Assembly (NCBI GenBank): GCA_964455305.1 | Contig: CAYVVU010000001.1 | Coordinates: 14,530-63,640 of the forward strand | Length of the DNA stretch: 49,111 bases | Reading direction: 5' to 3' | Source of the DNA: an uncultured Thermoplasmata archaeon | GTDB lineage: Archaea; Thermoplasmatota; Thermoplasmata; Thermoplasmatales; CAYVVU01 | Part shown: positions 1-49,111 of the stretch, in pieces | Layout of the letters: each line of letters opens with the position of its first letter | How positions within the stretch are numbered: the first letter of the stretch is position 1 | Position numbers and translations under genes: made by a program | The notes under the pieces: model-generated | What the model was told of the DNA's origin: nothing | The model's input: the letters and a program-made list of their open reading frames with translations, nothing else | Databases searched by the model: none

Positions 1-614
1 GTGAGCATCCGATAAACAAAGAGAGGATATCCAGAGGATTGCTTCCCGCGAACATACTTCTTCCTCGGGGTGCAGGGGTAGTTCCGGAACTAAAAAGTGT
101 GGATGAGAAGTACGGGATAAAGGCAGCGAGTGTTGTTGGCATCCCTCTGGTGAAAGGAATATGTCGCCTCGCCGGGATGTACTGCGCGGACCTTCCCACA
201 GCCACAGGAAGTTACGATACCGATTATGAAGGAAAGATAAAAAAAGCCTTGGAACTGCTTAAAAATGGATACGATTTAGTTCTGGTGAATTACAAAGCGC
301 CAGATCTTGCGGGACACGACGGAAATCCGGAGAAAAAGGTGTGGGTTCTTGAGAATATTGATAGAGGTTTGAGATATATTGATGGTGAAGATATACTCTT
401 TATATTTACTGCGGACCATACTACTCCCTGCAATTTCAAAGACCATACGGGAGATCCCGTGCCTATACTAATACATGGGGAAGGTCTCAGAAGAGAGGGA
501 GTTGAAAAATTTGATGAAATCTCCGTGATAAAAGGATCACTACGAATAAGAGGAAGGGATATAATGAATCTCGCTCTGAACTACGCGGGATATGCGGAGA
601 TGTTCGGCGCCTAA
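1..614 (+). CDS. apgM: Cofactor-independent phosphoglycerate mutase, archaeal ApgM type. C-terminal part only; the 5' end lies outside the window.
   Basis: The frame of ORF 39..614 stays open upstream to base 3 with no stop. C-terminal motifs FTADHTTPC and DHTGDPVPILIHG are typical of archaeal iPGM. Confidence 0.8.
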   Translation, partial: EHPINKERISRGLLPANILLPRGAGVVPELKSVDEKYGIKAASVVGIPLVKGICRLAGMYCADLPTATGSYDTDYEGKIKKALELLKNGYDLVLVNYKAPDLAGHDGNPEKKVWVLENIDRGLRYIDGEDILFIFTADHTTPCNFKDHTGDPVPILIHGEGLRREGVEKFDEISVIKGSLRIRGRDIMNLALNYAGYAEMFGA

Positions 615-3181
615 TAAAATGTTGGCGTCTGTGGAACGCTAGCCAAATAAAGCATACGATAGTACGCAAATTCGGTGCCAACCTCTCTGAATTTGCTCAA
701 AGAACTCTCAAGCATCTTTTTGGCATTGTTTTCATCGCCCAACTCTCTGTAAGTTAATCCTAATTCAAAGAGTATGTGGGCTTGATGTTCTGGAAGTCCC
801 AAATTCTCTATGTATTTTAAAGACAGCATAAGGTTATATATGGATTTATCCCATTCTTTCAAATGCCTATAAAGTATTCCATAAACTCTGTGAGCCATCG
901 CAAGACCTAGCGTATCGTCCATTCCACGCAGAATTTCCGTTGCTCTGTTCAGGTATTTTTCTGCCCTTTCAAAGATATTCATTGAAACATAGGTTTCCGC
1001 AGCGCTTATGGTTGCCCATGCGTATTCTCTATGATTTCCGAGTTTTTTGAATATTGCTCTCGCCTCTTCTAAATATTTTGCGGAATTTTTCAACTCGCCC
1101 ATCGCCCTATATAGATTACCTATATCGTGAGAAATTCTGGCATATCCATATAAATCTTTTAGTTTCAAAATGAGGTTCTTGGCCTTAGCAAAATACTCTA
1201 AGGATGTGTTGAACTTTTCCAGATTTATGTATAAGCTGGCGAGTTCCATGTATAATCTCAGAAGATAACTTTTGTTCTGAGTATCCTTTATAAGTTCTTT
1301 CAAAAGTTTTTCCGCTTGATCGTAGAGTCCCATTTTTCTGTAACAGTAAGCGTACAAACATTTCTTACAAAAATTGCCACTCATTTTCTTTATCAATTTT
1401 AATGCGGAATTAACCTCACCCATTTCTACGAGCATATACGCCTTTATTTTTCTTGCGAGTTCTCTAACTCTCTCATTATTTGATTCTTCATATTTTTCCA
1501 CCATTTTTAGCGCTTCATCCCACTTTCCAAGGCGGTAATATGTGTAGGCTTTTATTATCTGGAAAGCTTCATAGACCTCTTCACTTGTTTCATACTTTCC
1601 TATTTTGTCTAGGAGAAGCTTTATCGTAAGGGCTTTCTGGTCAACGATCTCTATGTTCCTTCCTATAACAGACAGGGCTCTCTCAAACTTTCCAGATTTT
1701 ATATACATCTTTATAGCGAGGGTGTAATCCTCGTAATTCTCGGCGGCTTTTCCGAGCATTTCGGAAAGTTCCCCAATCTCCCTCCCATCCATCTTTTTCA
1801 TAAAGAAATCCTTAATGAAATCGTGAATGTAATAGGAATCTTTCTCTTTGTTGACAAGAACCTTTTCCTCCAATCTTTTAACAGATTGGATTAAACCAAG
1901 ATTCTCCAGAATCTCCCCCGACAGAGGTTGTTCGGCTAAAGCCAGGATTTTCATGCATATTCTCTCATCATCCGTTAGTTTAGAATAAATTTCTCTGTCC
2001 AAATACTCGTACATACCTCTGATCTCCTGACCTCCATATCTTCTTATGAGTTTGAGATAGAGAGGATTTCCTCCTGTTATTTTATGGAAATATTCCGCCT
2101 GAATTCTGTTTCTGAACATTTTCTTTACCGCGTGTAGCGGCAGACCGCCAAGCGTTATAGAAACGAAATTTTTGGGAGGGGAGTCTCTGCTTATGAGAAT
2201 ACATGCCTTTTTATGATTGTAAACTCTATCATACAGGTACCTTTTAGCATCATCTGAAAGCCTCTCAACATTATCAAACACTATTATGTTATGAGGTATA
2301 TTTATTATCTCACTCAAGTCTTCAGGTTTCATCTCTTCTAGGCATTCCACCCACTGCACGGAATCTGCCATAATTTTCTCAAGAGTTTTCTTAACTAGTG
2401 TGGTTTTTCCAATTCCGGCGGGACCGCAAACAAATACTTTTTTACCTGAGGTTATAAGCGTGGATAAACTCTCCAATTCTTCTTCTCTGTCATAAAATTC
2501 CTCATCTATTTCTGGAGCTACTTTTACTATATCTCTAAAAAGTTTGGGATACCGTTTGAGGGCGAATCCTGTTACAAGAATAAGCACAGAGGAAGTTCCC
2601 ACTATTAGTTTGTGCAGTATATCTATCTCTCCATATATCCTAACATATCCTTCTTCCGCCACAACATCGTCAAAATCATCCACCACTATAACGCTTCCTG
2701 CGTTCCTTTTTACGATTTCCTGTATGAAAGAAATTATGTTTTTATCCGGTGGTGGTTTGTATATTTTTGCCCTTATATTATGTACCTCTTTGAGTATTAT
2801 TGAAGGATAGTTAGTTATTATTATTAAATTGTTGAAACTTTTGAGCAGACGGAAAAACTCGGAATCGTTTATACTGTATATGAATCCGCGGGATATTCTT
2901 TTCGTTTCCTTCCTCTCAGCATCAAGACCTTCAGCACATTTAAGTCCCATCTCTGTAAGAAAATATACCTTTCTTCTGCGCTGCCCATTTATTATATGCG
3001 CTTTTCTCTCAAAAACCAAACCACGATTTATCAATTTTTTGATGTACATAGGAACATGAGACCTCTGGATGCCCACCGCTTTTGCTATACCATCCTGCGT
3101 GAGTTCGTAAGGTACCATAAACTCCTCTTTATACTCTTCATACTGTGCAAGATGCAAAACAATTCGTTCCCATACTTTCAT
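611..3181 (-). CDS. Multidomain regulator-like protein: N-terminal winged HTH, unassigned alpha/beta domain, P-loop STAND/Arch_ATPase-type NTPase, C-terminal TPR array.
   Basis: 856-aa ORF. The wHTH is LTQDGIAKAVGIQRSHVPMYIKKLINRGLV. FYDREEELESL precedes Walker A GPAGIGKTTL, and IIVFDNVERL is Walker B-like. About nine TPR-like repeats fill the last ~400 aa. Confidence 0.75.
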   Translation of the reverse strand: MKVWERIVLHLAQYEEYKEEFMVPYELTQDGIAKAVGIQRSHVPMYIKKLINRGLVFERKAHIINGQRRRKVYFLTEMGLKCAEGLDAERKETKRISRGFIYSINDSEFFRLLKSFNNLIIITNYPSIILKEVHNIRAKIYKPPPDKNIISFIQEIVKRNAGSVIVVDDFDDVVAEEGYVRIYGEIDILHKLIVGTSSVLILVTGFALKRYPKLFRDIVKVAPEIDEEFYDREEELESLSTLITSGKKVFVCGPAGIGKTTLVKKTLEKIMADSVQWVECLEEMKPEDLSEIINIPHNIIVFDNVERLSDDAKRYLYDRVYNHKKACILISRDSPPKNFVSITLGGLPLHAVKKMFRNRIQAEYFHKITGGNPLYLKLIRRYGGQEIRGMYEYLDREIYSKLTDDERICMKILALAEQPLSGEILENLGLIQSVKRLEEKVLVNKEKDSYYIHDFIKDFFMKKMDGREIGELSEMLGKAAENYEDYTLAIKMYIKSGKFERALSVIGRNIEIVDQKALTIKLLLDKIGKYETSEEVYEAFQIIKAYTYYRLGKWDEALKMVEKYEESNNERVRELARKIKAYMLVEMGEVNSALKLIKKMSGNFCKKCLYAYCYRKMGLYDQAEKLLKELIKDTQNKSYLLRLYMELASLYINLEKFNTSLEYFAKAKNLILKLKDLYGYARISHDIGNLYRAMGELKNSAKYLEEARAIFKKLGNHREYAWATISAAETYVSMNIFERAEKYLNRATEILRGMDDTLGLAMAHRVYGILYRHLKEWDKSIYNLMLSLKYIENLGLPEHQAHILFELGLTYRELGDENNAKKMLESSLSKFREVGTEFAYYRMLYLASVPQTPTFY

Positions 3182-3297
3182 TTCAAGGTATGTTTATGTT
3201 AAAATACTATATAAAGATTTTTGATGAGCTTGACTGGGCGACAAAAAGTATTTAAATAGAAAGCTAATCTCCCTTAGCCTTTACGGAGGGAAAAACT

Positions 3298-6200
3298 ATG
3301 GAAGACGCAGGCAATAGAAGAAATAATATAAGAGGTATTACGAGTGTGCTGGCCGTGGCGCTTCTAGTGCTTGCCATATTTAGTGTGGTTTCCAGTGCTG
3401 TATCGGCGAATACGGGGACCATAAGCTTTGTTTTGAAATATGTGGACTACGAGAATCCCAATGATAATGGTCTTCTCTCCAATATTGAGGCTTACCTTTA
3501 CAATTATGATGGTCAAGTTGTTATGGGGCCCGTGGTTTCCAAACCAACGGTAACATTTGATGATGTTCCGTATGGGAATTATGTAGTAAAAATAGTTAGC
3601 AAGGTCCTCGGAGATAGATACGCTTACGAAGGCAAGAGTGTTGAGGTTAGTTTGGACTCTTCGGGCGATAGCATACAGTATGTGAATATAACCAGATATG
3701 TCCTCAACCACACTTTGAACCTCACTGTTTACGAAGATATGTCAAATTCGGTGATAAAGCCTTACGCAACTGTCAAAGTTTACACATCCTTCGGTCTTCT
3801 TGTGGCCAGCGGTACAACCAATGAGAATGGGACTATTACACTCAATGTTCCTAAGCTGGATCTATATGTGGATGTATCATACGAGGAAGGAGGAACGGAG
3901 AAGGTTTTCCATACAAAGATAGATACTTCCCAGATAGATTTACCAACTAATCAGAGTGTATCCGTAGATCTAAAAGGCTATAGACATGTGTATGGTACGG
4001 TTGAAGACGCCGAAGGCAATTACATAAACGATACTATAAGGATAACCCTTGTTAAGGGAGATGGTTCAATATACAAAGTTATGAAATTTGGTGGCGGTAC
4101 CTTTGACTTCTTCGTCCCGCCTGGCATAGGCTTAAAAATGATTGTTACCGCAGATGGATACGGTAGATATATGAAATGGCTAACATCATCCGTCAGTCAG
4201 TTCTATCCAATAACTCTTTATAAAGCAAATAATCCAATAACCTACAAGATAACTTTCTCAGAGGATTTCAAAACGGTGTGGATAAACAAAACTATGTGGA
4301 TCAACAACTATTCCATAATTGATTCTATGGGCTATGAGAATTTCGGCATTCTCTACTACCAGTTGAAATTCGCCGGATACGATAATGCCACTAAACTTAA
4401 AGAGTGGTTCAACAACAGCATACCATACATTCCGAAATTGAAGATTGGAGATTACAACTATACTCTCCAAGAAAAATATGTGGAAGATTTCAGCCTAGTT
4501 TATACAGGTTTTTCATTGAAAACTCACGCAAAGTACTATTGCGATGATGTTGATGTTGATAAGCTCCTTAAAGATGGTGGAATACCTATAAATCTGTATG
4601 TTTTCAAGGATGTGAACTACGGCGGATTCAGGAATTACACATACAGAATTTACATACCTTCCAAGTATGAGAGGAGCAACGAAATACCATCGCTAAAAAT
4701 AGATGGATACATAAACACAATAACTATAAACGATGCCGATGATGATGGTTATTATACAATAGTTCTCAAAGAGAGGGTGGAGCCGAGCATAACTCTGAGC
4801 GATAGTACGGTCACCTTATACTGGAAGAATATGTCCTTTGAGCAGGATAGATATATACTTAATGCCTCCGAAGAAAACTTCACAGTGCTCGTGCCCGCGT
4901 ACACCAATGTGAGCATCAATGTATCTGCCGCTTACATGGACAATGTGAGGAATATGAGTGACTGGCAGAACGCAACATTCACTTGGATTTTGGATGGCAA
5001 TACAATACATCAGGGAGTTGGAAGCGATGGATGTAATCTAACATATAACTTTACCACCGGAAGATACACGATCGTTGTGGAGGTAAAAGATGTTGGAAGC
5101 AATGTGAACAAAACCAACATAACGGTCTATGCCGATGGATATGTGCCTACTGCCAAAATAAATATGACGGAAGGCGAAGAGAGCATTTTGAATATAGAAT
5201 TGAACATTACCGGTGAGAAGTTAATTTATACATACAACAATACTACAAAAGAAATACCGATAAATCCCGAGGGCAGATATGTAAATGTCACCTTACCAGA
5301 TATAATCACGATAAATGAATCGGCACAATTGCTTTACAACGCCTCATCCACCGAGGACACCTACAACGGCACGGAGAGCAAGAGCAATGTGCTTGTGGAG
5401 TGGGATTTCAATGGAACTAAGAGTACTGAGATAAATAAAACATACGCATTTGACAAGCCAACAAGAGGAAACGAAACAGTTTGGATAAATGTAACAATCA
5501 GAGATGTTGTGAACAATACAATAGAAATATCAATAAAGGCGAAGATAAAGGATACCACACCACCGGAAATCAAAGTTAAGATATTCAACGAATCTTGGAA
5601 GGAAGTTACGGAAGTTGATGAGGGAGGCATTGTATATTTAGATGCCAAGAACACTACAGACCCCGAAGACGGAAATATATCCTCTTACAACTGGACCATA
5701 AAGAAGAGCGAGGGCGGAGAAGCCTTGGAGGGCGAGGATTACGAAATTCTCAATGGCTCCCTAACGGATAATTTCCTGAAAATTAAGTTCCTCACATACG
5801 GTCTATACTATATAATACTCAATGTCACAGACATGGACGGAAACCACGCAATAAAGAACATATCCTTCCATGTCAATCCTGTTAGGCCTGACATAACCAT
5901 AGTCAATGTCACAATACCCAAGGATATAGTTGAGGGAAGTCCAGCCAAGATAAAAATTACGCTGAAGAACAACGGCAAAGTCAATGTGACGAAGTTTACA
6001 GTTACGCTCTATGCGAATGAAAAGATCGTTGTGGACCACAAGCCATACAATTTGAGAATTGCCCCGGATGACACTAGGAATATAACAATCACCTGGACGC
6101 CCGACGCAGCTGGTAGTTACACTCTGAAGATAAACATAACCTGCGAAGATGAACCATCAATATATACCGATGATAACGTTTACACTGAGAAAGTGAAAGT

Positions 6201-6369
6201 GGAGCCGAACCAGGTTAAGAACGCCGGAATTGTGCTCACTGCGGTGATAGTAGTCATAATTATTGCGGTGGCTGCCAAGAAACTGAAGGAGAGGAAGAAA
6301 GAAGAGAAGAAGGAGAAGCGCAAGAAGAAGGAGAAGAAGAAAGAAAAGAAGAAAGAGGAAAAAGAGTAA
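3298..6369 (+). CDS. Large cell-surface glycoprotein (S-layer-like) with N-terminal signal/anchor, carboxypeptidase-regulatory-like, PKD-like and CARDB-like beta domains, a C-terminal TM helix and a Lys/Glu tail.
   Basis: 1023-aa ORF with a GGAGGG SD upstream and a hydrophobic N-terminus (ITSVLAVALLVLAIFSVV). About 45-47 N-x-S/T sequons by hand count. CARDB-like segment PDITIVNVTIP...TLKNNG...ITWTP. C-terminal TM is AGIVLTAVIVVIIIAVAA, followed by the KKEEKKEKRKKKEKKKEKKKEEKE tail. Confidence 0.8.
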   Translation: MEDAGNRRNNIRGITSVLAVALLVLAIFSVVSSAVSANTGTISFVLKYVDYENPNDNGLLSNIEAYLYNYDGQVVMGPVVSKPTVTFDDVPYGNYVVKIVSKVLGDRYAYEGKSVEVSLDSSGDSIQYVNITRYVLNHTLNLTVYEDMSNSVIKPYATVKVYTSFGLLVASGTTNENGTITLNVPKLDLYVDVSYEEGGTEKVFHTKIDTSQIDLPTNQSVSVDLKGYRHVYGTVEDAEGNYINDTIRITLVKGDGSIYKVMKFGGGTFDFFVPPGIGLKMIVTADGYGRYMKWLTSSVSQFYPITLYKANNPITYKITFSEDFKTVWINKTMWINNYSIIDSMGYENFGILYYQLKFAGYDNATKLKEWFNNSIPYIPKLKIGDYNYTLQEKYVEDFSLVYTGFSLKTHAKYYCDDVDVDKLLKDGGIPINLYVFKDVNYGGFRNYTYRIYIPSKYERSNEIPSLKIDGYINTITINDADDDGYYTIVLKERVEPSITLSDSTVTLYWKNMSFEQDRYILNASEENFTVLVPAYTNVSINVSAAYMDNVRNMSDWQNATFTWILDGNTIHQGVGSDGCNLTYNFTTGRYTIVVEVKDVGSNVNKTNITVYADGYVPTAKINMTEGEESILNIELNITGEKLIYTYNNTTKEIPINPEGRYVNVTLPDIITINESAQLLYNASSTEDTYNGTESKSNVLVEWDFNGTKSTEINKTYAFDKPTRGNETVWINVTIRDVVNNTIEISIKAKIKDTTPPEIKVKIFNESWKEVTEVDEGGIVYLDAKNTTDPEDGNISSYNWTIKKSEGGEALEGEDYEILNGSLTDNFLKIKFLTYGLYYIILNVTDMDGNHAIKNISFHVNPVRPDITIVNVTIPKDIVEGSPAKIKITLKNNGKVNVTKFTVTLYANEKIVVDHKPYNLRIAPDDTRNITITWTPDAAGSYTLKINITCEDEPSIYTDDNVYTEKVKVEPNQVKNAGIVLTAVIVVIIIAVAAKKLKERKKEEKKEKRKKKEKKKEKKKEEKE
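6285..6366 (+). repeat. 82-nt polypurine (AAG/GAG) tract encoding the Lys/Glu tail of the surface protein.
   Basis: Pure A/G runs at 6285..6318 and 6322..6366, interrupted only by cgc at 6319..6321. Confidence 0.9.
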
Positions 6370-7995
6370 TTACATTCTTTCCAATTTTTCTATTCCTAAT
6401 ATTTCCATAGTTTTTCCCATAATTTCTTTGAAGATTAATACCAATGTGGCTCTTTCATCCCTCTTATCTTCCTCCGCTTTTATAACAGGACAGTCGCGGT
6501 AGAAGTCATTGAAAGTATCGGCGAGTTCTATCGCGTATCTGGCTATCCTGTGCACTTCTAAATCCATTGAGGTTTTTTCAACAACATCCCTAAATCTCGC
6601 CAGTGTTTTTATAAGTTTTATCTCGCTCACATCGTTTAGATTTAAAGGAGGTTTTTCGTTGAAGTTTCCTATTTTTCTGAGTATACTGGATGCCCGAGCG
6701 TAGGAATACATAATGTATGGTGCACTTTCTCCTTCAAAATTTAAGGCGTCTTCCCATCTAAAAACTACAGGTTTTGATACCTGAACCTTAAGTATATTAA
6801 ATCTTACTGCGGAGTATGCTATTTTTTCCGCAACATATTTTTTCCAATCCTCTTTTTCCTCGGGATACCTTTTCTCTATCTCCTTCATACTTCTTTCAAA
6901 GGCTTCTTTAAGAACATCTCTGAGATAAACTACCCTTCCAGCGCGGGTACTCATCTTTCCTTCCGGAAGGCTAACGAACGAATAGTAAACTATTTCCACC
7001 TCTCTTGCCAAAATATCTCTCAGAATTCTGTTAAGATTTTTTCCGTAAGATTTGTGGTCCTCTCCCAGAACATTTATCATTCTATCACATCTTTTTGCTT
7101 TATACGCGTGGTAGAGAATATCGCGAAGGAAATATAGCGAGGTGCCATCACCGCGAAACAGATAAACTCTTTCTCCATCAACCTCTACATACTTTGCTCC
7201 ATTCTCATCAACTTTCATAATATCTTTCAATTTTCTAAGGACTTCGGAATCGTAATTTTGGCATAGTATGTCACTCTCATAAACGAAAGAGTCATATGAT
7301 ACACCAATTTTTTGAAGAGTCTTTGCTATCTCTCCCATTATTATTTCTATGTGCTGTCTGGAAAATTTTCTAGCATTTACATCGCACTTTTCCAAATCCC
7401 TCATTATTTTTGTTGCTTCCTCGCCATATTCCTTTTCGTTCCTGTATGCTTCCTGATAAAGTTTTGTGTAATCATCTATGCTCATATTTTCTGCGCCTTT
7501 TTTCTTAATTGCGGCCAAAAGCATAGCAACCTGCTTTCCCATATCGTTAACATAGTACTCAACAGTGGTTTCATATCCCAGGAGTTTCAATAATCTCGCT
7601 ATGGTATCTCCAATTATTGGATTTCTCGCTCTTCCGATATGTATGGGGCCGGTTGGATTTGCGCTTGTATGTTCTATAAGAACTTTCTCTTCTCTCCTTG
7701 GAAAACTCTTTCTGAAGTTTTTGTATAGATTCTTAGCCAGATGCTTCGGAGAGATAAAGAAATTTATGTATGCTCCCACATTCCTTATTTCTGATATTTC
7801 CTCTATTTTCACTTCTTTCAATTTTTCCGCGATTTCCGAAGCGATTTCTGCAGGACTTTTTCTTAACTCCTTGGCCAAATTGAAGGTCTTTACTGTAATA
7901 TCCCCATGTTCCGAGAGTATAACCTCTGCTTTTACTTTAAATCCCGTAACTTCTTCTGTTATTTTCTCTATTTTCCTCGCGTAATCTTCAAGCAT
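6370..7995 (-). CDS. argS: Arginyl-tRNA synthetase.
   Basis: Class I aaRS with HTSANPTGPIHIGRARN (HIGH region) and an arginyl anticodon-binding C-terminus. I prefer ATG 7995 (MLEDYARKIE), 2 nt after the dys stop. The track ORF extension to 8139 overlaps dys. Confidence 0.93.
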   Translation of the reverse strand: MLEDYARKIEKITEEVTGFKVKAEVILSEHGDITVKTFNLAKELRKSPAEIASEIAEKLKEVKIEEISEIRNVGAYINFFISPKHLAKNLYKNFRKSFPRREEKVLIEHTSANPTGPIHIGRARNPIIGDTIARLLKLLGYETTVEYYVNDMGKQVAMLLAAIKKKGAENMSIDDYTKLYQEAYRNEKEYGEEATKIMRDLEKCDVNARKFSRQHIEIIMGEIAKTLQKIGVSYDSFVYESDILCQNYDSEVLRKLKDIMKVDENGAKYVEVDGERVYLFRGDGTSLYFLRDILYHAYKAKRCDRMINVLGEDHKSYGKNLNRILRDILAREVEIVYYSFVSLPEGKMSTRAGRVVYLRDVLKEAFERSMKEIEKRYPEEKEDWKKYVAEKIAYSAVRFNILKVQVSKPVVFRWEDALNFEGESAPYIMYSYARASSILRKIGNFNEKPPLNLNDVSEIKLIKTLARFRDVVEKTSMDLEVHRIARYAIELADTFNDFYRDCPVIKAEEDKRDERATLVLIFKEIMGKTMEILGIEKLERM

Positions 7996-7997
7996 GC

Positions 7998-8918
7998 TCA
8001 ATCCCCCAGAAGCGCAGATGCTAGGAATGGAAGAACAACAGTTGCGTCGGAATAAAGAGTTACATATTTCGCTTTTTCTTTGAGTTTGTGCCAGGAGATT
8101 GCTTCGCGCATTCTCGCTCCGCTGAGCGAGCCATCCCATTCCGGCGCGGTTGTTATATATACCGCATAATCCAAACCATCTCTAAACTGATTCCACCATA
8201 TTGTGTGATGCTTGGAAATTCCTCCACCTATTATGAGTGCGGCCGTGCAATTTGCACTTATAACAATATCCGCAAGTTCGTGCTCGTCCAGAAGGGAATT
8301 AACCACAAAATCGCGATGTATTTCGTAGAAACTCCATAACTGCGAACCGAAGGCACCGTCGGTGTATCCCGGTACATATACGGGTATATCATTTCTATAA
8401 GCCCAGTGTAGGATTGAATCTTCAGGAAGTTTCTTGCCGATTTCCCGCACTATCTCTCTTACTCCCCAAACTTTTTTCTTGTTATAAAGTTCTGGGAGAA
8501 TTTCCTGCATAAATTTTTCCACCATGCTTCCGTAGTTCTCACGAGGAACGAGAACATTCCCCAATCTGTGTATACCTTCCCTTCTGAGGGAGGTGTCATC
8601 CATATCAAAACTCCCACAGTAATACTTTGATAAACTTCTCGCTATATCGTGGTCTATACTTCCACAAGTGGTGATTATCACATCAAACATCTTTCTCTTG
8701 ATGAATTCCTTCAAAATACCTCTCACTCCCGTAGCCACTATACATGCTGGAAAACTCAGAAATTTTGTGCAATCATCCCTTGCAAGGAACTCTTTCATAA
8801 TTTCATAAGCTCTGTGAAGATGAGATGCTTGGAAGCCGCCAACATTGGCTAAAGATTCAAAGATTTCTTTAACACTATCCGTAATATATAAATCTTTGAC
8901 CTCCTTTGCATCCCTCAT
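7998..8918 (-). CDS. dys: Deoxyhypusine synthase.
   Basis: 306 aa. IIGGGISKHH and CGSIDHD motifs, with length typical of archaeal DHS. Confidence 0.9.
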   Translation of the reverse strand: MRDAKEVKDLYITDSVKEIFESLANVGGFQASHLHRAYEIMKEFLARDDCTKFLSFPACIVATGVRGILKEFIKRKMFDVIITTCGSIDHDIARSLSKYYCGSFDMDDTSLRREGIHRLGNVLVPRENYGSMVEKFMQEILPELYNKKKVWGVREIVREIGKKLPEDSILHWAYRNDIPVYVPGYTDGAFGSQLWSFYEIHRDFVVNSLLDEHELADIVISANCTAALIIGGGISKHHTIWWNQFRDGLDYAVYITTAPEWDGSLSGARMREAISWHKLKEKAKYVTLYSDATVVLPFLASALLGD

Positions 8919-9946
8919 TTCATCTCACCTGCAATTTTCATCATCTCCTCAAGAAGAGGATTGTTTTCCATCTTTTTCCTGATTGGAGAGAGAATATTTA
9001 TAAGATAGTTTGCTACAGAGTTCTTGAGATCCAGGGGATGAATTTCCCTGTTCGCAAAGGCATTTTCAAGTTCCTCATAACTATTAAATTCTACATCTCC
9101 TCCATACTTCTCGTCTCTCTCCACAACGAATTTATCCGTGTAATATGGAAATATTATGTATCTAACTATGTCCAGGATGGGATTTCCCTCAACAACTCCT
9201 TCTGGACAATACGCTTTTCTTACCTTCTTTCTTATTTCCTCCTCGGAATCGTGGACGAATATTGTGAATTTCGGCTTGCTCTTGCTCATCTTCGCCTCCA
9301 CAGGATCCATCCTGCCACCGCCTTGAAGGCCAGTGAGGAGGGGACCGTGTAGGGCGACAACCTTTCTATATTTTAACTTCTCCGCAACATCCCTTGCGAG
9401 CATATGCGCGTGTCTCTGATCCATACCTCCCAGAGCGATATCCACATCCAGATGAAATATATCGGCCACCTGCATGAAGGGATATATTATTTTGGAGGAA
9501 TCAAGTTCAGCCTCATCTTCCCTTCTGCCCATTATGGTCATGGCTCTCTTCGCTCTCCGTAGCGTGGTTTTTTTGGCGACCCTTATAACCTTCTCCCAGT
9601 AGTCTTTATCCCCTACAATTTCCGATGCGAAGATGAATTGTGCATTTGTTCCCATAGCCCTAAAACATTCCCTCATATACTCGCCGCAAATCTTTATCTT
9701 CTCCAAATCCCCTCCAAGTTTGTCGTTAATGTACGCATGCCAATCGGCAAGAAGAACTACGGTGTGTATTCCACACTCCTCCAAATCCCTGAGTTTGAGG
9801 GGCCATAGAACTCCCGTACCAAGATGGACAAAACCCGAAGGCTCAAACCCAATATACGCTTTCAATTTTTTCCCCGATGATAGCAGGAAATCTAGCTCTC
9901 GTTCGGTTATTACCTCCACGATATTTCTCAGGATTTTCTCTTTCAT
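8915..9946 (-). CDS. tyrS: Tyrosyl-tRNA synthetase (archaeal type).
   Basis: AYIGFEPSGFVHLG, LLADWHAY and KMSKSKP motifs. Near-colinear with the remembered M. jannaschii TyrRS (GNPILDIVRY, HPLDLKN). The stop overlaps the dys start in ATGA. Confidence 0.93.
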   Translation of the reverse strand: MKEKILRNIVEVITERELDFLLSSGKKLKAYIGFEPSGFVHLGTGVLWPLKLRDLEECGIHTVVLLADWHAYINDKLGGDLEKIKICGEYMRECFRAMGTNAQFIFASEIVGDKDYWEKVIRVAKKTTLRRAKRAMTIMGRREDEAELDSSKIIYPFMQVADIFHLDVDIALGGMDQRHAHMLARDVAEKLKYRKVVALHGPLLTGLQGGGRMDPVEAKMSKSKPKFTIFVHDSEEEIRKKVRKAYCPEGVVEGNPILDIVRYIIFPYYTDKFVVERDEKYGGDVEFNSYEELENAFANREIHPLDLKNSVANYLINILSPIRKKMENNPLLEEMMKIAGEMK

Positions 9947-9966
9947 ACTTTGGGGTTATCGTTGAT

Positions 9967-9985
9967 AGGTAAAAAGTTTTTACCT
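9967..9985. promoter_or_regulatory. Perfect 19-bp palindrome in the tyrS/GNAT divergent intergenic region; candidate operator.
   Basis: aggtaaaaa-g-tttttacct, followed immediately by the AT-rich box tatttatat (9988..9996). Confidence 0.4.
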
Positions 9986-10005
9986 GCTATTTATATGGGT
10001 TAACC

Positions 10006-10797
10006 GTGAAAATAAGGCACGCGAATATAGATGATTGCACGGGAATATCCAAACTGCACAGGGCTGTGGATAAAACAACATCTTGGAGAGAAGGAGGGCC
10101 CTGGGTCAATGAGAATTTATGCAAAGAGCATATAGAAAGCGCATTGAAGTACGGATGGGAAATTTATGTGGCCGAGGAGGGAGAAATTTTGGGAGAAGTT
10201 GAGGTTGTCGCTGGGGAAGAGCCAGAGCCCTACGGCTACAATGTACACATATCGGTTTTATATGTCCATCCAAAGTATCAGGGAATTGGTGTTGGGAGGA
10301 AATTGATAAATGAGGTTGTAGAGTATGCAAAATCCAACGATGCAGATACTCTGACAGTGGTTCCATCAAAAAATTCAATGGGATTTTATGAAAAAATGGG
10401 CTTCAGAATTTACGAGGAGTGGAAAAAAATTATAGTTACTCCTCAAAATTGGCATTCAAAAAATAGCGAAAAATTGACCGCGCTTGAAAACAAAGATTAT
10501 TCGGTGGTAAAATATCTTCCCCTTATCGTTGGAAGGTATCAGTCCTCAAAAAATGTGTGGGATTCCGTGGTCCGGAGAACTTTTTCCTTAATGCCGGAGG
10601 CGGATGTTTATGAAACGGAATGTGGTATTGTAGCCCTTGTTGGGAGAGATGTAAAAACGGCGTTTTGCTGGGGGAGGGACGAAAAAATGTGTATTTCTAC
10701 CGCGATAAAAATCTGTAGGCGAACGGGGGCTAAAAAGTTAAAGATTCTCGTACGTGGGGAGGGAGGAGAATTGAAAATACTCAACAGGAATTTTTAA
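10006..10797 (+). CDS. GNAT-family N-acetyltransferase with an uncharacterised C-terminal domain.
   Basis: GTG start. Acetyl-CoA motif VHPKYQGIGVGRKLINEVVEYAK and GFYEKMGF. The ~110 aa C-terminal part is unassigned. Confidence 0.7.
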   Translation: MKIRHANIDDCTGISKLHRAVDKTTSWREGGPWVNENLCKEHIESALKYGWEIYVAEEGEILGEVEVVAGEEPEPYGYNVHISVLYVHPKYQGIGVGRKLINEVVEYAKSNDADTLTVVPSKNSMGFYEKMGFRIYEEWKKIIVTPQNWHSKNSEKLTALENKDYSVVKYLPLIVGRYQSSKNVWDSVVRRTFSLMPEADVYETECGIVALVGRDVKTAFCWGRDEKMCISTAIKICRRTGAKKLKILVRGEGGELKILNRNF

Positions 10798-11296
10798 AAA
10801 CCATAATAGTCCCCTTTTCCTCTTCCCAAAATTGAAGTGGCACTCTACCAATTATTTCAAAAATTTCTTTCGCTTCCTTGTTTCTTTTCAATATTGAAAT
10901 CCATGCCTCCTCTGAAACTCTTATACATTCATCCACGAAACTCTTCCACAGGCTTTTCGGAATGTCCTGCATAACTGTAAACGAAACGCACAGATCAAAA
11001 TAGCAGTTGGAGTAAGGGATGTTCAGAGCATCGCTCACTATGAATTCGGCACTTGGAACTCTTTCTCTCGCTATTTCTATCATTTTTTCCGCGATATCTA
11101 TTCCTACGACCTCCACGGCACCTAACGCAACTATTCTTTCGGTAATTATTCCTGTTCCACACCCCACATCTATCACCCTTTTACCCGAAAAAGAGAGTCC
11201 TCTATTTAATGCAAATTCCAATTTTTTGATTTGCTCCTCGCCGTAAAGTTCATCGTAGCCGCGAGCAATGGCGTTGTAATATTCTCGTGCATTCAC
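10781..11296 (-). CDS. Class I SAM-dependent methyltransferase.
   Basis: Motif I VIDVGCGTGIITE and motif II VVGIDIAEKMIEIA. Its 3' end overlaps the GNAT 3' end by 17 nt. Confidence 0.8.
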   Translation of the reverse strand: MNAREYYNAIARGYDELYGEEQIKKLEFALNRGLSFSGKRVIDVGCGTGIITERIVALGAVEVVGIDIAEKMIEIARERVPSAEFIVSDALNIPYSNCYFDLCVSFTVMQDIPKSLWKSFVDECIRVSEEAWISILKRNKEAKEIFEIIGRVPLQFWEEEKGTIMVFKNSC

Positions 11297-11593
11297 ATAG
11301 AGGTGATTGACCTAAAATATTTAGAATTTAACTTCTTTCAGAGCGTATTTGAAATTTGGAGGAAAATTTAAATATCTGTTAGGTGATAAGATAAATATGG
11401 AAACGACGATTATGGAGAGGATATGGAAGTTGCTTGTGAGGAAATCACCTGTGCTTGAACTTATGAAATACATGAAATTGATAACTTTACTCTGTTCGCA
11501 CATCCCTTTACGACTTATTGTTCTTTCTTTAAACTTATCTTCTCATCATATTTCCACATATATAATTCAAATATTAGTGGAGGTGATGCACCT

Positions 11594-11887
11594 ATGAAAA
11601 AAGAGGATCAATCAGTTGATGATTTTGAATTTTTTGTATCAGCTCTCTGGTTGTTTTATTTAACTCTTTTACTTCTAATTATAGAATACCTCTCAAATAT
11701 TATTATGTCTCTGCCCGTTTTTATGATGGGTGAGTTATCACTTTGGGGTTTGTATTCATACAAATCCAAACAAACAGGAAAATCCTATAAGGATTCAAAA
11801 TATTGGTTCATGATATGTTTGGCGTTAATGTATGCGGTTATGATTATTGCTTATACTGCGCGTATGATGGTTAGTATCAGCGATTAA
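11594..11887 (+). CDS. Small membrane protein (97 aa, about 3 TM segments); hypothetical.
   Basis: GGAGGTGA SD 7 nt upstream of the ATG. Hydrophobic segments are present. The C-terminal 38 aa are paralogous to the 44-aa ORF at 22143..22277. Confidence 0.55.
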   Translation: MKKEDQSVDDFEFFVSALWLFYLTLLLLIIEYLSNIIMSLPVFMMGELSLWGLYSYKSKQTGKSYKDSKYWFMICLALMYAVMIIAYTARMMVSISD

Positions 11888-11960
11888 GTTTTATGGGGTT
11901 GGTATAGAGATTATAGGTGCGGAATACGAGATAATATGGAGATAGAGAGGTTTATATATA
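11771..11960 (+). repeat. Copy A of a ~190-bp repeat: 3' part of a small TM-peptide gene, ~70 nt of non-coding sequence and a TATA box.
   Basis: Ungapped hand alignment to the reverse complement of 22071..22260, roughly 85% identical. It ends in gtttatatat, about 26 nt upstream of ATG 11981. Confidence 0.85.
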
Positions 11961-11980
11961 GCGATGCAATATGATTAAAT

Positions 11981-12199
11981 ATGAGCGAGGAAGTAGAGGA
12001 GATCAAGGATAAGAACTACGAGTTCTATATAAATGCGGATTTAAGCGAATATGCGGGAAAGTGGATTGCGATAGTGGATGGAAAGGTAGTTGCGAGCGGA
12101 GATAGAGCGGACGAGGTAGGCAGAGAAGCGGAGCGAAAATATCCAAACAAGAAGATAGCATTAGCCAAAGTTCCTGAAGGAGATACCCTAATTCTATAA
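11981..12199 (+). CDS. DUF5678-like small protein.
   Basis: 72 aa. KWIAIVDGKVVASGDRADEV...KYPNKKIALAKVP matches my memory of the DUF5678 family. Leaderless spacing from the TATA box. Confidence 0.65.
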   Translation: MSEEVEEIKDKNYEFYINADLSEYAGKWIAIVDGKVVASGDRADEVGREAERKYPNKKIALAKVPEGDTLIL

Positions 12200-12212
12200 G
12201 AGGTGAAATCCT

Positions 12213-14217
<2,005 letters not shown>

Positions 14218-14226
14218 AAACAGGTA

Positions 14227-15066
14227 TTAACCTAACCAGCAAGTATTTTTATCTTCCCTAATAAATTCTTTAATCTCTCTTATATATGAGGGATTGATAT
14301 GTTTATCTTTATCATCTTTGAAGTATTTCTGTTTCCACCCTCTATATCCACTTGGATGGTATATTCCAAGAATCTTCTTATCTTTCAATAACTTTTCATA
14401 TTTAGAATCACTAGCAAGTTTTATCATATTGTTATATGATGCCTTTCCAAGACATAATATAATATCTCCCTTAATCAAATTCAGAACTTTACCCATAAAC
14501 TTGTTTATACATTCAGTACTGTCTACAGATAACGATTTCTTATTGGCTTTAGAATTCTGATAATCTTCTTCGTATTCACAATACACAACCTCAGTCCATA
14601 GGATAAGATCATCTTTCTGAAGTCCAAGATATTTATACGTCTGATTCAGAAAACTTTTTGTATTGTGGAAATAGCTAAGGATGTTTTCATACTTTTTGTT
14701 GAGTTTTTCAAAGTATGTGCTGAGCCATAGAGTGTATATTTCTTCAAAAGCTAATTTACATTTGTCATTAATATCATTCTCTGTTGGATGTTTAATATTA
14801 TACTTATCAAGTATGTGAAGATAAAACTTGTTTTCAAATGGCAGTATATGACCTGGATTAATTCCAAAAATACCTAGCCTTATCTCATCACTTGCATTCT
14901 TTAATTTTTCAACGAATTCTTTAGAATCATTCACATACTCTATTTTATCTAAAATGAATACCCTAGGGATTATTCCCTTCTCGGGTTTGTTTATGATGTT
15001 CGGACAGTTCTTCCTACAACATATTATTTCTGCCCCTATGTTTATGAAATCTTCATACACTCCCAT
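14227..15066 (-). CDS. Divergent uracil-DNA-glycosylase-superfamily protein, MUG/TDG-like motif 1, with a large insertion.
   Basis: 279 aa. Ordered landmarks are RLGIFGINPGH, WTEVVYCE, IILCLGKASY and ILGIYHPSGY. It has an N-terminal CCRKNC patch and very AT-rich coding sequence. A TATA-like aaatttaatattt lies about 28 nt upstream of the ATG. Confidence 0.55.
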   Translation of the reverse strand: MGVYEDFINIGAEIICCRKNCPNIINKPEKGIIPRVFILDKIEYVNDSKEFVEKLKNASDEIRLGIFGINPGHILPFENKFYLHILDKYNIKHPTENDINDKCKLAFEEIYTLWLSTYFEKLNKKYENILSYFHNTKSFLNQTYKYLGLQKDDLILWTEVVYCEYEEDYQNSKANKKSLSVDSTECINKFMGKVLNLIKGDIILCLGKASYNNMIKLASDSKYEKLLKDKKILGIYHPSGYRGWKQKYFKDDKDKHINPSYIREIKEFIREDKNTCWLG

Positions 15067-15115
15067 AAAAATAGATAAGTGTACACAAAATATTAAATTT
15101 TTTCATTAATGCAGA

Positions 15116-15643
15116 TTAGTCAAGCTTTAGTTTATTTATCTCCTGAAAGTGTTTGATCATTTGAATTAATGTTGTACATGGATAATTTTCGTGATAAAAC
15201 CATCTATATTTGCGATCATACTTTTCTCTAATAAAATCTGCAAGCTCATTTACTATTTCCCAAAAACATTTAACTTCAAAACCTTTACTTTCGGCATATT
15301 TACGAGTATTATCCGTTAAATTCCAACAATAAATAACTTTTCTTAGTTTTCTGCAAGTTTTACTTTTTATATTCATATTTTCCAAACATTTCTGAAAATC
15401 CTTATTTTTAAATTGTTGTGCTATTTCATCTACATCCTTTCTTGAAATATCATATGATTTAACTTCTCCTATTATACATTCGGAAATTTTACCGTTTTCA
15501 TCTATTTTGATAGCTACAATATCTATATCAGACCAGCCAGAACCCTTTTCAACTCTTTTTAAGAATTTAACATCAACTTTTACAATGTATTTTCCAATAA
15601 GCTCAAGGTATTCCCTCACTAAATTTTCATATATACTAACCAT
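15116..15643 (-). CDS. PD-(D/E)xK (restriction-endonuclease-like) nuclease-fold protein.
   Basis: 175 aa. The N-terminal helix carries E (ENLVREYLE), then SDIDIVAI ... IGEVKSY, a classic D-x(n)-E-x-K core. A tttaaata box lies about 27 nt upstream of the ATG. Confidence 0.6.
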   Translation of the reverse strand: MVSIYENLVREYLELIGKYIVKVDVKFLKRVEKGSGWSDIDIVAIKIDENGKISECIIGEVKSYDISRKDVDEIAQQFKNKDFQKCLENMNIKSKTCRKLRKVIYCWNLTDNTRKYAESKGFEVKCFWEIVNELADFIREKYDRKYRWFYHENYPCTTLIQMIKHFQEINKLKLD

Positions 15644-15749
15644 AAACTCTCATTACATTATGATATTTAAACTTTCCTATAATGGGCAAGGAAATTTTCA
15701 GTATGGAGAATATCATTACTAAAATGGCAGAATATTTTTGTGCAAAAAG

Positions 15750-15834
15750 TGCGGGGGGAGGGATTTGAACCCTCGAACCCCTACGGGACGGGACCCTAAA
15801 TCCCGCGCCTTTGACCTGACTCGGCAACCCCCGC
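15750..15834 (-). tRNA. tRNA-Leu (anticodon UAG), class II with a long variable arm; no encoded CCA, no intron.
   Basis: The reverse complement folds as acceptor GCGGGGG/CCCCCGC and D stem GCC/GGC. Anticodon stem CGGGA/UCCCG has loop UU-UAG-GG. The variable arm is CCCGUAGGGG and the T arm is GAGGG-UUCAAAU-CCCUC. An oligo-T (cttttt) follows. Confidence 0.9.
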
Positions 15835-15891
15835 TCCGAAACCATTAAATCTCAAGTATATATAAGAGTAGCGGGTTCGGAGGTTTCTCCT

Positions 15892-16347
15892 GTGAAGGAC
15901 ATGGGTAAGGTACTTTACAGAAGTACTGCTGGAAAAGACGAACGCGGAAGGTTACTTGGAAGTATAGGTTTTGTTATGGGAATAATCGGAATAAGTTTGG
16001 GTATTTTGGCTATACTTATCGGTGGAGATCCTTTATTTGCCGGTATGGGTATTACTTATGGAGCAATGGGTTCTTTGATGGGTTACAGGGCGATAACCCT
16101 TGAAGTGATAATAGGAGAAAAAGGCATTGCAGTTCCGGGAAGCATAGGAAGGATATATATTTCATATAAAGATATAGCAGAAATTAGGCTGAACAATTCA
16201 CCCGAAAACTTCAATTTGTTCGTTGAAATAGTTACGAAAGAAGGAAAAGTAATAAAAGTGAATAAAAATTTAATAAAAAATTGGAAACATTTTTACGATG
16301 TAGTTATGGAACATCTATCCAAGAAGGTTAAGGTCGTTGCTCATTAA
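15892..16347 (+). CDS. Membrane protein with 2 TM helices and a small beta-rich, bacterial-PH-like C-terminal domain.
   Basis: 151 aa. TM segments LLGSIGFVMGIIGISLGILAILIGG and FAGMGITYGAMGSLMGY, then GIAVPGSIGRIYISYKDIAEIRL. TATA tatatataag lies about 28 nt upstream. The start is GTG 15892 or ATG 15901. Confidence 0.6.
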   Translation: MKDMGKVLYRSTAGKDERGRLLGSIGFVMGIIGISLGILAILIGGDPLFAGMGITYGAMGSLMGYRAITLEVIIGEKGIAVPGSIGRIYISYKDIAEIRLNNSPENFNLFVEIVTKEGKVIKVNKNLIKNWKHFYDVVMEHLSKKVKVVAH

Positions 16348-16423
16348 AATTTATTATCAACTATTTTCCAGCTACTTGTAAAAACGACAAAAAACTAATA
16401 TCCAATAAATTATTTTGCGTTTT

Positions 16424-17203
16424 ATGGTTGAGCACGAGGTTTACGAAGCTGTGAGGGATAAAAAACGGATAACGAAAACCCTTATTCTTCTGGAGATAGT
16501 AAAGGGTGCGCGAAAATTAAAGGAAATTGCCGACGCTATAGGAATAACTATACAGGGCGTATCGGATTATGTGAGAGAGATGGTTGAGGAAGGTCTGATA
16601 ACCAAAGATATGAAGATAACAATGGAAGGTGTGGATTTTATTGAAAAAAGTGTGAAAAGTATGGATTCTTTTCTTAAGGAGGCAAACAAAAGGTTACAGA
16701 TGATAAGGATAGTTGACGCAATAGCCGCGGAAGATATAGAGGAGGGAGATGAGGTCGGTCTTTTCATGCGTAAAGGCAGGGTTATGGCTAGGAAGGGCGA
16801 AGAGGATTCCATGGGAATAGCGATTAATTCCGCGAGAAAGGGGGAGGATGTTGGTGTAACATCTCTCAGGGGAATATTAAAGATAGATAGAGGCAGGATA
16901 AAGATTTGCGTTCTGCCTTCCATATCGGAGGGTGGTAGCAGGGCTGTGAATTATCGGAAGATTGAGAATTTAATCGCTGAGGGATTTGATATATACGCAG
17001 CCTATGGCTCGGTGGCTGTGGTAACTCTTGAGAAAATAGGTATAGATAGATTCGTGGAGTTCGCCCCCGCAATTATGTGTGTTGAATGTGCCTTAAAAGG
17101 GATGAATCCTCTTTTGCTCGTCTCTAAGGATTACCTCTCCCATATAATAAGGGAGATAACCACTTACGGCTACGATGTTGATTATGAGATAGTCAGCGTG
17201 TAA
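16424..17203 (+). CDS. Winged-HTH transcriptional regulator with a conserved-archaeal-type C-terminal domain.
   Basis: wHTH ILLEIVKGARKLKEIADAIGITIQGVSDYVREMVEEGLI. ATG 16424 lies about 26 nt after the AT box aactaatatcc. The track start TTG 16415 is the alternative. Confidence 0.7.
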   Translation: MVEHEVYEAVRDKKRITKTLILLEIVKGARKLKEIADAIGITIQGVSDYVREMVEEGLITKDMKITMEGVDFIEKSVKSMDSFLKEANKRLQMIRIVDAIAAEDIEEGDEVGLFMRKGRVMARKGEEDSMGIAINSARKGEDVGVTSLRGILKIDRGRIKICVLPSISEGGSRAVNYRKIENLIAEGFDIYAAYGSVAVVTLEKIGIDRFVEFAPAIMCVECALKGMNPLLLVSKDYLSHIIREITTYGYDVDYEIVSV

Positions 17204-17722
17204 TCATCCCAGATCTTTTAGAACTACCGCGAATATCGCCGCGGAGCCGAAACCCGTCATAGCGCCGGTTATTGCTCTTATCAGATTTGTACTTTCGTAG
17301 GGAGTTAAAAGTTGTACTCCTCCATCCACCATAAGAGGAATAAGCAAAACGATATACACAATTTCGGGAATTCTAAACGACATAAAAGAGTATATTAGGA
17401 GGGTAATGGCGAATGTCACGAAAATCGCTGTACATCTTGAGCAAACGGGCATCTGATTTCCGTTAATGAAGAACGAGCGAGATGCGTGCTGATGACATAT
17501 GAAATCCCCTATTTTGTAGGTAATTCTCGCTAGGTTCGTTTTCATCTTGGAAATTTCCTTGCCGTGGTCCATAATTACCGTTTTTCCGTCATCTCCGAGA
17601 TATATCGTATTTGGGGGCTCAACCAACGGGGCGAGAATTATCATAAAAGCCCAGAAGAGGAAAAGAAGAGCCAACGAGAATACCCAAAGTGAAAATTTGA
17701 ACTCAACGAATGGTCGTTCCAT
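17204..17722 (-). CDS. DUF2085-family membrane protein.
   Basis: CHQHASRSFFINGNQMPVCSRCTAIF motif and multiple TM helices. The start is uncertain (ATG 17722 or 17767); either overlaps the pyrH 3' end. Confidence 0.7.
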   Translation of the reverse strand: MERPFVEFKFSLWVFSLALLFLFWAFMIILAPLVEPPNTIYLGDDGKTVIMDHGKEISKMKTNLARITYKIGDFICHQHASRSFFINGNQMPVCSRCTAIFVTFAITLLIYSFMSFRIPEIVYIVLLIPLMVDGGVQLLTPYESTNLIRAITGAMTGFGSAAIFAVVLKDLG

Positions 17723-18371
17723 AGAATTTCTTTCCCTCCAGCGCCTTCTTGAAATTCTCCAAGTCATTTCCGTTGAGGATTTTTATAACTATTTTGCTCC
17801 TGGCCGCAATTTTTATCGCTAAAGGATCCATGACGAAATTCGTTGAAGCCCCCTTATAAGATTCCAACGCCATTTTCAATGCCCTATCGTAAGATATTTT
17901 TTCAATTAGTTTGACATCCCTGTGTTTTCTGGGATCTTTATCGTAGATGCCGTCCACATTGCTAAGATTTATTACCTCCTTACATTTTGTTCTCTCAGCC
18001 ACCATTAAGGCCACGGCATCCGTGGTGTGGCCGGGCTCCGTACCTCCCATGAAAACAAGGTTGTGGGTAGCCAACGCCTTGACGGCTTCCACCACATTTA
18101 ATGGCACATTAGGATAAGAATCTTCGGAGATGAATAGGGAAGCATTAATTCTTGTGGCCATTATCCCGAGGTAATCAAGCAGGAATTCGTCAAGACCGAG
18201 TTTTCTACCAACCTGAACATACTTCCTGGCGATTTCACCGCCGCCCACCACAACGCATATCTTATCCTTTCTGGAATACTCCCTCACAATGTTGTGAAAT
18301 TCTTTTATATAAGCAGTTCTTATGGCCCCACGCTTCCATATAAGCGAACCGCCCAGCGAAATTACTTTCAT
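17703..18371 (-). CDS. pyrH: Uridylate (UMP) kinase, archaeal type.
   Basis: MKVISLGGSLI, VVVGGGEIARKY and GGTEPGHTTDAVA. I prefer ATG 18371; the upstream track extension is hydrophobic junk. Confidence 0.9.
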   Translation of the reverse strand: MKVISLGGSLIWKRGAIRTAYIKEFHNIVREYSRKDKICVVVGGGEIARKYVQVGRKLGLDEFLLDYLGIMATRINASLFISEDSYPNVPLNVVEAVKALATHNLVFMGGTEPGHTTDAVALMVAERTKCKEVINLSNVDGIYDKDPRKHRDVKLIEKISYDRALKMALESYKGASTNFVMDPLAIKIAARSKIVIKILNGNDLENFKKALEGKKFYGTTIR

Positions 18372-18390
18372 ATGAAGGATAATGGCCTTA

Positions 18391-18404
18391 AACTTAAAAA
18401 ATAT
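18391..18404. promoter_or_regulatory. Single central AT-rich (TATA-like) box shared by divergent, apparently leaderless pyrH and aRF1.
   Basis: aacttaaaaaatat is centred about 26-27 nt from both ATG 18371 (minus) and ATG 18424 (plus). The intergenic gap is only 52 bp. Confidence 0.45.
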
Positions 18405-18423
18405 GGTGGTTAATGTGGGAGAG

Positions 18424-19635
18424 ATGGACGATGATATGAAGAGGTACGAGTTCCGACGCATGCTGGAGGAATTGGCGAAGTATCAGGGTAGAGGAACTCA
18501 GCTCATCTCTCTTTACATCCCTCCGGACAGGCAGATAAGCGATGTAATGGCTTATCTTAGAGAGGAATATAGTACCGCGAGCAATATAAAGAGCAAGAGC
18601 ACAAGAAAAAATGTTCTCTCGGCTCTTGAAAGCATAATGAGCAAGTTGAAATATTTCAAAAAACCGCCGGAGAACGGCTTGGTTATATTCACCGGACATG
18701 TTCAGAAAAGAGGGGATCAGACGGAGATGGTTTCCTATGTTCTTGAACCCCCCGAGGCAGTGCCATCCTTCATATATAGATGCGATTCCACATTCTTCTT
18801 GGAACCCCTGAAACACATGCTCACGGAAAAAGATGTTTACGGCCTTCTGGTTATTGATAGAAAAGAGGCAACGATAGGTATTCTCAGGGGCACGAGAATA
18901 GAGGTGGTCAAACACCTCCGTTCCATGGTCCCCAGCAAGCACCAGCAGGGAGGCCAATCGGCCAGAAGGTTTGAGCGTCTAATAGAACTTGCGGCCCACG
19001 AATTCTTCAAAAAGGTGGGGGAGATAGCCAGCGAAGTATTCCTCTCTGAGGAGAATTTGAAAGGCGTGTTTGTCGGAGGTCCCGGTGGTACCAAGGACCA
19101 GTTCATGAAAAAGGATTATCTCCACCATGAAATTCGCAAGAAAGTATTGGATATAATAGATGTTGGATATACGGATGAATTCGGGCTAAGGGAACTTGTG
19201 GAAAAAGCCTCTCAGCGTTTAAAAGATATGAAGATAGCTAAGGAGAAGGAGGTTGTTAACCGCTTTTTGGGCGAAATCAAAAAGGATACTGGCAAGGCAA
19301 TATATGGGGAGAGGGAAGTAGTGGACGCAATTGAAAGGGGAGCTGTGGATACCCTCCTCCTTTCCGATTCGCTGCGTAAAATAAAAGTAAAGTATAGATG
19401 CCCGGTTTGTTCGCAAGAATACGAGGAAACATTGAGCGAGGTGGAGGATAGAATATGCGAGAAGTGCAATGTTCCCATGGATGTTGTATCCAAAGAAGAT
19501 ATAATTGAAAAATACGCGGAAATGGTGAAGGAAAAGGGAGGTGAGGTTAGGCTTATAAGTAGTGAGAGCGAGGAGGGTAAATTATTCCTCCGCGCCTTCA
19601 ATGGTATCGGTGCTATCCTCAGATACGCCCTCTGA
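18424..19635 (+). CDS. prf1: Peptide chain release factor aRF1.
   Basis: NIKS motif (TASNIKSKSTRKN), GGQ motif (HQQGGQSARRF) and C-terminal GIGAILRY. The start is chosen at ATG 18424; 18382 and 18403 are also in frame. Confidence 0.92.
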   Translation: MDDDMKRYEFRRMLEELAKYQGRGTQLISLYIPPDRQISDVMAYLREEYSTASNIKSKSTRKNVLSALESIMSKLKYFKKPPENGLVIFTGHVQKRGDQTEMVSYVLEPPEAVPSFIYRCDSTFFLEPLKHMLTEKDVYGLLVIDRKEATIGILRGTRIEVVKHLRSMVPSKHQQGGQSARRFERLIELAAHEFFKKVGEIASEVFLSEENLKGVFVGGPGGTKDQFMKKDYLHHEIRKKVLDIIDVGYTDEFGLRELVEKASQRLKDMKIAKEKEVVNRFLGEIKKDTGKAIYGEREVVDAIERGAVDTLLLSDSLRKIKVKYRCPVCSQEYEETLSEVEDRICEKCNVPMDVVSKEDIIEKYAEMVKEKGGEVRLISSESEEGKLFLRAFNGIGAILRYAL

Positions 19636-20367
19636 TTTTTCTTCCTTTTCCTCTTTTTCTTCGCCTTTCTCCTCGGGTTTTTCCTCTTCTACCTCCTCCC
19701 GCTTCGGATACTCTTCCACAAATCTTATTGTTAAGTTTCCAACATACTTTCTTAGATCCCTTATTATCTTCGGCTTCGCCATGGCCCAGTTAGGGTCAAA
19801 TTTTGCCTTGCCTTCAACCTTAATCGTTATCTCTTCCCCCTCAACATTTATTTCAAAATTTTCGGCATCCGCGTAATGCATATCTATTATTGCTTTAACT
19901 TTTGCTAGGGGTTCCTCTGCGACCTCCCTTATGTACAGTTTGTATTTTACGGTTTTTCCGGCTAGCGGGTGATTATAATCCACCAGAACCCTGCCCGGCG
20001 TAACGGATATGATTTTACCCATCATGCCCCGAATATAAACTTCCTTGCCCACCTCGGGCTCTATATCAAGTCTCGCGAGCTCGCGGTAAGAGTGAACTCT
20101 TATGAGTTTTGGGTCCCTGGGACCATACGCCTTTTCGGGAGGGAGTTCCACTTCAATCTCATCTCCAACATTCCCATTTTTTATGGCATTTTCAACATCG
20201 TCCAGCAAATCGCTCTCCCCAACTATTACAACCACAGACCTGTACTTTTTGCTCGGATCGTATATTCCATGCTCCTTGGCCACATCCTCAATAGTGGTAT
20301 CGTAAAGTTCGCCCGTATCCTTAATCCATACCTCGTAATCCACTCGTACTATGTCTCCTTCCTTCAT
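19582..20367 (-). CDS. Long-type archaeal FKBP peptidyl-prolyl isomerase (SlyD-like IF insertion) with an acidic C-terminal tail.
   Basis: MKEGDIVRVDYEVW..., VLVDYNHPLAGKTVKYKLYIREV, a C-terminal domain, then the EEVEEEKPEEKGEEKEEKEEKSE tail. ATG 20367 lies about 26 nt from an AT box. Confidence 0.88.
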   Translation of the reverse strand: MKEGDIVRVDYEVWIKDTGELYDTTIEDVAKEHGIYDPSKKYRSVVVIVGESDLLDDVENAIKNGNVGDEIEVELPPEKAYGPRDPKLIRVHSYRELARLDIEPEVGKEVYIRGMMGKIISVTPGRVLVDYNHPLAGKTVKYKLYIREVAEEPLAKVKAIIDMHYADAENFEINVEGEEITIKVEGKAKFDPNWAMAKPKIIRDLRKYVGNLTIRFVEEYPKREEVEEEKPEEKGEEKEEKEEKSEGVSEDSTDTIEGAEE

Positions 20368-20466
20368 AAACCGCCAGAATACAATTATGAATATAAAGTT
20401 TGGGGAGAGAAATCGCAAAATCAGAAAATGCCAACATTTATGAACTTCCTTCTTTTAGACCACTGG

Positions 20467-21429
20467 ATGTTTGAAAAATTGCCTCATGTGGCTACATCGG
20501 AGGAAATAGTGGACCAGGCGTTTAAAAGGGCTTCAAAGATAACGGTGAAAGGAATAAAGGACCCTCTTAAGAGATACAAGAGTTTGAACATAGCGAAGAT
20601 AACCGCCGTGCGGGACATTGTTCTGAAAAATCTTAGCATCGTGGATAAATGGCCCTATGTAAATAGAATACATCCATTTTACCGGGAACTGCTGGACATA
20701 GTTGTTGGAATCTCCCCCTACAAAAAGGCCCTATCTGAAATTAACTGGGCTCGCGGGAAAATTGAAGGTCTCTGGGAGAAATACAAAAACAGGATCAAGG
20801 GCGCTGAAAGTGAGAAGGAAATATATTCCCTACGGAGAGAGTTTTATGGTAGGGTTGCATCCATACTTGATGAGATAGAGGATTCCCTGTTATTTTTGAT
20901 AAATGCCAGAGAGAAATTGAGAAAACTTCCATCTGTGAATCCCGATGATTTCTGTGTGGTTCTTGCCGGGTACCCAAACGTTGGCAAATCAATGCTTGTC
21001 CGTAGGATATCCACAGCTGAGCCAGAAATAGCCTCGTATCCATTCACGACGAAAGGGATAATTGTGGGTCATATGGATTATGATGGTGGAAGGATAGTTA
21101 TTGTGGATACCCCGGGAATCCTTGATCGCCCACCGGAAAAGATGAAGGATATGGAAAAGCAGGCATTATTAGCGCTAAGACACCTCGCTGATTTAATAAT
21201 TTTTCTCTTAGATCCCACGGAACAATGCGGGTATTCGCTGGAAGCACAGGAATCTCTTTTGCTCTCGCTGAAAAAAATGTTTCCTGACAAAGAATTTCTT
21301 GTGGTTGAGAACAAGGCAGATGTGGTTGAAAGACCAACAAACAACATAAAGATTTCCGCTCTTACGGGCAAAAATGTAGATTATCTGGTGGATGTTATTC
21401 TGAGGAAAGTAAGAGAGAAAAAGAAATGA
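20467..21429 (+). CDS. NOG1-family GTP-binding protein.
   Basis: NOG1-type N-terminal helical domain, then G1 GYPNVGKS, G3 DTPG and G4 NKAD. ATG 20467 lies about 28 nt after catttatga. The upstream 166 codons of the track ORF are antisense to FKBP. Confidence 0.85.
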   Translation: MFEKLPHVATSEEIVDQAFKRASKITVKGIKDPLKRYKSLNIAKITAVRDIVLKNLSIVDKWPYVNRIHPFYRELLDIVVGISPYKKALSEINWARGKIEGLWEKYKNRIKGAESEKEIYSLRREFYGRVASILDEIEDSLLFLINAREKLRKLPSVNPDDFCVVLAGYPNVGKSMLVRRISTAEPEIASYPFTTKGIIVGHMDYDGGRIVIVDTPGILDRPPEKMKDMEKQALLALRHLADLIIFLLDPTEQCGYSLEAQESLLLSLKKMFPDKEFLVVENKADVVERPTNNIKISALTGKNVDYLVDVILRKVREKKK

Positions 21430-21446
21430 AATGGTTTGTATTGTTG

Positions 21447-22037
21447 TTAATAACCTTTCATCTCCCTCCACTTATTTACTAGCTCTATAACTTGGGGTTT
21501 ATATTTTTCGGGAACATTTTCCCAGATTATATCCACCCGCGAAATTAGAGGCAGAAACATATTGGCTATTTCAATATACGCCTCGTATGTTTTTTGAGAT
21601 GGCAATATCAATATATATTTGTAGCCGGGGTAATCTCTACATCCGAGAAGAAGGGTGTATTTTATTCCACTTCTTGGCTTTATACAAAAACCGCCTGTAA
21701 GTAAGATTACGCTTTCAATATCCTCTTTTCTGATTATATACTTATATGGAAATCCTATTACCGTTATTGAGTCATTACCTACCCTTATAATAAATGGTAT
21801 TCCTGTAGAAATGAGAAGCATACTTAAGATTCCAAGAATATTTGCGCCTATTATTGTCCAAGTTCCAGAATAGAGTTTTTTCCCTATAGTTGGGTGAAGA
21901 ATAAATATAATAATAATGTCAGCAAGTAAAAGTCCAGGAAGAATTGCAAAAAAGAACAATATCTGAGAATAAGATTTTGTTCTATAGCGTTGAATGTTAA
22001 ACCTCTCGCCCGGAGGAGAATAAACTTTCCTGTTCAT
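21447..22037 (-). CDS. Membrane protein (2-3 TM) with a bPH-like C-terminal domain; hypothetical.
   Basis: 196 aa. TM segments ILFFFAILPGLLLADIIIIFIL and WTIIGANILGILSMLLISTGIPFII, then ITVIGFPYKYIIRKEDIESVILL. GGAGG SD. The promoter is supplied by repeat copy B. Confidence 0.6.
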   Translation of the reverse strand: MNRKVYSPPGERFNIQRYRTKSYSQILFFFAILPGLLLADIIIIFILHPTIGKKLYSGTWTIIGANILGILSMLLISTGIPFIIRVGNDSITVIGFPYKYIIRKEDIESVILLTGGFCIKPRSGIKYTLLLGCRDYPGYKYILILPSQKTYEAYIEIANMFLPLISRVDIIWENVPEKYKPQVIELVNKWREMKGY

Positions 22038-22070
22038 GGGATTCCTCCTCTGGTAGTATGAAGATATCCA

Positions 22071-22260
22071 ATATATAAACTTCTCTATTTCCAGATTATC
22101 CCATATTCCCCGCCTATAACCTCTATACTAACCCCATAAAACTTAATCACAGCTACTAAATACCATAAGCACAATATAAGCAATAATCATAAGAGCATAC
22201 ATTAACGCCAAACATATCATGAACCAATATTTTGATTTTGTATAATATTTTCCTGTTTTT
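22071..22260 (-). repeat. Copy B (inverted) of the ~190-bp repeat.
   Basis: Its reverse complement aligns ungapped to 11771..11960 at about 85% identity. The non-coding 3' part is better conserved than the coding part. Confidence 0.85.
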
Positions 22261-22277
22261 TGAACCCACCCGCTCAT
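22143..22277 (-). CDS. Unannotated 44-aa single-TM peptide, below the ORF-track length cut-off.
   Basis: My translation is MSGWVQKTGKYYTKSKYWFMICLALMYALMIIAYIVLMVFSSCD. It matches the C-terminus of the 97-aa ORF (QTGKSYKDSKYWFMICLALMYAVMIIAYTARMMVSISD). It starts 8 nt after the stop of the 182-aa gene. Confidence 0.45.
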   Translation of the reverse strand: MSGWVQKTGKYYTKSKYWFMICLALMYALMIIAYIVLMVFSSCD

Positions 22278-22285
22278 TTTCCGCC

Positions 22286-22825
22286 CTACGCATATATGAT
22301 TTCATACTCAACACCAATCTCCTTCATGGCCTTCTTGAAGCGCTCAAATTGGTCATAGTATAAAATATAATACTCTATCTCACGCCTATGTAACCGTTTT
22401 GAATAGATAACCTTTCCATTTCTAAGGTATATTTCAATTCTCTTTTTCCTCACATTAATTATTAGTTTTTGAATATCATTCTTTGGTATAAATTTTATTT
22501 CTTTATTGCCTCTTATTATTCCTATGCCTGTTTTATATATAACTATATATGTCAAAGAGCGTGTTAACGCAGTTAATCCCATCCATCCAGATAAAAAAAT
22601 CCACATTAATGATCCTAACATTCGTAAGCACCATGTTAATAAGTCAATAATACCTTCTAACATGGAAGTAGTATAAAGCCACAATATTATAGAATGCAAT
22701 AGAAATATTATTAAAAGTTCTATTTTCACTATTTTTACATACTTTTTTATAAGTTTCTTCTCATTCCTGTAAAAAACTTCAGAAAAAAGTGGCTTCTCCT
22801 TTTTATTTATCTCCGAGGTTTTCAT
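22286..22825 (-). CDS. Membrane protein (about 3 TM) with a bPH-like C-terminal domain; hypothetical.
   Basis: TM segments LLIIFLLHSIILWLY and LGSLMWIFLSGWMGLTAL, then GIGIIRGNKEIKFIPKNDIQKLII. ATG 22825 fits leaderless spacing from gattataag; GTG 22834 is the alternative. Confidence 0.6.
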   Translation of the reverse strand: MKTSEINKKEKPLFSEVFYRNEKKLIKKYVKIVKIELLIIFLLHSIILWLYTTSMLEGIIDLLTWCLRMLGSLMWIFLSGWMGLTALTRSLTYIVIYKTGIGIIRGNKEIKFIPKNDIQKLIINVRKKRIEIYLRNGKVIYSKRLHRREIEYYILYYDQFERFKKAMKEIGVEYEIIYA

Positions 22826-23028
22826 AATTATCACACCCTTATAATCTCCGCCATCGTTCTTTTAATCAAAATTGAGGTGCATCTCAAAGCAATTCCACAC
22901 ATTACCTCTTCTATTATCACCTCCATATTTCTCTTCATTATTTCTGCATATTTAAGTTTTATCTCTCGCAATAATCTTCTCCTGCGATTCTGTTGCGCCA
23001 CACTCCTATTTAAACCTCACCGATTAAC

Positions 23029-23036
23029 TTTATATA
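23029..23036 (+). promoter_or_regulatory. TATA box of the ribosomal-protein operon.
   Basis: tttatata predicts a TSS near 23059, just 5' of the structured element. Confidence 0.5.
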
Positions 23037-23062
23037 CCTCCTAACATTCCTCGCTAAAAAAA

Positions 23063-23150
23063 GGTCAGCCAGACGCAGAGGGCTTCCACAAAGCCCGTAT
23101 TGTCCCCGCAACTTGTATTCTGCGGGGGCAAAAAAGCGTCACGGCTGATC
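23063..23150 (+). promoter_or_regulatory. GC-rich structured 5' leader RNA of the rpl3 operon: outer helix enclosing two hairpins. Candidate autoregulatory r-protein leader.
   Basis: P1 is GGUCAGCC (23063-70) with GGCUGAUC (23143-50). P1b is GACGC (23072-76) with GCGUC (23136-40). Hairpin GGGCUU-CCACA-AAGCCC spans 23080-96. Hairpin GUCCCCGCA-(10 nt)-UGCGGGGGC spans 23102-29. The SD GGAGGUGA starts 2 nt after P1. Confidence 0.55.
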
Positions 23151-23163
23151 CGGAGGTGAAAAA

Positions 23164-24204
23164 ATGGCGAAAACATCGCGACCTAGACGTGGCTCTATGG
23201 CGTATTATCCGCGTGTAAGAGCGAGAAGTGAAGTACCCCACATTAAGTCATGGCCTGAGTGCGAGGAAGGCCCCAGAATTCAGGGATTCGCCGGCTACAA
23301 GGCGGGAATGACTCATGTTCTGATGATTGACCCTAGGGAGCATAGTACAACGGCTAAGCAGGAGATATTCGTGCCCGTAACTGTTATAGAGGTTCCTCCG
23401 ATGAAAGTTGGTGCGGTGAGATTTTACACGAGAACCCACTACGGCTTGAAGAGTTTGGGAGAGGTATGGGCTCCACGCGAAAAACTTGACAAAGAACTCT
23501 CCAGAAGGATACAGTTACCTACGGAGGATTACGATCCGGAGAAGAAGTGGGAATCAATACCTATGGAGAAGGTGGATGAGGTAAGGTTCATAATGTACAC
23601 TCAGCCTAAATTGGTTAAAGGTATACCGAAGAAGAAGCCAGAGTTGATGGAAATAAGGATTGGTGGAGGGAGCATAGAGGAAAGGATAAATTTCGCGAAG
23701 AAGAATTTGGGCGGAGAGTTCAAGTTCAGTGATTTCATAGAGGAAGGTAAGTTTGTGGATGTAATCGCGGTTACCAAAGGCCACGGCTTCCAGGGTCATG
23801 TTAAGAGATTTGGAGTTAAGCTCCTGCATCACAAGAACAGGAAGCACCGCAGGATGATAGGAACCCTCGGTCCTTGGAGTCCCGATTGGGTCCGCTATAC
23901 CGTGCCCCAGGCGGGTCAGACTGGTTACCACCAGCGCACGGAGTTCAACAAGCGCGTTCTGAAATATGTGGATTTTGTGGAGGAGGATGGTAAGAAGAAA
24001 CTCGCCGAGGAAATTACGCCGAAGGGTGGATTTTTGCACTATGGAGAGGTCGTGAATCCTTATGTTCTTATACATGGCTCGGTACCCGGCCCTGCAAAGA
24101 GACTAATAAGGTTCCGCGACGCCATAAGGCCGAGAGAGGATGTCTGGACGAAGGATATGATAAACATAGTGTATATTTCAAGGGAGAGCAAGCAGGGGGT
24201 GTAA
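23164..24204 (+). CDS. rpl3: 50S ribosomal protein uL3.
   Basis: MAKTSRPRRGSMAYYPRVRA and FAGYKAGMTHV. First gene of the cluster. GGAGGTGA SD. Confidence 0.96.
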   Translation: MAKTSRPRRGSMAYYPRVRARSEVPHIKSWPECEEGPRIQGFAGYKAGMTHVLMIDPREHSTTAKQEIFVPVTVIEVPPMKVGAVRFYTRTHYGLKSLGEVWAPREKLDKELSRRIQLPTEDYDPEKKWESIPMEKVDEVRFIMYTQPKLVKGIPKKKPELMEIRIGGGSIEERINFAKKNLGGEFKFSDFIEEGKFVDVIAVTKGHGFQGHVKRFGVKLLHHKNRKHRRMIGTLGPWSPDWVRYTVPQAGQTGYHQRTEFNKRVLKYVDFVEEDGKKKLAEEITPKGGFLHYGEVVNPYVLIHGSVPGPAKRLIRFRDAIRPREDVWTKDMINIVYISRESKQGV

Positions 24205-24207
24205 AAG

Positions 24208-24969
24208 TTGAAGGTAAATGTCTATGATTTGGATGGCAATGTCGTCGGCGAGGAAGAACTTCCCGAGGTGTTTAACTATCCGTATCGTCCCGACATAATA
24301 AGAAGGGTGGTTCGCGCTTTCCAGTTCAACGCCCGCCAGCCCTATGGAGTTAAGGAAGGCGCGGGTATGAGGCAAGTAGGCCATAACTGGGGGCCGGGCC
24401 ATGGAGTGGCAAGGGTTCCCCGAAGACCGGATGGTAGTAGGGCGGTGATAATAGGTAATGTTGTCGGTGGAAGAAAAGCCCATGCCCCCACGACACAGAG
24501 AAACTGGTATAGAAAAGTGAATAAGAAGGAGAGAAAGTTGGCGAAGTTCATCGCTCTATCCGCCACGAAGAATCCCGAGTTGGTTAAGGCGCGGGGACAC
24601 ATATTTCGGGAGGATTTGACCCTACCTGTGGTTGTGGTTGATGAATTTGAGAATATAGCGAAGACGAAAGAAGGTATAGAGATTATGAAGAAGTTGGGTT
24701 TGTACGATGATATTCTACGAGCATCCCTAAGGAAGGTCAGAGCGGGCAAAGGAAAGCCGAGAGGAAGGAGGTACAGGAGGAAGAAGAGCGTTCTTGTGGT
24801 TGTGAAAAATAAAGAAAATGTTATGAGAGCATTGAGAAATCTGCCCGGCGTGGATATTCTCACTCCCAGAGAACTCAACGCCGAAGTTCTGGCGCCGGGA
24901 ACCCATATGGGAAGGCTTATGCTCATAAGTAAGGGAGCACTTGACGAGATAAGGGGGTGGAAGATGTGA
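24208..24969 (+). CDS. rpl4: 50S ribosomal protein uL4.
   Basis: TTG start 3 nt after the rpl3 stop. [11 protein letters not shown] and [17 protein letters not shown] motifs. Confidence 0.95.
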
Positions 24970-25232
24970 AGGTGCACGATGAGTACGGAGTGATAATAAA
25001 ACCGTGGGTGACGGAAAAAACTCTGCGAATGATAGAGAAGGAAAACAAACTCACATTTATAGTGAGAAAGGATGCGAACAAAATGGAAATAAAGCAGGCG
25101 GTGGAGAAGATATTTGGCGTAAAGGTAGTTCAGGTAAACACTATGATTACCAAGCACGGGAAGAAAGCAATCGTTAAATTGGCGAAGGAATACAGCGCCG
25201 AGGAGATTGGAATGCGTCTCGGAATATTCTGA
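24957..25232 (+). CDS. rpl23: 50S ribosomal protein uL23.
   Basis: [27 protein letters not shown] start overlapping the rpl4 end. Confidence 0.93.
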
Positions 25233-25243
25233 GGTGGTGATGT

Positions 25244-25945
25244 ATGGGTAAAAGGATAATTTCCCAGAATCGCGGTCACGGTTCCCCGGTTTATAGAGCA
25301 CCAAGCCATAGGTATGTTGCGGATATAAGGCATCCGAGTATTGGGGAAGGAGTAGGCGTGGTTGAGGAAATACGCCACGACCCGGGCAGAACGGCGCCCG
25401 TGGCAAAAATAAGGCTTGAAAACAACAAAACATTTTATATGATAGCGCACGCAGGAATGTTTGTTGGGCAAAAAATACAGATAGGAACGAACATCCCTGT
25501 AAAGCCGGGGAACATAATGCCTCTCGGCTATATCCCGGAGGGTGTACCGATATACAACATTGAGAAGATTCCGGGTGATGGCGGAAAGTTCGTACGTTCC
25601 GCCGGAACTTTCGCCACGGTAATATCCCATGGTGAGAAGACAACGGTACAATTGCCATCGGGACAATTTGTGGATTTTGACCCTAAGTGTCGTGCCGTAG
25701 TTGGCATAGTTGCAGGTGAGGGGAGAAAGGACAAGCCTTTCCTTAAAGCGGGCAAAAAATTCCATGCTCTGAGGAGCAAAGCCAAGAAATGGCCGAAGGT
25801 TAGGGGAGTTGCGATGAACGCCGTGGACCACCCCCATGGTGGTGGTAGCCACCAGCATGTTGGTAAGCCGAGCACGGTTAGTAAGGGCGCACCTCCCGGT
25901 AGGAAGGTTGGTAGAATAGCTCCCAAGAAGAAAAAGAAGAGGTGA
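25244..25945 (+). CDS. rpl2: 50S ribosomal protein uL2.
   Basis: NAVDHPHGGGSHQHVGKPSTV and a basic tail. Confidence 0.96.
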   Translation: MGKRIISQNRGHGSPVYRAPSHRYVADIRHPSIGEGVGVVEEIRHDPGRTAPVAKIRLENNKTFYMIAHAGMFVGQKIQIGTNIPVKPGNIMPLGYIPEGVPIYNIEKIPGDGGKFVRSAGTFATVISHGEKTTVQLPSGQFVDFDPKCRAVVGIVAGEGRKDKPFLKAGKKFHALRSKAKKWPKVRGVAMNAVDHPHGGGSHQHVGKPSTVSKGAPPGRKVGRIAPKKKKKR

Positions 25946-25949
25946 TTAA

Positions 25950-26411
25950 ATGGCCAAGAGATTGGCAAGAAGTGCAAAAGCGGCGAGAAGAAGGAGGAGG
26001 AAAACTAGGAAACTTATACTTGAGAGGGCAAAGGAATTTAGATATAGGGGATATAGCATAGAGGAACTGCAGCAAATGTCTCTTGAGGAATTCGCAGAAT
26101 TATTGCCGGCAAGGCAGAGAAGAACAATAAAGAGAGGATTCAACGAGGAGCAGATGAAACTCATAAGAAAACTGATGCAATCCGATGGAAGTAAGGTTAT
26201 AAGAACTCATCGCAGAGATGTTATAATACTCCCGCAATTCGTTGGAAAGAGAGTGGCGGTTTACAACGGCAAGGAATTTGTGGAGTTTGAAATAAAGCCT
26301 GAGATGATAGGCCATTATCTGGGCGAGTTCTCCCTCACACGCAAGGAAGTTAAGCACTCCGGCCCAGGCGTGGGAGCGACCAGAAGCAGCAAGTATGTGC
26401 CTCTGAAGTGA
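25950..26411 (+). CDS. rps19: 30S ribosomal protein uS19.
   Basis: [19 protein letters not shown] and [26 protein letters not shown]. Confidence 0.95.
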
Positions 26412-26423
26412 GGTGTTGAAAGT

Positions 26424-26888
26424 ATGAAGAAGATAAAATATGCAATGAAGGTTCCGGAAGAAATGGAAGACAAGGTTGCTAGGGCGATCGGCAGAGAGAT
26501 GCCTATATCAAGAAAGGCGAGCATAGAGGTAGCCAACGCCATAAGAGGAATGAAGTTGAACGAGGCGAAGGAGTTTCTGGAAGATGTAATTAAGAAGAAG
26601 AGAGCGGTTCCTTACAGAAGATTCCTTGATTCCATATCCCATCGCCGAGGAATCGGGCCTGGGAGGTATCCTATTAAGGTGGCGAAATACTTCCTTAAAG
26701 TTCTGGAGAATGCAGAGGCGAATGCTAAAAACAAAAATCTTGATGTGGATAAGTTGAGGATAATACACATCTCCACGCACAAGGGAAGAACCATAAAGAA
26801 TTACATGCCCCGCGCTTATCGACGATCAACACCTTGGTTTCACGAGACCGTGAATCTGCAAGTTATCCTCATGGAAGAGGAGGAGTGA
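26424..26888 (+). CDS. rpl22: 50S ribosomal protein uL22.
   Basis: ISRKASIEVANAIRGMKLNEAKEFLEDV, plus cluster position. Confidence 0.95.
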   Translation: MKKIKYAMKVPEEMEDKVARAIGREMPISRKASIEVANAIRGMKLNEAKEFLEDVIKKKRAVPYRRFLDSISHRRGIGPGRYPIKVAKYFLKVLENAEANAKNKNLDVDKLRIIHISTHKGRTIKNYMPRAYRRSTPWFHETVNLQVILMEEEE

Positions 26889-26891
26889 GCC

Positions 26892-27635
26892 ATGGATGAG
26901 AGAAAATTTGTTAAGGAAAATCTGCGGAGAATACTGATAAAGGAGAAACTGGTTGAGGAAGCGAAAAGTGCCGGATTCGGAGGATTACTCATACAGAGAA
27001 CTCCACTCGGTACGAGAATAGTGCTTGAAGTTGAGCGTCCCGGCCTTATAATAGGAAGGAAAGGCGCTAAAATAAAGGACCTCACGGACATGCTTGAAAA
27101 GGTTTATGGCGTGGATAACCCGCAGATAGAAGTTAAGGAGGCGGAGAATGTCGCTCTAAATCCCCAAATAATGGCGGAAAAGTTGGCCCTCGCACTTGAA
27201 AGAGGTTGGCATTTTAGAAGGGCAGGCCACTCAACACTCAGAAGGATAATGGAAGCAGGCGCTAAAGGAGCGCAGATAATAATATCGGGTAAGATTGTTG
27301 GTGATCGCGCGAGAACCGAAAAATTCTTTGCGGGCAAAATAAAATACTGTGGAAAGCCCGCCGAATATGTTAGGATTGGCAGAACTGTGGCGAAAACGAA
27401 GCCCGGCGTCATAGGAATCACTATCAAAATACTTCCGCCGGATGTCAAACTTCCCGATGAGATAAACATCGTTGTGAAGGAGGAGAAAGAGGAGGAAAAG
27501 GTTGAGGAAGTATCCGAGGAATCTATGGAGGAAGAAAAGGAGGTGAATGCCAATGCCCAAGGAGTTGAAAGCGAAGGATCTACGCGAGATGAGCATGGAG
27601 GAACTGCACAGCAAACTGAAGGAGTTGAGGAATGA
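26892..27635 (+). CDS. rps3: 30S ribosomal protein uS3 with a C-terminal acidic extension.
   Basis: KH domain PGLIIGRKGAKIKDL and the S3 C-domain. The tail runs 83-89 nt into rpl29 in another frame. Confidence 0.93.
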   Translation: MDERKFVKENLRRILIKEKLVEEAKSAGFGGLLIQRTPLGTRIVLEVERPGLIIGRKGAKIKDLTDMLEKVYGVDNPQIEVKEAENVALNPQIMAEKLALALERGWHFRRAGHSTLRRIMEAGAKGAQIIISGKIVGDRARTEKFFAGKIKYCGKPAEYVRIGRTVAKTKPGVIGITIKILPPDVKLPDEINIVVKEEKEEEKVEEVSEESMEEEKEVNANAQGVESEGSTRDEHGGTAQQTEGVEE

Positions 27636-27771
27636 ACTCATGCACGAAAGGGGCGTCGCCTCCATGGGAGGTGCCCCCGTAAGCCCGGGAAAACTCCGCT
27701 CTCTGCGCAGGCAGATTGCTAGGGTATTGACGGTAATGCACGAAAAGATGGAAGAGGAGATGAAGAAATGA
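27553..27771 (+). CDS. rpl29: 50S ribosomal protein uL29.
   Basis: LREMSMEELHSKLKELRNELM...GGAPVSPGKLRSLRRQIARVLTV. ATG 27553 is 6 nt after GGAGGTGA; ATG 27547 is the alternative. Confidence 0.92.
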   Translation: MPKELKAKDLREMSMEELHSKLKELRNELMHERGVASMGGAPVSPGKLRSLRRQIARVLTVMHEKMEEEMKK

Positions 27772-28061
27772 GAGCAAAAAGGAATGCGAGGAATCTTGCG
27801 CTCCACGAACTGATAGGCCTTAAGGTTAGGATAGTTGAGGCGAGAAACAAAAATTATATCGGGAAGAAAGGAATTGTGGTTGACGAAACGAAGAACACTC
27901 TGGTTATAGAGGAAGGTGGAAGGGAGAAAATAATCGCGAAGAAAGGCACCGTGTTTGAATTCCATCTACCGGAAGGTAAGGTTAAGTTGGCTGGTGATAT
28001 GATAAATTATCGCCCTCACGAAAGGACTAAAAAACTGTGGAGAAAGAGGTGGTTTAATTGA
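27768..28061 (+). CDS. rnp1: RNase P protein component 1 (Rpp29/Pop4).
   Basis: [36 protein letters not shown]. Canonical position after rpl29. ATGA overlap. Confidence 0.88.
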
Positions 28062-28384
28062 GAGATATAGGAGTGGATGTGAAGCCGCCGGAGAAGGAGT
28101 GCGATGATCCCTACTGTCCGTTTCACGGACATCTGAAGGTTAGAGGACAGATTATAGAGGGAGTGGTAATCAGCGATAAGATGAACCGCACTGTTACGGT
28201 TAAGAGGGAATACCTGTACTACTTGAAAAAATACGAGAGATATGAAAAAAGAACTTCAAAAATTCACGCGCATAACCCGCCGTGCATAGATGCGAAGGTA
28301 GGTGATAGAGTCAAAATCATGGAGTGCCGCCCTCTATCCAAAACAGTTAGTTTCGTTGTGATAGAGAAGGTGGGAGGTGAATGA
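28058..28384 (+). CDS. rps17: 30S ribosomal protein uS17.
   Basis: [23 protein letters not shown] and [18 protein letters not shown] start. Confidence 0.94.
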
Positions 28385-28784
28385 TTTGAAGGGCATAGCG
28401 AGCAGAAACTATCGCGGATTGCCGGTGGGCGCGCAACTGGAATGCGTGGATAATACGGGCGCGAAGGTTGTTGAGATAATAGCAGTTGTAAATTACAAAG
28501 GAGTCAAACGACGCTATCCTGCGGCTGGCGTGGGGGATATGGTGATAGTAACTGTGAAGAAAGGAACGCCCGAAATGAGAAAAAAGGTGTTGCCCGCGGT
28601 AATCGTTAGGCAACGCCGCCCATATAAGAGGGCAGATGGTCTCACCGTACAATTTGAGGATAACGCTTGCGTTATAACCACACCCACCGGAGAGACAAGA
28701 GGAAGCGAGATAAAAGGCCCGGTTGCCAGGGAAGCGGCAGAAAGATGGCCCAGAATAGCGGCCATAGCCGCGACGATAGTGTGA
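28377..28784 (+). CDS. rpl14: 50S ribosomal protein uL14.
   Basis: [10 protein letters not shown] and [16 protein letters not shown]. The true start may be TTG 28386, 5 nt after GGAGGTGA. Confidence 0.95.
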
Positions 28785-28794
28785 GGTGATTTGA

Positions 28795-29166
28795 ATGGCA
28801 GATAAAATTGTTAGCAAACAGCCGAGAAAACAGAGAAAGAAAATGTATAACGCTCCAATCCACCGTAGAAGAAAGATGATGGCAGCCACATTAAGCGAGG
28901 ATCTTCGCGAGCAGTACGGAAGGAGGTCGCTGCCTGTTAGAAAGGGGGATGTAGTCAAGATTATGAGGGGTAACTACAAGGGATTCGTTGGCAAGGTTGT
29001 TGAGGTTGATTACAAAAGAATGAGAATCGCTGTGGAAGGAGTAACTATAAGGAAGGTTGATGGAAAATCCGTGCAGAGGTGGATTCACCCTTCAAATGTG
29101 ATGATAACCAAACTGGAACTCAGCGACGAGAGGAGAAGGAAGATACTGGAAAGGGGTGGTGAGTGA
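28795..29166 (+). CDS. rpl24: 50S ribosomal protein uL24.
   Basis: [20 protein letters not shown] and the KOW motif [16 protein letters not shown]. Confidence 0.95.
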
Positions 29167-29879
29167 TGGTTAGGACCAAGAGACTGGCAATGCCCAAAAT
29201 AATAAAAATTCCGCGCAAGGAAAAGAAGTGGGCTCCAACCACGATACCCGGACCGCATTCCAAGGAAAAGAGCATACCGTTGGTTATCGCAATAAGAGAT
29301 ATACTTAAATTTGCGGATAGGGCGAAGGAGGCGAAGAAAATAGTTGCTCGCAGAGATGTTCTCGTTGACCAGAGAGTGGTAAGGGATCATCGCTTTCCCA
29401 TAGGATTTATGGATGTAATTTCATTCCCCAAGATAAACAAGCATTATCGCGTTCTTTACGATGTTAAAGGTAACATCCGCTTGGTAGAAATACCCGAAGA
29501 AAACGCGAACTGGAAACTGGTGAGGATAGAGAATAAGACCCGCGTTAAGGGAGGGAGGATACAACTTAATCTTCACGACGGAAGGAACATACTTCTTGAC
29601 GAAAACAAGTACAAGACGGGCGATGTTCTGAAGATAGAGATTCCTTCGCAGAAGATCCTTGACCACTTCCCTCTGGAGAAGGGAAGCATAGCCATGGTTA
29701 TTGGAGGAAAACACCGCGGAAAACTCGGTCATATAAAGGATTACATAATTACGAGGGGGCCGCAGCCGAACATAGTTAGATTTGAAGAGGGCTTTGAAAC
29801 GATAAAGGAAAATGTATTCGTGGTTGGAATAGCAAGACCCGAGATAACAGTGCCGGAGGTGGAGGTCTATGAATCCTGA
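29163..29879 (+). CDS. rps4e: 30S ribosomal protein eS4.
   Basis: [23 protein letters not shown] and the KOW-like GKHRGKLG. Confidence 0.95.
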
Positions 29880-30411
29880 GAAGGCGAAGAATCCGATGAG
29901 AGATATAGTGATAGATAAAGTCGTGATAAATATGGGCGTGGGCGAGAGCGGAGAGAAGTTGCGCAAAGCAGCGAGGGTGATTGAAATACTGGTGGGAAAA
30001 GATGTAAAGGTTACATTCACCAAGGCGAAAAAGACGATTAGGGAGTTCAATATAAGGAAGAAACTGCCGATAGGTCTTAAGGTCACACTTCGGGGCAAGA
30101 AGGCGGAGGATTTCCTCAGGAGGGCTCTGTGGGTAAAGGAATTCAAGGTTCCATCGTATTCCTTTGATTCCACAGGAAACCTGAATTTCGGAATAAAGGA
30201 CCATACGAATTTTGAAGGGGTGAAGTACGACCCTGAAATAGGAATATTCGGCATGGATATATCTGTGGTATTCAAGAGGAGAGGTGGTTACCGCGTGGCT
30301 AGGAGAAGAAGGGCGAGAGGTAAGATACCCAAGAGACATAGGGTCACGAGAGAGGAGTGTATGAATTATATGAGAGAAAAATTCAATTTGGAAATTCTTG
30401 AACTTGAGTGA
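29869..30411 (+). CDS. rpl5: 50S ribosomal protein uL5.
   Basis: [17 protein letters not shown] and [24 protein letters not shown]. Confidence 0.95.
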
Positions 30412-30421
30412 GGTGGTGATT

Positions 30422-30583
30422 ATGGCAAAAGTTGCCCTCAGACCCAAAAAGGAGTTCGGAAGGAGAAAGGGTTGCGTTAGATGCGGAAGGAAGAGAGGAA
30501 TAATAAGGAGGTACGGCCTCCACCTGTGCAGGCAGTGCTTCCGCGAGGTCGCGTTTGAAATGGGATTTAGAAAGTATTCATGA
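30422..30583 (+). CDS. rps14: 30S ribosomal protein uS14, zinc-binding type.
   Basis: [26 protein letters not shown] 30422 follows GAGGTGGTGATT. Confidence 0.93.
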
Positions 30584-30594
30584 GGTGATGAAGA

Positions 30595-30984
30595 ATGCAG
30601 CATGATGTGCTCAGTGATGCGATGTCATCAATAAAGAACGCCGCCAGAGCGGGCAAGAAAATAATAACAATAAAGCCGGCCTCAAAACTGATAGGGAGAG
30701 TTCTCAAAATTATGCAAGACCATGGATACATAGAGGAGTTTGAATATCAGGAAGACGGTAGGGGAGGGAAATTCATAGTGAAACTCGCTCCAACCATAAA
30801 TGATTGCGGAGCAATAAAACCCAGATTCCCCGTTAAAAGAGTGAATTTGGAGAAGTACGAGGCAAGATACCTTCCCGCACAGGATTTTGGAATAATAATA
30901 CTCACTACGAGCAAGGGAGTTATAACACACAAACAGGCGAAGGAACTGGGCATAGGAGGTAAACTCCTTGCCTATGTGTACTGA
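30595..30984 (+). CDS. rps8: 30S ribosomal protein uS8.
   Basis: [19 protein letters not shown] and [31 protein letters not shown]. Confidence 0.95.
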
Positions 30985-30995
30985 GGTGATATGAA

Positions 30996-31538
30996 ATGCC
31001 CGTTGCACCTTATGTGAGACACGAGGTAGAAATTCCGGACGGCGTGAGCGTTACAAAGGAAGGTTTCACCCTCATAGTTAAAGGGCCGAAGGGAGAGCTG
31101 CGCAGGGATTTCATACACGAAAAAATTTCCGTAAGTATAGAGGATGGCAAGATTGTGGTTTATTGTCCTTTGCCAAGAAGAAAGGAGTACGCCCTAGCGG
31201 GCACATGGAGGGCGCATATAGAAAATATGATAAAGGGCGTTACGGAAGGATTTGAGTACCGCCTTCGTATAGTTTACGCCCACTTCCCGATGAAGGTTAA
31301 GGTTCAGGGAGACAGGGTGGTTATAGAGAACTTCCTTGGAGAGAAACATCCCAGATACGCAAAGATAGTGGGAGATACCAAGGTTGAGGTTAGGGGAAAT
31401 GAGGTTATAGTCACGGGAATAAACATAGAACATTGCGGTCAAACGGCGGCGAACATAGAGAGGGCAACGAGAATTAAGAATAGGGATCCTCGCGTGTTCC
31501 AAGATGGAATATACATAGTTAAAAAGGGGTGGGACTAA
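30996..31538 (+). CDS. rpl6: 50S ribosomal protein uL6.
   Basis: Duplicated L6 fold; [13 protein letters not shown] and [16 protein letters not shown]. Confidence 0.95.
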
Positions 31539-31539
31539 A

Positions 31540-31938
31540 ATGAAGCCAAAATTGACTGAGGAGGAAAAGCGTCTCCTTAAAATAAGGAACCGCCTGAATC
31601 TTAAAAGACCGTGGTTCAGAAGACAGGAGTGGTTCAGGTATAAGAGAGTGGGAGAATCGTGGAGAAGACCCCGAGGAAAGCACTCCAAACTCCGCGAGAA
31701 GAAAGGTTATCGCATCCCTGTGGTAGATGCCGGGTATCGTGGTCCTAAAAAGGTAAGGGGTCTCCACCCCTCCGGTTTTCGGGAAGTTCTAGTGCATAAT
31801 CCGAAGGAACTTGAGAAGATAAATCCGGAGAGGGAAGCCGTAAGAATAGCGTCTACAGTAGGAATGAGAAAGAGATTGGAAATAGAGAAAAAAGCCGAAG
31901 AGTTGGGAATCAGGGTTCTCAACCCCGTTAAGAGGTGA
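31540..31938 (+). CDS. rpl32e: 50S ribosomal protein eL32.
   Basis: [12 protein letters not shown] and [16 protein letters not shown]. Confidence 0.94.
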
Positions 31939-31943
31939 TGATG

Positions 31944-32396
31944 ATGAATCTCCTACCTCAAAGAAGGATGGCCGCCCAGATACTCAAATGCGGAATAAAC
32001 CGCGTGTGGATAGATCCGAATTCGCTTGAGGATGTTGCAGAGGCGGTTACGAAAGACGATATAAGGTACCTCATAAAGAGAGGAATAATACAGAAAAAGC
32101 CGGTCAAAGGTCAGTCGCGGGCTAGAGCAAATTATATAAGAAGGCAGAAGGAGAAGGGCCGCAGAAAAGGGCCCGGGTCGCGAAAGGGAGCTAAATACGC
32201 TAGGTATCCCCGCAAACTGAGGTGGATGAAGAACATAAGGGCGATAAGGAGGACATTGCGCGAATTGAGAGATAGCGGTAAAATAGACAGGCATACATAC
32301 AGAAAATTCTATCGTCTTGCGAAGGGCGGAGTGTTTAAGAGCAAATCCCATATGCTCACCCATCTCAAAATGGAAGGTTATCTTAAGGAGGAATGA
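31944..32396 (+). CDS. rpl19e: 50S ribosomal protein eL19.
   Basis: [24 protein letters not shown] at 31935 plus three consecutive ATG codons (31938-31946) make the exact start ambiguous. ATG 31944 is 5 nt after AGAGGTGA. Confidence 0.93.
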
Positions 32397-32905
32397 GTAT
32401 GGCCCATGGCCCAACATACAAGGTGAAATTCCGTAGGAGAAGGGAAGGTAAAACCGATTACAGGAAGAGGCTGAAACTCCTGTATTCGGGATTGCCCAGG
32501 GCGGTTGTGAGGAAAACCAATACCAGAATAATTGTGCATATAGTTGAATACGACGAAATGGGGGATAAAACGCTTGTTTACTTTTCATCGGATCAACTCA
32601 GGAAATTCGGGTGGGATCTGCCCCACGGCAATGTGCCCAGTGCTTATCTCACGGGATATGTTGTGGGTCTGAAAGCCCTGAAGAAGGGAATAGATTCCGC
32701 CGTTCTGGATATAGGATTGCATCGCCCCACCAAAGGTGCAAAAGTATTCGCCGCGCTGAAAGGAATGGTTGATGCGGGAATGGATATACCTCATAGTGAA
32801 GAAATACTTCCTGACGAATCCAGAATAAGGGGAGAGCACATAGATGAGAAATACGCGGAGGTATTTGAGAAGGTTCTTAACAACATAAAGGAGGAGTTGA
32901 AATGA
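32393..32905 (+). CDS. rpl18: 50S ribosomal protein uL18.
   Basis: [22 protein letters not shown]. Confidence 0.95.
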
Positions 32906-33564
32906 TGGAAGGAGACTGGCAACCAAAAACCAAACTGGGAAGGTTGGTCTACGAAGGAAAAATAACGAGTATAGAGGATGCCCTTCGCTCCAATCTACCG
33001 CTGAAAGAAGTTGAAATAGTGGACATTCTCGTCCCCGAGATGGAGGATGAAGTTCTGGATGTGAATTTGGTTCAGAGAATGACGGACAGCGGAAGAAGGG
33101 TGAAGTTCTCAGTAACTGTGGCTGTCGGGAACAAAGATGGAATAGTAGGTGTGGGAAGGGCGAAGGGAAAAGAGGTTGGCCCAACAATAAGGAAGGCCAT
33201 AGATAATGCAAAATTAAACATAATAATGATAGCCAGAGGATGCGGTTCCTGGGAATGTGGATGCGGAAAGCCCCATACCTTGCCGTTCAAAGTCGTTGGA
33301 AAATGCGGAAGTGTTAGAGTAACTTTAAAACCCGCTCCCCGCGGAGTTGGTTTAGCAGTTGGAGATATAGCGAAGGTTCTCCTCCGCTTAGCGGGGATAG
33401 AGGATGCTTGGGGTTTCGCCAGAGGACATACAAAAACCACGGTGAACTATGCTCTGGCTGTATTTGATGCTCTAAAGCAAACATCCATGATGAGAATAAA
33501 TCCCAGATTGCCTCTGCCCCTTTACTACGGAGGTGTTAAAGGTGTACGCGGTGATCAGAGTTAG
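32902..33564 (+). CDS. rps5: 30S ribosomal protein uS5.
   Basis: [31 protein letters not shown] and [17 protein letters not shown]. Confidence 0.95.
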
Positions 33565-34018
33565 AGGAAGGGTGGGCGTAAGAAAGGACATAGCGGATAC
33601 CCTGAAGCTTTTAAGGCTACATCGCGTAAATCACTGCGTTCTCGTACCGCCAACCCCATCCTACAAAGGAATGCTTCAAAAAGTAAAGGACTATGTTACT
33701 TGGGGAGAAATAGAGAGGGACACTTTGATAAAACTCATAAAAGTTAAGGGTCGTCTTTACGGCGATAAAGAAATAACCGATGAGTATATAAAGGAGCATA
33801 CAGCCTTCGGGAGTATTGAGGAATTCGTAGACGCCCTACTCCAAGGAAAGATACAGTACAAGGATTTGCCTTCCGTTAAGCCCGTGTTCCGTTTACATCC
33901 TCCGATAGGCGGATGGGAAAAAACCAAGAGATCATACAAAGAGGGCGGTGCTTTGGGCTATAGAGGGAAGGCGATTAATGAACTCATACTTAGAATGCTC
34001 GGTCCCGGAAGGTGGTGA
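33542..34018 (+). CDS. rpl30: 50S ribosomal protein uL30.
   Basis: (M)[28 protein letters not shown] 33542 is 6 nt after GGAGGTG. The track start is 33533. Confidence 0.93.
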
Positions 34019-34020
34019 TT

Positions 34021-34449
34021 ATGGGAAAGAAAAGGTCAAGAAAATTTAGAGGGTTACGCCGCCACGGACATGGAATGAAGGGAAGGAGAGGAAAGGGTCT
34101 TCGTGGCGGAAAGGGTATGGCGGGTCTCTGTAAACACAGATATATCTGGATGGTTAAATATGCGCCCGACCACTGGGGAAATTATGGTTTTACCTCTCAT
34201 CATCCCAAGAAGGAGATAAAAGCCATAAATCTCAGGGAAATTGAGGAAAGACTTCCCGAATTCATAGAGAAAGGATTCGCTAGGGAAGAGGATGGTGAGA
34301 TTTTCGTTGATTTAACGGCGGCGGGCTATAACAAACTTCTGGGCAATGGTAGGATTACAAGACCGATGAAAATAAAAGTTGAATATGCTTCCGCCAAGGC
34401 TATAGAAAAACTGAAAAGTTTGGGCGGAGGTTTAGTGGAAAATGAGTGA
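34021..34449 (+). CDS. rpl15: 50S ribosomal protein uL15.
   Basis: RKFRGLRRHGHGMKGRRGKGLRGGKGMAG. ATG 34021 follows GGTGGTGATT. Confidence 0.94.
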   Translation: MGKKRSRKFRGLRRHGHGMKGRRGKGLRGGKGMAGLCKHRYIWMVKYAPDHWGNYGFTSHHPKKEIKAINLREIEERLPEFIEKGFAREEDGEIFVDLTAAGYNKLLGNGRITRPMKIKVEYASAKAIEKLKSLGGGLVENE

Positions 34450-36214
34450 GATGGAGAGGCGATGGAGCAAATCTATATACATAATAATTCCGTGGGCATT
34501 GATAATTTACGCGTATTATGTATGGGGGGCTCACGGAGATTATTTGATGACCTCAATATTCATACTGCTCACTTTCCCTCTCGCGGGAATGGCCATTTTA
34601 GCTGCTACTTATGCTGGAGAGGGGAGCAAACTATATGGCTTAAGACCCATGTACACCAAGTTACCCATAGTGAAGAAGCCAGAGGGTCATGTGCACTTCC
34701 GCCAGAAGATGATGTGGACCCTACTGGCCCTCATAATATATATGTCATTGACCAATGTCTTCATATATGGGCTAGATAAGAAAAATGTGATAGATGTGTT
34801 TGAGAGTTTCCGTGCGATATTGGCTGGGGCCTCGGGCTCTTTGATGCATCTCGGTATAGGACCGATAGTTACTGCGAGTATCATAATGCAGTTGTTTGTG
34901 GGTGCAAAAATATTCAATCTTGATCTGGGAAACGATGAGGATAGAGCTGTGTACCAAGGAACGCAAAAATTGCTCGTAATTATTATGATTTTCGTTGAAG
35001 CAATACCCCAAGTTTATGGATATTTAAAACCATCTGATAGTTTTGTTGATATGCTTGATAAAGCTACGGGACACGGAGCACTTTTGGCAAATACAATCAT
35101 TGTTGCCCAGCTGTTTGCAGGTTCTTATTTGGTATTCCTTCTTGATGAGATGGTATCAAAATGGGGAATAGGTTCTGGAATTTCGCTTTTCATAGCGGCT
35201 GGTGTTTCTCAGGCAATATTCACAGGAACTTTCAACTGGGTCCCTGTAAATCCCAACGAACCGCTCAGCGTTAGTAATCCGCCAAGTGGAACCATACCGA
35301 AAACAATATATCTCTTGCAGAACTCATCCGCAGGTGAGGTGCGGGGAGGTATTTTGGAGAGAATTCTGTTTGCGAACCCAAATCCCGTTATTGCACTCAT
35401 AGGCACAATAATAATATTCCTCGTTGTGGCGTACGCTGAGAGTACAAAGATTGAACTACCGCTTGCCCACGAAAGAGCGAGGGGTGCAAGAGGCAGATAC
35501 CCCATAAAATTGATGTACTGTTCAAACATACCGGTCATACTCACATCCGCTCTGCTCGCCAATATATCTATGTGGACTCTTCTCTTCTGGTCCCATCCGA
35601 CATTAAGTAAAGTGCCCATTCTCGGTCATAATCCTTGGCTCGGAAGATATCCTACCGCGGAACAGGCGGCGGAATGGGGAATAAAGCAGAACACACCCAT
35701 AGGAGGTTTGGCTTACTATGTTAGCAGGGTGAATGGCTTGGGAAGTTGGCTTCTGCCCCTTATAAATCCCAATATGTACGGTTCGTATGTATTCTACATC
35801 CATACATACTGGCAGCATCTGGCCCATGTGGTTATCTATTTCGCTTTTATGGTAGGTTTCAGCGTTCTCTTTGCGAAGTTCTGGATAGAAACAGCGAACA
35901 TGAACGCTAGGGCAGTTGCGGAACAAATTCAGCGTGGCGGAATGCAAATTCCCGGATTCAGAAGAGATCCGAGAGTGCTTGAGAAGATACTCAACCGTTA
36001 CATCCCTCCGATAACCATATTCAGCGGTGCAGCCGTGGGAGCGTTAGCGGCAACAGCTGATCTTATAGGCACCGTGGGAAACGCATCCGGAACGGGAGTT
36101 TTGCTCACTGTGGGCATACTTATACAATTCTACGAAGCGATGGGTAGAGAGCAACTGATGGAGATGCATCCAGTAATAAGACAATTCTTTGAAACCGGAG
36201 GTAGGAGATTATGA
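34442..36214 (+). CDS. secY: Preprotein translocase SecY; long form with an N-terminal ~65-aa extension and loop insertions.
   Basis: LGIGPIVTASIIMQL, DEMVSKWGIGSGISLFIAAGV, YPIKLMYCSNIPVIL and GTGVLLTVGILIQFYE. The canonical SecY N-terminus aligns only from about residue 66. Confidence 0.93.
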   Translation: MSEMERRWSKSIYIIIPWALIIYAYYVWGAHGDYLMTSIFILLTFPLAGMAILAATYAGEGSKLYGLRPMYTKLPIVKKPEGHVHFRQKMMWTLLALIIYMSLTNVFIYGLDKKNVIDVFESFRAILAGASGSLMHLGIGPIVTASIIMQLFVGAKIFNLDLGNDEDRAVYQGTQKLLVIIMIFVEAIPQVYGYLKPSDSFVDMLDKATGHGALLANTIIVAQLFAGSYLVFLLDEMVSKWGIGSGISLFIAAGVSQAIFTGTFNWVPVNPNEPLSVSNPPSGTIPKTIYLLQNSSAGEVRGGILERILFANPNPVIALIGTIIIFLVVAYAESTKIELPLAHERARGARGRYPIKLMYCSNIPVILTSALLANISMWTLLFWSHPTLSKVPILGHNPWLGRYPTAEQAAEWGIKQNTPIGGLAYYVSRVNGLGSWLLPLINPNMYGSYVFYIHTYWQHLAHVVIYFAFMVGFSVLFAKFWIETANMNARAVAEQIQRGGMQIPGFRRDPRVLEKILNRYIPPITIFSGAAVGALAATADLIGTVGNASGTGVLLTVGILIQFYEAMGREQLMEMHPVIRQFFETGGRRL

Positions 36215-36762
36215 GGGTCATAGTATGTGGAGTGCCTGGCGTTGGAAAAAGTACTGTTATGAACATAGTTGCTGAAAAATCATCTTATCCGATCGTGAAT
36301 TTTGGCACTGTTATGTTTGAAGAAGCAAGGGAAAGAGGTCTCGCCACACACAGGGACGAGATGAGAAAACTTCCCATGGATGTACAAAGAGAACTTCAGA
36401 GAAACGCCGCCAAAAAAATAGGAGAAATGAGTAGTGCGCTCATAGATACGCATCTCAGCATTAAAACGCCTTACGGCTATTTTCCCGGTTTACCTAAGCA
36501 TATTCTCGCGGAAATAAGACCGCATTTAATCGTGGTTATAGAGGCACCGCCCGAAATAATTGCTGACCGTCGCGGGAGAGATGAGGATAGAATCAGGGAT
36601 GCCGATGAAATTCGGGCAATAAAAGAACAGCAGGAAATAAATAGATATCTAGCTGCGGCCGCCTCTGTAATAACGGGAGCGAACATAATATTCGTGGAGA
36701 ATAAAGAGGGAAGGGCAGAAGAAGCTGCGAACAAAATACTAAAAGCGATGGGGGTAATATGA
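36211..36762 (+). CDS. adkA: Adenylate kinase, archaeal type.
   Basis: MRVIVCGVPGVGKSTV P-loop, typical length, and position after secY. Confidence 0.9.
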   Translation: MRVIVCGVPGVGKSTVMNIVAEKSSYPIVNFGTVMFEEARERGLATHRDEMRKLPMDVQRELQRNAAKKIGEMSSALIDTHLSIKTPYGYFPGLPKHILAEIRPHLIVVIEAPPEIIADRRGRDEDRIRDADEIRAIKEQQEINRYLAAAASVITGANIIFVENKEGRAEEAANKILKAMGVI

Positions 36763-37409
36763 CCGACGGAAAGCAAACCTCATCACCTTTCACATTTTTT
36801 CTCGTAATGCTACTGATTCTTTTTCTCATAATGGATCCAGGTATAAGGACCCTCCTTGCCTTAGGAGCAGGAGCGATTTTTGAACCGATCATAGGTTTTG
36901 ATGGAAATTTTCCTCTTCTCACTCTACTGTTCAGCGGTTTAATCGTTACGCTCATCACCGTTATACTCCGTCATCTAACAACGGATTATTTAGATGTGGC
37001 AGAGACACAGCATTATACGAAGCACATCTCAAAAATGCTCCGCGAAGCGTTCAAGGAGGGAGATAAGGAAAAGATGAACAAAATAAGGGAGAAACAGATG
37101 GAATTTGCGCAGAGAAGTATGAAGCAATCCACATCGCAGATGAGAGTAACTATGATAACTATGGTTATTGTTGTGGGGATATTTGCTTGGCTCTGGTATT
37201 TTTTGACAGCAGAGGTAAATTATCCGTATATAGCGGTACCTTGGAGCAACTTCGTTGATTTGAGAGGTGTAAATATTCTTCCTAACTGGATTCTCATATA
37301 TTCGTCGTTTACTATCCCGTTATCTCTGGTTATCGGCGCAGTGCTGCGATACCTCAAACTCAAGAAGGTGTTGGAGAATGAGGATAGCGGTGAGTGGTCC
37401 GCCGGGTAG
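36759..37409 (+). CDS. DUF106-family membrane protein (archaeal Oxa1/YidC/EMC3-like insertase homologue).
   Basis: TM - coiled-coil (KEKMNKIREKQMEFAQRSMK) - TM topology, and the conserved secY-adk-DUF106-cmk position. Confidence 0.8.
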   Translation: MTDGKQTSSPFTFFLVMLLILFLIMDPGIRTLLALGAGAIFEPIIGFDGNFPLLTLLFSGLIVTLITVILRHLTTDYLDVAETQHYTKHISKMLREAFKEGDKEKMNKIREKQMEFAQRSMKQSTSQMRVTMITMVIVVGIFAWLWYFLTAEVNYPYIAVPWSNFVDLRGVNILPNWILIYSSFTIPLSLVIGAVLRYLKLKKVLENEDSGEWSAG

Positions 37410-37920
37410 TGGAAAAACCACGCTGGCAAGAAAACTCGCTGAGAATTTAAAGTACAGATATGTATGCGGTGGAGAGATTTTTCGTAGGGAAGCAGCCAAA
37501 CTGAATATGACATTGGAGGAGTTTTCAAAGTATGTTGAGGATCATCCCGAGGTGGATATAAAACTTGATAACTATCTGGCGGAGGAGGCAAAGAATCTAA
37601 GGGTTGTTGTGGACTCCCGCCTATCCGGATGGCTCATGAAAAAGCACGGAATAAAAGGATTTAAAATATATGTGGATGCCTCGCCAGAAGAAAGGGCTAG
37701 AAGAATCCAGAAAAGGGATGGTGGAAGAATAGAGGATATTATGAGGAAAATGCTTGAGAGGGAGGAATCTGAGGTAAAAAGGTATCAGATGCTCTACGGT
37801 GCGGATTACAGGAATAGGGAAATTTACGATTTGGTTCTTTATACCGATTATATGAGTGAGGAGGAAGTTTTCTCTAAGGCGCTGGAGGAATATGAAAAAT
37901 GGCTGAAGATTTTCTGGTGA
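37378..37920 (+). CDS. cmk: Cytidylate kinase, archaeal type.
   Basis: MRIAVSGPPGSGKTTLARKLAE. Overlaps the DUF106 end by 32 nt. Confidence 0.88.
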   Translation: MRIAVSGPPGSGKTTLARKLAENLKYRYVCGGEIFRREAAKLNMTLEEFSKYVEDHPEVDIKLDNYLAEEAKNLRVVVDSRLSGWLMKKHGIKGFKIYVDASPEERARRIQKRDGGRIEDIMRKMLEREESEVKRYQMLYGADYRNREIYDLVLYTDYMSEEEVFSKALEEYEKWLKIFW

Positions 37921-38861
37921 GGGAAGAATGCGAATCTATGTACGGAAGCTATCCTGAAGAAAGGAGTGTAGAGGAATTGATAGATTTCGGATATGTTATA
38001 GTGGATAAGCCGAAGGGTCCCACAAGCCATCAGGTGAGCGCTTGGGTCAAGGAAATATTTCAAATAGAGAAGGCTGGTCATGCTGGAACCCTTGACCCCA
38101 AGGTAACTGGTGTTCTGCCAGTGGCGCTGAGCAGAGGAACAAAAATAGTTAATATACTGCACAGAAGTTCCAAAGAATATGTATGTCTGATGCGTATCCA
38201 CAAAACTGTGAATGAGAGAAAACTCATACAGATTATGAAGGAGTTTGAGGGAACTATATATCAGATTCCTCCGGTTAGAAGCGCGGTCAAAAGAAGATTG
38301 AGGAAAAGAAAGGTTTACAAAATTGAGATAATTGAAATAGATATGCCCTTCGTGCTTTTCCGCGCAGAGGTATCCGCAGGTACTTATATGAGAACCCTCT
38401 GCACAGATATAGGTCTCGCATTGGGTGTAGGTGCCCACATGCAAGAATTAAGAAGGACGAAAACCGCCCACATAGCCGAGGATAAATGCTCAACCCTACA
38501 AGATATACGCGATGCATATATATTCTGGAAGGAGGATGGTGAGGAAAAATACATAAGAAAAGTTCTCCGCCCCGCCGATGAACTGGCTGAATTTTTGCCC
38601 AAGGTTTATGTGAAGGATTATGCCGTGGATGCCTTATGCCACGGGGCTCCGCTATATGTAAGAGGAATATGCAAAATCTCTTCTAATATAAAAAGAAAAG
38701 ATCTGGTTGCTGTTTATACATTAAAAAATGAACTTGTCGGGATAGGGAGAGCGGAAATGAGGAGCGAGGAAATTATGATGGCCGATAAAGGAATAGCAAT
38801 TAAAATGGATAGAGTGGTTATGCCCCGCGGAAAGTATCCTAAAGGATGGAAGAGTAATTAA
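37899..38861 (+). CDS. cbf5: tRNA/rRNA pseudouridine synthase Cbf5 (TruB family) with a PUA domain.
   Basis: DKPKGPTSHQV and the catalytic HAGTLDPKVTGVLPV. C-terminal PUA segment (GAPLYVRGI...LVGIGRA). Confidence 0.93.
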   Translation: MAEDFLVREECESMYGSYPEERSVEELIDFGYVIVDKPKGPTSHQVSAWVKEIFQIEKAGHAGTLDPKVTGVLPVALSRGTKIVNILHRSSKEYVCLMRIHKTVNERKLIQIMKEFEGTIYQIPPVRSAVKRRLRKRKVYKIEIIEIDMPFVLFRAEVSAGTYMRTLCTDIGLALGVGAHMQELRRTKTAHIAEDKCSTLQDIRDAYIFWKEDGEEKYIRKVLRPADELAEFLPKVYVKDYAVDALCHGAPLYVRGICKISSNIKRKDLVAVYTLKNELVGIGRAEMRSEEIMMADKGIAIKMDRVVMPRGKYPKGWKSN

Positions 38862-38891
38862 ATACTTAATTATTTATTAAACTTTATGATA

Positions 38892-38955
38892 ACTTCACGA
38901 TTCGTTAAGTTTTATCGTTAAGCGATACTTTACGATTGTAAATGAAGTGCACAAA
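38892..38955 (+). repeat. Cluster of short direct repeats at the left edge of the AT-rich island.
   Basis: acttcacgattcgt (38892-905) pairs with actttacgattgt (38927-939). cgttaag occurs twice (38903-909, 38916-922). gaagtgcacaaa (38944-955) recurs as gaagtgcgcaaa at 39122-39133. Confidence 0.5.
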
Positions 38956-39175
38956 ACGAATTTGCTTAAAATATGGGAGAAGCAAGAGATTATCTTAGAG
39001 ACAAGAAAGGAGAAATAAGACAGAGGGGAGGCATGCTATTTACAGAACTAAGGATGGGTGATGGATAACTAATCGAAAGCAGTCTTACATCTGAGAAATT
39101 TAACTCCATATAGCGTGTTTCGAAGTGCGCAAATCATTTAAATAGTAAATTCATATTCTTAAGTGGTGAAAACCT

Positions 39176-40597
39176 ATGAAAGATGCATGGCCTTTCTTTG
39201 GGAACATAGTGGTTAGGAGTGATCCTTACTTCAAGTTATTTCGGGGTCAATCTTCAACTCTTTACGTTGACTTTCCAAACACAATTATTAGGCAAGTAAT
39301 TGAAAGAATTGGATTTTTTAGTGAAAACTCCCAAACAAAGGATGAATTTTATAATAAGGTAAAAATATTTCTAAACGAGGTAAATAAGAGACTGAATGAG
39401 CTTGGCATTTCTTGGTTGAAATTTTCGATACAATCAAACAAATTTATGAAAAAGCCCTACGGCTTGAAAATTTTAGTAAAGTGGAATAAATTTATAGAAT
39501 TTGTAGAAAGCTTCTCTAGCGATCCAAATACTCAAGTCTGGGAGAAATACCAGTATATCTCTTCGAGTCGGCTTCCAGTCTTAATAGAAATGCTTCCACG
39601 GGGAGAAAAACAGTATGAATACTTCAAAAGAGTGCAAAATAGAGTCAGAATGCTATGTAGTCAGGACATAGAGGTTATTGAGAATAAATTAAGCGAAATT
39701 GAAACCACACTTAGTGCAATGCAAAAGATGCTTTGGCGAATTTCGAAGAAGGAAGGGGTTCCCCCTGCAATGTTGGCTTATCTCCTTGAGGCAAAAGTAA
39801 TTATGAAAACTATTCACCAGATGACAAAGGATGGTCTTTTCCCGAGTTGTTATAGGGAGCTCCGTAAGTTCCTAGAAAACCTTAGTTGGGCGTTTTTTGG
39901 TGATTATCTCCTAATCAAAGCCTATAGGAGATATGGCTTTCTTCACGACAACTATGCTCTCATAGCCTCAAAAGAATGGTACGAGTGGATACGAGAGCGA
40001 GAAGAGTATAAGAGCCTCATACTCAATGTTAAGACTGCTCGACACAGAGTAAATGAACTTCATAAAAAACTCAAAAAGACTTATCCAACCCTCCCTGGAA
40101 AAGATAAATTCTGGAGTATTTTTATGTCAGAAATAACAACCCCCTCGTTTGCTTTTATCTTTGGTGAAGGGATAAACAGCGAATCTCTCCCAATGGAGGT
40201 TCCACGGTATTTCCTTCCCCAACAAATAATCCCCTACGCCCGCAAAGATTTTGAGAACATTGGAGAGATTCTTTGCCTGTCTGATCCTGAAACGTTTGGA
40301 GAAGTTGGCGTAAGGGCAGTTATGGAGATCAATAAAACTAGTGAATCGGCTTTTATCGTTCCTCCATACCCCACTAATGACTTAGTCCTGATGCTTGTTG
40401 AAAAGTGGAGTAACATCACCGAGTTGAATAAGAAGTATGAAGAGTATAGCACCTTTGTACATTCTTATATTGATTCATGGGTAGTTCTCCCGTTTTCCTC
40501 CGTCATGGAGGTCAAAGTATTCAAGAAGGAAATTGAGGATATTGAAAACCTTGTCAAAAGACTCTGTAAAATTTATTTGAATATGTTCAAAAGCTAA
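39176..40597 (+). CDS. Orphan 473-aa protein, mostly alpha-helical; no recognisable domain.
   Basis: Long uninterrupted ORF in an AT-rich island with catttaaatag upstream. No motif I can assign, no TM segment and no signal peptide. Confidence 0.6.
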   Translation: MKDAWPFFGNIVVRSDPYFKLFRGQSSTLYVDFPNTIIRQVIERIGFFSENSQTKDEFYNKVKIFLNEVNKRLNELGISWLKFSIQSNKFMKKPYGLKILVKWNKFIEFVESFSSDPNTQVWEKYQYISSSRLPVLIEMLPRGEKQYEYFKRVQNRVRMLCSQDIEVIENKLSEIETTLSAMQKMLWRISKKEGVPPAMLAYLLEAKVIMKTIHQMTKDGLFPSCYRELRKFLENLSWAFFGDYLLIKAYRRYGFLHDNYALIASKEWYEWIREREEYKSLILNVKTARHRVNELHKKLKKTYPTLPGKDKFWSIFMSEITTPSFAFIFGEGINSESLPMEVPRYFLPQQIIPYARKDFENIGEILCLSDPETFGEVGVRAVMEINKTSESAFIVPPYPTNDLVLMLVEKWSNITELNKKYEEYSTFVHSYIDSWVVLPFSSVMEVKVFKKEIEDIENLVKRLCKIYLNMFKS

Positions 40598-40779
40598 ATC
40601 TCAACATTCCTCCAAAAAGAGAATATAAAATCTTGGGGGTGCTTCTACGATTTCAGTCTTTGCCTAGCCTCCTGTATTATATACTATTGTTAAATGAAGT
40701 TAAGAAAATGACTGTGACATCGATTTCTCTATCGTGATTTCTGCAGAGCCTCCTTCACAGTAAATACAGAAAAAAAGAC

Positions 40780-41379
40780 TTACATATCATTCCGTTTAAT
40801 CTCCTTACGCAATTTTTCATCTAAGCTTCCATCTGGAAGCATATAATCTGGATGAAACTTGCCTTCTTCTTCCATCCGATACCGAACGCAACTTTCCCAA
40901 TCTCCCTTGCAGTACAATTCTATCCATTTTTTATCCAACTTTCCTTCTTCATAAAATCTCCTCATCGGACACACAGGATACCACTTACAATCTTCAAAGA
41001 TACAACGGGTGGCATAATAACCTAAGGGAGCCAAAACTTCTGGATTTATCAATTTAATCTCTTCATTCAGGTAATAACTGCAGGCTTTAATTTCATCCTG
41101 CTTGGGTTTTCTGTATTTTGGAAGCATGCATTTAATTAGATTTGTCATATAAATCTTCTCTCTGCTAACTCCCGCTTTACTCAATAGCTCGTCCAATACT
41201 TTCCCAGAAGGACCAACAAACATTCTACCCTCTTCATCTTCTTTCTCTCCTGGAGCTTGGGCAACTAACATTATTTTAGCATTTAGATTTCCCTCTCCAC
41301 AGACCGCATTTCTTCTTGTTTTATACAACCTGCATCTTTTACATTCCTTTATCTGTTTGTTCAATTCCTCAATTTTCAT
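40780..41379 (-). CDS. Family-4-type uracil-DNA glycosylase variant with an extra Cys-rich insertion.
   Basis: CKRCRLY, GEGNLNAKIMLVAQAPGEKEDEEGRMFVGPSGKVL, MTNLIKC and LAPLG. The insertion is DCKWYPVCPM...YCKGDWESCVRY, followed by FHPDYML. ATG 41379 follows AGAGGTG; the track start is GTG 41385. Confidence 0.72.
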   Translation of the reverse strand: MKIEELNKQIKECKRCRLYKTRRNAVCGEGNLNAKIMLVAQAPGEKEDEEGRMFVGPSGKVLDELLSKAGVSREKIYMTNLIKCMLPKYRKPKQDEIKACSYYLNEEIKLINPEVLAPLGYYATRCIFEDCKWYPVCPMRRFYEEGKLDKKWIELYCKGDWESCVRYRMEEEGKFHPDYMLPDGSLDEKLRKEIKRNDM

Positions 41380-41398
41380 TTTCACACACCTCTTTTAA

Positions 41399-41857
41399 TC
41401 AATCAAGAAATATCAATCCGTAGAGCGCATTTTCATCGTAATTTATTTCCGTTATGGAGGTAATTTCAATTCCCACAGCATCTATTGACGGTCGCACATT
41501 ATCTCTCAATGGACATCTTCCACTCTTTTCAAATTCGCAATCATTGCAAAGATTACAAGCTCCAGGAAACAGAGCAAAAACATATGGATATTCGGAGAAA
41601 AGCTCCTTCTCCCGACGGAGAAGATAGAGGAGTACATCTCTTTTCTCATTATCAAAATTTTTCATATTCACTTCAAATTTTATGAGCAATGCCTTTTTAT
41701 AACTTCTCACCCAATCCTTCGCTTCTTTCCAGTGGGGAGCATATGGAGGGCAGGAAGGTCTTTTACCGTAAAACTCACAGGTAAAACATTTCCACACGGG
41801 TCTGGGAGATACAGCAATGCTTTTCGTGCTTATCTCCTTCTCATAAATCATACGCAT
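41399..41857 (-). CDS. DUF2284-like predicted metal-binding (Cys-rich) protein.
   Basis: CFTCEFYGKRPSCPPYAP and GACNLCNDCEFEKSGRCP motifs. Its stop is about 19 nt upstream of the UDG ATG. Confidence 0.68.
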   Translation of the reverse strand: MRMIYEKEISTKSIAVSPRPVWKCFTCEFYGKRPSCPPYAPHWKEAKDWVRSYKKALLIKFEVNMKNFDNEKRDVLLYLLRREKELFSEYPYVFALFPGACNLCNDCEFEKSGRCPLRDNVRPSIDAVGIEITSITEINYDENALYGLIFLD

Positions 41858-41861
41858 ATAG

Positions 41862-42134
41862 CCTGATGGAAATGATTTATTTAAAAGCTTTGAAAATGAA
41901 AAATTCTATTTTCACACCGCGTCCAATTATGCCACAGGCATATTCCAACCCATAAGGTCAGAAACAAGTGCCCAATTCTACTGGAGAGACTATCGCAGAG
42001 AAGTTGATTCCCTTAAATATTTTTCAAAAAAATATGGTGTGGAAAATCTCTATTTAGTTTACTCTGGCGATGAAGAATATGAAATGGAAAGTGTTTTTAT
42101 TCTGAAACATGCCCACAGTTTTACTGACTTTTAA
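41862..42134 (+). pseudogene. Start-less remnant resembling the C-terminus of a COG1373-type (AAA_14/DUF4143) ATPase.
   Basis: Open frame without a usable start. It reads ...EKFYFHTASNYATGIFQPIRSETSAQFYWRDYRREVDSLKYF...VFILKHAHSFTDF. The KFYF and YWRD..REVD landmarks lie far too close together for an intact gene. Confidence 0.3.
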
Positions 42135-42229
42135 TTTATCACATCAACCTTGGAAGGAGTGATTCAAACTTTACATTACAAAACAATTCAAAAATAAAAA
42201 AAATAAAATAAAATTATTATTGTATTTAT

Positions 42230-42709
42230 TTATGGAAACTGCACATCACCGATCACTGATCCCTTATAAAGTAATTGAAATTCTGCACCCGAACCAGCCT
42301 GAACATATATTATATCCTCTGGACCTATTTTTCCATCAGGTGAACTTGTTGGTCCATCTATAATATGGACCACTGTTCCGCCTGATTCCGCATGGAACTT
42401 CCCGCTGCTAAGAGTTACCTGTTGCGAGATGACTGCAGTGCCATTGGTCAATTTTATTGTAATATCTTTCCATAGTATTCCCTTACTCGGTGCACCGGTT
42501 ATCTTGACTATGTTCAATGTATAGTTATACTCAGAATTTTGCACTTTTGTGAAAGATACCTGTACATTGGTTGTGGATACTCCAGTCATATACCCACTCA
42601 CCATTATGTACACTGTAGCCGCTAGTACGACGGTAATCGCCACCATCAGGATGGTAGCGATTACAGGGCTTACGCCCTTCTCCTTCCTTATATATCTCAC
42701 ATCCTTCAT
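42230..42709 (-). CDS. Archaeal type IV pilin-like protein (class III signal peptide).
   Basis: N-terminus RKEKGVSPVIATILMVAITVVLAATVYIMVSG, followed by a beta-rich domain. It has its own tttaaata box and AGGAGGTGA SD. Confidence 0.75.
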   Translation of the reverse strand: MKDVRYIRKEKGVSPVIATILMVAITVVLAATVYIMVSGYMTGVSTTNVQVSFTKVQNSEYNYTLNIVKITGAPSKGILWKDITIKLTNGTAVISQQVTLSSGKFHAESGGTVVHIIDGPTSSPDGKIGPEDIIYVQAGSGAEFQLLYKGSVIGDVQFP

Positions 42710-42795
42710 GTTTGGTCACCTCCTGCCCTTACGGGCAAAAGAAACATGTGCTTCTGAGTATTTAAATCTTTCGCAAAAATTCACAATATATTTTG

Positions 42796-45336
42796 TCACT
42801 TTCCTAACTTTCTCTGTAATTCGTACAGTTTGTTCAGAGCTTCTACGGGGGTCATTTCCATCACATTGATATTTTTAAGTTCTTCAAGTACTGGATGCTC
42901 TTGAAAGGAGAAAAGGACCATCTGTTTCATCTTTCCGCTTGATTTTCTAACTTCAAGAACATTTTCCTCCTCTATACGGGAAAGAATTTCTTTTGCTCTC
43001 TCAACAACCTCATTTGGCAATCCAGCCAGTTTGGCAACCTCTATCCCGTAAGATTCGTTCATCGCACCCCTCTTTATCTTCCTAACGAAAACCAAACCGT
43101 CTGGAGTTTCGCGCACCTCAATATGGTAATTCTTTATTCCATCAAAGAAGTTCTCCAACTCGCTCAGATGGTGATAGTGCGTCGCGAATATGGTTCTCGC
43201 TTTTATTCTGTTGTAAATGTATTCAGTTACGCTCCATGCTATGCTAAGCCCATCAAAGGTACTCGTTCCCCTTCCTATTTCGTCCAGAAGTATTAAGGAT
43301 CGTGGGGTGGCAGTATTGAGTATATTTGCGAGTTCAACCATCTCCATCATAAAGGTGCTCTGTCCCCTCACAATATCGTCCATTGCACCCACACGGGTGT
43401 ATATCCTATCCACCATACCTATCCTTGCGTAGGATGCTGGCACGAAGCATCCCATCTGCGCCATTACGGTTATTAAGGCGACCTGTCTCATATAAGTGCT
43501 TTTTCCAGCCATGTTCGGGCCCGTGAGTATTATGAACCTGTGGCTATGGCCATCAAGATAAACATCGTTTGGAACGAAATCTCCCTGTATTTCTTCCACT
43601 ACTGGGTGGCGTGCATCCTTCATCTCTATGACCATACTTTCATCCACTATTGGACGGGTATAATTGTTTTTCACTGCAATCTCCGCGAATGTGTTGAAAA
43701 CATCTATTTCGCCAAGTATTTCGCCCAACCTCCTGAAATCATCAGAATAATTAGACAAACTCCTTAGCACTTGCAGGTAAAGTTCCCTTTCCAATTCGCC
43801 TATTCTCTCCTCGGCACTTTTGATCATATATTCTTTCTCCTGCAACTCCCTTGTTGTGTACCTCTCTGAATTTTTAAGCGTCTGCTTCCTTATGTAATCT
43901 TTCGGTACTTTGTGCAGATTCGGCTTTGTAACCTCTATGTAGTATCCTATTACGCTGTTGTATCCTACCTTCAAACTCTTTATTCCGGTGCGTATCCTCT
44001 CCTTCTTCTCTATCTCTGCAATCCATCTTCTCCCCTCACTCAACGCTTCGCGGTACTTATCAAACTCCTCGTTGAAACCAATCCTTATAACTTTTCCTTC
44101 CCCCACGCTCCCCGGCTCATCCTCTACGGCTTTCCTTATAAAAGATGCTATTTCCTTCCAACGATTGCTTTTGAGTTCTTCTGAGAAACCTTTCAAAATA
44201 TCGCTTTTGAACCTTGAAAGTATTTCCGAAAGTTTTTCAAGATTTTCAAGAGTTCTCGCCAAAGCAACTATCTCCTTTGGATTGGCGTTTTCGCATATTA
44301 TTCTTGATGTGATCCTTTCAACATCAACCACTCTTTTCAGTATTGATGATATTTCCTTCCGTGCAAAAACATCCTTGCTCAGTTCCTCCACGCAATCAAG
44401 TCTGCGATTAATTTCATCCGTATCCAACAGGGGCTTTCTCAGAAACCTTTGCAGAGTTCTTGAGCCGAGCGTGGTGGTACACTTATCCAAAACGCTTAAA
44501 AGGGTGCCCTTCCTGTCCCCACGAAAACTTCTGAAAATCTCAAGGTTTCGTAGTGTGGTTGAATCCAGAACCATATAGTTTGTATCTCTAACACTTCTTA
44601 ACTCTTTCAACATTCCGAGGGATTTGGGATGAACCTCTCCAACATATTTTAAAATGGCTCCTACGGCATACGATGATGGAGAATCCTCTTTTAAGCCGAG
44701 ACCTTCTAAAAACTCCACTCCGAAATGGCTCTTCACCGCTTCAATGCACTCCTCAGCGCCATAAGAATGTAGATGTACATATGCATTCACAACTTTACCA
44801 ACAATTCTTTTAATTTCCTCATCACCGCATATTACCTCCGCTGGAGATAATCTTATCAGTTCTCCCTCTAAACGCTGAAGAGAATCCGTACCCACAAATT
44901 CCTCCACGAAAAACTCTCCTGTGGATATATCTGCGGAAGCTAAAGCGTAAATTTCTCCTTTTTTGGATACTGAGCATAGGTAGTTGGTTATCTTTTCCCG
45001 CACCAACTCCTCCTCATAAACGGTTCCTGGCGTGAGAACCCTCACAACCCCTCTTTTAACAAGGCCTTTGGCCTTCTTGGGATCCTCCAATTGCTCGCAT
45101 ATCGCCACCTTATAGCCCTTATCAAGTAATTTTCCCACATAGGCGTAGAGGGCATGATGGGGGATTCCAGCCAAAGGAACGCCATCTCTGGCCGTTAAAA
45201 CTATTTTTAGTTCTCTAGAAACTATTTTTGCATCTTCCTCAAATGTTTCGTAGAAATCACCCACTCTGAAAAATAGGATGGAATCTCTATATCTGGACTT
45301 TATTGAGTGATACTGTCGCATAAGTGGGGTGGTCAT
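42796..45336 (-). CDS. mutS: DNA mismatch repair protein MutS (bacterial MutS1 type).
   Basis: TPLMRQYHSIKSRYRDSILFFRVGDFYETF, Walker A GPNMAGKSTYMRQ, DEIGRGTSTFDG and FATHYH. Confidence 0.95.
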   Translation of the reverse strand: MTTPLMRQYHSIKSRYRDSILFFRVGDFYETFEEDAKIVSRELKIVLTARDGVPLAGIPHHALYAYVGKLLDKGYKVAICEQLEDPKKAKGLVKRGVVRVLTPGTVYEEELVREKITNYLCSVSKKGEIYALASADISTGEFFVEEFVGTDSLQRLEGELIRLSPAEVICGDEEIKRIVGKVVNAYVHLHSYGAEECIEAVKSHFGVEFLEGLGLKEDSPSSYAVGAILKYVGEVHPKSLGMLKELRSVRDTNYMVLDSTTLRNLEIFRSFRGDRKGTLLSVLDKCTTTLGSRTLQRFLRKPLLDTDEINRRLDCVEELSKDVFARKEISSILKRVVDVERITSRIICENANPKEIVALARTLENLEKLSEILSRFKSDILKGFSEELKSNRWKEIASFIRKAVEDEPGSVGEGKVIRIGFNEEFDKYREALSEGRRWIAEIEKKERIRTGIKSLKVGYNSVIGYYIEVTKPNLHKVPKDYIRKQTLKNSERYTTRELQEKEYMIKSAEERIGELERELYLQVLRSLSNYSDDFRRLGEILGEIDVFNTFAEIAVKNNYTRPIVDESMVIEMKDARHPVVEEIQGDFVPNDVYLDGHSHRFIILTGPNMAGKSTYMRQVALITVMAQMGCFVPASYARIGMVDRIYTRVGAMDDIVRGQSTFMMEMVELANILNTATPRSLILLDEIGRGTSTFDGLSIAWSVTEYIYNRIKARTIFATHYHHLSELENFFDGIKNYHIEVRETPDGLVFVRKIKRGAMNESYGIEVAKLAGLPNEVVERAKEILSRIEEENVLEVRKSSGKMKQMVLFSFQEHPVLEELKNINVMEMTPVEALNKLYELQRKLGK

Positions 45337-45447
45337 CTCAAACGCAGAAATTTGGAGGTTATTAAATTTTGCTGTTGATTTTTACTCGGAAGCGTTTAAC
45401 TTAAATCATCAGAAAGGATTTTGAACCATTTGGTTTTATCCCCAAAT

Positions 45448-45966
45448 ATGCAGGAGAAAAAAGTTCCGAAGGTTCACCCTTCCGCGTATATAGCACCAAC
45501 CGCGGTGATCGTAGGGGATGTAACAGTAGAAGAGGGGGTTAGCATCTGGGAGAACGCCGTTCTTCGCGGAGATGTGGATCGCATAGTCGTCGGGAAAAAC
45601 AGCAACATACAGGATTGTGCTGTCGTGCATGTTTCCACGGGGGTTCCCACAATAATAGGGGAGAATGTAACCGTTGGTCACGGAGCCATAGTTCATGCTG
45701 CCACTATAAGAGACAATGTTATAATCGGGATGAATGCCGTGGTGCTGGACAACGTGGAGGTTGGGGAAGGAAGTATAATTGGTGCGGGCGCTGTAGTTAC
45801 ACCGGGCACAAAAATTCCTCCAAAATCCTTGGCTGTGGGAATTCCAGCGAAAGTGATAAGGAGCGGCGATGATGTTATGGAAATGGCTGTAAAAAATGGA
45901 CTAATCTATCAAGATTTGAGGGATAGACATAAAAAAGGGATTTATGCGAGGTATGAGAGAAAGTAA
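45448..45966 (+). CDS. Gamma-class carbonic anhydrase-like hexapeptide-repeat protein.
   Basis: VHPSAYIAPTAVIVGDVTVEEGVSIWENAVLRGD and left-handed beta-helix repeats. I prefer ATG 45448 over TTG 45421. Confidence 0.85.
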   Translation: MQEKKVPKVHPSAYIAPTAVIVGDVTVEEGVSIWENAVLRGDVDRIVVGKNSNIQDCAVVHVSTGVPTIIGENVTVGHGAIVHAATIRDNVIIGMNAVVLDNVEVGEGSIIGAGAVVTPGTKIPPKSLAVGIPAKVIRSGDDVMEMAVKNGLIYQDLRDRHKKGIYARYERK

Positions 45967-46801
45967 GGAAATTTTTGTGATAATTCTGGTAGTGATTTCT
46001 TCATCCATGGGGCTCGTCGCGTATTCTTGGAGTTTAAAGCCCATTAGATGCTCATTGGAAGATTTGAAAAATTATGAGGGGAAGTATGTGGTGTTTGATG
46101 GGATAGTTGCGGATATCTTTAATTACACGGGCGGTACAGGAATAGAAGTTAAATCTACGAACAAAAATTCATCATCCCGTGTAACGGTTTTCTGCGATTT
46201 TTATATAGCCATAGTACCCGGAAGTTTGGTTGAGGTTTCTGGAACAGTATCTGATTACGGCGAAACAGTTAACGCGTACTCCGTAAAGATTCTCAAAAAA
46301 TACTACGAAACAACTTTGGAGGAAGTTCTGAGAAGTCCAGAATACTTCGTGGGTCTTCATATAAAACTATCTGGAAATGTTTCCGATATTAGATTTATGC
46401 AGAACAAGAGCAGGTTGATAATCACTGACGGTGTGAGGGAGGCAAGGGTTTTCCTTTCCGCCCCATATTATGGGGAGCGTACAAACCTCCACTTCTACGG
46501 ATTTTACGACGGAGAAAAGATAATATGCTATCCAGAGCCCTACGGAATTTATCTCAATTCATCCGAAATTCCTCTGAGGGAAGTTTCGTTTGATGAATTG
46601 GATGAATATGTTGGGAAAGAAGTGCATGTTGTAGGCGATATACTTTCTTACGAAACCTACGGATATTTCTTCTATCTGAACGATGGAAATTTCAGATTGA
46701 GATGTTATTCCTCGCAAAATCCAGAAAAATTGGAAGCTTTTGAGGGAAAGTTTTTATACGATTACGATGAAGGTTATTATTACTTGAAAATTGAGGGATG
46801 A
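45944..46801 (+). CDS. N-terminally membrane-anchored protein with about three OB-fold-like modules; hypothetical.
   Basis: TM IFVIILVVISSSMGLVAY. Three repeats follow the pattern Y.GK.V...G.V.D (YEGKYVVFDGIVADI, FVGLHIKLSGNVSDI, YVGKEVHVVGDILSY). Confidence 0.5.
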   Translation: MRGMRESKEIFVIILVVISSSMGLVAYSWSLKPIRCSLEDLKNYEGKYVVFDGIVADIFNYTGGTGIEVKSTNKNSSSRVTVFCDFYIAIVPGSLVEVSGTVSDYGETVNAYSVKILKKYYETTLEEVLRSPEYFVGLHIKLSGNVSDIRFMQNKSRLIITDGVREARVFLSAPYYGERTNLHFYGFYDGEKIICYPEPYGIYLNSSEIPLREVSFDELDEYVGKEVHVVGDILSYETYGYFFYLNDGNFRLRCYSSQNPEKLEAFEGKFLYDYDEGYYYLKIEG

Positions 46802-47493
46802 GTATGAGAGAAAAGGTAATCCGCGTAAAGGATGCTGTGGAGGTTATTTACGAAGATTGGAGATGGTCTTTGCTTTATTCCTTGCGAAAAAAAGCGCTGG
46901 AGATTATGAAAAAAATTCCGTACGAATCCTTTGTCCATGGCTCAGTGGCGAGGGGGGATGTTAAGGAGGGGAGCGATGTGGATATAGTTATTCCCTATCC
47001 CGTACCTACTTACAGCGTTGAAATTCTTTTCCCCAACATATACGATAGGGTAATAGTTATGGCCACGCCCAATACAGTTCCGAAAGCCCACATTTACTTG
47101 GAGGAAAAGGTATCAATAACCATACCGCTGGTTAGGTTCAGCAGGAGAGAAGAGGAATTTTACTCCTTCGCAGGCAAGGTTGGTTTGGAGGATATACTAA
47201 ATGGCCGTAGAGTTATGGGCGTGAACAAAAAACTTCTAGCGATAGAGCCGACGGAGAGGGGACATGTGGAATACTCCATAATAGGCAGAGAGGGTGCTGT
47301 GGCGAAAAAATTGAACATAGGTTTGGATGTGGTTGAGGAGAGAATAAGGGTTCTGACAACTCGCGATAAAATAGGAAGAACAGGAGTATTCTTGAAAACG
47401 AGGCCCGCGGAGGATGAGAGTTTTGAGGAACATTTGGAAAAAATATCTCACCGGAATCCCGCGGTTAAAAGAATTATGGAGGAGAGAGGATGA
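46798..47493 (+). CDS. Pol-beta-superfamily nucleotidyltransferase domain protein.
   Basis: VHGSVARGDVKEGSDVDIVI (the G-S...D-x-D NTase motif). ATGA overlap with the upstream gene. Confidence 0.72.
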   Translation: MSMREKVIRVKDAVEVIYEDWRWSLLYSLRKKALEIMKKIPYESFVHGSVARGDVKEGSDVDIVIPYPVPTYSVEILFPNIYDRVIVMATPNTVPKAHIYLEEKVSITIPLVRFSRREEEFYSFAGKVGLEDILNGRRVMGVNKKLLAIEPTERGHVEYSIIGREGAVAKKLNIGLDVVEERIRVLTTRDKIGRTGVFLKTRPAEDESFEEHLEKISHRNPAVKRIMEERG

Positions 47494-48029
47494 TTCTGTA
47501 CGACATGCATATTCACTACGCGAAAAAAGAGGATATTGATGAAATACTGGCCACAGCAAACATGTTGGGATTAAAATTAGTAGGGCTGGTTACACATCAC
47601 AGAACGAATGTCAGGAAATACATAGATTTGGACTACGATATTGAAGTTCTGTGGGGAATTGAAATGAAGTATCCGTTTCCTTCCAAGCCAAAAAACTACG
47701 ATTTTGTATTGGTGCATATGCAGGATATGGAAGTAACCCCAGAAATAATTAGGAGGATAAAGGGAGATATAATAGCGCATCCCACGGCATATAATGTAAT
47801 GTGGAGTGAAGAAGCGCTGGAAGAGTTAAAAAGTAAGGAAATTCTCGTGGAATTCAACGCCTCTCATTACAAGAGTAGGGACGAAAGGTTTTACAGAGAG
47901 TTAATCAAAAGAGGAATAGAAATAATATATGGGAGCGATGCCCATAGCGTAGATGAAATATATTCCTCTCCGCATCCATCCTATGTAATCCCTTTGGAAA
48001 GGGTTAGGGAAAGATTTTCAAGAAAGTAG
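47490..48029 (+). CDS. PHP-family metal-dependent phosphoesterase (short form).
   Basis: N-terminal YDMHIHY, IIAHP and GSDAHSVDEI motifs. ATGA overlap with the NTase gene. Confidence 0.68.
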   Translation: MILYDMHIHYAKKEDIDEILATANMLGLKLVGLVTHHRTNVRKYIDLDYDIEVLWGIEMKYPFPSKPKNYDFVLVHMQDMEVTPEIIRRIKGDIIAHPTAYNVMWSEEALEELKSKEILVEFNASHYKSRDERFYRELIKRGIEIIYGSDAHSVDEIYSSPHPSYVIPLERVRERFSRK

Positions 48030-48737
48030 TTCTTTTTCCACAACTTCGCACACCATTTCAAAAGCTATTTGGTTCAACTTCTTTCCTATTTCCTCGCTTG
48101 CCCCAAGCGGATCGGAAAATGTGCCATACGGTATGTATTCCTTCAGGTCCTCTAGAACAAGAAATCTCGGAATATCCCTCTCTCTGGAAAATTTCCATTC
48201 TTCCTTTACCAGTTCGGGACGAATCGCCAGAATTCTGGCGGTCTCCATAAATCCCGCGTGACCATCATCTTCCGGTATGCCCTCCTTTCCTCGGAGGTCG
48301 TATATCAATTCATAATCGGATAGAACAACAATCCTCATATCCTTATTTCTCTCAACGACATCCCTCGCTGCTAGACGCAATGCAACCATATGTGCCCTGC
48401 TTGCGTGGGATGACAGTATAAGCAACTTCTTGAATCCATTCCTGTAAACTCCTATAATTATATATTTCACATACGTTCGCAGAGAATCAAAACTAACAGA
48501 TATCGTTCCCGGAAAGCATTCCAAGCTTTTAGTCCAACCATAGTGTATTGGGGGAAGAATTATCGCGCCGTACTTTTCCGCTATTTTTTCCGCAATAGCC
48601 ATCGCCTGAATAGTATCGGTGGATAAAGGTAGATGATTGCCATGCTCTTCCACAGAGCCCACCGGAAGGATCACGAAACTCACCATATCCCTGATTTTTT
48701 CAATATCCTCCATAGTCATTTCGTGCCAGTACTTCAT
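48018..48737 (-). CDS. Creatininase-family amidohydrolase (ArfB/MftE-like).
   Basis: ILPVGSVEEHGNHLPLSTDT and HAGFMETARILA motifs. Confidence 0.8.
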   Translation of the reverse strand: MKYWHEMTMEDIEKIRDMVSFVILPVGSVEEHGNHLPLSTDTIQAMAIAEKIAEKYGAIILPPIHYGWTKSLECFPGTISVSFDSLRTYVKYIIIGVYRNGFKKLLILSSHASRAHMVALRLAARDVVERNKDMRIVVLSDYELIYDLRGKEGIPEDDGHAGFMETARILAIRPELVKEEWKFSRERDIPRFLVLEDLKEYIPYGTFSDPLGASEEIGKKLNQIAFEMVCEVVEKELLS

Positions 48738-49063
48738 CTACTTCCCTCCCTTAGCCATGGATATTCCGACCTCTTCCTCTCCAGCCAATGGTCTAAAGCG
48801 GTATATATGGCTGCATCAATACTCGGAATTATTCCATTGTGCTCCAACTTCGCTAACTCCTCCGCTATGACGCGGGGTAAAGATATGCTCATTATTATTT
48901 TGTTCCACGAAAGTTCTCTCTTGGACAGATACTCTTCCAGTGCAGCGCGAATCACATCCGATATGCTAAGCCCCTCTCTTTCAGCGTACAACTCCAACTT
49001 CTCCCTCAACTCGTAATTTAAACGGACGGCAATTCTAGTATTCTTCTGTTCGCCCTTCGTCAT
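48734..49063 (-). CDS. Tandem ribbon-helix-helix (CopG-like) DNA-binding protein.
   Basis: The first RHH is TRIAVRLNYELREKLELYAEREGLSISDVIRAALEEYL. The second RHH-like unit is IIMSISLPRVIAEELAKLEHNGIIPSIDAAIYTALDHWL. ATG 49063 fits leaderless spacing from aaatataata. ATGA overlap with the creatininase gene. Confidence 0.68.
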   Translation of the reverse strand: MTKGEQKNTRIAVRLNYELREKLELYAEREGLSISDVIRAALEEYLSKRELSWNKIIMSISLPRVIAEELAKLEHNGIIPSIDAAIYTALDHWLERKRSEYPWLREGSR

Positions 49064-49111
49064 ACAGAACAAATGAGCATGGTATTATATTTCAAAAAGT
49101 TTTCCATGAAA

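Follow-up and report, generated by a model that had tools for sequence, protein, structure and literature searches.

The question raised by this locus is what two minus-strand genes, one for a UDG-superfamily protein of 279 aa and the other for a PD-(D/E)xK nuclease of 175 aa, are doing in an AT-rich islet between guaB and the 3' end of a tRNA-Leu gene. Our best explanation, to which we give a probability of roughly 0.55, is that this is a horizontally acquired defence islet, located at a variable tRNA-Leu hot spot and carrying a Brig-like glycosylase. The analysis covered the window, that is, the whole stretch of 49,111 nt, and the loci in which homologues of the two proteins were found.

An earlier note on this DNA had described the two genes and a composition more AT-rich than that of the flanks, and both descriptions agree with our results (Table 1). 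The guaB stop, at position 14217, and that of the 279-aa gene are 9 nt apart. The islet has a GC content of 0.286 and the window as a whole one of 0.418; the islet value is the lowest among all 1,531-bp windows of the 49 kb (minimum at position 14217) and lies 3.8 SD below the non-overlapping windows (z = -3.8). GC3 is 0.20 for the nuclease and 0.30 for the glycosylase, compared with 0.44 for guaB and 0.52 for aRF1. The tRNA-Leu gave an Rfam tRNA match of 52.8 bits, and the Rfam search found no RNAs other than tRNA.

Table 1. Coordinates of the islet, its genes and the neighbouring elements in the window.
Feature	Position	Strand	Basis or location
AT-rich two-gene islet	14218..15748	.	between guaB stop and tRNA-Leu 3' end
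279-aa UDG-superfamily glycosylase gene	14227..15066	-	Pfam, profile, hhalign, AF2/Foldseek
TATA-box-like element TTTAATAT	15090..15097	-	~27 nt upstream of glycosylase ATG; sequence reading
175-aa single-domain PD-(D/E)xK nuclease gene	15116..15643	-	E11, D41, E60, K62; AF2/Foldseek
TATA-box-like element TTTAAATA	15664..15671	-	~24 nt upstream of nuclease ATG; sequence reading
tRNA-Leu (anticodon UAG)	15749/15750-15834	-	ARAGORN, Rfam and L027 alignment

The comparison with contig L027, a 91%-identical relative, located the boundary of the islet. Similarity stops exactly at window position 15750, the 3' end of the tRNA-Leu, as L027 diverges right after the tRNA discriminator base; the islet is missing there, and the tRNA is followed instead by other AT-rich DNA that contains a frameshifted gene for an AAA_15 ATPase. 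Foreign composition together with similarity ending at a tRNA 3' end is the pattern of a tRNA-targeted element, and the proposal that the islet had been acquired at this tRNA was thereby borne out. The islet consists of the two ORFs only, with no integrase, and a search of 13.8-16.2 kb for att-like repeats, including one matching the tRNA 3' end, gave only AT-rich repeats at chance level. Possibly the islet is a remnant; alternatively, cargo may be exchanged by recombination at a hot spot.

Each gene is preceded by a TATA-box-like element. The element TTTAAATA is possibly an archaeal promoter with a short leader or none. The element TTTAATAT falls inside the 49-nt spacer between the nuclease and glycosylase genes, and could give the glycosylase a promoter of its own; TATA-like matches are common in AT-rich DNA. 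The growth temperature of the host, predicted from proteome composition, is near 89 C, and this archaeon is probably hyperthermophilic.

The fold of the 279-aa protein was evaluated by family, profile and structure searches. It matched Pfam PF03167 (UDG) with 28.0 bits (gathering cut-off 24.3) over residues 132-250, and several of its homologues carry a precomputed match to the same family. The profile of its family matched PDB entry 4zbx at E 8.8e-8, and hhalign against family-4 UDG gave a probability of 95.5 with E 1.6e-8 over 182 columns. UDG-superfamily structures, among them SMUG1, UdgX, BdiUNG and family 4, made up 15 of the 17 best Foldseek matches of the AF2 model (pLDDT 82.6), including the top five, all of them weak (E 3e-3 to 8e-2, TM 0.3-0.5). 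These searches support the UDG-superfamily fold that had been read from the motifs, all of which are present and conserved in the homologues. Motif 1 (GINPG) and motif 2 (HPS) occur in order and are invariant or nearly so in 12 sequences of the family; residues G68, N70, P71, G72, Y162, C163, C186, G207, H237 and S239 are invariant in all 12. Because the motif residues are invariant throughout the family, the enzyme is probably active, and we propose C17, C21, C163 and C186 (cluster), N70 in GINPG, Y132, E159 and H237 as its key residues. The insertion after motif 1, put at ~80 aa in the earlier note, is actually about 50 aa long (residues ~79-129).

The same note had called the protein MUG/TDG-like. 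This holds for motif 1 only, whose form GINPG (G68-G72) we take to be that of family 2 (MUG/TDG); by overall similarity the nearest family is the iron-sulfur family 4. No MUG/TDG chains were found among the PDB profile matches at E up to 10, nor any MUG/TDG structures among the top 50 Foldseek matches of the model, and MUG/TDG enzymes are not known to have the iron-sulfur cysteines or the HPS histidine. The cysteines read as an N-terminal CC..C patch are there, and align with the CxxC iron-sulfur ligands of family-4 UDG.

Family-4 UDGs (1ui0 of T. thermophilus, 1l9g/1vk2 of T. maritima and 4zbx of S. tokodaii) are the best sequence and profile match, and all four [4Fe-4S] cysteines, the motif B His and the order of the core elements align. 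C17-x3-C21, C163 and C186 fall on the cluster cysteines of 1ui0, 1l9g and 4zbx and are invariant or nearly so in the family, and the protein probably binds a [4Fe-4S] cluster. In the alignment, CxxxC of the glycosylase is paired with CxxC of family 4, GINPG with GEGPG, Y132-F133 with the PF of PFVG, and HPS with HPA, and E159 stands opposite the Asn of TN.VKC (N82 of S. tokodaii UDG). The glycosylase differs from family 4 in its motif A, which is GINPG rather than GE(A/G)PG, in the replacement of the uracil-reading Asn by Glu (Glu at position 159 in 10 of 12 family members, Asn in 2), and in three additional stretches: the ~50-aa insertion, a shorter one ahead of motif 1, and a tail at the C terminus. 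It scores far below the NCBIfam family-4 cut-offs (TIGR00758, 17.7 vs 125.3; NF040953, 13.1 vs 250), and it is not a housekeeping gene. The glycosylase is derived from an iron-sulfur family-4 UDG scaffold, and its nearest relatives are family 4.

The changes in the predicted pocket recall Brig1, an antiviral alpha-glucosyl-5hmC DNA glycosylase of the UDG superfamily (Hossain et al. 2024, PMC11078745), in which Y121 and E147 are required for activity and E147 replaces the usual Asn. Using the Brig1 sequence from the supplement of that paper, we found that GLNPG, Y121 and E147 of Brig1 pair with GINPG, the invariant Y132 and E159 of the glycosylase, so that, as far as an alignment can tell, three predicted pocket residues match. 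Y132-F133 also lies opposite the Pro-Phe of PFVG in the family-4 alignment, where the Phe stacks on the base. Brig3 likewise uses an Asn-Pro motif. The resemblance to Brig1 therefore comprises the same superfamily, an Asn-type motif 1, a Tyr at the base-stacking position and a Glu for the Asn, as well as a large insertion that follows motif 1 and precedes the stacking residue, a defence-island location, AT-rich acquired DNA and a rare, patchy distribution. However, the sequence similarity is statistically weak, and the matching residues may for this reason be convergent: hhalign of the glycosylase family against Brig1 gave E 0.0044 with a probability of 7.9%, and family 4 against Brig1 gave E 0.35. 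Unlike Brig1, which has YPW and LPS at the corresponding sites, the glycosylase family keeps the four iron-sulfur cysteines and the HPS His, and its placed members all appear archaeal. Brig1 also works as a single gene, for which host AP endonucleases are not needed, whereas the islet glycosylase adjoins a nuclease; the partner of Brig3 is the deglucosylase BapA. The concept of an antiviral glycosylase is not new, since Brig1, Brig2 and Brig3 of the UDG superfamily have been known since 2024.

The neighbouring 175-aa protein gave no sequence-profile match in Pfam, NCBIfam, PADLOC, PHROG or PDB, and its assignment relies on its motif and its predicted structure. In the AF2 model (pLDDT 94.6), helix 1 and strands 2-3 of the alpha-beta-beta-beta-alpha-beta core carry E11, D41, E60 and K62. 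Foldseek matched the model at a probability of 1.0 to NucS/EndoMS, Cdn1, Card1, Can2, MspJI and SduA (2vld, 5gke, 9u49, 6wxw, 1xmx, 4f0q, 8bao and 8ps4; E 1e-4 to 2e-3), and together with the E..D..ExK motif these matches confirm the PD-(D/E)xK fold proposed earlier. Among 28 sequences of the family, D41 is invariant, E11 and E60 are nearly so, and most sequences, including all of the 8 closest, have K62 (of GEVK); judged by these residues, the nuclease is catalytically intact. It shares the core fold and E..D..ExK with the nuclease domains of NucS/EndoMS, Card1, Can2, Cdn1, MspJI and Shedu SduA, and several of NucS/EndoMS, the CARF nucleases, MspJI and SduA act in defence. It lacks the NucS N-terminal domain, the CARF domain, the MspJI reader domain and the Shedu N-terminal region; the architecture of NucS/EndoMS, two domains with a PCNA-binding tail, is absent from this 175-aa protein, whose matches span 122-130 columns of 226-239-residue chains.

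Both families are rare. We found 12 other strong cluster representatives of the glycosylase family among 5.8 billion clusters, and, among 1.84 billion proteins, 35 of the nuclease family including the islet protein. The viral contigs of IMG/VR yielded no member of either family, PHROG matches of the two proteins had E values of 0.036 or worse, and PADLOC gave only 14.7-bit partial matches of the glycosylase to Dsr1 and JetB. Every glycosylase homologue has a GC content below that of its locus.

Elsewhere, both families sit in defence islands. A glycosylase homologue in L005 is accompanied by genes for type III CRISPR, Csx1, SRA-HNH, EVE and PIN proteins and an Eco57I-type enzyme 5 kb away, one in L007 by HEPN/NTase genes and transposases, and one in L008 abuts a type I restriction-modification system; L001, L031 and L032 were uninformative or not obviously defence-related. 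Because L005 and L007 are syntenic, they were counted as a single observation; in their shared slot the glycosylases are 39% identical and the flanking EVE proteins 81%. The nuclease family occurs beside GIY-YIG, type IIG restriction-modification and short pAgo genes (L010), beside a beta-CASP protein and a PADLOC candidate (L009), and next to GmrSD_N (L021), Mrr (L012) and SLFN_AlbA_2 (L011, L016). The defence theme suggested earlier is thus present for both proteins, whose homologues lie among CRISPR, restriction-modification, pAgo, GmrSD, SRA-HNH and toxin-antitoxin genes, in loci too few for enrichment statistics.

Further candidate partners of the glycosylase were rejected. EVE and DUF365, which flank it in L005 and L007, were taken to reflect inherited gene order rather than function, given the synteny of the two loci. 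In L001, which carries the closest glycosylase homologue, the downstream neighbour of 350 aa shows no relation to the 175-aa protein and has no family match. In L008 the neighbour is a 306-aa protein with a DUF5655 domain and, at its N terminus, a D..ExK pattern; its assignment as PD-(D/E)xK was unconfirmed (HSDR_N_2 at E 0.039; none in PDB, NCBIfam or hhalign).

Whether the two islet genes belong together was examined using HMMs of both families over the ORFs and six-frame translations of all 32 loci. The pair turned out not to be conserved across genomes: both families occur together only in the window's own strain, the nuclease family being found in 0 of 7 other independent glycosylase loci and this glycosylase family in 0 of 16 other independent nuclease loci. 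The closest relative of the nuclease (P0022, in L011) is, however, followed on the same strand by a gene for a different family-4-derived UDG (Pfam 41.5 bits; hhalign probability 96.4). The gap between these two genes is 392 nt and each islet gene has its own TATA-like element, and for these reasons a shared operon is no more than possible. Only 2 nt separate the end of the nuclease gene from the following gene in L009 and L010, a spacing that suggests operons for members of the family. A partnership between glycosylase and nuclease is therefore unproven and is suggested by one analogous second case. The partners seen beside the nuclease family are family-4-derived iron-sulfur UDG glycosylases (twice, in different lineages), a GIY-YIG nuclease, a beta-CASP metallo-hydrolase and a GmrSD-like protein. 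On this basis, the small PD-(D/E)xK protein could be the constant half of an unrecognised archaeal two-gene defence architecture with interchangeable DNA-processing partners, in which a glycosylase would mark and the nuclease would finish modified viral DNA. We consider this bolder proposal doubtful; if true, a UDG fold would for the first time underlie a restriction system of base excision plus cleavage, and archaea would have their first described antiviral glycosylase.

The lack of a conserved pair fits a reading in which the two genes are functionally unrelated hitch-hikers, single-gene cargo lying side by side in a hot spot, either or both of which may be defence genes. The many different neighbours of each family and the separate TATA-like elements agree with this, as does Brig1 as a single-gene system independent of host AP endonucleases. 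However, a UDG-superfamily gene again follows the closest relative of the nuclease, and the chance of 2 UDG neighbours in about 12 assessable downstream genes is ~1e-4 to 1e-3, a rough estimate that assumes 1-3 UDG-superfamily genes per genome and not a defence-island background. The 2-nt spacing in L009 and L010 also speaks for operons, and we regard unrelated cargo as possible but not probable. An accessory base-excision repair cassette, in which the glycosylase would remove heat-deaminated uracil or hypoxanthine and the nuclease would nick the lesion or abasic site in a NucS/EndoMS-like manner, is unlikely. Hyperthermophiles genuinely need additional uracil or hypoxanthine repair, which counts against the defence reading; growth near 89 C is predicted for the host, and the closest structural and sequence relatives of the two proteins are the repair enzymes family-4 UDG, SMUG1 and NucS/EndoMS. 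Uracil activity would also be plausible by analogy, because Brig1 and Brig3 keep residual uracil activity. These points are opposed by the Glu in place of the uracil-reading Asn in most family members, the extreme rarity and patchiness of both families, the foreign composition of an islet missing from a 91%-identical relative, homologues that lie among defence rather than repair genes, and a nuclease without the N-terminal DNA-binding domain of NucS.

Two further models draw on known systems that act on base-modified or unmethylated DNA. END nucleases, which use an inactive EndoIII glycosylase fold joined to a nuclease, sense hypermodified DNA (PMC12191111), and in many type IV restriction enzymes a base-flipping reader is coupled to a PD-(D/E)xK or HNH nuclease (PMC6765204, PMC7897488). 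The islet resembles them in combining a base-inspecting protein with a DNA cutter that would act against modified invader DNA, and the UDG-like protein might likewise read a modified base without excision and recruit or license the nuclease. In those enzymes, the parts are fused and the reader is non-catalytic, whereas the islet has separate genes and a glycosylase that looks catalytically competent; the invariant N70 of GxNPG and H237 of HPS argue for an active enzyme, most family members have no adjacent nuclease of the islet's family, and a glycosylase-nuclease fusion occurs nowhere in the data. We therefore hold a sensor with an effector to be very improbable. The lowest probability goes to a restriction glycosylase of the R.PabI type, which would excise a normal base at a specific unmethylated site with its methyltransferase encoded elsewhere. 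Hyperthermophilic archaea have mobile restriction enzymes that act by base excision (PMC4615327, PMC10273834), and the restriction-modification genes beside the L008 homologue and near that of L005 would fit such a role. However, the islet has no methyltransferase; the product of the nearest methyltransferase gene, at 10781-11296, falls into general Pfam families of the small-molecule/RNA type (Methyltransf_25, _11 and others) and not into those of DNA methyltransferases, and the gene has host-like GC. The glycosylase has a UDG fold rather than the HALFPIPE fold of R.PabI, and UDG-fold enzymes recognise a flipped-out base rather than a DNA sequence.

Under the preferred reading of an acquired defence islet, a rare glycosylase would have evolved from the iron-sulfur family-4 scaffold with a pocket remodelled as in Brig1, through the Asn-type GxNPG, the stacking Tyr and a Glu for the Asn that reads the Watson-Crick face of uracil. 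We infer that it would flip out and excise a non-canonical base, most likely a modified cytosine, from invading viral or plasmid DNA and would spare ordinary host DNA. The resulting abasic sites would block replication and, at the growth temperature of the host, would break fast by beta-elimination; abasic sites are very labile near 89 C. The nuclease, encoded by the upstream gene, could turn the damaged DNA into double-strand breaks or, alternatively, act as an independent restriction-like effector.

In summary, the islet is most likely an archaeal relative of antiviral glycosylase defence. Antiviral DNA glycosylases were discovered in 2024 and, in the literature found, have been characterised only in bacteria; the present family would extend them to hyperthermophilic archaea, in which, at growth temperature, an abasic site is nearly equivalent to a strand break. 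To our knowledge, little is known of the DNA modifications of viruses infecting such archaea. The recurrence of the nuclease family beside UDG-fold genes provides a testable hypothesis of two-component base excision and cleavage, and a thermostable glycosylase specific for modified bases could serve epigenetic base mapping. With the iron-sulfur scaffold of a repair enzyme and Brig1-like pocket residues, the glycosylase family looks like an evolutionary intermediate, and it illustrates concretely how an immune effector could arise from a repair glycosylase.

The DNA between guaB (stop at 14217, with that of the 279-aa gene 9 nt away) and the 3' end of tRNA-Leu carries two minus-strand ORFs where the earlier note had placed them, and its description as far more AT-rich than the flanks was borne out. 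The GC content of 14218-15748 is 0.286 versus 0.418 for the window, the lowest among all 1,531-bp windows of the 49 kb (minimum at 14217) and 3.8 SD under the windows without overlap with this islet. GC3 is 0.20 in the nuclease gene and 0.30 in the glycosylase gene, compared with 0.44 in guaB and 0.52 in aRF1. For guaB, the mechanical ORF opens with a GTG that lies 36 codons 5' of the likely true start (12655-12762); on sister contigs, gene callers predict 485 aa.

The islet, which the earlier note called acquired-looking, is acquired. Over window positions 15750-17777 the metagenomic contig L027 shows 91% identity; the similarity stops directly past the tRNA discriminator base, where L027 has a different AT-rich segment of 2.3 kb (L027 1-2296, GC 0.29-0.36), so the tRNA-Leu 3' flank is a variable hot spot. 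This segment contains frameshifted AAA_15 ATPase fragments (Walker A GKNNSGKTT). AAA_15-type ATPases are common in defence systems, and the flank seems to cycle defence cargo. No integrase gene was found among the islet ORFs, nor a repeat of the tRNA 3' end around the islet. Four further loci (L026, L028-L030) come from the same strain as the window.

Elsewhere in the window, the second most AT-rich patch (21400-22900, GC 0.32) may be another acquired islet; its two ORFs had no Pfam match. Just upstream of guaB (11981-12617, plus strand), two genes 13 nt apart resemble a small module: the first encodes a DUF5678 protein of 72 aa (Pfam, 59 bits), the second a retropepsin-like aspartyl protease of 134 aa (Asp_protease_2, just under cut-off). 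The DUF5678 gene is separated from a methyltransferase gene by 680 bp of low GC (11300-11980, GC 0.32-0.34), in which neither a convincing ORF nor an Rfam match was seen.

The assignment of the 279-aa protein to the UDG superfamily was upheld. Pfam UDG (PF03167) matched at 28.0 bits (cut-off 24.3), and the best PDB matches of its AF2 model (pLDDT 82.6) were SMUG1, UdgX, BdiUNG and family-4 UDG, with modest scores. The protein scored far under the cut-offs of the NCBIfam family-4 models. Its family is tiny, with 12 other clearly related representatives in a 5.8-billion-cluster database; G68, N70, P71, G72, F77, E78, Y132, Y162, C163, C186, G207, H237 and S239 are invariant, and C17 and C21 nearly so. 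Of the earlier label "MUG/TDG-like", motif 1 (GINPG) stands, but for the rest the PDB structures matched by the family profile were all family-4 (iron-sulfur) UDGs (4zbx at E 8.8e-8, followed by TM0511 and 1ui0). By hhalign against three family-4 sequences (probability 95.5%, E 1.6e-8, 182 columns), C17-x3-C21 falls opposite the CxxC cluster ligands and C163 and C186 opposite the remaining two cluster cysteines; the N-terminal CC..C patch is most simply read as a predicted iron-sulfur site. GINPG is placed opposite GEGPG, HPS opposite HPA, E159 opposite the Asn of TN.VKC, and Y132-F133 opposite Pro-Phe in PFVG, the element that supplies the Phe stacked on the flipped-out base in family 4; the insertion spans residues ~79-129. 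The 1ui0 sequence used here agreed with the deposited PDB chain over its full length (E 1.1e-139).

Brig1, a UDG-superfamily enzyme excising alpha-glucosyl-hmC from T4 DNA, has the S. tokodaii family-4 UDG as its closest structural relative, the same structure that best matches the 279-aa family, and its activity requires Y121 (stacking) and E147, the latter in place of the usual Asn (N82 in S. tokodaii) (PMC11078745). We used the Brig1 sequence from the supplement of that paper with one residue restored, after which the numbering fits Y121, N145 and E147. The hhalign alignment of the glycosylase family profile with Brig1 was statistically weak (E 0.0044, probability 7.9%), and that of family 4 with Brig1 was worse (E 0.35). 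In the former, GLNPG, Y121, E147 and LPSG of Brig1 are in register with GINPG, Y132, E159 and HPSG; Brig3, which excises 5hmC, shares the Asn-Pro motif (N50-P51). Since these residues accompany the family-4 alignment, the 279-aa family looks intermediate, with a family-4 scaffold and a Brig1-like pocket, and "family-4-derived, Brig1-like" describes the protein better than the earlier label. Judging from E159, its substrate would be cytosine-derived.

The 175-aa protein had no match in the family libraries searched, and a word-indexed search returned only the protein itself; an exhaustive search of 1.84 billion proteins gave 35 cluster representatives, itself included. D41 is invariant, E11 and E60 are nearly invariant, and K62, which completes ExK, is kept in most members of a 28-sequence alignment and in all of the 8 closest. 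The AF2 model (pLDDT 94.6) matched the nuclease domains of NucS/EndoMS, Cdn1, Card1, VC1899, MspJI, Can2 and Shedu SduA at probability 1.0, in agreement with the restriction-endonuclease-like core read earlier. On these data, the protein is a single-domain PD-(D/E)xK nuclease with its predicted active site intact.

Features of the window and gene neighbourhoods of homologues (L numbers, fetched loci)
Feature	Position	Strand	Basis or neighbouring genes
279-aa glycosylase gene	14227-15066	minus	ORF
175-aa nuclease gene	15116-15643	minus	ORF
tRNA-Leu (UAG)	15749/15750-15834	minus	tRNA prediction
196-aa ORF	21447-22037	minus	
182-aa ORF	22286-22834	minus	GC 0.29
Glycosylase homologue, L005			type III CRISPR-Cas, Csx1, SNase, SRA-HNH, DUF365, glycosylase, EVE, DUF3800, PIN, Eco57I
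Glycosylase homologue, L007			DUF365, glycosylase, EVE, HEPN/NTase, transposases
Glycosylase homologue, L008			glycosylase, DUF5655 protein, type I restriction-modification system
Glycosylase homologues, L001, L031, L032			uninformative
Nuclease homologue, L009			nuclease, beta-CASP gene 2 nt downstream, PADLOC candidate PDC-M15A
Nuclease homologue, L010 (Thermoplasmata MAG)	7995-14984 (gene cluster)		DUF3800, nuclease, GIY-YIG gene 2 nt downstream, type IIG restriction-modification enzyme (958 aa), short pAgo (PADLOC pAgo_I, 490 bits) and Aga partner
Nuclease homologues, L011, L016			SLFN_AlbA_2
UDG-domain gene (486 aa), L011	1288-2748		
Nuclease homologue, L012			Mrr
Nuclease homologue, L021			GmrSD_N

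In every locus the glycosylase gene is lower in GC than its surroundings. The L005 and L007 loci are syntenic, with DUF365, glycosylase and EVE in one slot of two related genomes (L005 7524-9290, L007 7706-9250), so the link to EVE is a single observation. Identity is 81% between the EVE proteins and only 39% between the glycosylases, which suggests that the glycosylase diverged fast or had its allele replaced. A search of IMG/VR viral contigs found neither family. In L008, a 306-aa protein (901-1821) starts 4 nt past the glycosylase homologue and abuts the type I restriction-modification operon. Its N-terminal part shows a D..ExK pattern (RIDTLAF...VIIEYK), and DUF5655 forms its C-terminal domain; this protein is a possible second nuclease partner, of an unrelated kind.

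Functional coupling of the two islet genes is doubtful. In L011, too, a UDG-domain gene follows the nuclease's closest relative (P0022), on the same strand after a 392-nt gap, and UDG-fold genes occur in 2 of ~12 assessable downstream neighbours of the nuclease, which is unlikely by chance on a rough estimate (1e-4 to 1e-3, not set against a defence-island background). The L011 N-terminal domain (Pfam 41.5 bits, NCBIfam UDG_fam4 49 bits, hhalign probability 96.4) is a divergent family-4 UDG different from the 279-aa family, with the cluster cysteines kept. Among the loci fetched, only the window's strain holds both families; each islet gene has its own TATA-like element, and Brig1 requires neither a partner nor host AP endonuclease (PMC11078745). 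The L011 protein has GWAPNP as motif 1, retains the Asn and has a ~280-aa C-terminal extension without known family, in which an R-x4-H motif (RNFFIH) is reminiscent of HEPN; its gene sits between the nuclease homologue and the SLFN_AlbA_2 gene.

The host is an archaeon, from aRF1 and gene content. From an IVYWREL fraction of 0.453, the Zeldovich formula gives a predicted growth temperature near 89 C; tRNA-Leu GC is 0.66. Abasic sites break rapidly at such high temperatures, so the glycosylase by itself could destroy invader DNA. Heat-promoted breakage was also seen with Brig1 (PMC11078745).

In summary, antiviral defence is the best-supported reading of the islet, resting on sequence, model and context; this part of the earlier proposal held, with homologues near defence genes, though not as a conserved unit. 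Antiviral UDG glycosylases (Brig1, Brig2, Brig3) and sensor-plus-nuclease logic (END nucleases, type IV enzymes) are already known. Compared with the known antiviral glycosylases, the 279-aa enzyme is new in its archaeal origin, its retained predicted iron-sulfur site and its apparently intermediate position between family-4 UDG and Brig1, and the islet is new in that the nuclease may be the glycosylase's partner.
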